Below, in pieces: positions 1-32,000 of a stretch of 32,000 nucleotides of DNA. Made by a program: the position numbers and the translations under genes. Numbering within the stretch: position 1 is the stretch's first letter; every line of letters starts with the position of its first letter. The DNA comes from an uncultured archaeon (GTDB lineage: Archaea > Asgardarchaeota > Jordiarchaeia > Jordiarchaeales > Jordiarchaeaceae): NCBI GenBank assembly GCA_964510585.1, contig CAZECW010000099.1, positions 1 to 32,000 on the forward strand. The letters run 5' to 3'. The notes beneath the pieces are model-generated. The model did not search any database, was not told the DNA's origin, and saw only the letters and a list, made by a program, of their open reading frames with translations.

Positions 1-138
1 CCCCATGAGGGTGCCAAAATAGACGCCGTTCCCTTGAGGGAAGGGCGTGTTAACTGGGTGATGGCACACCCATTGCTTCGAAGGCTCCCGATGAGCCAGA
101 AGCAAGAATCTCCCGACTTTAGTCGCGGAGAGTGTCAA
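1..138 (+). mobile_element. Right end of an IS200/IS605-family (tnpB-type) element, cut by the window edge
   Basis: GAATCTCCCGACTTTAGTCGCGGAGAGTGTCAA (106-138): subterminal hairpin CTCC-CGAC-TTTA-GTCG-C-GGAG (110-130) followed by TCAA (135-138), the layout of IS200/IS605 right ends. A short frame ending ...PMRVPK* (TAG at 20-22) could be a tnpB 3' end; the transposase genes lie outside the window. Confidence 0.75.
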
Positions 139-158
139 AAACGGAGTCTCCGAATTCT
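23..158 (+). ncRNA. Putative TnpB omegaRNA/reRNA scaffold plus flanking guide
   Basis: Four consecutive hairpins at 23-48, 55-72, 75-103 and 110-130, ending at the IS boundary. TnpB guide RNAs derive from the element right end plus the adjacent flank. The 3' extent is a guess. Confidence 0.5.
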
Positions 159-787
159 TCGAGCTCGTAGTCAAATTGTAGACCTGAAGTTAGATCCATA
201 TCTGCCACCACATAGCGTAGCAGGGCGCACCAAGGGCGGCCGCCAACTCTTCCAAGCTTCTCCTCTATGCATGCTTTACAGGCATCTTTAAGATGACAAT
301 TATAAATAGTGCACTGCACTTGGTCTTCGCCCACCAGCTCATAGTCAAAGTCGGGAAGTATTTTACCGGTTCTTATTCCCTCATGAGCCTTTTTCACTGC
401 GTCTGCAACACTGCTTACAGATTCCAATTTTCCCTCAGAGGCTAATCTTATGCTTTCTGCAGTCTTGCTGGTTGCGAGGCGTGTACTGGTTCCAGTTCCA
501 CCTTGAAGAGTCGACTCGGCTTTAATCAAACCATACAGAAGCGCGCAGTAACCTTGAGGATACCTGTTGAGATTTTTAACCACGTAGTCCTTGGCCTGAT
601 CAACGCTGTTAATGTCCCCTGGCGGATTTTCACCTAGTTTCCGGGACTCAAACTCTGCAATATATTTGGAAGCGAGTTTATTGAATACTGCCCCATACAT
701 TTTTTCCTGATTACCCACAAAGTAGTGCAAAACCGCAATAAGTTGATGTGCATCAATCTCCTTAGGAGAGTGCTCACTCATCGACAA
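119..787 (-). CDS. Hypothetical protein with a C-terminal V4R-like Cys-containing domain; last codons are IS-derived
   Basis: 222-aa ORF with CTIYNCHLKDACKAC...WCALL...FDYELEEF; codons at 139-119 (FDTLRD*) overlap the IS end. Start may be ATG 781. The domain call is tentative. Confidence 0.6.
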   Translation of the reverse strand: MSMSEHSPKEIDAHQLIAVLHYFVGNQEKMYGAVFNKLASKYIAEFESRKLGENPPGDINSVDQAKDYVVKNLNRYPQGYCALLYGLIKAESTLQGGTGTSTRLATSKTAESIRLASEGKLESVSSVADAVKKAHEGIRTGKILPDFDYELVGEDQVQCTIYNCHLKDACKACIEEKLGRVGGRPWCALLRYVVADMDLTSGLQFDYELEEFGDSVFDTLRD

Positions 788-1127
788 TCCAGCTCACCTA
801 AATTAAATTACGTAAAAAAGTAATTAAAGTCTTCCATAAACTAAAATAGTAGAAAAACTTGACCCACAACAAAAGATCAGGTAAATGCATTTGTCCTAAA
901 AAGGAATAACCCCAAAGAAACACTCCCCTAAAACAAACAATTAGCATAGAAGTCTAACTTTCCAACCCAGAGTTAACTTGAGCAACCTTGAGTCTCCCAC
1001 ATTAATTTCACAGTAGGCTTCCATCCGAGAATCCCATATAAAGCGGACATATCTATCTCACTGCCATTTAGATGCAAATATTCCCACTGGTGTTTGTAGC
1101 CCGACCTCTTGAAATTCAAAAACAAAA

Positions 1128-1706
1128 TTAGGAGACATCAAACCCAATAACAATGGATCCCAGTTCCGGTTTATTCTCCTCCCCAAGCAACCCCTTCAAA
1201 TACCCGTCACCAGCACGATTACAGAAGGCCAAAACCGCATTTTTAACCCCAACTTCCCTCTCCAACCGATCCATTTTGAATCCTCTACTAACAAAAAGCG
1301 TTGGAAACACCTTCTCCCCCCTCAGCTTCCTCACCCTCTCCGGAAAAATAACGAGATTCCTCCCAAAAACGCGAACCTCCTCACCGAATTCAGATTTAAC
1401 CCGATCAACATCATCGGTTATAAAACCAACAATGATTTCCCCCTGCCGCAAAACCACATGCGGACCGCTAGGCCACTCAAACCCCATGTCAGTAGAACAT
1501 GCAACCACCACCTCCTTGGACAGCGCTTCCCGAAGCCCCTCATTAAAAATACGACAACCAACCATAACACACTCCTCCGCCGCCAACTCACACCGCAGAA
1601 GAGAACTACGCTCAACATCATCCAAAACCCTAACCTTCCTCACACCAGGAACCCTCTCCAGAAAAGTAAGAACACCATTTACCCGATTCAACGTATCAGA
1701 CACCAA
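1128..1706 (-). CDS. Hypothetical protein, probably a conserved archaeal family
   Basis: 192-aa ORF with normal composition, whereas the overlapping + strand ORFs are Ser/Thr/Pro-rich shadows. NEGLREAL...HVVL...LGSIVIGFD resembles, from memory, an uncharacterised methanogen family. Confidence 0.7.
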   Translation of the reverse strand: MVSDTLNRVNGVLTFLERVPGVRKVRVLDDVERSSLLRCELAAEECVMVGCRIFNEGLREALSKEVVVACSTDMGFEWPSGPHVVLRQGEIIVGFITDDVDRVKSEFGEEVRVFGRNLVIFPERVRKLRGEKVFPTLFVSRGFKMDRLEREVGVKNAVLAFCNRAGDGYLKGLLGEENKPELGSIVIGFDVS

Positions 1707-2091
1707 GATACTACACCAAAAATTTCGCTTAATTCACAAGAAAACCTGAAATTCCTTTTTACAATTTTGTAAGAATGCAAAGCTCATCGAGGTTCGCCGC
1801 GAAACAAGCTATCACACTTTCCAAGGCGCATCAGCAAAAGCTGTTTTAAATATTTTTCGAATTTATCCGTCTCAACAACACGAAAAACAAAATTAATACC
1901 CTCCAAGAAAGACAACAAAAAATTCCCCAAAAATTTAAAGCAATGCAGATAGAAAAAAATAACAATAAAAACTTAAAAGCAAAGCCAACAAAAGCGGAAA
2001 TCTTTTAAACGTTCTAAATAGAATAGAATTTAACACGTACAAACCAAAAACCAAATACACATTAAAAAAGGTAATGTGGGTGATTTTGAAA

Positions 2092-2889
2092 ATGGATTGG
2101 GGAATGAAAAACAGATTATCCCGAATAATAAACCCAAAAACCGGACACACCGTCATGCTAGCAGTAGACCATGGTTATTTTCAGGGGCCTACATCCGGTC
2201 TGGAGCGTCCGGGTGAGGTTATTACACCGTTGCTTCCTTGGGCTGATGCGGTGATGCTTACTCGGGGTGTGCTTCGCAACACCATTGATGCCAGTATTCC
2301 TAATCCGGTGGTGCTCAGAGTTAGTGGTGGTACCAGTATTCTTAAGGACGATTTGAGTAATGAGGATATCACTACCTCAATGCGCGATGCGGTTAGACTA
2401 AACGCTGCGGCGGTTGCTCTCTCAATATTTGTCGGTTCACCCAATGAGAAACAAACCTTGGTGAATCTGGCGAAGCTGGTTGATGAGGGTGAAGAGTATG
2501 GTATGCCAGTTTTGGCTGTTACCGCTGTGGGTAGGGAAATGGTGCGTGACGCTCGTTATCTAGGTTTGGCTAGTCGCATCGCCGCTGAGCTTGGGGCAAG
2601 CATAGTGAAAACCTATTATTGCGAGAACTTTGGGAAAGTGGTGGAGGGCTGCCCTGTTCCCATAGTTATTGCAGGCGGTAAAAAGATTCCTGAGCCCGAA
2701 GCATTGAAGCTCGCCTATAATGCTATTCAGGAAGGTGCGGTGGGCGTCGACATGGGTCGAAACATATTTCAGAGTGAAGACCCTGTTGCAATGATTCAAG
2801 CTGTTCGCTCCATTGTTCAAGAGGACTATACGCCGGACGAGGCTCTTGAGCTTTTTAACAGTTTGAAGGGAAAAAGGGGACAACCATAG
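2092..2889 (+). CDS. lsrF: LsrF-like 3-hydroxy-5-phosphonooxypentane-2,4-dione thiolase (class I aldolase fold)
   Basis: [32 protein letters not shown] (active Lys), IAGGKK and [11 protein letters not shown] closely match LsrF. Start moved to ATG 2092. Confidence 0.9.
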
Positions 2890-2951
2890 AAAGTTTTCAA
2901 AAATTTAGGCAACAATACTCTTTTTATAATTTGTTAAAGGGGAGATTGCTT

Positions 2952-3980
2952 TTGCGCGTTGCGATGTATTACAATAATAATGATGTTCGGCTTGAGGAGA
3001 TGCCCAAGCCTAAGATTGGTCCGGGCGAGATTCTGGTTAGGGCAATGGCCTGTGGTATTTGTGGTAGCGACGTTATGGAGTGGTACCGGGTTAAGAAGGC
3101 CCCCAGAGTTTTGGGCCACGAGATGACTGGAGAGTTTGTTGAGATTGGAGCCGGGGTGAAAAATTATAAGGTTGGGGATAGGGCTTTTGTTTCACATCAT
3201 GTTCCTTGCAACACTTGTCGGTACTGTTTGAATGGTTTTCATACGGCTTGTGAGACTTTGCATACTACTAATTTTGATCCTGGTGGTTTTGCTGAGTTTG
3301 TTCGTGTTCCTCCCCTTCAGGTGGATCGGGGTATTTATCTTTTGCCTGACGATATGAGTTATGAGGTTGGGACTTTTATTGAGCCTCTGGCGTGTTGCAT
3401 TAGGGGGCAGAGGCAGGCTAGGGTTAGGCCGGGTGACTCGATTTTCGTTATTGGGACTGGCATTTCTGGGATTTTACACATTATGTTGGCCCGCAATCTT
3501 GGTGCCGGAATGATTATTGGATGTGACATTAGTAAGTATCGCCTTGATGCTGCCAAGAGGTTTGGTGCCAATGCGGTCATAGACGCTAAAGATGAGAATG
3601 TTCCCGCGAGGCTTAGAGAGGTTAATGATGGTAGACTCGCCGATAAAGTCTTTGTTTGCACAGGTGCAGTTAAGGCTTCAGAGACTGCTTTGAAATGTGT
3701 TGATAGAGGTGGAACCATTCTTTTTTTCGCGGTACCCGAGCCCACAATTAACCTCCCGGTGAACTTTAATGAAATGTGGCGAAACGAAATCACTCTAACT
3801 ACCTCATACGGTGCTAGTCCAGCTGACCTGGCGACTTCGCTTGAGCTTCTGCGTACAGGTAACCTGAATGTTAAGGATATGATTACTCACAGGTTTGGTT
3901 TGGCCGAAGCTGGTGAAGCATTTAGGCTTGTTGCCAAAGCTGAGAACTCCCTCAAAGTCATTATAGAGCCTTACCGATAA
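2952..3980 (+). CDS. Zn-dependent medium-chain alcohol/polyol dehydrogenase
   Basis: GICGSD, GHE, structural Zn motif CNTCRYC...C, EPLAC, Rossmann GTGISG. Probable TTG start at 2952 after a purine-rich RBS; 62 bp after lsrF, likely the same operon. Confidence 0.92.
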   Translation: MRVAMYYNNNDVRLEEMPKPKIGPGEILVRAMACGICGSDVMEWYRVKKAPRVLGHEMTGEFVEIGAGVKNYKVGDRAFVSHHVPCNTCRYCLNGFHTACETLHTTNFDPGGFAEFVRVPPLQVDRGIYLLPDDMSYEVGTFIEPLACCIRGQRQARVRPGDSIFVIGTGISGILHIMLARNLGAGMIIGCDISKYRLDAAKRFGANAVIDAKDENVPARLREVNDGRLADKVFVCTGAVKASETALKCVDRGGTILFFAVPEPTINLPVNFNEMWRNEITLTTSYGASPADLATSLELLRTGNLNVKDMITHRFGLAEAGEAFRLVAKAENSLKVIIEPYR

Positions 3981-4137
3981 TTTCCATGTTTTTACTTCTA
4001 TTCTTTTTGAAGCTACGGAAACTTGGAGGGATAGAAAATTAGGTACTCTAAAAACTATTCTATATCGGACGCATATGTCCCGAATGTGGATATGCATTTT
4101 ATGTGTGTTTTATGAATGTTAAGGGGTCTTTCCTCAT
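3965..4137 (-). pseudogene. Remnant of a HEPN (DUF86-type) toxin
   Basis: ATGA overlap with the MNT stop, N-terminus MRKDPLTFIKH then a stop, and a downstream NMEIIGKA fragment resembling the RNLEIIGEA motif. The rest is absent. Confidence 0.55.
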
Positions 4138-4418
4138 AAAATTGCTTTCTGTTCCTCTAAAATTCTGTTTTTGAGGGGCGCAAGGAATTACAGGCTAATA
4201 TGTCAACTTTCCTCCCTAAAGACTAAGTCTATCTTCAATCCTGCAAGGTCGAGCAAACTTTTTCTCCCTCAAATTCAACCAAAATATCAATATCACTGTC
4301 TTCCCTCTCTTCCCCTTAGCAAAAGAATCAAAAATAGACGCGCTTTTCACACCATAGCGTCTCAGTATAGGAATTATTTTCTCTTTTATTTTTTTTCCAA
4401 CTCTTGAACTCTTTTCAT
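4134..4418 (-). pseudogene. Frameshifted minimal nucleotidyltransferase (MNT) antitoxin
   Basis: Fragments in shifting frames: MKRVQELEK / IKEKIIPILRRYGVKSASIFDSFAKG / EEREDSDIDILVEFEGEK / SLLDLAGLKIDL / LGRKVDIL / NRILEEQKAIL*. The GS motif is altered to DS. Confidence 0.85.
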
Positions 4419-4523
4419 ATCCACCACATAATTTATACCTACATCTTAATACTACAAAGAAGGTTTGTTTGATAAATCTAACGAGGAGCACTCTTCTATA
4501 AGTGGTTTGAAAAAATTCAAAAA

Positions 4524-4745
4524 AGACGTCTGTGTCCTACCAAAACCCTGATAGGATAAAGAAAAGAGTTCACACATAATGGTTCTAAGTAAAATCTTGT
4601 AGATGTGAACCCCACTAACATCGAATAAAAAAATGATAAAGGACTAACATATAATAACATCGCTTATTTAATACAGGTGGCCACTAATTTCCATCATGAG
4701 AAATGTAATAAGTACAAGAGGATATGATTCAGTTTTAGTTTTCGC
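4524..4745 (-). pseudogene. Decayed tandem copy of the 5' part of the 4855-5472 membrane gene
   Basis: Colinear shared blocks on the - strand (GGAGG RBS, GAAAACYAAAACTG, GTACTTATT, CCTGTATTAAATA, GGTTCAC, TTATCCT); GTG start mutated to GCG; internal stops. Confidence 0.8.
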
Positions 4746-4854
4746 TCTACGAAACCTCCAACTAAACTAATAGGGGGGAACGCTATTCTCCCATTTACAA
4801 ATAACAAATTCATTTTGGTGGCAATCCATTGGGAATCCTACCTATCCAAACCTA

Positions 4855-5472
4855 CTAATCTTGTTCATATAATTGCCTAAGCTTTTTTAGGTAAAAGTAT
4901 GGGGGTAGTAGGATTAAACTAACGGCTATGATTGTGAGAATGGAAGTGTTTGTGCTAGTTAGAGGGATTATTTGAAATATTCCACTGTACACAATTAGTA
5001 AGATCGAACCTGCAATTATTTGGAAGATGATTGTGGAACTTATTGTTAGTCTCTTTTTCCAAGAACTTTTTGTGAGTAAGGAGTGAATTTTTGCCCAAGT
5101 ATCATGGAAATATTCATGTTTGGACATCCCTAAAAAGGGACGGATTAGTCCAGCAAGTATAGGAAGAACTATAGTAGCTAGGATGGTAGCTGTTGCACCG
5201 GTGTAAAATAGGCTAAAGTATTGTTGAGAATCTACTGGAACAATAATGAGAGGCCTGTATCCTAATAAAGCCCAAACAGGATAAGGAAGTGAGTCTAGGT
5301 ATAATTGTTCTACGTAGAATCCTATAGGCGTGAACCTTACTAGCACTGAATGCAGAAATACCAAAGGACCAGTATATGATAACAGCGCATATTTAATACA
5401 GGAGGTGAGAATAACTCCCGTCAAGAGAAGAAAAATAAGTACGATGAAGTAATATACAGTTTTGGTTTTCAC
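4855..5472 (-). CDS. Hypothetical membrane protein (about 4 TM), candidate immunity protein
   Basis: 205-aa ORF, GTG start after GGAGG, about four hydrophobic segments. The function is inferred from context only. Confidence 0.7.
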   Translation of the reverse strand: MKTKTVYYFIVLIFLLLTGVILTSCIKYALLSYTGPLVFLHSVLVRFTPIGFYVEQLYLDSLPYPVWALLGYRPLIIVPVDSQQYFSLFYTGATATILATIVLPILAGLIRPFLGMSKHEYFHDTWAKIHSLLTKSSWKKRLTISSTIIFQIIAGSILLIVYSGIFQIIPLTSTNTSILTIIAVSLILLPPYFYLKKLRQLYEQD

Positions 5473-5572
5473 TTTACAAACCCTCCTTTTAAATTAATAA
5501 AAAAGGATGGAAGAATGGTCTTCTTCCATTTTGAAAGTACGTTCAGGTTGGCGGTGTTCCACCAGGAATTCC

Positions 5573-6891
5573 TCATATACATATCCAAGTATCCCAACAT
5601 CCGCATTCATTGGCAATTGTACTGTACAGGTACTGCAGGTCATACGCTTTTATGGGGTCAATGGGTAGTGGTGAATCATACCAGGGAGGTGTTGCACCAA
5701 TCACGCCACCAGTTGCAGTTACATAGTACCAAGCTATAGTTGGTATAACATCGGGAACCGGCGGATAATACCAAATTGCACCTGTTGGTGGGCTTACTGG
5801 ATAATGAACATACTCATAAAACCGAAATCCCCACACTGGATCTACCGATCTATTTTGCTGTTGGGCAAGAAGAATTTTGTTAAAAAGATCCATAGCTACT
5901 TTACCTGGTTCGAAGGTGGCTGCAGCTAGATAATAGCTGTAATTCCGAGGATGGCCCCAAAGATTTTATGGAACGGTTCGGGGATAAAATCGGCGAGAAG
6001 GACGATAGCTATGCTAGCTGAACCGCTTATGAATCCAGCAAGTCCCGTATAGGTAGGATCTCCAGGAACTTTTATAGCCCATGCGAACCAGATGTTTTCT
6101 TCTAGGTATGTGAAGTGGGTGTATGCGAATACGTCATATCCATAAAATATGGGGACGAGTACGAACCACCACCATTGCCAGACCCATATCCAGCAGATGA
6201 GTGGGGTTCTGCTGATTCTTATGTAGGGGTCGCTGATTACTGTTCCGTCGCTGCTGTATAATGTTATTTTTAACACGTTTTGCGTGGTTCCGTTTATTTC
6301 TAGTGAGTATTCTCTGTATATTGATGTTACTTCTGTTCCGTTGACTGTTTTTGTGGTGCTCCATTCTCTCACTATTTCGCCCTGTTCTACGATGAGGTTT
6401 ATGTTTTGGAATTCCTCCTCTATCTTTGGCTGTCTTTGTTGTTCTTGGAGCATGTTTTTCTGTGATAGTAGTTTGTCATAATCTGCGAAGATTTTTGATT
6501 GCTTCGGGTTCTCTCTCAGAAAGGAGAAGAACAGTTGGGCTACTGTTTCGTTGCTGGGATTACTCATCATTGTTGTGTATATAGTTGAATTCTTCATCAG
6601 CCACAGGTTGAAGTCCAGACTCAGGCTTTTCATAGCCTCCTCCATTTTTATATCAATTATCGACATGGGTGATGTTTCTTTGGAATATTCTTCTAGGGTA
6701 TTTATTTCATTTAATTGTTTTTGGTTTGCGACTAGTATTAGAGGACTGATGTTGTCTGAGATTTGGACCTTGGAGAGCGAACCTATGATGCCTACGCCTA
6801 AGCTGAGAAAAATGACCACAAAACAAATGCAGAAGACTGCTTTGAGAGTTCTTCCCTGCACCCTTGATTCCTCCTTCTCTGAAAAACGCAT
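5573..6891 (-). pseudogene. Frameshifted exported Trp-rich protein (about 439 aa if repaired), made of ORFs 5926-6891 and 5573-5893
   Basis: Restoring one C in ATT ATC [C]TA GCT at 5929 gives ...GITAII-LAAATFEPGKVA-MDLFNKILL..., joining both ORFs. It has an N-terminal signal/TM segment and several N-x-S/T sequons. Confidence 0.7.
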
Positions 6892-7070
6892 AATTTACTC
6901 ATTTTTACGCAAAACTTGTATATATATCGGAAATCCAAGTGAAAGCTTAGCGTAAAGTGAGAGGTTTTGCGGGCAACATTTTGTGCATTTACCCCAATAG
7001 GTTTTAGATTTTCTGAATTTGTTTTTTTATTTGTTATTGTTGGATTTGGGGATTTGTGGGAGGGTGTGTT

Positions 7071-7385
7071 TTAGGTTTTGGTGTCCCAGTTTAGGTCTTC
7101 GTCTTTGTCTCTGTCTTTGAATGTGGCGGTGAGCTGTTTTCCGAGGTCTTGGAAGTAGTCTGTTATGTCGAATGTGAAGCATTTTTGGTGTCTGCAGTAT
7201 TGGCATTCGGTTTCCAAAACGTCGTAGCTTCTGTTTTCGCTGTGGATTAGGTGCTGGATGCGTAGCTTGTAGGCGTTTATTTTGCCGCAGTTTTGGCAGG
7301 GTTGCCGGGATATGAAGATGTACTCGTCACGTACACACTTTACTTCGACGGCGTTATCCTTATCTAACTTGTCCATCTGTTTCAT
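7071..7385 (-). CDS. Small putative zinc-binding protein (CQNC...CQYC)
   Basis: 104-aa ORF with two CxxC pairs, a YDVL segment between them and a C-terminal FTFDIT motif. Confidence 0.7.
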   Translation of the reverse strand: MKQMDKLDKDNAVEVKCVRDEYIFISRQPCQNCGKINAYKLRIQHLIHSENRSYDVLETECQYCRHQKCFTFDITDYFQDLGKQLTATFKDRDKDEDLNWDTKT

Positions 7386-7479
7386 CTCGCAGAATTATTT
7401 ACTCGGGTTAGCTTATCAAAAAGGGGAGCACTCACTATAAATAAATGTTCCTCATCTTTTTGGGGTTTGAAAATTTTGG

Positions 7480-7648
7480 AGGCATAATCAATGTTGATTT
7501 TTCGGCATTTTCGTATCTCTTCCCTTTCCCGACTGCTACTGCTTCGTTCAACTTCTATGGGCAACACTGTGTTATACGGTCTGGGAGCTCAAAGGAGGCC
7601 AGTTTTGGCTAGGTGAATTAAAGGGGGCCTTGGGTTAGCCACCGCCAA
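7480..7648 (-). pseudogene. Degenerate DUF3368-type PIN toxin
   Basis: Overlaps the antitoxin end: LAVANPRPPLIHLAKTGLL* (cf. NAGPLIHLAK), then PIEV and EAVAVGKGKRYENAEK in shifted frames. The 3' limit is approximate. Confidence 0.7.
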
Positions 7649-7937
7649 ACTCTTTGATTTCGCGCTTTATCTCTTCTAGGGTTACTGGGAAGGTAATGTT
7701 ATGCTGCTTTAGGCTGTCAAGAATCTCTCTCTAGGTTGCATCAGCCATTTCGGCGGCGTGCCACACTGTGATTTTTCTCTCTCTTAGGAGTTGTAGGGCC
7801 TCCTTCAGCTTGAACTCTCTCATACCTTGCTTCAACATTTCTCTGATAACTACTGATCTGTTGACACCCCTCTTTTTCGAAATTCTTTCAAGATCCTCTA
7901 GCATCTCTCTTTCTACTCTCGAAGAAATAGTTTCCAT
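7635..7937 (-). pseudogene. UPF0175-family antitoxin with an internal amber stop
   Basis: RHH-like N-terminus; ...HAAEMADAT*REILDSLKQHNITFPVTLEEIKREIKEFGGG* continues in frame past TAG 7731-7733 to TAA at 7635, giving a family-typical 100 aa. Confidence 0.8.
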
Positions 7938-8370
7938 GTGTATAAATTTTATTAGAATTGTAAATGTTAGCTTTCTGGCACAAACTAAACTTTCAAAATC
8001 GGATTCATGTGGTTTATTGCCAAGGCTTGGAGGGAGGGTGGTAGCCGAAATTTTTTGTGGTGTTGGTAGGTCAATTTTTTGTTGATTTGTGGGTCTTTTT
8101 GTGATACGATGGGGGGTTGTTTGACTTGTTTTGGGGGTGTTTTTGGCTGGTTGTTTGTGTCTTTTTCCAGCCTAAAAACGCTTTTTTGTTTTTGTTTTTG
8201 CCTGTGGGAGCCTTTTTATTGGCTTTTTGGAGGAGGACACAACCCAGAAAAGCTATTAGCCTCTAAATTAATTAAATCCCAAAAAAAGTCGAATAAAGCG
8301 AAGCCCTTTTATGTGCATCTTTCCTATTTAAAAATAATTATCGTATGATTGGTTATGGAGGTTTTGTGTT

Positions 8371-8583
8371 GTGACTTGTTATTTTAGGCACATGCAAAAT
8401 ATTTTCGGGAGGGCTGGAATAACTGTTACGGATGGAAACAAGAGGGAGCTTGATCGGGTTATTCATCGCATTGTGGGTGTGGGGTATAAGAATTGTTCGG
8501 CTGCTTGGAGGGAGGTTAAGAGGAGAATAGCTGAGGATGAGGATGGGTTTGTTTCAGAGCTTAAGAAGGCTTGGGGTCAATAG
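8371..8583 (+). CDS. Small hypothetical protein, probably conserved in archaea
   Basis: 70-aa ORF after a GGAGG RBS; MTCYFRH...KNCSAAWREVK resembles a recalled small archaeal family. Confidence 0.7.
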   Translation: MTCYFRHMQNIFGRAGITVTDGNKRELDRVIHRIVGVGYKNCSAAWREVKRRIAEDEDGFVSELKKAWGQ

Positions 8584-8862
8584 AGTTTTTCTTTGAATTT
8601 TTCTTTTTCGTTTCTGGGAACCAGCCTCTTTTCCCGCCTTTTTTTGGGGGGAAGGGTGTAAATAGTTCCGCCTCATAGCTGTTTAAGAAAAAAGAGGAAA
8701 CCTGTGGTGCTTTCTGCCTTGTTTGTGAATTCTGCCAAATGGAATATGGTTGATGTGGGGTGTGGTGGGGGGTTGGCTGTTTAAAATTTTCAGTTTTGTT
8801 GCTTGTGGGGTTGGTATACCTTGTTTTTTGCTGGTAGGGGGATTTAGATTTACAGGAAGCTA

Positions 8863-8958
8863 GATACATACAGATATATGTTTTATTATGTTGATACATA
8901 TATATAGTTAATTTTATATGTTAGTTTGTACAATTTATGAGTACAATTATTAATGGAG
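8863..8958 (+). promoter_or_regulatory. Promoter/RBS region of the methyltransferase operon
   Basis: AT-rich TATA-like tract, GATACATA x2 (8863, 8893), GTACAATT x2 (8928, 8941) and a GGAGGA RBS before ATG 8969. Confidence 0.45.
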
Positions 8959-8968
8959 GAGAAACGGA

Positions 8969-10465
8969 ATGCCCAAACCCGGTGTTCCTTTACCGTCACG
9001 TGGATTATGGAAATTGCTGGATAAAGAAGAATTGGATATAATTGATGCCGCAGGTTACAAAATTCTGAAAGATGTGGGCGTCTTCATAGATGACGAAGGA
9101 TTACTGAAGATGGCGGAGGAAATGGGATGCAAAGTAGACTATGGAAAGAAGGTGGTCACAGAGATTCCCGAACACATAATTAAAGAGAATGTGCGCAAGG
9201 CTCCCAGAAGCTTCCTATTGGCGGGTAGAGTTCCGGAATGGGATGTCGTCATTGAGGGCCCTGCAAGAAAGCAGTTCTGGTCAGTAGAAAGCGGAGCCAC
9301 AGATTTCCTTGAGTGGGATAAAGAGAAGAAGAGATATTATCGGAGGAGAGCAAGTGCAAAAGATGTTTTGTATGGAGCCAAAATCGTTGACGGTATAGAT
9401 GACTTCGATTTCAACATTTATATTTGGGATGCTGCTGAAGAGGGACAAAAAGGACTACCCTCAGAACTCAACAAGATGAACGCCATGCTTCAGGGCACTG
9501 TGAAGTGGGCCGGCCACCTCTGCACAACAGTTTCTAAAATTGAGGAATATGATTATGTGGAGAGGCTGGGTGAACAGGTAGCTGGAGGCGCAGAGGAGCT
9601 AAGGAAGAGGCCGCTCTTCTGGACCGTGTACAACTATATTGGTACACTGCAGTTGAACAGGTTTAATAGCTGGTTGTTTAGGGCATCAGTTAAACACCAC
9701 TGGCCAATAATGCCCGCCGTGACTGCTGCCGCACCTCTACAAGGCCCAGCTATGGCCGCCGGAAACACGGCAATTAGCCACGCAGGGGTACTCTTTATGC
9801 TAGCGCTCAAACAGTTCCACGACCCAGGCATAGCGGCTGCGGTGAACAACATAGTTTTCTGTTTGGATCCTTGGACGGGAAGAGGAGGTGCTTATTCTCC
9901 GCATTTTCTGTTCGGCTCGGGTGCTATGAATCAGTTGTGGCATGAACTCTACGGGCTTCCGACCACACAGTATGGTGGCACATTTGCTGCAAGTCTTGAC
10001 CAGCAAATCTTTAATCTTTCGAGATGGATGGCTTTGCAAATGGCGATGGGGACAGACATGATCTTTATACAGTGTGGAACAGAGGCCTTTGATCCTGCAT
10101 TGATACCTATAACTGCTGAGATAGCAAGGGCGGGTAGATGCACCATGGCTGAATTTGATCAGATTATGCCTACGCCTGAGAACCTTGCCCTTGACGTGAT
10201 TAAAGAGGTTGGGGTCAAGGGAGAGAAATGGATGACACACAAGTATAACCTTGATCGTATGAAGAGGTTCCCCAAAGCTTTCTGTCTTGATGATAGAGCC
10301 TTTGATGCCTGGCTGCAAGCTGGTGCGCCCTCGTGGGCTTATGATATTTGCAGGGAGAAACTGAAAGAGTTAGAGAAGCATGAACCAGAGCCACTGCCTA
10401 AGGATGTGGTTGAGCGGATGAACGCTATTGTGAAAGAGGGAAATGAGAAGCTGAAGGTGAGATAA
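8969..10465 (+). CDS. mttB: Non-pyrrolysine trimethylamine methyltransferase (MttB)-superfamily methyltransferase (MT1)
   Basis: 498 aa with no in-frame TAG. N-terminal ILKDVGV...KAPRSFLLAGR and C-terminal DDRAFDAW...HEPEPLPKDV patterns fit the MttB family; adjacent to a corrinoid protein gene. Confidence 0.85.
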   Translation: MPKPGVPLPSRGLWKLLDKEELDIIDAAGYKILKDVGVFIDDEGLLKMAEEMGCKVDYGKKVVTEIPEHIIKENVRKAPRSFLLAGRVPEWDVVIEGPARKQFWSVESGATDFLEWDKEKKRYYRRRASAKDVLYGAKIVDGIDDFDFNIYIWDAAEEGQKGLPSELNKMNAMLQGTVKWAGHLCTTVSKIEEYDYVERLGEQVAGGAEELRKRPLFWTVYNYIGTLQLNRFNSWLFRASVKHHWPIMPAVTAAAPLQGPAMAAGNTAISHAGVLFMLALKQFHDPGIAAAVNNIVFCLDPWTGRGGAYSPHFLFGSGAMNQLWHELYGLPTTQYGGTFAASLDQQIFNLSRWMALQMAMGTDMIFIQCGTEAFDPALIPITAEIARAGRCTMAEFDQIMPTPENLALDVIKEVGVKGEKWMTHKYNLDRMKRFPKAFCLDDRAFDAWLQAGAPSWAYDICREKLKELEKHEPEPLPKDVVERMNAIVKEGNEKLKVR

Positions 10466-10468
10466 GAG

Positions 10469-11131
10469 GTGTCTGAGAAGGAAAAGATCTTGAAAAAGTT
10501 GGCAGAGGCGGTCGTGAATTTTGATGAGGCCGCAGCTATGGCTGCTGTGGATGAAGCGATTAAGGCGAATATTAATCCTGTCGATGCTCTCACTAAGGGA
10601 CTTACTGTGGGTATTAAGGAAGTCGGTGATAAGTTCGGGAGAGGCGAAATTCCCTTACCCTTCTTAATGTTGTCCGCTCAGGTTATGGAAAAGGCTTCTG
10701 AAAAGCTCCAGCAACACATTCCGAAGGAAGAGGTTCCCGAACCCTTAGGTGTAATGGTGATTGGAACCGTTGAAGGTGACATACATAACTTAGGCACAAA
10801 CATTGTTACCGCAGTATTCAGCGCGTCAGGAATTAAAATGTACAATATTGGCGTTGACCAGCCGGTTGACAACTTTATCAAGAAAGCTCTAGAAGTGGAT
10901 GCGGATATTATTGGGGCGTCAGCACTTATGAGCAACACACTTCAGCAGCAAAAGTTTCTCGGCGAGGCCCTTAAGAAAAGGGGGCTCAGAGACCGGTTCA
11001 TATATATGGTGGGCGGTGGAGCCTTTCCCGGTGAAGAATGGTTAAAGGAAGTAGGCGCCGACGACTATGCTACTGACGTAATTATTGGGCTGGAAAAGGC
11101 CAAAAAACTCCTAGAAAAAATAAAAGAATAA
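10469..11131 (+). CDS. Methyltransferase cognate corrinoid protein
   Basis: N-terminal cap domain, B12-binding GDIHNLG (DxHxxG), SALM and VGGG motifs. Confidence 0.93.
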   Translation: MSEKEKILKKLAEAVVNFDEAAAMAAVDEAIKANINPVDALTKGLTVGIKEVGDKFGRGEIPLPFLMLSAQVMEKASEKLQQHIPKEEVPEPLGVMVIGTVEGDIHNLGTNIVTAVFSASGIKMYNIGVDQPVDNFIKKALEVDADIIGASALMSNTLQQQKFLGEALKKRGLRDRFIYMVGGGAFPGEEWLKEVGADDYATDVIIGLEKAKKLLEKIKE

Positions 11132-11240
11132 CAACGGAGTAGAAGACACCACACATCCACTCCTTTTCTTTTTTTATTTTAAATTCAAAAAGTTTTAGTG
11201 GAACTAATTAAGGGAAGAGCTTTATGGGTGAGAGTTTGGC

Positions 11241-13175
11241 ATGGCTTTAGAAGCGGAGGTTACTTTTCAGCCTGAGGGTAAACGTGTGAGGGTTAAACTT
11301 GGCGAAACGGTATTAGAGGCGGCTAAACGTGTGGGCGCTGATCTAACCTCAATTTGTGGGGGCGAGCGCACTTGTGGAAAATGTAGAGTCATAGTTGGGA
11401 GGGGGGAAAACACGGGCTCCATAATGGATGTGGAGAGAAAATTTTTATCCTCAGAAGAGATAACTGCAGGTTATAGATTGGCTTGCTGCACACAGGTTAG
11501 GGGTAACCTCACAGTTAGAATACCGGAGGAGAGTAGGACTGGCCGCCAGAGGCTTCAAGTTGAGGGGATAGAAACTCCGGTGAAGCTAGAACCACTCATC
11601 AACAAATACTTTCTTAGACTGTCGAAACCATCCCTCCAAGATCCCAAGGCTGACTTTGAAAAACTGTTAGAAGAATTACAGTCTCAATACGGTCTTAAGG
11701 ATTTGGAAATAAGTTTCGATATTCTCCAAAAGCTGCCAATCATTTTAAGGGAAGGTGAATGGAAGGTAACGGTCACCACTTGGCGGAATGAGGTAATAAT
11801 CGGTGTGGAGCCTGGGGATAAGACACACAGAATCTTTGGGTACGCTGTGGACATTGGAACCACGAAACTCGCAGGGTATCTCCTTGACCTAACTACGGGG
11901 AGGGTGGTTGCTGTGGACTCTTTGATGAATCCGCAGATACCATACGGCGAAGACGTCATAACAAGAATTACTTATGCAACGAAGGGAGTCGAGGAGCAAA
12001 AGGAACTCCAACGAGTAATTGTCAATGGTGTAAACCAGCTCCTTAAAGGACTCCTGGAAAAGACAGATGTTAAGCCAGAAGAAGTTTACGAGATGGTTGT
12101 GGTGGGCAATACTGCTATGCATCACCTCTTCCTGAACATTTGCCCCAAATTTTTAGCTTTATCACCGTACCCTCCTGCCATTAAAAGGGGATTGGATGTT
12201 AACGCAGAAAAAATTGGGGTGCGGATTAATCCGAATGGTAATGTTCATGTTCTTCCTGTGATAGCGGGGTTTGTGGGAGCCGACGCTGTTGCTGTAATTT
12301 TGGCAACAGAGATGTACAAAAGAGACGAACTTTGTATGGCGTTAGATATTGGGACAAATACAGAGGTTTTTTTGGGAAATAAAGAGGGGATATTTGCGTG
12401 TTCCTGTGCTTCTGGCCCTGCTCTTGAGGGGGCTCGCATAAAGTATGGGATGAGGGCGGCAAGTGGCGCAATTGAGAGGGTGAAAATAGATCCCAATACT
12501 CTCGCAGTTAATTATTGGACTATAGATAATGATAGGCCTCATGGGATTTGTGGCTCCGCTATGGTAGATATTTTAGCGGAGATGTTGAAGGCCGGAATAA
12601 TAGATGTTTCAGGGGTTATGAATAGAAACTTGGCCTCAGATAGGTTGCGTTCTGGAAAGGCGGGGCTTGAGTTCGTATTGGCTTGGAAGGAGGAAGCTGC
12701 TACAAAGGAGGACATAGTTTTCACCCAGAACGACGTTAAGGAAATTATTTTGGCAAAATCAGCTATACACACGGGAACCATGACGCTTATGAGAAAGAAG
12801 GGCATAGTTGAGGCGGATATAGATATACTCTTCATAGCTGGGGCCTTCGGCTCCTATATAGACCCGGAAAACGCGAGAATAATAGGTATGTATCCTGAGG
12901 TACCACTGGAGAAGGTGAAGATAGTAGGTAATGCTGCGGGGACTGGGGCAAGGATGGCCCTAGTTTCCAGTACAGCCAGAAACACTACTGAAGAAATATC
13001 GAGAAAGGTGAATTATGTAGAGCTTGCTGCGGAACCCAATTTTCAATCAGAGTTCCTTAACTCGTACTTCTTACCTTACGCAGACCTGTCGAAGTATCCA
13101 CAGACCAGCGAGCTACTAAAAAAATTGGGAAGGTACCCCAAAAGGCCCCCAGTCTATTTTCCAAGTAAAACCTAA
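11241..13175 (+). CDS. Reductive activator of corrinoid proteins (RACo/RamA-like; 2Fe-2S + ASKHA ATPase)
   Basis: CGGERTCGKC...LACC ferredoxin domain, VDIGTTK, LDIGTNTE, GICGS, AGAFGSYI and GNAAGTGA. Confidence 0.93.
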   Translation: MALEAEVTFQPEGKRVRVKLGETVLEAAKRVGADLTSICGGERTCGKCRVIVGRGENTGSIMDVERKFLSSEEITAGYRLACCTQVRGNLTVRIPEESRTGRQRLQVEGIETPVKLEPLINKYFLRLSKPSLQDPKADFEKLLEELQSQYGLKDLEISFDILQKLPIILREGEWKVTVTTWRNEVIIGVEPGDKTHRIFGYAVDIGTTKLAGYLLDLTTGRVVAVDSLMNPQIPYGEDVITRITYATKGVEEQKELQRVIVNGVNQLLKGLLEKTDVKPEEVYEMVVVGNTAMHHLFLNICPKFLALSPYPPAIKRGLDVNAEKIGVRINPNGNVHVLPVIAGFVGADAVAVILATEMYKRDELCMALDIGTNTEVFLGNKEGIFACSCASGPALEGARIKYGMRAASGAIERVKIDPNTLAVNYWTIDNDRPHGICGSAMVDILAEMLKAGIIDVSGVMNRNLASDRLRSGKAGLEFVLAWKEEAATKEDIVFTQNDVKEIILAKSAIHTGTMTLMRKKGIVEADIDILFIAGAFGSYIDPENARIIGMYPEVPLEKVKIVGNAAGTGARMALVSSTARNTTEEISRKVNYVELAAEPNFQSEFLNSYFLPYADLSKYPQTSELLKKLGRYPKRPPVYFPSKT

Positions 13176-13309
13176 GTATATATTTTACTTTAAGTAGTGT
13201 CGCTCAATTAGTTGTTTGAAGCGGGATGAGAGATAATTAAAAATTGTTTGAAGGATGAAAATTGACATATTGTATTTTGATGATAGTTAAATTATTAGTT
13301 ATGTGTTAG

Positions 13310-14233
13310 GTGATGAGTTTGTTCAAATTTGAGAGAGAACAAAAAATTTTTGATGTGGCCGGCGTCAAAATTGGAGGACAGCCGGGGCAGCTCCCCACTG
13401 TAATGATTGGAACCATTTTCTATCATAAAGATAAAATTGTGAAAGACGAAAAGACTGGAGAATTTGACAAGGAAAGCGCAGAAAAACTTCTAAAGGCTGA
13501 GGAGGAAATATCTTCCAAAACTGGGAACCCCAGAATAGTTGACGTTTGCTCTTCATGGCCTCAGGCCTTTGAGAAATTCATTGACTTCGTGGCAGACAGG
13601 ATTGATGGACCGTTTTGCATTGATGGAACAACTGCTGATGTTAGGATGGCTGGAGCTAAATATGTTGGGGAAACCGGCTTGGCAGAACGCGTTATTTATA
13701 ATTCGATAGCTCCAGAAATTAAGGAGGCTGAGATTTCAGCAATTAAAGAGGCGAAAATAAAAACTGCAATATTACTGCTGCTTAACACAGAAAAGCCACT
13801 TATCGCTGGGAGATTAGAGGTAATTGACAAATTACTGGAGAAGGCAAGAATGACAGGCGTAGAGAAAATACTCATAGACACAGCGGTATTTGACATACAG
13901 GACCCCGGACCCACGGGCAAAACCATTTATTTAGTTAAGGAAAGGTATGGTTACCCAGCAGGATGCGGAGCCCATAACGCCATAGATATATGGAACAAAC
14001 GCAGAAAGCTAAGCCCAGAAACATATTTTGCCAGCAGTCTAGTCGCCAACATTCTACCCGTAGTCATGGGAGCCAACTTCATGCTATACGGCCCCATTAA
14101 AAACGCATCCAAAATATACGTTCCCGTTGCAGTTACAGACGCATACGTAGCCTACACCATGTGGCAGGAACACAATTATATGCCCTCAACAAAGAACCAC
14201 CCCTTCTTCAATTTAAGTAGAATAGCCACTTAA
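13310..14233 (+). CDS. mtrH: Stand-alone MtrH-like methyl-corrinoid:pterin methyltransferase (MT2)
   Basis: FKFEREQKIFDVAGVKIGGQPGQLPTVMIGTIFY, GCGAHNA and LYGPI; no mtrA-G genes nearby. Confidence 0.9.
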   Translation: MMSLFKFEREQKIFDVAGVKIGGQPGQLPTVMIGTIFYHKDKIVKDEKTGEFDKESAEKLLKAEEEISSKTGNPRIVDVCSSWPQAFEKFIDFVADRIDGPFCIDGTTADVRMAGAKYVGETGLAERVIYNSIAPEIKEAEISAIKEAKIKTAILLLLNTEKPLIAGRLEVIDKLLEKARMTGVEKILIDTAVFDIQDPGPTGKTIYLVKERYGYPAGCGAHNAIDIWNKRRKLSPETYFASSLVANILPVVMGANFMLYGPIKNASKIYVPVAVTDAYVAYTMWQEHNYMPSTKNHPFFNLSRIAT

Positions 14234-14632
14234 ACCATCAATTAAAGAGGTTATAATAATGTGGAAAAGTCCCTATTAGTGTTCCTTTTTGGAACATGCG
14301 GCATAAAATTAAACCATGTCGTTCCTTCAGACAACCAAAATATTTGGCACTCCTTAAATTAATCCCCCCTATTTTTCTAAACCATTTATTAGAGCGGAGC
14401 TATTGTCCGAACTAAGAATTAATTTTCCAAGAGTTTGTAATATTTTTCTTGTTTTGGATGGTGACTTCATAAAAGCAACATACATTACGTAGTCTTCAAG
14501 TAGATAACCGCCAACCTGTTTTGCGACCTGTTCATTGTTTTATTTTTGTGCAACCCTTTAGATGGGGGAGAAAAATTGAGCTAACTCCGCTGCTGCCTGA
14601 AGGAAATTGGTTTGGCGATTCGGATTTTTTGT

Positions 14633-15046
14633 TCAAAGTTTTTGGGGCGGTATTCTTTCTATTTCTTCTACCTTATCGTAGATGGTATCCGTTGATATTA
14701 TTTTTTTATCTGTTAGTAGCGTCGTTGAGGCGTGGAGGGAGTCGAAATATGTTAGTCCAGCTATTTTGCTGCGTAGCTCTGAGGCTTTGAGTATGATCTC
14801 TGAGGTTAATTTTTTCTCGTCTAAGTGAGGGTATCTTCGGAAGGCTGAAATTTCGGCTCTTATATCATCTTCGGGGTATCCTTTTGATTTATGGATTAGC
14901 TCGTATTCTAGGTAAGCCGATGTTGCAACTGAGATGTTTTTTATCCTTTTTTCCTTGATTTTTAGGAATATGCTGTCCGCCACGTTGTGGAGATTATCTG
15001 AAGAGTTTACTAGTGCTATTAGTATGTCAACCTCTATTATGGGCAT
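14633..15046 (-). CDS. vapC: VapC-like PIN-domain toxin
   Basis: IIEVDILIA, YLEYE, YFDSLHA and STD acidic PIN motifs; ATG 15046 overlaps the antitoxin end. Confidence 0.85.
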   Translation of the reverse strand: MPIIEVDILIALVNSSDNLHNVADSIFLKIKEKRIKNISVATSAYLEYELIHKSKGYPEDDIRAEISAFRRYPHLDEKKLTSEIILKASELRSKIAGLTYFDSLHASTTLLTDKKIISTDTIYDKVEEIERIPPQKL

Positions 15047-15299
15047 GTTTTTCACGCCCAGCTTCACTTTCAATTATTGAGTCTGCCAGATGCTCAACTT
15101 TTTCATATGTGGTGTTTGGATCTTTTCTCTTTCCTTTGAGGAAAGCGTAGGGGTCTTGTAGTACTCGGATTTGGAGTAGACCCTCCTCCTTCTTGATGAC
15201 TTGCCATTCGAGTTTGTCTCCGGTTCTAATTTTCATCAGCTGTCTTATTTTGCTGGGAATAGTTGTTAAACCCTTTTTGCTAACCGTACTAGTTTCCAC
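15027..15299 (-). CDS. AbrB/MazE/SpoVT-family antitoxin
   Basis: STVSKKGLTTIPSKIRQLMKIRTGDKLEW is a swapped-hairpin signature; it lies directly upstream of the PIN gene. Confidence 0.88.
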   Translation of the reverse strand: METSTVSKKGLTTIPSKIRQLMKIRTGDKLEWQVIKKEEGLLQIRVLQDPYAFLKGKRKDPNTTYEKVEHLADSIIESEAGREKHAHNRG

Positions 15300-15452
15300 T
15301 AAGAAACCTCCAAATTCTAAGAAAAAAATAAATTCTAAGTATATAACTTTTGCCTAGAAAAAAGTTTATCCCACAATCTTAACAGTTGCTGTTTCTCTGG
15401 CAATGCGATAAGGGGTCGTAGCTTCAGGATGAAATCCTATTTTTTGGTTAAT

Positions 15453-15779
15453 TTATATTGACAGTATTAGAATGGTGAATGTGAATTGTTGTTGGGCGAG
15501 ATATTGGTAAATCATGTAGTAAAGGTAAAGCCCTAGGTACTGGGTTATTCCCCCCATGGTTTCTGCGATGATTGGAAGAAACCATTCCCATCTAACGGAT
15601 ATTCCAATAACGAGGAGACATACAATCAGAGCTATGGCGGGCCCTGTGCGGTGATAGGAGGTTATCAGTTTTAGTAGGTTCCAGACGAAAAGAACTAGTC
15701 CTACTATGAAAAGAATCCCGAAGATTAGATTTAATATGTCGTGCACTAGTGGATTAAAGAGTATCCAATATACGTCCAT
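15453..15779 (-). CDS. Hypothetical small membrane protein (about 3 TM)
   Basis: Hydrophobic ORF; probable ATG 15779 after a purine-rich RBS. Confidence 0.6.
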   Translation of the reverse strand: MDVYWILFNPLVHDILNLIFGILFIVGLVLFVWNLLKLITSYHRTGPAIALIVCLLVIGISVRWEWFLPIIAETMGGITQYLGLYLYYMIYQYLAQQQFTFTILILSI

Positions 15780-16058
15780 ATCTGAGGCCTCTCTTCCCAA
15801 TTTTGAACGGAGGATATATAAGCCCCACGAAAATGAGTTTAACAACAAAAAGAAGTAGTACCTGAACCGCACCATTTATGAAACTGTTGCCGCCCCCGTC
15901 TGGAAATGGAAGCGTGAATGCTTGCCATTTTTATGCGTATTGCTTTTTTGCAATCACCGAAATGGTTTTAACCTCTGCCTAGTTTACAGATTATTTATCG
16001 TAAGTAACGTATTCTCTCTGTAATTTTTCTTGTCATTGGTTGTTTGAAGGGTTATTAG

Positions 16059-17231
16059 ATGTGTCCTGAGAAATTTTGGAAACGCGAAGACGGAAAAGAG
16101 GGTTGGAAAGATGAGGAAATGGCTGACTTGTATTGGCATATTGACACTCCGGAGTACGTTATTCGTGGAGCGGTGATAGCAAGCATTCCCCAAGGGATTC
16201 TTCCTCCAAGTTTATTCGTTTTCGCGACTTGGACTAATAGTGGAGTAAACTTCTCATATTTTGTTTCGCCAGAAAAAGATTTAGACTTGGAGTATGCCAG
16301 GAGAAACGGTGTCTCAGTGGGTGTTCGCGGAACCGTAACTGGCGGCTGCTCCTGGACTGATAAGGGGAGCCCGGGTAACGCGGTGGGATTTAGTAGAAAC
16401 CATCCTAAGTGCCCCTCCTCCTTGAGTGAGCTTTATAGAATAGTTTTTACAGCCTATGCTGACGCCATCAGTGAAGAGTACGGTGTTAAAACCAGATTCA
16501 GACCCATAAACGACATTGAGATTCTGTGTGATGATGGTGTGTGGAGGAAGTTTGGTTTGGCTGGTGGATTGGAGTCTTCGAGTTTTCTAGCTGTTGGAAA
16601 CTCTGTACAATTAACTGAAGTTCCTTGGGACTTGGTGGACAAGGTTATAATTCCGCCCCCCGAAAAGTTTGCAGACAAGGAAACCAAAACCCTCAGAGAC
16701 CGGTCAACATTCTTCAACAAAGTGGTGGGAAGAGAGGTATCCTTTGAGGAGCTAGAGACGATTCTTAAGAAGGGAGTAGAGAGGGCTTTTAATGTTACCT
16801 TCATTCCAACCAAAATTTATTGGGAAGACATCCCGTTCTACAACAGTATCAAGAAGCTACTCACCTCCGAAGACTGGTTTTACGCCAGAACGGAACGAAA
16901 AAAGTTCCAAAACACACCAATAACCCCTGAGGTAAAAAGGGGGGAAGCATTGGAAAAGATTCCCCAAGGTCCATTGGTGAGGGTAACTGTTCTGGTGAGG
17001 AACGAAAAAATATACAATATTTTAATCACCGGCTCAATACATGCAACCCCAATAATACCAGAATCCCCAATAGATGCTATGGAAAGAGAAATCCAAGGAG
17101 TACCAGCAGAAAAAAATTCAGTAGGAGAAAAAGTGGAAAAAATATTCAACACAGAATCCTACCAGATAATGAATATTACACCAGAACAGTTCACAGAAAT
17201 CATAATGAAGGCAATCAAAGCAGCATCATAA
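16059..17231 (+). CDS. Divergent lipoate-protein ligase family protein (catalytic + C-terminal domain)
   Basis: EKDLDLEYARRNGV, TGG, RPINDIE...RKF, DKETKTLRDR and a C-terminal GLVRV...ITG-type domain. Confidence 0.8.
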   Translation: MCPEKFWKREDGKEGWKDEEMADLYWHIDTPEYVIRGAVIASIPQGILPPSLFVFATWTNSGVNFSYFVSPEKDLDLEYARRNGVSVGVRGTVTGGCSWTDKGSPGNAVGFSRNHPKCPSSLSELYRIVFTAYADAISEEYGVKTRFRPINDIEILCDDGVWRKFGLAGGLESSSFLAVGNSVQLTEVPWDLVDKVIIPPPEKFADKETKTLRDRSTFFNKVVGREVSFEELETILKKGVERAFNVTFIPTKIYWEDIPFYNSIKKLLTSEDWFYARTERKKFQNTPITPEVKRGEALEKIPQGPLVRVTVLVRNEKIYNILITGSIHATPIIPESPIDAMEREIQGVPAEKNSVGEKVEKIFNTESYQIMNITPEQFTEIIMKAIKAAS

Positions 17232-17487
17232 AAAGACAAACTGCAGCACAGAATCACCCACGCTCTGGTTTCAGACAGCCTCAAGCTTTTATACGTCAAG
17301 TTTCGTATTTCTGTCTTTGTGGATTTCCATCTTTCCCCATTTTATTTTTGCTGTGCTGAGGCATTAAATTTATGGTAGGCTGAGTGAATTAATGGTATTT
17401 TTTGTTATAGTTACATGGTTAATGATAAGATTTAATAGAAGTTTTCTGCTTTATTTTTATTTAAGCAGTGACCTGGGGATCTTTTTA

Positions 17488-17985
17488 ATGATTCATAGTT
17501 TCTACCTGTTCAGAAAGAGTGGTGAGTGTGTTATCTACAGGTCTTATGGAGAATCTGAAATAGATGAAAATCTGGTTTCAGGATTTTTGGGAGCTGCATT
17601 TTCTTTTGGAAGTAAGGTTAGTGGGCGGAATATTGAGAGTGTATTTTTGAAGGACAAAAAGTTTGTTTTCCTAACCAAGGATAACCTCATTTTCGGGGCA
17701 TACGCAGATGAAAATGACACGGTTAAAGAAGAGCTCGAAATCATCAGAGACGAGTTCATTGGAACCTATGGCAACCTGGAAGACTGGGACGGAAACCGAG
17801 ACCGGTTCCTAGACTTTCTTCCAAAACTAGACAGTATCATCGGCTCATCAGGAAAAAAAGCTCCCCACACACTACTAGACAGTTTCATACAAAAAATACA
17901 AACCGGAGAAACATGGGCAATAAAAGAATCATTAGACAAATGGATAGACTCCTTAAAAGAAAAAATCAGAAAAGCTGAGGAATAA
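17488..17985 (+). CDS. Longin-like domain protein
   Basis: MIHSFYLFRKSGECV...DENLVSGFLGA...WDGNRDRF pattern. True start likely ATG 17488; the upstream extension is low-complexity. Confidence 0.72.
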   Translation: MIHSFYLFRKSGECVIYRSYGESEIDENLVSGFLGAAFSFGSKVSGRNIESVFLKDKKFVFLTKDNLIFGAYADENDTVKEELEIIRDEFIGTYGNLEDWDGNRDRFLDFLPKLDSIIGSSGKKAPHTLLDSFIQKIQTGETWAIKESLDKWIDSLKEKIRKAEE

Positions 17986-18101
17986 AATCTGCTCCATAAT
18001 GGGAAAGACCAGGAGAACAGCAGAAATCAACATAACTTAGATGGGGATTCCCTGCCCAAATTGCAACACCAATGAATTTTGAATTCCTAATCCTTTCCTC
18101 T

Positions 18102-18326
18102 TTACTTTTCCGGTCTAACAATTAGATACCCTTTTTCTATGAGCCAGTGGTGGAACTGGTAAGTGGTGTATATGCAATCGGTTTTACAAATATTTCTAAT
18201 TTTCTCGTATTCCTCCGAGCCTTCTTTATACTTCTCCAGTTCTAATTGAATCCGGCATTTTACATCTTTACAGAATTCTCTTCTCTTATAATCAACGTAC
18301 CCAGGAATCGACACGATTTTTCCCAT
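18102..18326 (-). CDS. Small Cys/His-containing hypothetical protein
   Basis: 74 aa, YKRREFCKDVKC...C...C..TTYQFHHWLIEKGY, resembling a recalled small archaeal family. Confidence 0.75.
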   Translation of the reverse strand: MGKIVSIPGYVDYKRREFCKDVKCRIQLELEKYKEGSEEYEKIRNICKTDCIYTTYQFHHWLIEKGYLIVRPEK

Positions 18327-18467
18327 CCCATTTTTTGCTTTTCCAGTTTTTAGTCGCTCTTAAAAATGGTTTAAAATAAAATTATCAATATATTTTCACA
18401 TCGGCTCCTTATATTTTATTTCTTCGCTCTATTCTTACTCCTACCCCGCAACATATCTTTGCAAGGT

Positions 18468-19736
18468 TTAAATTTTTTGGAAGCACAGCAGGTGAACTAT
18501 TTCTTTTGCGTATTTTACCATGTCTCCTATGTTTATGCTTTCGTCTGCTCCGTGAAAGTTGGATAGGAGATCACCTACTCCCATGATTGCCACATCGTGT
18601 CCTTTTTCCGCCACGTATCCCATATCTGTGGCTCCCGCTGCACCCAAGTAGCCGACGTCTAGACCAGTTACATGTTTTACTGCCGCGGCGAGCTTTTTGA
18701 CTATTGGTTTTTGAGGCGAGATTTTTAGGGGTTTATAGGCTCTCACCACACTGGTTTCTATTGCTAGGGCTTTACTCTTCTTTTTCGCGGCTTCTATGGT
18801 TTCCATAAATTCAGCCACCACTTCCTCCTCTTTTTCTTCAGGTATGTATCTGCGATCGATTGAGAATCGGCATTCGCTGGGGATGATGTTTTCTTTTACT
18901 CCTCCCTTTATCATGTTTATTGAGAAGAGGGGTATCATTTTGTCACCGTAGGGTGTGGGTAGGCCCGGAACTTCGGACCTTCTCTCCATAACTTTTTCCT
19001 TAAGTTTTAGGAGTTCTTCAAGTATGGGTACGGTGTTCTCAACTGCATTTATGGCAGTCCAGAATGCCATGGTGTGCGCCGACTTGCCCTTGACTGCAAC
19101 ATCAAAAACAATGCTTCCCGCAGTTCCGATACCTATTATTTGGTGTACAGCCTCCCCACAAATCACATCTCCCTTAATGTATCCTTGATCTGCAAGATAG
19201 TAGACTCCGGGGTAGACACCGATTTCTTCGTCTGTACACATAACACACGTTATATTATAGTTGGGTTTTAGGTCGAGTTCATTTATTACCTTTAGGGCGA
19301 GGAGAACTGTGGCTATAAATCCCTTCATATCGCTGGCTCCCCGACCATAAATTCTACCCTCCTTAATAATACCCTCAAATGGGGGAACACTCCACTTCTC
19401 CTCCACTGGCACCACATCTGTGTGAGCGTAGAAAGTTATGTAAGGTTTATCATCCCCAAAAATCTTATTAGCTACAAGATTCACTCGCGGACCCTCTAAG
19501 GGCGCCGGAATCTTTTTCACCATTTCTTCCGGCACGACTACTCTTTCGGTTTTAAAGCCGAGGTTGGAGAATTGAGGTTCAAGATATTCGACAATTTCTT
19601 CATAGTTATTTCCAGGGGGCACAACTGTCCTAATTTTAATTAAATCTTTTAAGATGCTCACTGCCTCGTCTGCAAAGTTTTCCACGAGACTAAAAGCTTT
19701 GTTCTCACCCAAGACTGCTACACCTCTACTCAACAT
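18468..19736 (-). CDS. M20-family (ArgE/DapE-like) metallo-amidohydrolase
   Basis: HTDVVP, GRGASDMKG, DEE, GKSAH and HGADE motifs. The start may be slightly downstream. Confidence 0.9.
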   Translation of the reverse strand: MLSRGVAVLGENKAFSLVENFADEAVSILKDLIKIRTVVPPGNNYEEIVEYLEPQFSNLGFKTERVVVPEEMVKKIPAPLEGPRVNLVANKIFGDDKPYITFYAHTDVVPVEEKWSVPPFEGIIKEGRIYGRGASDMKGFIATVLLALKVINELDLKPNYNITCVMCTDEEIGVYPGVYYLADQGYIKGDVICGEAVHQIIGIGTAGSIVFDVAVKGKSAHTMAFWTAINAVENTVPILEELLKLKEKVMERRSEVPGLPTPYGDKMIPLFSINMIKGGVKENIIPSECRFSIDRRYIPEEKEEEVVAEFMETIEAAKKKSKALAIETSVVRAYKPLKISPQKPIVKKLAAAVKHVTGLDVGYLGAAGATDMGYVAEKGHDVAIMGVGDLLSNFHGADESINIGDMVKYAKEIVHLLCFQKI

Positions 19737-20119
19737 ATTTACCTGATACGCTCAACATTTTGAGAAAACTTTAATTTTTGTCAAGTGGTGACCATTTAAG
19801 CGCATTTAATTTCGTTATTACTTAATATTTTGCATAGTTCTTCTATATATCGGTTAGCATTCAACTTTCTTTCCGTCACCTGTCTGAGTAGGTAGACTGC
19901 CCTCTTTTTTGCCTCGTGGCAGAGTAGTAGGTTACTGGTTTTTCTTTTTGGAGGGATTAGAGGGTTACTTAAAATTATTGTGGAAAAATGCTTCTCTCTC
20001 CTCCAAGTATGGTTAGTAATCGCATATGAAATAGGAACGCTCTTAAGAAAAATAAACAATTGTGCGGAGCTCTGGATAGGTTATGTTTACAGTTAAAAAT
20101 TAGTTTACTTGATCATTCT

Positions 20120-20710
20120 TTAGTTTTCAATTGAGAGTTTTGCGAGTTCCTTATTGTTCCGAAAAAGTTCTTTGAGACTTTTTTGGTAAATTTCAAGAGG
20201 TAGTGATTCTTTTGGTTCGTTTGATTCGTTTTCTGATATTTTTCCGCTTATATTATAGATTTCTTCTGCTAGTTCTTCTGCAAGTTTTTCTTTGTTTTTG
20301 TACGCTGCTTCCAACTCTTTGTTCTCTATTTTTTTCGAGGTGCTTAGAGCCGCAAAGAACCCCATTAGGATGTTTTCGGTGTCTCTTTTGATCTGCTCCT
20401 TTGTTATGGGTGGGGCTTTGTTGTAGTTTGGTATAAATAGTTTGTAGTTTGATTGGTAAAACTTCTGGACTATTCCGTGTTTTTCCACTTCGGTTTTTTT
20501 CACTGAGATTAGACCTGCTTCTTTTAACTGTTTAAGGTGGTATAGTGTGTTTGCCTTGTTTATATTCAGATGTTTCGAAATCTGGGTGAGAGTCATTGGT
20601 TCTTTTGAGAGTAGTTCAAGTATTCGTTTTTTGAAGTTGTCGGATATTAGTTCGATTTCTTCAGGTTTTTCGGTTAAAAAAATCTTTGATTTCAGCATCG
20701 TGCTATTCAC
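20120..20710 (-). CDS. ArsR-like winged-HTH transcriptional regulator
   Basis: RILELLSKEPMTLTQISKHLNINKANTLYHLKQLKEAGLI followed by wing KFY. Confidence 0.85.
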   Translation of the reverse strand: MNSTMLKSKIFLTEKPEEIELISDNFKKRILELLSKEPMTLTQISKHLNINKANTLYHLKQLKEAGLISVKKTEVEKHGIVQKFYQSNYKLFIPNYNKAPPITKEQIKRDTENILMGFFAALSTSKKIENKELEAAYKNKEKLAEELAEEIYNISGKISENESNEPKESLPLEIYQKSLKELFRNNKELAKLSIEN

Positions 20711-20842
20711 GGCGGTCCCTAATTTGACGACATAGTCATTCTTGTTGATAAAGTTATCGGTTATTAATCGGTAGAAAAATTTATATTGGTTAAAAATTTT
20801 TTACTAATCAAAAATTTTTTATCAAAAACAGGGGTGGTTGAA

Positions 20843-21703
20843 GTGTCTAGGAGGATAAGAGTAGGATTAATAGGTGTCGGAAATTGTGCGTCAGCATTGG
20901 TTCAGGGCGTTTACTTTTATCAAAACGCTGACGATGATGATCAAATACCTGGACTGATGCACGTAAACTTTGGAGGCTACCACATTAGCGATCTGGAATT
21001 CTCAGTTGGGTTTGATGTGAACAGACATAAAATAAACAGAGACCTCTCCGAAGCCATACTAGCTCCACCAAACTGCTGCGCCAGATTTACCCAGGTTCCC
21101 CACTTAAACGCAGAGGTTCTGCCAGGGCCAATACTGGACGGAGTTGCGCCTCATATGCGTGAATCGTTCTACTGCTACTCTGAGGATATAAAGCCAGTAG
21201 ATGTGGTTGATGTTCTTAGGGAAACGAAAACAGAAGTCCTGGTCAACTTCTTACCAGTAGGTAGCACTCAGGCAACTAGGTATTATGCTAAGTGCGCCCT
21301 TGAAGCTGGAGTCGCCTTTGCAAATTGTATTCCAGAGTTTATCGCTTCTGATCCTATGTGGGCCAGTAGGTTCGAAGAGGCAGGTTTACCAGTTGCCGGT
21401 GATGACATTAAAAGCCAAGTGGGGGCAACGATAGTTCATAGGGTTCTCACACAACTTCTTATTGACCGAGGAGTGAAGATTGATGAAACCTACCAGTTAA
21501 ACATTGGGGGAAACACGGACTTCGAAAATATGACTGTGGAGGAGAGGCTTAAAACCAAGAGAATCAGCAAGACCGAAGCAGTTACATCGCTTGTGCCCTA
21601 CAAGGTTCCTGTAAGAATCGGGCCCAGTGACTATGTTCCTTTTCTCGGCGATAAAAAAATTCCAATAATAGAAACTCCTATGAAAGTGAGGATACAAGTT
21701 TGA
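20843..21703 (+). pseudogene. ino1: C-terminally truncated myo-inositol-1-phosphate synthase
   Basis: IGVGNCASALVQG, GDDIKSQVG, GGNTDFENM, KRISKT and GPSDYVPFLGDKK are present, but the frame stops 14 codons later. The DSxxxAG and terminal Lys region is absent in all three downstream frames. Confidence 0.8.
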
Positions 21704-21724
21704 AACCAGTTTTGAAGAGTTAGG

Positions 21725-22459
21725 ATGACGATGAAGAAATTTGATTTTCACATACACACATGTTATTCGAAACATGACAGATGGGGACTTGATTGCCTAA
21801 ATACTCCAAGAGAGATGGTTGAAGCAGCAATTAGAGCAGGGCTTGACGGAATAGCAGTTTCAGACCATAACACAACTAGAGGAGGCTTTATTGCGGCTAA
21901 AGTTGCCAAAGAAATGAAAGAAGATTTTTTGGTAATCCCCAGTTTAGAAATTAAAACCAAAGATGGAGACATTTTGGCACTGGGAGTGCTAGAAGAGGTC
22001 GAGATAAAAAGTAGGTCTATCACCGCAGATGAGGCTGTAGAAAGAATGAGAGAAATAGGAGCGGTGCTGATTGCTCCTCACCCCTACAGCCGTGAAGGTG
22101 TCGGTGAAGCCCTAGTTAAAAAACTTGCATTTGACGCGATAGAAGTCTTTAATTCTAGAATGCTCTCGCGCCACAATAAAAAAGCGAAGGAATTGGCGTT
22201 CAAGTTGGGATTGCCCATGGTTGCTTGCAGCGATGCACATATAGTTGACGATGTTGGAAACGGAATTACGGTTATAGATACTAATGAACTTTCAGTAGAC
22301 TCCGTGAAAACTGCCTTGCGGAAGGGTAAAACCCAAATAGTTAAAGAGGAGCGTTCTAGAAATCGGGCAAAAGAACAGTATTTAAAGCTGTGTCTCCTAC
22401 TGGGAAAAATAAGGCCTCCCCCTTGTGAAGAAGAGTCGAACCACATATTGGAAACATAA
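21725..22459 (+). CDS. PHP-domain phosphoesterase
   Basis: DFHIHTCYS, SDHN, LEI, APHPY, IEVFN and CSDAH metal-binding motifs. Confidence 0.9.
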   Translation: MTMKKFDFHIHTCYSKHDRWGLDCLNTPREMVEAAIRAGLDGIAVSDHNTTRGGFIAAKVAKEMKEDFLVIPSLEIKTKDGDILALGVLEEVEIKSRSITADEAVERMREIGAVLIAPHPYSREGVGEALVKKLAFDAIEVFNSRMLSRHNKKAKELAFKLGLPMVACSDAHIVDDVGNGITVIDTNELSVDSVKTALRKGKTQIVKEERSRNRAKEQYLKLCLLLGKIRPPPCEEESNHILET

Positions 22460-22625
22460 GTTAAAAACACCAGAACAAAAAGCTAAACGTAGATGGACTT
22501 CAGAAAGTATGGAGCGAGGGTAGAGACACCAAATGCTCTAAAAAGAGAGAAGGGAGATATTTAACTTGTGAGTTGCTAGAATTCACTTTTCCTGCCACCT
22601 TGTTGCATGCAGACACTTTTGTATA

Positions 22626-23324
22626 TTAGCGGGAGTATTGTCTGAGGTAACCTTCAATATATTTTTTGACTTTGTCTGCGGGTTGATAAATGCCGAAGTG
22701 CCCCTCGCAGAGTATGTCTGCTTTCTGGTTGATTAGCTTTTTCATAGACTCTCTATACTTACCGATATCTGCGCCCCAGGCAGGTATGAGTGGTCCATGG
22801 ATATCTTGCCCAAAAAGGACACGTTTTCCTTTAACATCTACTACTACGGATATGCTTCCGGGAGTGTGCCCCGGCGTCCATATGAGGTTGAATTGGAGTT
22901 GGCCAAATGTGATTCTGGTTTCTGGTTGATTTAACTTCATGTCTACGGGGCAGGGTTCAAGAATTATGCCGTAGGCTTCGGCTCCTGTTAGGAATCTTTC
23001 TCCTTCCTCTATACTTTTTGCATCTAACTCGTGGGCTATTACCTTGCATCCATAGTTTTTTCTAAATTTGGCCGCTCCACCTATGTGGTCTACATGTTTA
23101 TGTGTGAGTATTAAGGCTTTGAGATTGGTGAGATTAAACCCCAGTGACTCAGCATTATCCACCAGCAGATTGTAGCTGGGCCCTGCGCCAGAATCTATTA
23201 AAACAAGTGTGTCTTTTCCACAGTCAACCAGATATACACTACAATCGGCGCTGTGCGTAATATCTGAGCCTCCAATGAGGTATATTCCTCCATAAACCTC
23301 ACATATCCCATTCAAACATGCCAC
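22626..23324 (-). CDS. Metallo-beta-lactamase-fold hydrolase
   Basis: THKHVDHIGG, TPGHTPGS, GQD and EGH motifs. Confidence 0.9.
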   Translation of the reverse strand: MACLNGICEVYGGIYLIGGSDITHSADCSVYLVDCGKDTLVLIDSGAGPSYNLLVDNAESLGFNLTNLKALILTHKHVDHIGGAAKFRKNYGCKVIAHELDAKSIEEGERFLTGAEAYGIILEPCPVDMKLNQPETRITFGQLQFNLIWTPGHTPGSISVVVDVKGKRVLFGQDIHGPLIPAWGADIGKYRESMKKLINQKADILCEGHFGIYQPADKVKKYIEGYLRQYSR

Positions 23325-23559
23325 CTCACAAAAGGAAATCGTATCTTTGCAAACTTGTTACCCTACATTTCCATACTTTATTTTTCCCCTTCTTTTTTTG
23401 GGGAATTCGCTTTTTGTCGCTTCAATATGGAGACCAGGCATCAATCTTCATTTAACGCCCGTCACGTTAAGGTTTTGCAATTATTCGTGTTGAAATATAA
23501 AGATTAGATTATTTTGTGAATGTTACTGTTTTCTTTTTTACGTTGTACTATGTTATACT

Positions 23560-24273
23560 TTATTTGCTGATTTTGGGTGAGATTTGTTTTGCTGGTACCC
23601 CTGCCCAGAAGGTGTATGGTGGAATCTTTGTGTCTCTGGGTACGTAGGAGAATGCTCCCACAACTGCGCCTTCCCCTATTTCTGCGCCTGGAAAAACTAC
23701 GGTGTTTACTCCTACTACAGCTCCGTCGCCAAGTTTTATTTTTTTGAGGTAAAGGTTGTCGCGGTCGGAAATGTGAGGTATTATGAATGAGTTCGCCCCA
23801 GCAACTGCACTGGTTCCCATTTCTACAAGGTAGGGGTCAGATATTTTGTCTGCTGTGGCTCCCGGACCCATTTTGGCCCTCAGGCGTTTGTAGACGAAGG
23901 TGTTAAACAGGGTCTGACCTAATGGGGGTTTTCCCATGAAATAAATTGCAGCGTTTGTCAAGGAAGCATTTATTAACCAGTTTCTAACGGTTTTGTTCTT
24001 CATGTCGACTGGGTGAAGCCCTTCCTCTACTGGTTTTAACTGAGCCCTCACCACCATTAGAAAGACTAGGTTGAATACCCATTTGGTCATAACGTAGTAG
24101 AGAGGCGTTAACCCAATTAGGACATAGAATGGTAAATTCAGATAATTAACCATAAAATATGAGGCTAACATTATGGGAATCAGGCTTATCGCCCCGGAAA
24201 TTAGGATAGACGCAGCCAGCCTTCCAACTACCCTGGGCGGATTTCTTAATTTTTCTTTTTCAATTCTGTGCAT
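23560..24273 (-). CDS. Membrane-anchored hexapeptide-repeat (left-handed beta-helix) acyltransferase-like protein
   Basis: Two N-terminal TM segments, then LGDGAVVGVNTVVFPGAEIGEGAVVGA repeats and WAGVPAK. Confidence 0.78.
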   Translation of the reverse strand: MHRIEKEKLRNPPRVVGRLAASILISGAISLIPIMLASYFMVNYLNLPFYVLIGLTPLYYVMTKWVFNLVFLMVVRAQLKPVEEGLHPVDMKNKTVRNWLINASLTNAAIYFMGKPPLGQTLFNTFVYKRLRAKMGPGATADKISDPYLVEMGTSAVAGANSFIIPHISDRDNLYLKKIKLGDGAVVGVNTVVFPGAEIGEGAVVGAFSYVPRDTKIPPYTFWAGVPAKQISPKISK

Positions 24274-24556
24274 TTTTCAAACCTCCTAAAACTTCTTGGA
24301 AACAATTTTTCTAACTGGAAAAATAATAGGATACCTCTCATATATTAGGGATACTTTAAACCTCAAAAAATGTATTGTTACAGAGATTTTCCACCACCAA
24401 GGTTTATTTGATTTTCGTAAAGCTTTACCCCACCCACCGCAAAATAGAATATTGAAGGAACAAAAACTCTGTGGAGCGATTTACACAGTCCACGAAGGCT
24501 TCAAAACCTGTTTCGCCGAAAACCGGAAACGCAGACTCAAACCATTTACTGCTTCA

Positions 24557-24982
24557 TTATTCGAGGGAACGGAAAAATTCTTCTATATCGGATTCTAGAG
24601 AACCGTGTTTTTGGTACAGCTTGTGGATTTCTGGGATGAATTCTTTGAATATTCCAACATTACCATTCCACTTGTCCAAAATTTGTGCGTATTTTTGGTT
24701 GAAGGCTTTCTCTATTTCGGTTCCAAATTTTTTGGCCTCATCTTCTGTGTCGCCCGCCACTACAACTATCACAGTTTTGGAAAAGGTGAAGGAGAGTTTC
24801 ATTTCGCCTATGGTTATGTTGATTGTGGTGAGGTCTCCAACATTCTGTCTAGCCATTTCTGAGAGTGCTGAGAATAGTCCTCCCAGTAACACTGGATCTC
24901 CCTGTGCCAGCCTAAGCTTTTCGAAGGTAACATTTAGGAGGGCTTCCCCAGTATTTTTGAGTATCCAGACCGCGTAAATCAA
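24557..24982 (-). CDS. Longin-like domain protein
   Basis: MIYAVWILKNTGEALL...DPVLLGGLFSAL...KWNGNVGIF; TTG start after GAGG. Confidence 0.75.
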   Translation of the reverse strand: MIYAVWILKNTGEALLNVTFEKLRLAQGDPVLLGGLFSALSEMARQNVGDLTTINITIGEMKLSFTFSKTVIVVVAGDTEDEAKKFGTEIEKAFNQKYAQILDKWNGNVGIFKEFIPEIHKLYQKHGSLESDIEEFFRSLE

Positions 24983-25639
24983 CTATTTTTCCTCATTAAC
25001 TTTTATTAGGAACTCACCACAAAAATTTTCGCCCAAATTAGGAGTTTTACCCTATCTACCAGCTGGTTTAACACTCCCGCCGCGAGTTCAGTAAAATATT
25101 ATTTGCATAAATGTTTTTTAAACTTTTTGTAAATACATATTTATTACAATAATTTATAAAAAAACTTTATCGTCATAAAAATATACTTTTTTCAATATTT
25201 AACTTAACCCTTTTCTCTTTAGATATTTATTTGGAAGTACAGCAACAAAAAGAGGAGTTAAAACTCAAATAAAACCAATTTATAAGCTGCAGCTTCAAAA
25301 CCGACCGCACCCTATTTTACGTTGAAACATAATATCACCGATTAGATGGAGAAAACAAATCCAAGAACGGAGAAACCCACACCAAAAAATGTCGAGTACT
25401 ACTGTGAATTTGGGATTAATTCACCAGTAGAGAATGTTCTGGGGTGACAAGTTTCGAACAACAATTCCCCCATCTGGATCCAGCCTTTAAAAGAAACCAC
25501 ATAACAGTAAGTCCCCTGTCTCTTTTTTAGAGAATTTAAATGTTAGATGTTAGCAATAGTTTTTAAAAATAATCATAAAAAGGCGTTTTATTTCCGATGG
25601 GTGATATCTTTTCACGGGTATAGAATTTAGAAGGATAAT

Positions 25640-25727
25640 AAGGATGCGCCAAGAAGGGTGGTAAAAAAGCAGTTTGGGGGGAGAAGAGAGGTGTGGAGAA
25701 AAAACTACTGTTTCTTAGCGCATCCTT
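25640..25727. repeat. Inverted repeat / potential stem-loop
   Basis: AAGGATGCGCCAAGAA (25640-25655) pairs with TTCTTAGCGCATCCTT (25712-25727) with one mismatch. Confidence 0.6.
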
Positions 25728-26163
25728 CGCGTACACGAAAATGAACATAGATATAAAGATATTGTGGTAAAATTATCCGCTATACTCTCAAAGGAAGATA
25801 TTTTGAATAGTAAAAAATGGGTTTTATTTTTATCTTTTTTAGATAAAAATGCAAAAAAACCTATGATAATAAGGCATCAGTGATACTCCTCAAAATGACC
25901 CTTTAATCCCAAAAATTACGTTGTTAACTGGGTAAGGGTGGGGTTCTGGTCAGAGCATGCATTAATAGGAAAGATAATAAGAATTGTTTTCCAAATATAT
26001 ATAAAAATTGAAAAAAAGACAATACATTTAGAGTTTGAAGAAATTGTAGAAAAAAGGCATATAATCTTTAGAAACGATAAAATTTTGAATTCGCCAAAAA
26101 ATGTTTTCACCAAATCTTTTAATCCAAATTTAAAGGTGTTTGATTATTTGGAGGATAAGCTGT

Positions 26164-27729
26164 TTGAGTGGAGAACTGTTGAAGAATGCTGAGGAAGCGG
26201 AGAAGGCGGGTGATTATGCTAAAGCCAGCGAGCTCTACTTGAAGGCGGGTAACGCTTTTCAGGAAAGTGGTGATCAGAATAAGGCGCGGGACTGCTATCT
26301 GAAAGCAGCGATAAATGGAGCTGAGGGGGTTGCAACTAAGGGCAAAGCTGATAAAGTAGGATTTTGCTACTTTAATGCTGGTTTGGCTTTTAGCAAACTT
26401 GACCGTCCGGAGAAGGCGGTAGGCTGTTTTGAAAGCGCCATTAAAAATGCTAGAGATGAGCCGTGGCTGGGCATGGCTTATTTCCAATTGGGTGTAGCTT
26501 ATGATCTCCTTGGGGAAAGGGAGAAGTCTGTAGAGCGGCACGAGAAGGCCATACCATATTTTCTAAAGGCAGATAACACTAAAATGGTGGGTTTGTCCTA
26601 TCTGAGCGTTGCCATGCGCTATTTTCTGCTAAAAAAGTATAAGCCAGCCATAAAGGCCTGTGAGAAGGCCATACCATATCTCGAGCGGATTCAGGCAGAA
26701 GGCTATGTGGGAGACTGCTACTACTATATGGGCTACTCTGAACAGAAATTGAACAGGAACATTGCCGCCATTGACTGGTTAAAGAAGGCGATTACCTACT
26801 ACGAAAAAGTAAATCGGCAGGAGAGAATCGCTTCTTCCTATGCACAGATAGGATACTGCTACGGGGAACTGGGAGATTACAAAAACATGCTCGAGTACTC
26901 CAGAAAGGCAATTGAAATTTTGGAGCAGGGGGGCGACAAAGCCATCCTGGCGAGTGCCTACGTGAATGCTGCTCGAGCCCAAATAAAACTAGGAGAAAAA
27001 ACCGGCGCGACAGAACACCTGAGGAAGGCTATACCAATTCTTGAAGAGCTTCAAAACAGGGAAACTCTAGTCTACTCTTATGTTCAACTAGTAAATCTTT
27101 TTGACGAGTTAGGAATGTACCGTGAAATGCTTGAAGAGTTAGAGAAGAGCATTCCATTGATGGAGGGAGAATCGCCCCAAATGCTTGGCAACTGGTACTA
27201 CAAAATGGGAAGGGCCTATAATGAACTCAAAATCCATGACCAATCACTTGAAGCATACATAAAAGCCCTTGAATCATATACGCAGGCCAAAGACGAGGAG
27301 AGTATGGGAAATGCCCAGATGAACATAGGTGGACAATTAGTTCACTTGAATAGATACAAGGAGGCTATCATCCACTTCGACGAAGCTATAAAACACTTTC
27401 AAAAAATAGGGGAAAACCAGAAAATAGGCCGCTGCTACTACAACATTTCACTAGCCTACATAAGAATGGAAAAGTACAAAGAGGCGCTTAGCCCATCAGA
27501 GGAAACAATAAAATACGCACAAAAAACCAAAGATAACGAAATCGTTGCAGCGACACTATATAATGTGGGAAACATATACATCAAAATCAACGACGCCAAA
27601 AACGCCATGAAATATTTGGAGAAGGCAGCAAACCTCTACCAACAACTGGGAAACAGGGAACAAGCCATGAAATGCTCAGAAAAGATAAAGAGACTAAAGC
27701 TGGGAGTGTGGTTACCAGACCTCCCATAA
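26164..27729 (+). CDS. TPR/SNAP-like helical repeat protein (about 40-aa period)
   Basis: Repeating A..Y..LG..Y..LG.Y..A......KA units throughout; probable TTG start at 26164 after GGAGG. Confidence 0.88.
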   Translation: MSGELLKNAEEAEKAGDYAKASELYLKAGNAFQESGDQNKARDCYLKAAINGAEGVATKGKADKVGFCYFNAGLAFSKLDRPEKAVGCFESAIKNARDEPWLGMAYFQLGVAYDLLGEREKSVERHEKAIPYFLKADNTKMVGLSYLSVAMRYFLLKKYKPAIKACEKAIPYLERIQAEGYVGDCYYYMGYSEQKLNRNIAAIDWLKKAITYYEKVNRQERIASSYAQIGYCYGELGDYKNMLEYSRKAIEILEQGGDKAILASAYVNAARAQIKLGEKTGATEHLRKAIPILEELQNRETLVYSYVQLVNLFDELGMYREMLEELEKSIPLMEGESPQMLGNWYYKMGRAYNELKIHDQSLEAYIKALESYTQAKDEESMGNAQMNIGGQLVHLNRYKEAIIHFDEAIKHFQKIGENQKIGRCYYNISLAYIRMEKYKEALSPSEETIKYAQKTKDNEIVAATLYNVGNIYIKINDAKNAMKYLEKAANLYQQLGNREQAMKCSEKIKRLKLGVWLPDLP

Positions 27730-27754
27730 AAGAGGAAATAAATTAGCCTCTAGG

Positions 27755-28036
27755 TTATCCTCCTCCCGCTGGAGGAAAAATAGCTATAACGTCGTCACTT
27801 TTGAGCTTGGTTTCAAGCCCCTGCTCAAAATCTATATCACGCCCATTATGAAGAATTTTGTAGAACTTTCTTATTCTCCCATCATCAAAAACAGCTTCCC
27901 TGAACGCCTTTCCATAAATTTCCACCAGTTTCTCGAGAAGCATCCCAACATTTTCAACTCCTTCCATCTCGATCTCCTTGACCCCCGTTATGTTTCTTAG
28001 ATTAGCAAAAAACTTTACCTTCAAAATCGTTTTCAC
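27755..28036 (-). CDS. moaD: MoaD/ThiS/SAMP-family ubiquitin-like sulfur carrier
   Basis: VKFFANLR...NGRDI...DDVIAIFPPAGGG with a C-terminal diglycine; next to AOR. Confidence 0.9.
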   Translation of the reverse strand: MKTILKVKFFANLRNITGVKEIEMEGVENVGMLLEKLVEIYGKAFREAVFDDGRIRKFYKILHNGRDIDFEQGLETKLKSDDVIAIFPPAGGG

Positions 28037-28156
28037 CTACCTAGCCAATTCTTATAACCTAGGTAATATTTTTGTTTAACACTAAAAAAGCATATCTAAA
28101 AAAGAAAAAAAGAAAAATTTTTCATCCATTTGTAGCAACTAAAATAAGGACAAATA

Positions 28157-28495
28157 TTAGCCTGCTGCTCTCATAGTGTAGAGTTTGAGCCGAGCAGAAA
28201 CGTAGTCAAATATTTCCTTCTCTCTCTCGGGATTTTCAGAGTTAACATCAATTGTGACCGTGGTTATGGCAAGCTTGTCAAAATGCTTGGGGAACGGAGG
28301 AAAATGCTTCCTCTCGTAGACAACCTCGGCCCTTATTAGGGCATCTTGAAGCTTAGCCTCATATGTTTTAACCAGTTTACTTTTCTCAGAGCCCGTCTCA
28401 TTAAAAAATTCAATCTTAGCTCCAAGCTCATTTAGAATCATTTCAATATACAGCCACACACCGTAAATATAGCGGTACTCCTTCTCTAATCTCAT
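28157..28495 (-). CDS. AOR-associated small protein, tentatively DUF1952-like, ending in RAAG
   Basis: 112-aa ORF between aor and moaD with an early W..E..L.ELG segment and a Gly-terminal tail. The family call is from memory. Confidence 0.6.
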   Translation of the reverse strand: MRLEKEYRYIYGVWLYIEMILNELGAKIEFFNETGSEKSKLVKTYEAKLQDALIRAEVVYERKHFPPFPKHFDKLAITTVTIDVNSENPEREKEIFDYVSARLKLYTMRAAG

Positions 28496-28568
28496 TAAAA
28501 CACCACAAGATAAACACCTATACGCTTACGCGTTTCAAAGTACAAAAAAATAAAGGGGGGAGAAGAGT

Positions 28569-30368
28569 TTAGATTCCGAGCTCCTTTATTTTCTCCTGTG
28601 TTGGGACGCCGTTTTCGTCCCATCCTCTTACCTTATAGTACTTTGGAAGCATTTTATCAAGTTCTACAACGTGACCCTTAGCTGGGCCCTCAGGCATGGG
28701 CTCTTTAAGCAGTCTTTTGGGTAGAGTGTCGTCCTCAGCAGTAAATCCTGCCTTGATGTTGAAAAGTCTCTCAACGTTCCAGATACGCTCGCCTATCTTC
28801 ATTACTTCCTCTACAGTGAAATCAAAACCTGTTGCCGCCGCAAGCAAAGCGGTATATTCTGGGGCTCCAATAGCGAATGAAGTAAACAGGCACATGCCAC
28901 TAGAGTCAATAACAGCTGTCAAGTCTTGGAAGTTTTTAACCCAGACTTCCTTTCCCTCCGTAGCGAAACGATCGAGTTTTTCGGGTATTCCAAGAATTTC
29001 GGGTGAGATCATATATCCACGAACATGGTTACCGCCGCTTGTACAGGTAGCGTATTGTAATCCGTGTCCTTTAGCTCCACGTGGATCATATGCTGGGAGT
29101 TCTTGACCCTTAACGCTCATGGAGAGCTCTGGTGCTCCATACTTTTCGGCAAGTCTTAATGAGCCCTCAGCTAGCTCATTTCCGAACCCTTCTCTTTTTC
29201 CGGTCTTTTCCGTCAATTCTACTATGGCGTCTCCATCGCCCCAATTCAGCTCTCTGCCAGCCTTATCCTTTTTGAGTTTTCCTCTCTGATATAACTCCAT
29301 GGCGCACCCTATAGTGCTTCCCATAGATATGGTGTCAAGTCCCAGCTCATTGCAGAGATAGTTAGCCTTGGATATTGGGGCAAGATCTCCCACTCCACAC
29401 TGTGCACCGTAGGCCCAGACGGTTTCGTACTCTGGCCCCTCTCCCGCGGATTTGTATTTTCCAGATTTTATTTCTGTTACTCTCCCGCAACCAATGGGGC
29501 ATGCAAAACAAGCAGCTCTTTTTGTGAGAATGGTTTTTTCCATGGTTTCTCCGCTTATTTTATCTGCTTCTGGAAAGACTCCGGTCTGGAAGTTTCTTGT
29601 CGGGAAAAGCCCGTTTTCATTTATTATATTCACCAGTATGGCTGTGCCATAGGTGGGTAAACCTTGTCCAGTCACAGAGTGCTCTTTTATCATTTTTAGG
29701 GCGGTATCATGAGCCTTCTTAAAAGCATCCTTGTCTGCTGGCTCAATTTTTTGGGTTCCTTTTACCGCTATTGCCTTCAGGTTTTTGCTTCCCATAACTG
29801 CGCCGGTTCCGCCTCTCCCAGCCGCTCGGTGTTTGTCATTTATAACACATGCGATTCGAGAGAGCTTTTCCCCAGCGGGTCCTATGCAGGCAACCCTATA
29901 GTCTTTCCCTAGCTCCTTTTGAAGCATATCAGTGGTTGTATGTGTATCTTTTCCCCATAGTTTTTCTGCTGACTTTAACTCATATTTGTCATCGGTTATC
30001 TGAAGGTAGACTGGTTTCTTGGCCTTGTTCTCGAAAACTATTACATCTACTCCTGCCCTTCTAAGATAGGCAGCCCACTCTCCTCCAGAGTTGGCTCCGG
30101 TAATTGTTCCTGTCAAGGGAGACTTGCAAGATACTTCGTATCGGCCACCGGTGGGCGCCGCTGTTCCTGTTAATGGTCCTGCGGCGAATATAAGTTTATT
30201 TTTTGGACTTAGAGGGTCGATGGTAGGGTCGACCTCGTCGTATAGTATTTTTGCTCCGATTCCTCTTCCACCGAGGTATTTTCTTGTTAACTCGTCAGGT
30301 ATTGTTGATTTTTTGATATCTCCGGTGGCAAGGTTTACTCTTAGCATTGTTGCTTTATATTTTGCCAT
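28569..30368 (-). CDS. aor: Tungsten-dependent aldehyde:ferredoxin oxidoreductase
   Basis: YLGGRG, KSPLTG, GRGGTGAVMGSKNLKAI, CFACPIGC, EYET, GLDTIS, DSSGMC and YYKVRGWD. Confidence 0.95.
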   Translation of the reverse strand: MAKYKATMLRVNLATGDIKKSTIPDELTRKYLGGRGIGAKILYDEVDPTIDPLSPKNKLIFAAGPLTGTAAPTGGRYEVSCKSPLTGTITGANSGGEWAAYLRRAGVDVIVFENKAKKPVYLQITDDKYELKSAEKLWGKDTHTTTDMLQKELGKDYRVACIGPAGEKLSRIACVINDKHRAAGRGGTGAVMGSKNLKAIAVKGTQKIEPADKDAFKKAHDTALKMIKEHSVTGQGLPTYGTAILVNIINENGLFPTRNFQTGVFPEADKISGETMEKTILTKRAACFACPIGCGRVTEIKSGKYKSAGEGPEYETVWAYGAQCGVGDLAPISKANYLCNELGLDTISMGSTIGCAMELYQRGKLKKDKAGRELNWGDGDAIVELTEKTGKREGFGNELAEGSLRLAEKYGAPELSMSVKGQELPAYDPRGAKGHGLQYATCTSGGNHVRGYMISPEILGIPEKLDRFATEGKEVWVKNFQDLTAVIDSSGMCLFTSFAIGAPEYTALLAAATGFDFTVEEVMKIGERIWNVERLFNIKAGFTAEDDTLPKRLLKEPMPEGPAKGHVVELDKMLPKYYKVRGWDENGVPTQEKIKELGI

Positions 30369-30430
30369 AAATATCCTCCCAAATTTTTATGAACGGCGCT
30401 ATAATATGGGTATAAATTCAGATATAAATA

Positions 30431-30458
30431 ATCGTTATGCACCAAAATTCATAACGTA
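30431..30458. promoter_or_regulatory. ModE-like palindromic operator upstream of aor
   Basis: ATCGTTATGCA-CCAAAA-TTCATAACGTA: perfect CGTTATG/CATAACG arms in an 11-6-11 layout, adjacent to a - strand TTTATAT TATA-like element at about 30422-30428. Confidence 0.6.
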
Positions 30459-30562
30459 GAAGTATGTGACCGTAACTTCCCAAAGGGGAGAATTATAAAT
30501 GAGAAAAATTAAAAGGCGGAGGCAAGAATCTATTTTAAACAAATTTGTTTTTCGTGATATTT

Positions 30563-31732
30563 ATGATTGAGGATTTAGTTAAAAAGCATGAGGAGTGGCG
30601 TTCCCACTGCATAAACCTGATACCCTCAGAAAACATTATGAGCCCAAGAGCCCGGGCAATGCTCAGCTCCGACTTAGGGCACAGGTACACTTCCCCCGAC
30701 AAATTTTACACTGGAACCAAGTACATTGACCAAATAATTGAGGAGGGAGAAAACCTCGCAAAAAAGGTTTTCAGATGCAAATTCGCAGACCTACGCCCCA
30801 TCTCGGGACACGTGGCAGATTTGTCCCTACTTATGGCATTTAGGGGGAAGAGTATGGCATGTATAGGAGAAGCAGATGGGGGATATCCAGGCATCTCTCA
30901 AGATAACGCTCCAAGTGTTCTGGGAATCAAAGTATACTATCTGCCCTACAAACAGGAGGAAGCCAACATTGATCTTGAAGGAAGCATCAAATTGATTGAG
31001 GAGAAGAAGCCCAACCTAGTTATTCTTGGTGCAAGCTTCATTCCCATGCCCTACCCCGTTTCCGAAATAAGTGTTGCTGCACACAAGGTTGGAGCTTTAC
31101 TCGCTTACGACGCCTCGCACGTTATGGGTTTAATAGCGGGCAAAAAGTTTCAGCAACCACTAGCTGAGGGAGCGGACATCATGATGGGAAGCACCCATAA
31201 AACCCTTCCTGGACCACAGGGAGGAATAATTCTGGGTAACAGTTTCGAGGACATCAAGGAGCACATCTTGTTCAAAACAATTGATAATGCTCATTTCCAC
31301 AGAATAGCCGCACTGGCAGTTACCTTAGAGGAGACGCAAAAATTTGGAGAGGCATACGCGAGTCAAATAGTTAAGAATTCCAAAAAATTAGCCAGCCTGC
31401 TGGACGAGGCGGGAATCCCCCTCAAGTGTAAAAGTAAAGGATTTACAGAGTCTCACCAGATTCTGGTAAACACTTGGGATTTTCAAGTCAAATTTGAAAA
31501 GTCATGGTTGGACATAGTTAACAAACTGGAGGAAGCGAATGTCATAATGGACAGGGCTGGAAGAATAGGCACCAACGAAGTTACCAGGATAGGTATGAAG
31601 GAAGAGGAAATGGAAAAAATTTGCGGGTTAATCGTTAAAGCAGTCAAAGGAGGAAAAAAAGAGGATATCAAAAAGGAAGCTGTAAAACTAAAATCAAAAT
31701 TCACAAAAGTCCACTACTGCTTCAGCGACTGA
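30563..31732 (+). CDS. glyA: Archaeal serine hydroxymethyltransferase
   Basis: NLIPSEN, YDASHVMG, GSTHKTLPGPQGG (PLP Lys), SHQ and RIGTNEVTRIG. Start moved to ATG 30563. Confidence 0.93.
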   Translation: MIEDLVKKHEEWRSHCINLIPSENIMSPRARAMLSSDLGHRYTSPDKFYTGTKYIDQIIEEGENLAKKVFRCKFADLRPISGHVADLSLLMAFRGKSMACIGEADGGYPGISQDNAPSVLGIKVYYLPYKQEEANIDLEGSIKLIEEKKPNLVILGASFIPMPYPVSEISVAAHKVGALLAYDASHVMGLIAGKKFQQPLAEGADIMMGSTHKTLPGPQGGIILGNSFEDIKEHILFKTIDNAHFHRIAALAVTLEETQKFGEAYASQIVKNSKKLASLLDEAGIPLKCKSKGFTESHQILVNTWDFQVKFEKSWLDIVNKLEEANVIMDRAGRIGTNEVTRIGMKEEEMEKICGLIVKAVKGGKKEDIKKEAVKLKSKFTKVHYCFSD

Positions 31733-31867
31733 CAACCCCCCCTACAATGTTTCGTCCTTCAAATTCGGTGTAGGAATATTTCCATCAGTGTTGTTTCCCG
31801 CCTGTGGGGTGCGTCTTTCCTAACTTGCTCAAGTCTTGGCCAAGTGTTAGCTAAAAAAAGGTGGTTT

Positions 31868-32000
31868 TTACTCGAATTTTTTGAGCTTGGATATTCCAAT
31901 GCGTAGGGACAGGTAGGAGGCCATTATTCCTAGGGATGCGGCTATGGCTACTCCAATGATCGAGACCAGCCAGTTGACGCTGAGTTGCGCCCAAGTTACT
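31868..32000 (-). CDS. 3' end of a membrane protein (partial, possibly an ABC permease)
   Basis: Open frame from the window edge: VTWAQLSVNWLVSIIGVAIAASLGIMASYLSLRIGISKLKKFE*. It is absent from the ORF track. Confidence 0.6.
   Translation of the reverse strand, partial: VTWAQLSVNWLVSIIGVAIAASLGIMASYLSLRIGISKLKKFE

What the first reader, a model, noticed from the sequence alone, without database searches (positions are those of the whole stretch)
4524..6891. Candidate archaeocin/polymorphic toxin-immunity cassette: exported Trp-rich precursor, 4-TM partner and a second decayed partner copy
Seen: the repaired ~439-aa protein has a signal/TM anchor, a sequon-rich pro-like region ending at ...TVISDP, a striking ICWIWVWQWWWF segment, a Gly/Ala-rich hydrophobic hairpin (GLAGFISGSASIAIVLLADFIPEPFHKIFGAILGITAIILAAA) and a Pro/Tyr/Trp-rich C-terminus. 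It is followed co-directionally by a small polytopic membrane gene and a decayed paralog of that gene, and is flanked by TA relics. Known: pre-pro toxin + membrane immunity gene + accumulated orphan immunity copies is the layout of bacteriocin and polymorphic-toxin loci. Inference: an undescribed Asgard membrane-acting antagonism system. I recognise no family for either protein.
Basis: partly seen in the sequence, partly recalled or inferred. Interest (0 to 1): 0.72.

Follow-up and report, generated by a model that had tools for sequence, protein, structure and literature searches.

The report
Dead polymorphic membrane cassette, Asgard archaeon
This hot-spring Asgard archaeon carries a broken copy of a two-gene membrane cassette, an exported glycoprotein with a fast-changing greasy hairpin plus a small four-helix membrane partner. 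The cassette belongs to two undescribed protein families that multiply, swap parts and decay the way bacterial toxin/antidote cassettes do, but no killing or protection has been shown.

Summary
On the minus strand lies a ~439-aa exported protein gene. It is broken by a real 1-nt deletion (5927/5928) and a nonsense codon (5573-5575). Both lesions appear in three metagenome assemblies, and both are absent from a ~96%-identical strain.

An intact 205-aa four-helix membrane gene follows. After it come the last 14 codons of a second large gene and a start-less remnant of a second small gene, so this is a decayed second cassette. A toxin-antitoxin relic lies upstream.

Both proteins belong to families with no Pfam, PDB, PHROG or PADLOC match. 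Both are confined to one Asgard order (Jordarchaeia/Freyarchaeia-labelled genomes). There are 3 to about 12 loci per genome.

- 24 of 26 loci have a co-directional polytopic membrane gene downstream.
- Among orthologs only the two-helix hydrophobic hairpin is hypervariable (25-64% identity against 80-98% in the flanks; dN/dS 0.5-0.85 against 0.1-0.35).
- One allele has a recombined 3' part and a different partner.
- Several loci carry 5'-truncated copies, each with its own partner.

Best reading (about 0.45): a polymorphic membrane effector with a cognate partner, toxin/immunity-like or self-recognition. Function is untested. Members extended by Ig-like repeats keep a surface-protein reading alive.

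The scan had already flagged a paralogous cassette in this genome (e1-5396585) and similar layouts in other archaea.

The parts
6892..6937 (-). 5' edge of the cassette: upstream region with a TATA-like GATATATATAC element
   Evidence: Homology to cassettes in three different genomic contexts starts sharply at ~6935-6937; sequence read.
5926..6891 (-). Large gene, first reading frame (321 aa to TAG). Contains the signal/anchor, helical and beta ectodomain with sequons, the Trp-rich beta-hairpin and both hydrophobic hairpin helices. The likely true start is GTG at 6861, after a GGAGG.
   Evidence: homologs start at M/V-QGRT.
5926..5928 (-). Frameshift site: one T (minus strand) is missing from ATC-TTA, which creates TAG
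   Evidence: Alignment to intact homologs. Strain X4 has an extra base behind 5927, while X2 and X3 are identical to the window.
5573..5925 (-). Large gene, second reading frame: the C-terminal Pro/Tyr/Trp-rich domain, cut off from its export signal
   Evidence: profile positions 314-442, E 6e-79.
5573..5575 (-). Premature TGA replacing a Gly codon, 10 codons before the natural stop (5543-5545)
   Evidence: WICI* against WIWIGGIPGGTPPK; X4: 5575 A>C, 5579 A>C.
5507..5529 (-). Terminator-like stem-loop with a T-run between the large and the small gene
   Evidence: This is a pattern match only; function not shown.
4855..5472 (-). Intact small partner gene (205 aa, 4 predicted TM helices, type C)
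4810..4851 (-). Relic of the last 14 codons and stop of a second large gene
   Evidence: Frame read; blastn of 4848-4530 to the large-gene 3' end, spacer and small-gene 5' end of L032, L001 and L034.
4517..4775 (-). Decayed second small gene: its ribosome-binding region and ~80 N-terminal codons of type C, with the start codon lost, stops and a 2-nt deletion
7550..7937 (-). Toxin-antitoxin relic: the RHH/UPF0175 antitoxin has TAG at a Tyr codon (7731-7733), and only the first 37 codons of a DUF3368 toxin remain
   Evidence: no PylS in the genome.

Best explanation
The region is a dead copy of a self-contained, lineage-specific two-gene membrane cassette.

Anatomy of the intact form.
- The large protein (~439 aa) is exported by an N-terminal signal/anchor.
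- Outside the cell it displays a glycosylated helical and beta-sheet domain that ends in a Trp-rich beta-hairpin.
- It then dips into the membrane with a Gly/Ala-rich two-helix hairpin and returns a 100-aa aromatic/proline-rich domain to the outside.
- The small protein downstream is a four-helix membrane protein.

Inferred mechanism. The hairpin is the active or recognised element inside the membrane. The small protein binds it there in an allele-specific way, either neutralising it (immunity) or reading it (self-recognition). This would make the cassette a polymorphic effector-partner system. Cells keep partner genes and spare 5'-truncated modules, swap 3' parts by recombination, and lose large genes easily.

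State in this strain. The large gene is inactivated by a 1-nt deletion that strands the C-terminal domain in the cytoplasm, and by a late nonsense codon. A second cassette is reduced to scraps. Only one partner gene remains intact.

Shown: the anatomy, the lesions, the linkage, the hypervariable hairpin, the recombination, the truncated modules and the distribution.

Inferred: intramembrane pairing, any toxic or recognition activity, any cleavage at the invariant Asp-Pro, and the route by which the protein would reach another cell.
For: (a) Linkage. 24 of 26 loci with downstream DNA have a co-directional polytopic membrane gene right after the large gene. Twenty are of the small family, including the locus of a 915-aa Ig-extended member.

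(b) Hypervariable island. Among 7 orthologs, residues 256-335 (two hydrophobic helices around a conserved IPEP turn) are 25-64% identical. The N part is 80-97% and the C part 80-98% identical. dN/dS is 0.5-0.85 in the island against 0.07-0.35 in the flanks, at similar dS.

(c) Recombination. Allele L033 has dS 1.2-2.3 from about residue 255 to the end, against 0.17-0.45 in the N part. Its first partner gene is of another type.

(d) Co-variation. Over 17 cassettes the partner's divergence tracks the hairpin (r 0.90; partial r 0.72 given the N domain; 0 of 2000 permutations). It does not track the N domain once the hairpin is given (0.13).

(e) Truncated modules.
- G120:C149 reads full gene, partner, 5'-truncated module (starting at the Pro of the invariant Asp-Pro), partner, second truncated module, partner. 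The hairpins and partners are divergent (~35-40% identity by eye on the alignments).
- G117 shows the same layout.
- In G118:C343 the truncated module has no detected partner gene after it.
- In this genome the layout appears on contigs C64, C68 and C121 and in the window relic.

(f) Copy number and decay. There are 3 to about 12 loci per genome. In this genome 3 are intact, 3 are broken, 4 are C-terminal orphans and 2 are N-terminal stubs.

(g) Mobility. The same ~2.1-kb cassette, with sharp edges, sits in at least three genomic contexts, often beside TA modules.

(h) Topology. The C-terminus is outside, because two members continue into sequon-rich Ig-like repeat arrays.

(i) Precedents. Polymorphic CDI ionophore toxins with highly polymorphic, cognate-specific CdiI immunity proteins (PMC11630599). 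IdsD/IdsE, whose specificity regions span the membrane (PMC4471559). Orphan cdiA-CT/cdiI and rhs modules (PMC3150448).
Against: - No toxin, pore-former or immunity family was recognised by Pfam, PDB sequences, PHROGs, PADLOC or fold searches.
- A protein with its own signal/anchor and a strongly hydrophobic hairpin should stay in the producer's membrane. No release or delivery route is visible.
- The C-terminal domain is under purifying selection among orthologs, unlike classical polymorphic toxin tips.
- Ig-repeat-extended members look like stable surface proteins. The 1854-aa one has no partner gene.
- Elevated dN/dS below 1 is also compatible with relaxed constraint on a lipid-facing hairpin.
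- The Mantel result is confounded by kinship and by shared fast rates.
- Truncation points vary (profile positions 218, 263, 288, 311, 331), and N-terminal stubs exist too. Simple decay of tandem duplicates could therefore produce some 'orphans'.
Confidence: 0.45

Rival explanations
1. Variable cell-surface glycoprotein with a dedicated membrane anchor or assembly partner. The large protein is a structural or adhesive envelope protein, and the small protein helps insert or hold its hairpin. The many copies and the 5'-truncated 'silent' modules serve surface variation, for example escape from viruses that use the protein as a receptor, by gene conversion in the manner of pilE/pilS.
For: - Both ectodomains are predicted to lie outside the cell, with three sequons conserved across paralogs.
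- Two members extend into arrays of Ig-like repeats typical of surface proteins.
- The N and C domains are under purifying selection.
- A partner gene is kept even with an Ig-extended member.
- 5'-truncated copies lacking a promoter and signal resemble silent cassettes.
Against: - The most variable part among orthologs is the membrane-embedded hairpin, not the exposed domains.
- Half of the copies in this genome are broken or fragmentary, and genomes range from 3 to about 12 loci. That is odd for a needed envelope component.
- The cassette moves between genomic contexts and sits next to TA modules.
- The partner is duplicated and shuffled in 1-4 copies per locus.
Confidence: 0.25
2. Cell-autonomous conflict module (abortive-infection, exclusion or addiction type). 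The large protein is a membrane-disrupting effector or sensor of the cell's own membrane. The small protein holds it in check and is released on virus attack or on loss of the cassette.
For: - Tight two-gene linkage, with a terminator-like hairpin between the genes that would allow separate dosage.
- Repeated neighbourhood with TA modules: UPF0175/DUF3368, HepT/MNT, MazE, PIN.
- Rapid turnover and lineage restriction.
- The partner gene is kept when the large gene decays.
Against: - No match to any PADLOC defence model.
- A large glycosylated ectodomain and the Ig-extended members are unusual for an internal abortive-infection effector.
- A partner retained after loss of the effector fits protection against outside attack better than an addiction module does.
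Confidence: 0.15
3. Remnant of a virus or other mobile element: an envelope or spike glycoprotein with a small viral membrane protein.
For: - N-glycosylated, membrane-anchored protein with an aromatic-rich membrane-proximal segment.
- The cassette is found at different chromosomal sites.
Against: - No viral or plasmid genes lie next to any copy; the flanks are metabolic or housekeeping genes.
- No PHROG match, and no significant match among viral predicted structures.
- The cassette is only ~2.1 kb, with no repeats at its ends.
Confidence: 0.05

Closest known systems
CDI ionophore toxins (CdiA-CT) with polymorphic CdiI immunity proteins of E. coli (Halvorsen et al. 2024, PMC11630599)
   Same: - A membrane-inserting helical element varies strongly between alleles.
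- The adjacent partner gene is equally polymorphic (~30% identity between types here and there).
- The constant part and the variable part are joined in one exported protein.
- The outcome there is self/nonself discrimination.
- The partner here is a multi-pass membrane protein. That CdiI of ionophore toxins is one too is my own knowledge, not taken from the abstract I read.
   Different: - No sequence or detectable fold relation.
- No CdiB/two-partner secretion machinery or filamentous stalk.
- Here the variable element is a two-helix hairpin in the middle of the protein, followed by a conserved outside domain. There it is a C-terminal five-helix bundle.
- Activity is untested here.
Pore-forming colicins (A, E1, Ia types) with 3-4-TM immunity proteins (own knowledge; colicin Ia hairpin in PMC2585860)
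   Same: A hydrophobic Ala/Gly-rich helical hairpin is the membrane-inserting element. A small polytopic immunity protein recognises it within the membrane.
   Different: - No match of any of 32 members to the colicin pore domain, and no match of the partners to colicin immunity families.
- The protein here has an N-terminal export signal and looks membrane-resident rather than soluble.
- The partner is co-directional here.
IdsD/IdsE self-recognition pair of Proteus mirabilis (Cardarelli et al. 2015, PMC4471559)
   Same: Two adjacently encoded membrane proteins. The strain-specific variable regions overlap predicted transmembrane helices and decide allele-restricted binding. The outcome there is recognition, not necessarily killing.
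   Different: - Unrelated sequences.
- IdsD is a type VI secretion substrate without a glycosylated ectodomain.
- No multi-copy arrays of truncated modules are described there.
Orphan cdiA-CT/cdiI and rhs-CT/rhsI modules (Poole et al. 2011, PMC3150448)
   Same: A full-length gene and its partner are followed by 5'-truncated copies of the 3' part, each with its own partner gene. One truncated copy starts exactly at a conserved motif (Asp-Pro), which recalls the VENN or PxxxxDPxGL demarcations (the latter two from my own knowledge).
   Different: Truncation points are not uniform here (profile positions 218-331), and the motif's role as a boundary or cleavage site is unproven.

Membership tests
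Polymorphic toxin systems (Zhang et al. 2012, as cited in PMC6393860) | Exported multidomain protein with an N-terminal secretion or trafficking signal | tested here: met
   Hydrophobic segment at residues 8-27 after a basic N-terminus, sequons beyond it, and Ig-like repeats fused after the C-terminus in two members. No dedicated signal-peptide predictor was available.
Polymorphic toxin systems (Zhang et al. 2012, as cited in PMC6393860) | Constant N-terminal part joined at a sharp junction to a variable C-terminal toxin module | tested here: inconclusive
   The sharp drop in identity is confined to residues 256-335. One allele (L033) is recombined from about residue 255 to the end. In the other orthologs the C-terminal 100 aa are conserved.
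Polymorphic toxin systems (Zhang et al. 2012, as cited in PMC6393860) | Cognate immunity gene immediately downstream | tested here: inconclusive
   Adjacency is met in 24 of 26 loci, and partner divergence tracks hairpin divergence. Protective function cannot be tested with these tools.
Polymorphic toxin systems (Zhang et al. 2012, as cited in PMC6393860) | Downstream orphan (5'-truncated) toxin modules with their own immunity genes | tested here: met
   G120:C149 (two), G117, contigs C64 and C68 of this genome, and the window relic are each followed by a partner gene. The truncated modules at G118:C343 and C121 59872-60150 have no detected partner after them.
Polymorphic toxin systems (Zhang et al. 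2012, as cited in PMC6393860) | Recognisable toxin domain; toxicity neutralised by the partner | tested here: inconclusive
   No family or fold match in Pfam, PDB, PHROGs, PADLOC, BFVD or ESM Atlas. Toxicity is not testable here.
Pore-forming colicins with immunity proteins | Colicin-type ten-helix pore-forming domain | tested here: not met
   None of 32 family members matches the Pfam colicin domain at E <= 1. The model shows a helical hairpin beside a beta-sheet, not a ten-helix bundle. Fold searches gave only generic helical-hairpin rows.
Pore-forming colicins with immunity proteins | Buried hydrophobic helical hairpin recognised by a 3-4-TM immunity protein | tested here: inconclusive
   The hairpin and the 4-TM partner are both present. 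Binding was not shown.
IdsD/IdsE-type self-recognition pairs (PMC4471559) | Allele-specific variable regions lying in transmembrane segments of two adjacent genes | tested here: inconclusive
   This is met for the large protein. In the small protein the best-conserved part is the central YE-x-F loop, judged by eye on alignment A7 and not measured by region. Allele-restricted binding is untested.
Archaeal virus envelope proteins (e.g. pleolipovirus spike plus membrane protein) | Location in a viral or proviral gene set; similarity to viral structural proteins | tested here: inconclusive
   No viral neighbours at any locus, no PHROG hit, and best BFVD E-value 0.02.

The most novel reading that the evidence does not exclude
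An Asgard-specific system of intercellular antagonism or kin recognition built from two new protein folds. A surface glycoprotein is cut at its invariant Asp-Pro bond, and its hypervariable two-helix hairpin enters a neighbour's membrane as an ionophore or identity tag. A repertoire of four-helix partners decides who is protected. Promoter-less 3' modules serve as a recombination reservoir.
Probability: 0.3. Interest if true: 0.8.

Novelty: new variant of a known kind. Interest (0 to 1): 0.6.

Why it matters
Almost nothing is known about how Asgard archaea, the closest prokaryotic relatives of eukaryotes, compete with or recognise each other. Known archaeocins are few.

This family gives a concrete and testable candidate:
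- two undescribed protein families;
- a clear specificity element (a transmembrane hairpin);
- natural allele series with matched partners;
- natural knock-outs such as the window's copy.

If the pairing is allele-specific, it would extend polymorphic effector-immunity logic to Asgard archaea without any known delivery machine. It would also provide a new membrane-protein recognition module. If it turns out to be a variable envelope protein instead, it would be one of the first candidates for surface variation in this group.

Tried and rejected
- Complex prediction of the large protein (alignment A6) with its cognate small protein (A7) gave no verdict: score 0.01 against a mark of 0.32, with controls not run.
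- The first AlphaFold model, from 6 close sequences, was unusable (pLDDT 41). The second, from 32 sequences, was usable (pLDDT 72, pTM 0.67).
- ESM Atlas feature search gave scores of at most 0.81, with no lead.
- Profile searches against PDB sequences gave nothing.
- Pfam, PADLOC and PHROGs on many members of both families gave nothing consistent.
- A weak Atlas row to caspase-like proteins (TM 0.23) was rejected, because the family has no conserved His/Cys pair.
- Stop-codon recoding was rejected. The frame changes at the TAG, the TGA replaces Gly, and no PylS is found in the genome.
- A programmed frameshift was rejected. A close strain has the intact frame and all homologs are contiguous.
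- No terminal repeats flank the cassette.
- No RNA holder was listed among public runs, so expression is unknown.
- No tRNA or Rfam element lies in the window.
- Look-ups of earlier scan notes by sequence found nothing.
- A literature search found no description of these families.
Full report
**What is in the window**

All features lie on the minus strand.

- A 321-aa ORF (5926-6891) ends at TAG. The homologous reading continues one base back in 5573-5925.
- A search of 5.8 billion proteins found six relatives of 363-475 aa (73-93% identity). They are labelled Freyarchaeota, Jordarchaeum or 'Lokiarchaeia' MAGs, and the four complete ones measure 436-475 aa. They read straight through the junction (...ITAII-LAAATFEPGKV...).
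- The same alignment shows a second lesion. The window reads WICI-stop where all relatives read WIWIGGIPGGTPP. A TGA therefore replaces a Gly codon ten codons before the natural stop.
- The 205-aa gene at 4855-5472 is intact and has four predicted membrane helices.
- Downstream, 4524-4772 repeats 5249-5499 at 70-73% identity, including the ribosome-binding region. The start codon is lost, and there are stops and a 2-nt deletion.
- Directly after the small gene's stop, 4810-4851 still reads VWIGRIPNGLPPK-stop, the tail of a second large gene. Window 4848-4530 aligns to 'large-gene 3' end, spacer, small-gene 5' end' in three relatives.

**Are the lesions real?**

- Contigs from two other hot-spring samples of other studies (X2, X3) are identical to the window across both lesions.
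- A strain about 96% identical (X4) has one extra base behind 5927. It also has 5575 A>C and 5579 A>C, which restore the frame, the Gly and the Trp.
- The gene is therefore truly broken in this strain and intact in a close relative.
- Recoding is excluded. The frame changes at the TAG, and the genome has no PylS.
- The broken gene would still yield the signal, ectodomain and hairpin. The C-terminal domain has lost its export signal.

**Surroundings**

- Upstream lies an RHH/UPF0175 antitoxin with a TAG at a Tyr codon. Only the first 37 codons of its DUF3368 toxin remain.
- The locus sits between an alcohol dehydrogenase/DeoC pair and a non-Pyl MttB-corrinoid-RACo-MtrH cluster. Four other contigs share this layout.

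**The two families**

- Neither protein matches Pfam, PDB sequences, PHROGs or PADLOC.
- A profile search of 1.84 billion representative proteins found only 34 members of the large family.
- Among 400 genomes of the phylum, the large family occurs in all six genomes of the window's genus and in two of four genomes of a second genus of the same order. It occurs nowhere else.
- The small family has the same narrow range.
- The large family is multi-copy. The one closed genome of the genus has 3 loci, and the others have 7-10 matches.
- This genome has about 12 loci:
  - three intact (C205, C20, C34);
  - one cut by a contig end (C112);
  - three broken (the window, C121, C182);
  - four C-terminal fragments;
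  - two N-terminal stubs.

**Architecture**

With 32 sequences AlphaFold gives a usable model (pLDDT 72, pTM 0.67):

| Residues | Predicted element |
|---|---|
| N-terminus | hydrophobic helix |
| 65-160 | helical bundle |
| 162-250 | beta-sheet; its last two long strands are the Trp-rich segment (pLDDT 85-90) |
| 252-340 | long hydrophobic helical hairpin (pLDDT 52-63) |
| 346-428 | mixed C-terminal domain |

- The Trp-rich stretch is thus modelled as part of the ectodomain, not as a membrane span.
- Three sequons in the sheet are conserved across paralogs.
- The only invariant columns in the family are Asp211-Pro212, which lie just before the Trp-rich hairpin.
- Two members continue after the family's C-terminus into long arrays of sequon-rich Ig-like repeats (915 and about 1850 aa). 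The C-terminus must therefore lie outside the cell.
- The hairpin must then enter and leave the membrane from outside, with the conserved IPEP turn on the inside.
- Fold searches in PDB, BFVD and the ESM Atlas gave only generic helical-hairpin matches.

**Linkage**

- Of 26 loci with downstream DNA, 24 have a co-directional polytopic membrane gene right after the large gene.
- Twenty of these belong to the small family, including the locus of the 915-aa Ig-extended member.
- Three carry a 258-aa four-helix type. C112 and L040a carry a 381-aa eight-to-ten-helix type, and in C112 a small-family fragment follows it.
- Only one locus in G119 and the 1854-aa giant lack a partner.
- At the orthologous locus the small genes fall into three types (A, B, C; about 30-55% identity between types). 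They occur in 1-4 copies and in shuffled order:

| Locus | Small genes after the large gene |
|---|---|
| Window | C, pseudo-C |
| L003 | C, B', B, then the start of a fourth at the contig end |
| L032 | C, B, A |
| L001 | A, B, C |
| L033 | B, A |
| L005 | C |
| L034 | A |

**How it varies**

- Among seven orthologs the N part is 80-97% identical and the C part 80-98%. Residues 256-335, the two hydrophobic helices, are only 25-64% identical.
- dN/dS is 0.11-0.33 in the N part, 0.07-0.35 in the C part and 0.5-0.85 in the hairpin. For most pairs dS is similar across regions. For L001 against L034, dN is 0.03/0.28/0.05 at dS 0.30/0.33/0.26.
- Allele L033 differs. From about residue 255 to the end its dS is 1.2-2.3, against 0.17-0.45 upstream. 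Its 3' part was therefore imported from a distant allele, and its first partner gene is type B instead of A or C.
- Over 17 cassettes the partner's divergence follows the hairpin (r 0.90; partial r 0.72 given the N domain). It does not follow the N domain once the hairpin is given (0.13). Kinship and shared fast rates inflate such numbers, so I treat this as suggestive only.

**Truncated modules and mobility**

- G120:C149 reads full gene, partner, 5'-truncated module, partner, second truncated module, partner. The first truncated module begins exactly at the Pro of the invariant Asp-Pro. Its hairpin and its partner are each only about 35-40% identical to those of the full copy by eye, while the flanking parts are about 70-80%.
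- The same layout occurs in the closed genome G117, on contigs C64 and C68 of this genome, and as scraps in the window. In G118:C343 a truncated module follows the partner gene, but no second partner was detected after it.
- Homology between cassettes starts sharply about 45 nt upstream of the annotated ATG, just outside a TATA-like element, and ends just after the small gene.
- The same ~2.1-kb unit sits in at least three genomic contexts, several of them next to TA modules.

**Interpretation**

The pattern has these elements:
- an exported protein with a hypervariable membrane hairpin;
- a cognate, equally variable polytopic partner;
- 3' swaps by recombination;
- promoter-less spare modules with their own partners;
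- many copies and rapid decay;
- retention of partner genes after loss of the large gene.

This is the genomic behaviour of polymorphic effector-immunity systems. The closest precedents are:
- the CDI ionophore toxins, whose CdiI immunity proteins share only ~30% identity within a group (PMC11630599);
- orphan cdiA-CT/cdiI modules (PMC3150448);
- for a non-lethal outcome, the IdsD/IdsE pair, whose specificity regions span the membrane (PMC4471559);
- pore-forming colicins and their 3-4-helix immunity proteins, a further mechanistic analogue (own knowledge; PMC2585860 for the hairpin).

I therefore rate 'polymorphic membrane effector plus cognate partner' as the best reading, at about 0.45.

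Several points count against a stronger claim:
- No toxin domain or delivery route is visible.
- The protein looks membrane-resident.
- The C-terminal domain is conserved among orthologs.
- Ig-extended members look like surface proteins.

A variable surface glycoprotein with an anchoring partner and silent cassettes is the main rival (0.25). A cell-autonomous defence or addiction module is next (0.15). A viral remnant is unlikely (0.05).

- It is not supported in its details. The variable part is the hairpin, not the C-terminus. The Trp segment is not a membrane segment. The pro-region idea is untested.
- The window copy is a pseudogene.
- An unfollowed note of this scan (e1-5396585) described a paralogous cassette elsewhere in this genome. 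Follow-ups on other archaea (e1-5277663, e1-5382985) described similar layouts with other proteins. These are leads, not independent evidence.

Noticed in passing
window 7550-7937 (-): Decaying UPF0175/RHH-DUF3368 toxin-antitoxin pair. The antitoxin carries TAG (7731-7733) where the 85%-identical relative has Tyr, and the toxin is reduced to 37 codons. The genome lacks PylS, so the TAG is a stop.
   Followed up: yes
window 7071-7385 (-): A 104-aa four-Cys zinc-ribbon protein with no family match (weak zf-C4pol, E 0.01). It is 92% identical to a gene at the same place in L003 and L007, but it is absent next to cassettes in other genomic contexts, so it is not part of the cassette.
   Followed up: partly
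L030 (G117:C1:112000-126000), 5589-11153 (-), then 4217-5608: A giant family member: the ~430-aa module is followed by more than 15 sequon-rich Ig-like repeats (1854 aa, with a further 463-aa repeat ORF just downstream). It is the only full-length copy besides one in G119 with no membrane partner gene after it.
   Followed up: partly
G000 contig C112 1143-2288 (+); L040 3982-5127 (+): A 381-aa membrane protein with 8-10 predicted helices and an apparent internal duplication (the motif LRTKKWG appears twice). It sits between the large gene and the small gene in two loci and may be a third class of partner.
   Followed up: no
L031 6411-7187 (-), L024 918-1694 (+), L041 1876-2649 (+): A 258-aa four-helix membrane protein (starting MTRWSHV...) replaces the small family directly after the large gene in the second genus and at one locus of the first. 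The small-family profile does not recognise it.
   Followed up: partly
window 5507-5529 (-): A terminator-like stem-loop with a T-run, followed by an A/T-rich box and GGAGG, lies between the large and small genes. This hints that the small gene may be transcribed on its own.
   Followed up: no
window 8969-14233 (+): A methyltransferase cluster with no in-frame TAG: an MttB-superfamily protein and, by position and size, the B12-binding corrinoid protein, RACo activase and MtrH-like protein that are called at the same places in the syntenic contigs L003 and L007. Of these, only MttB was scanned in the window itself.
   Followed up: no
window 1001-2000: Strong local GC skew (-0.43) and AT skew (+0.27) compared with the neighbouring kilobases.
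   Followed up: no
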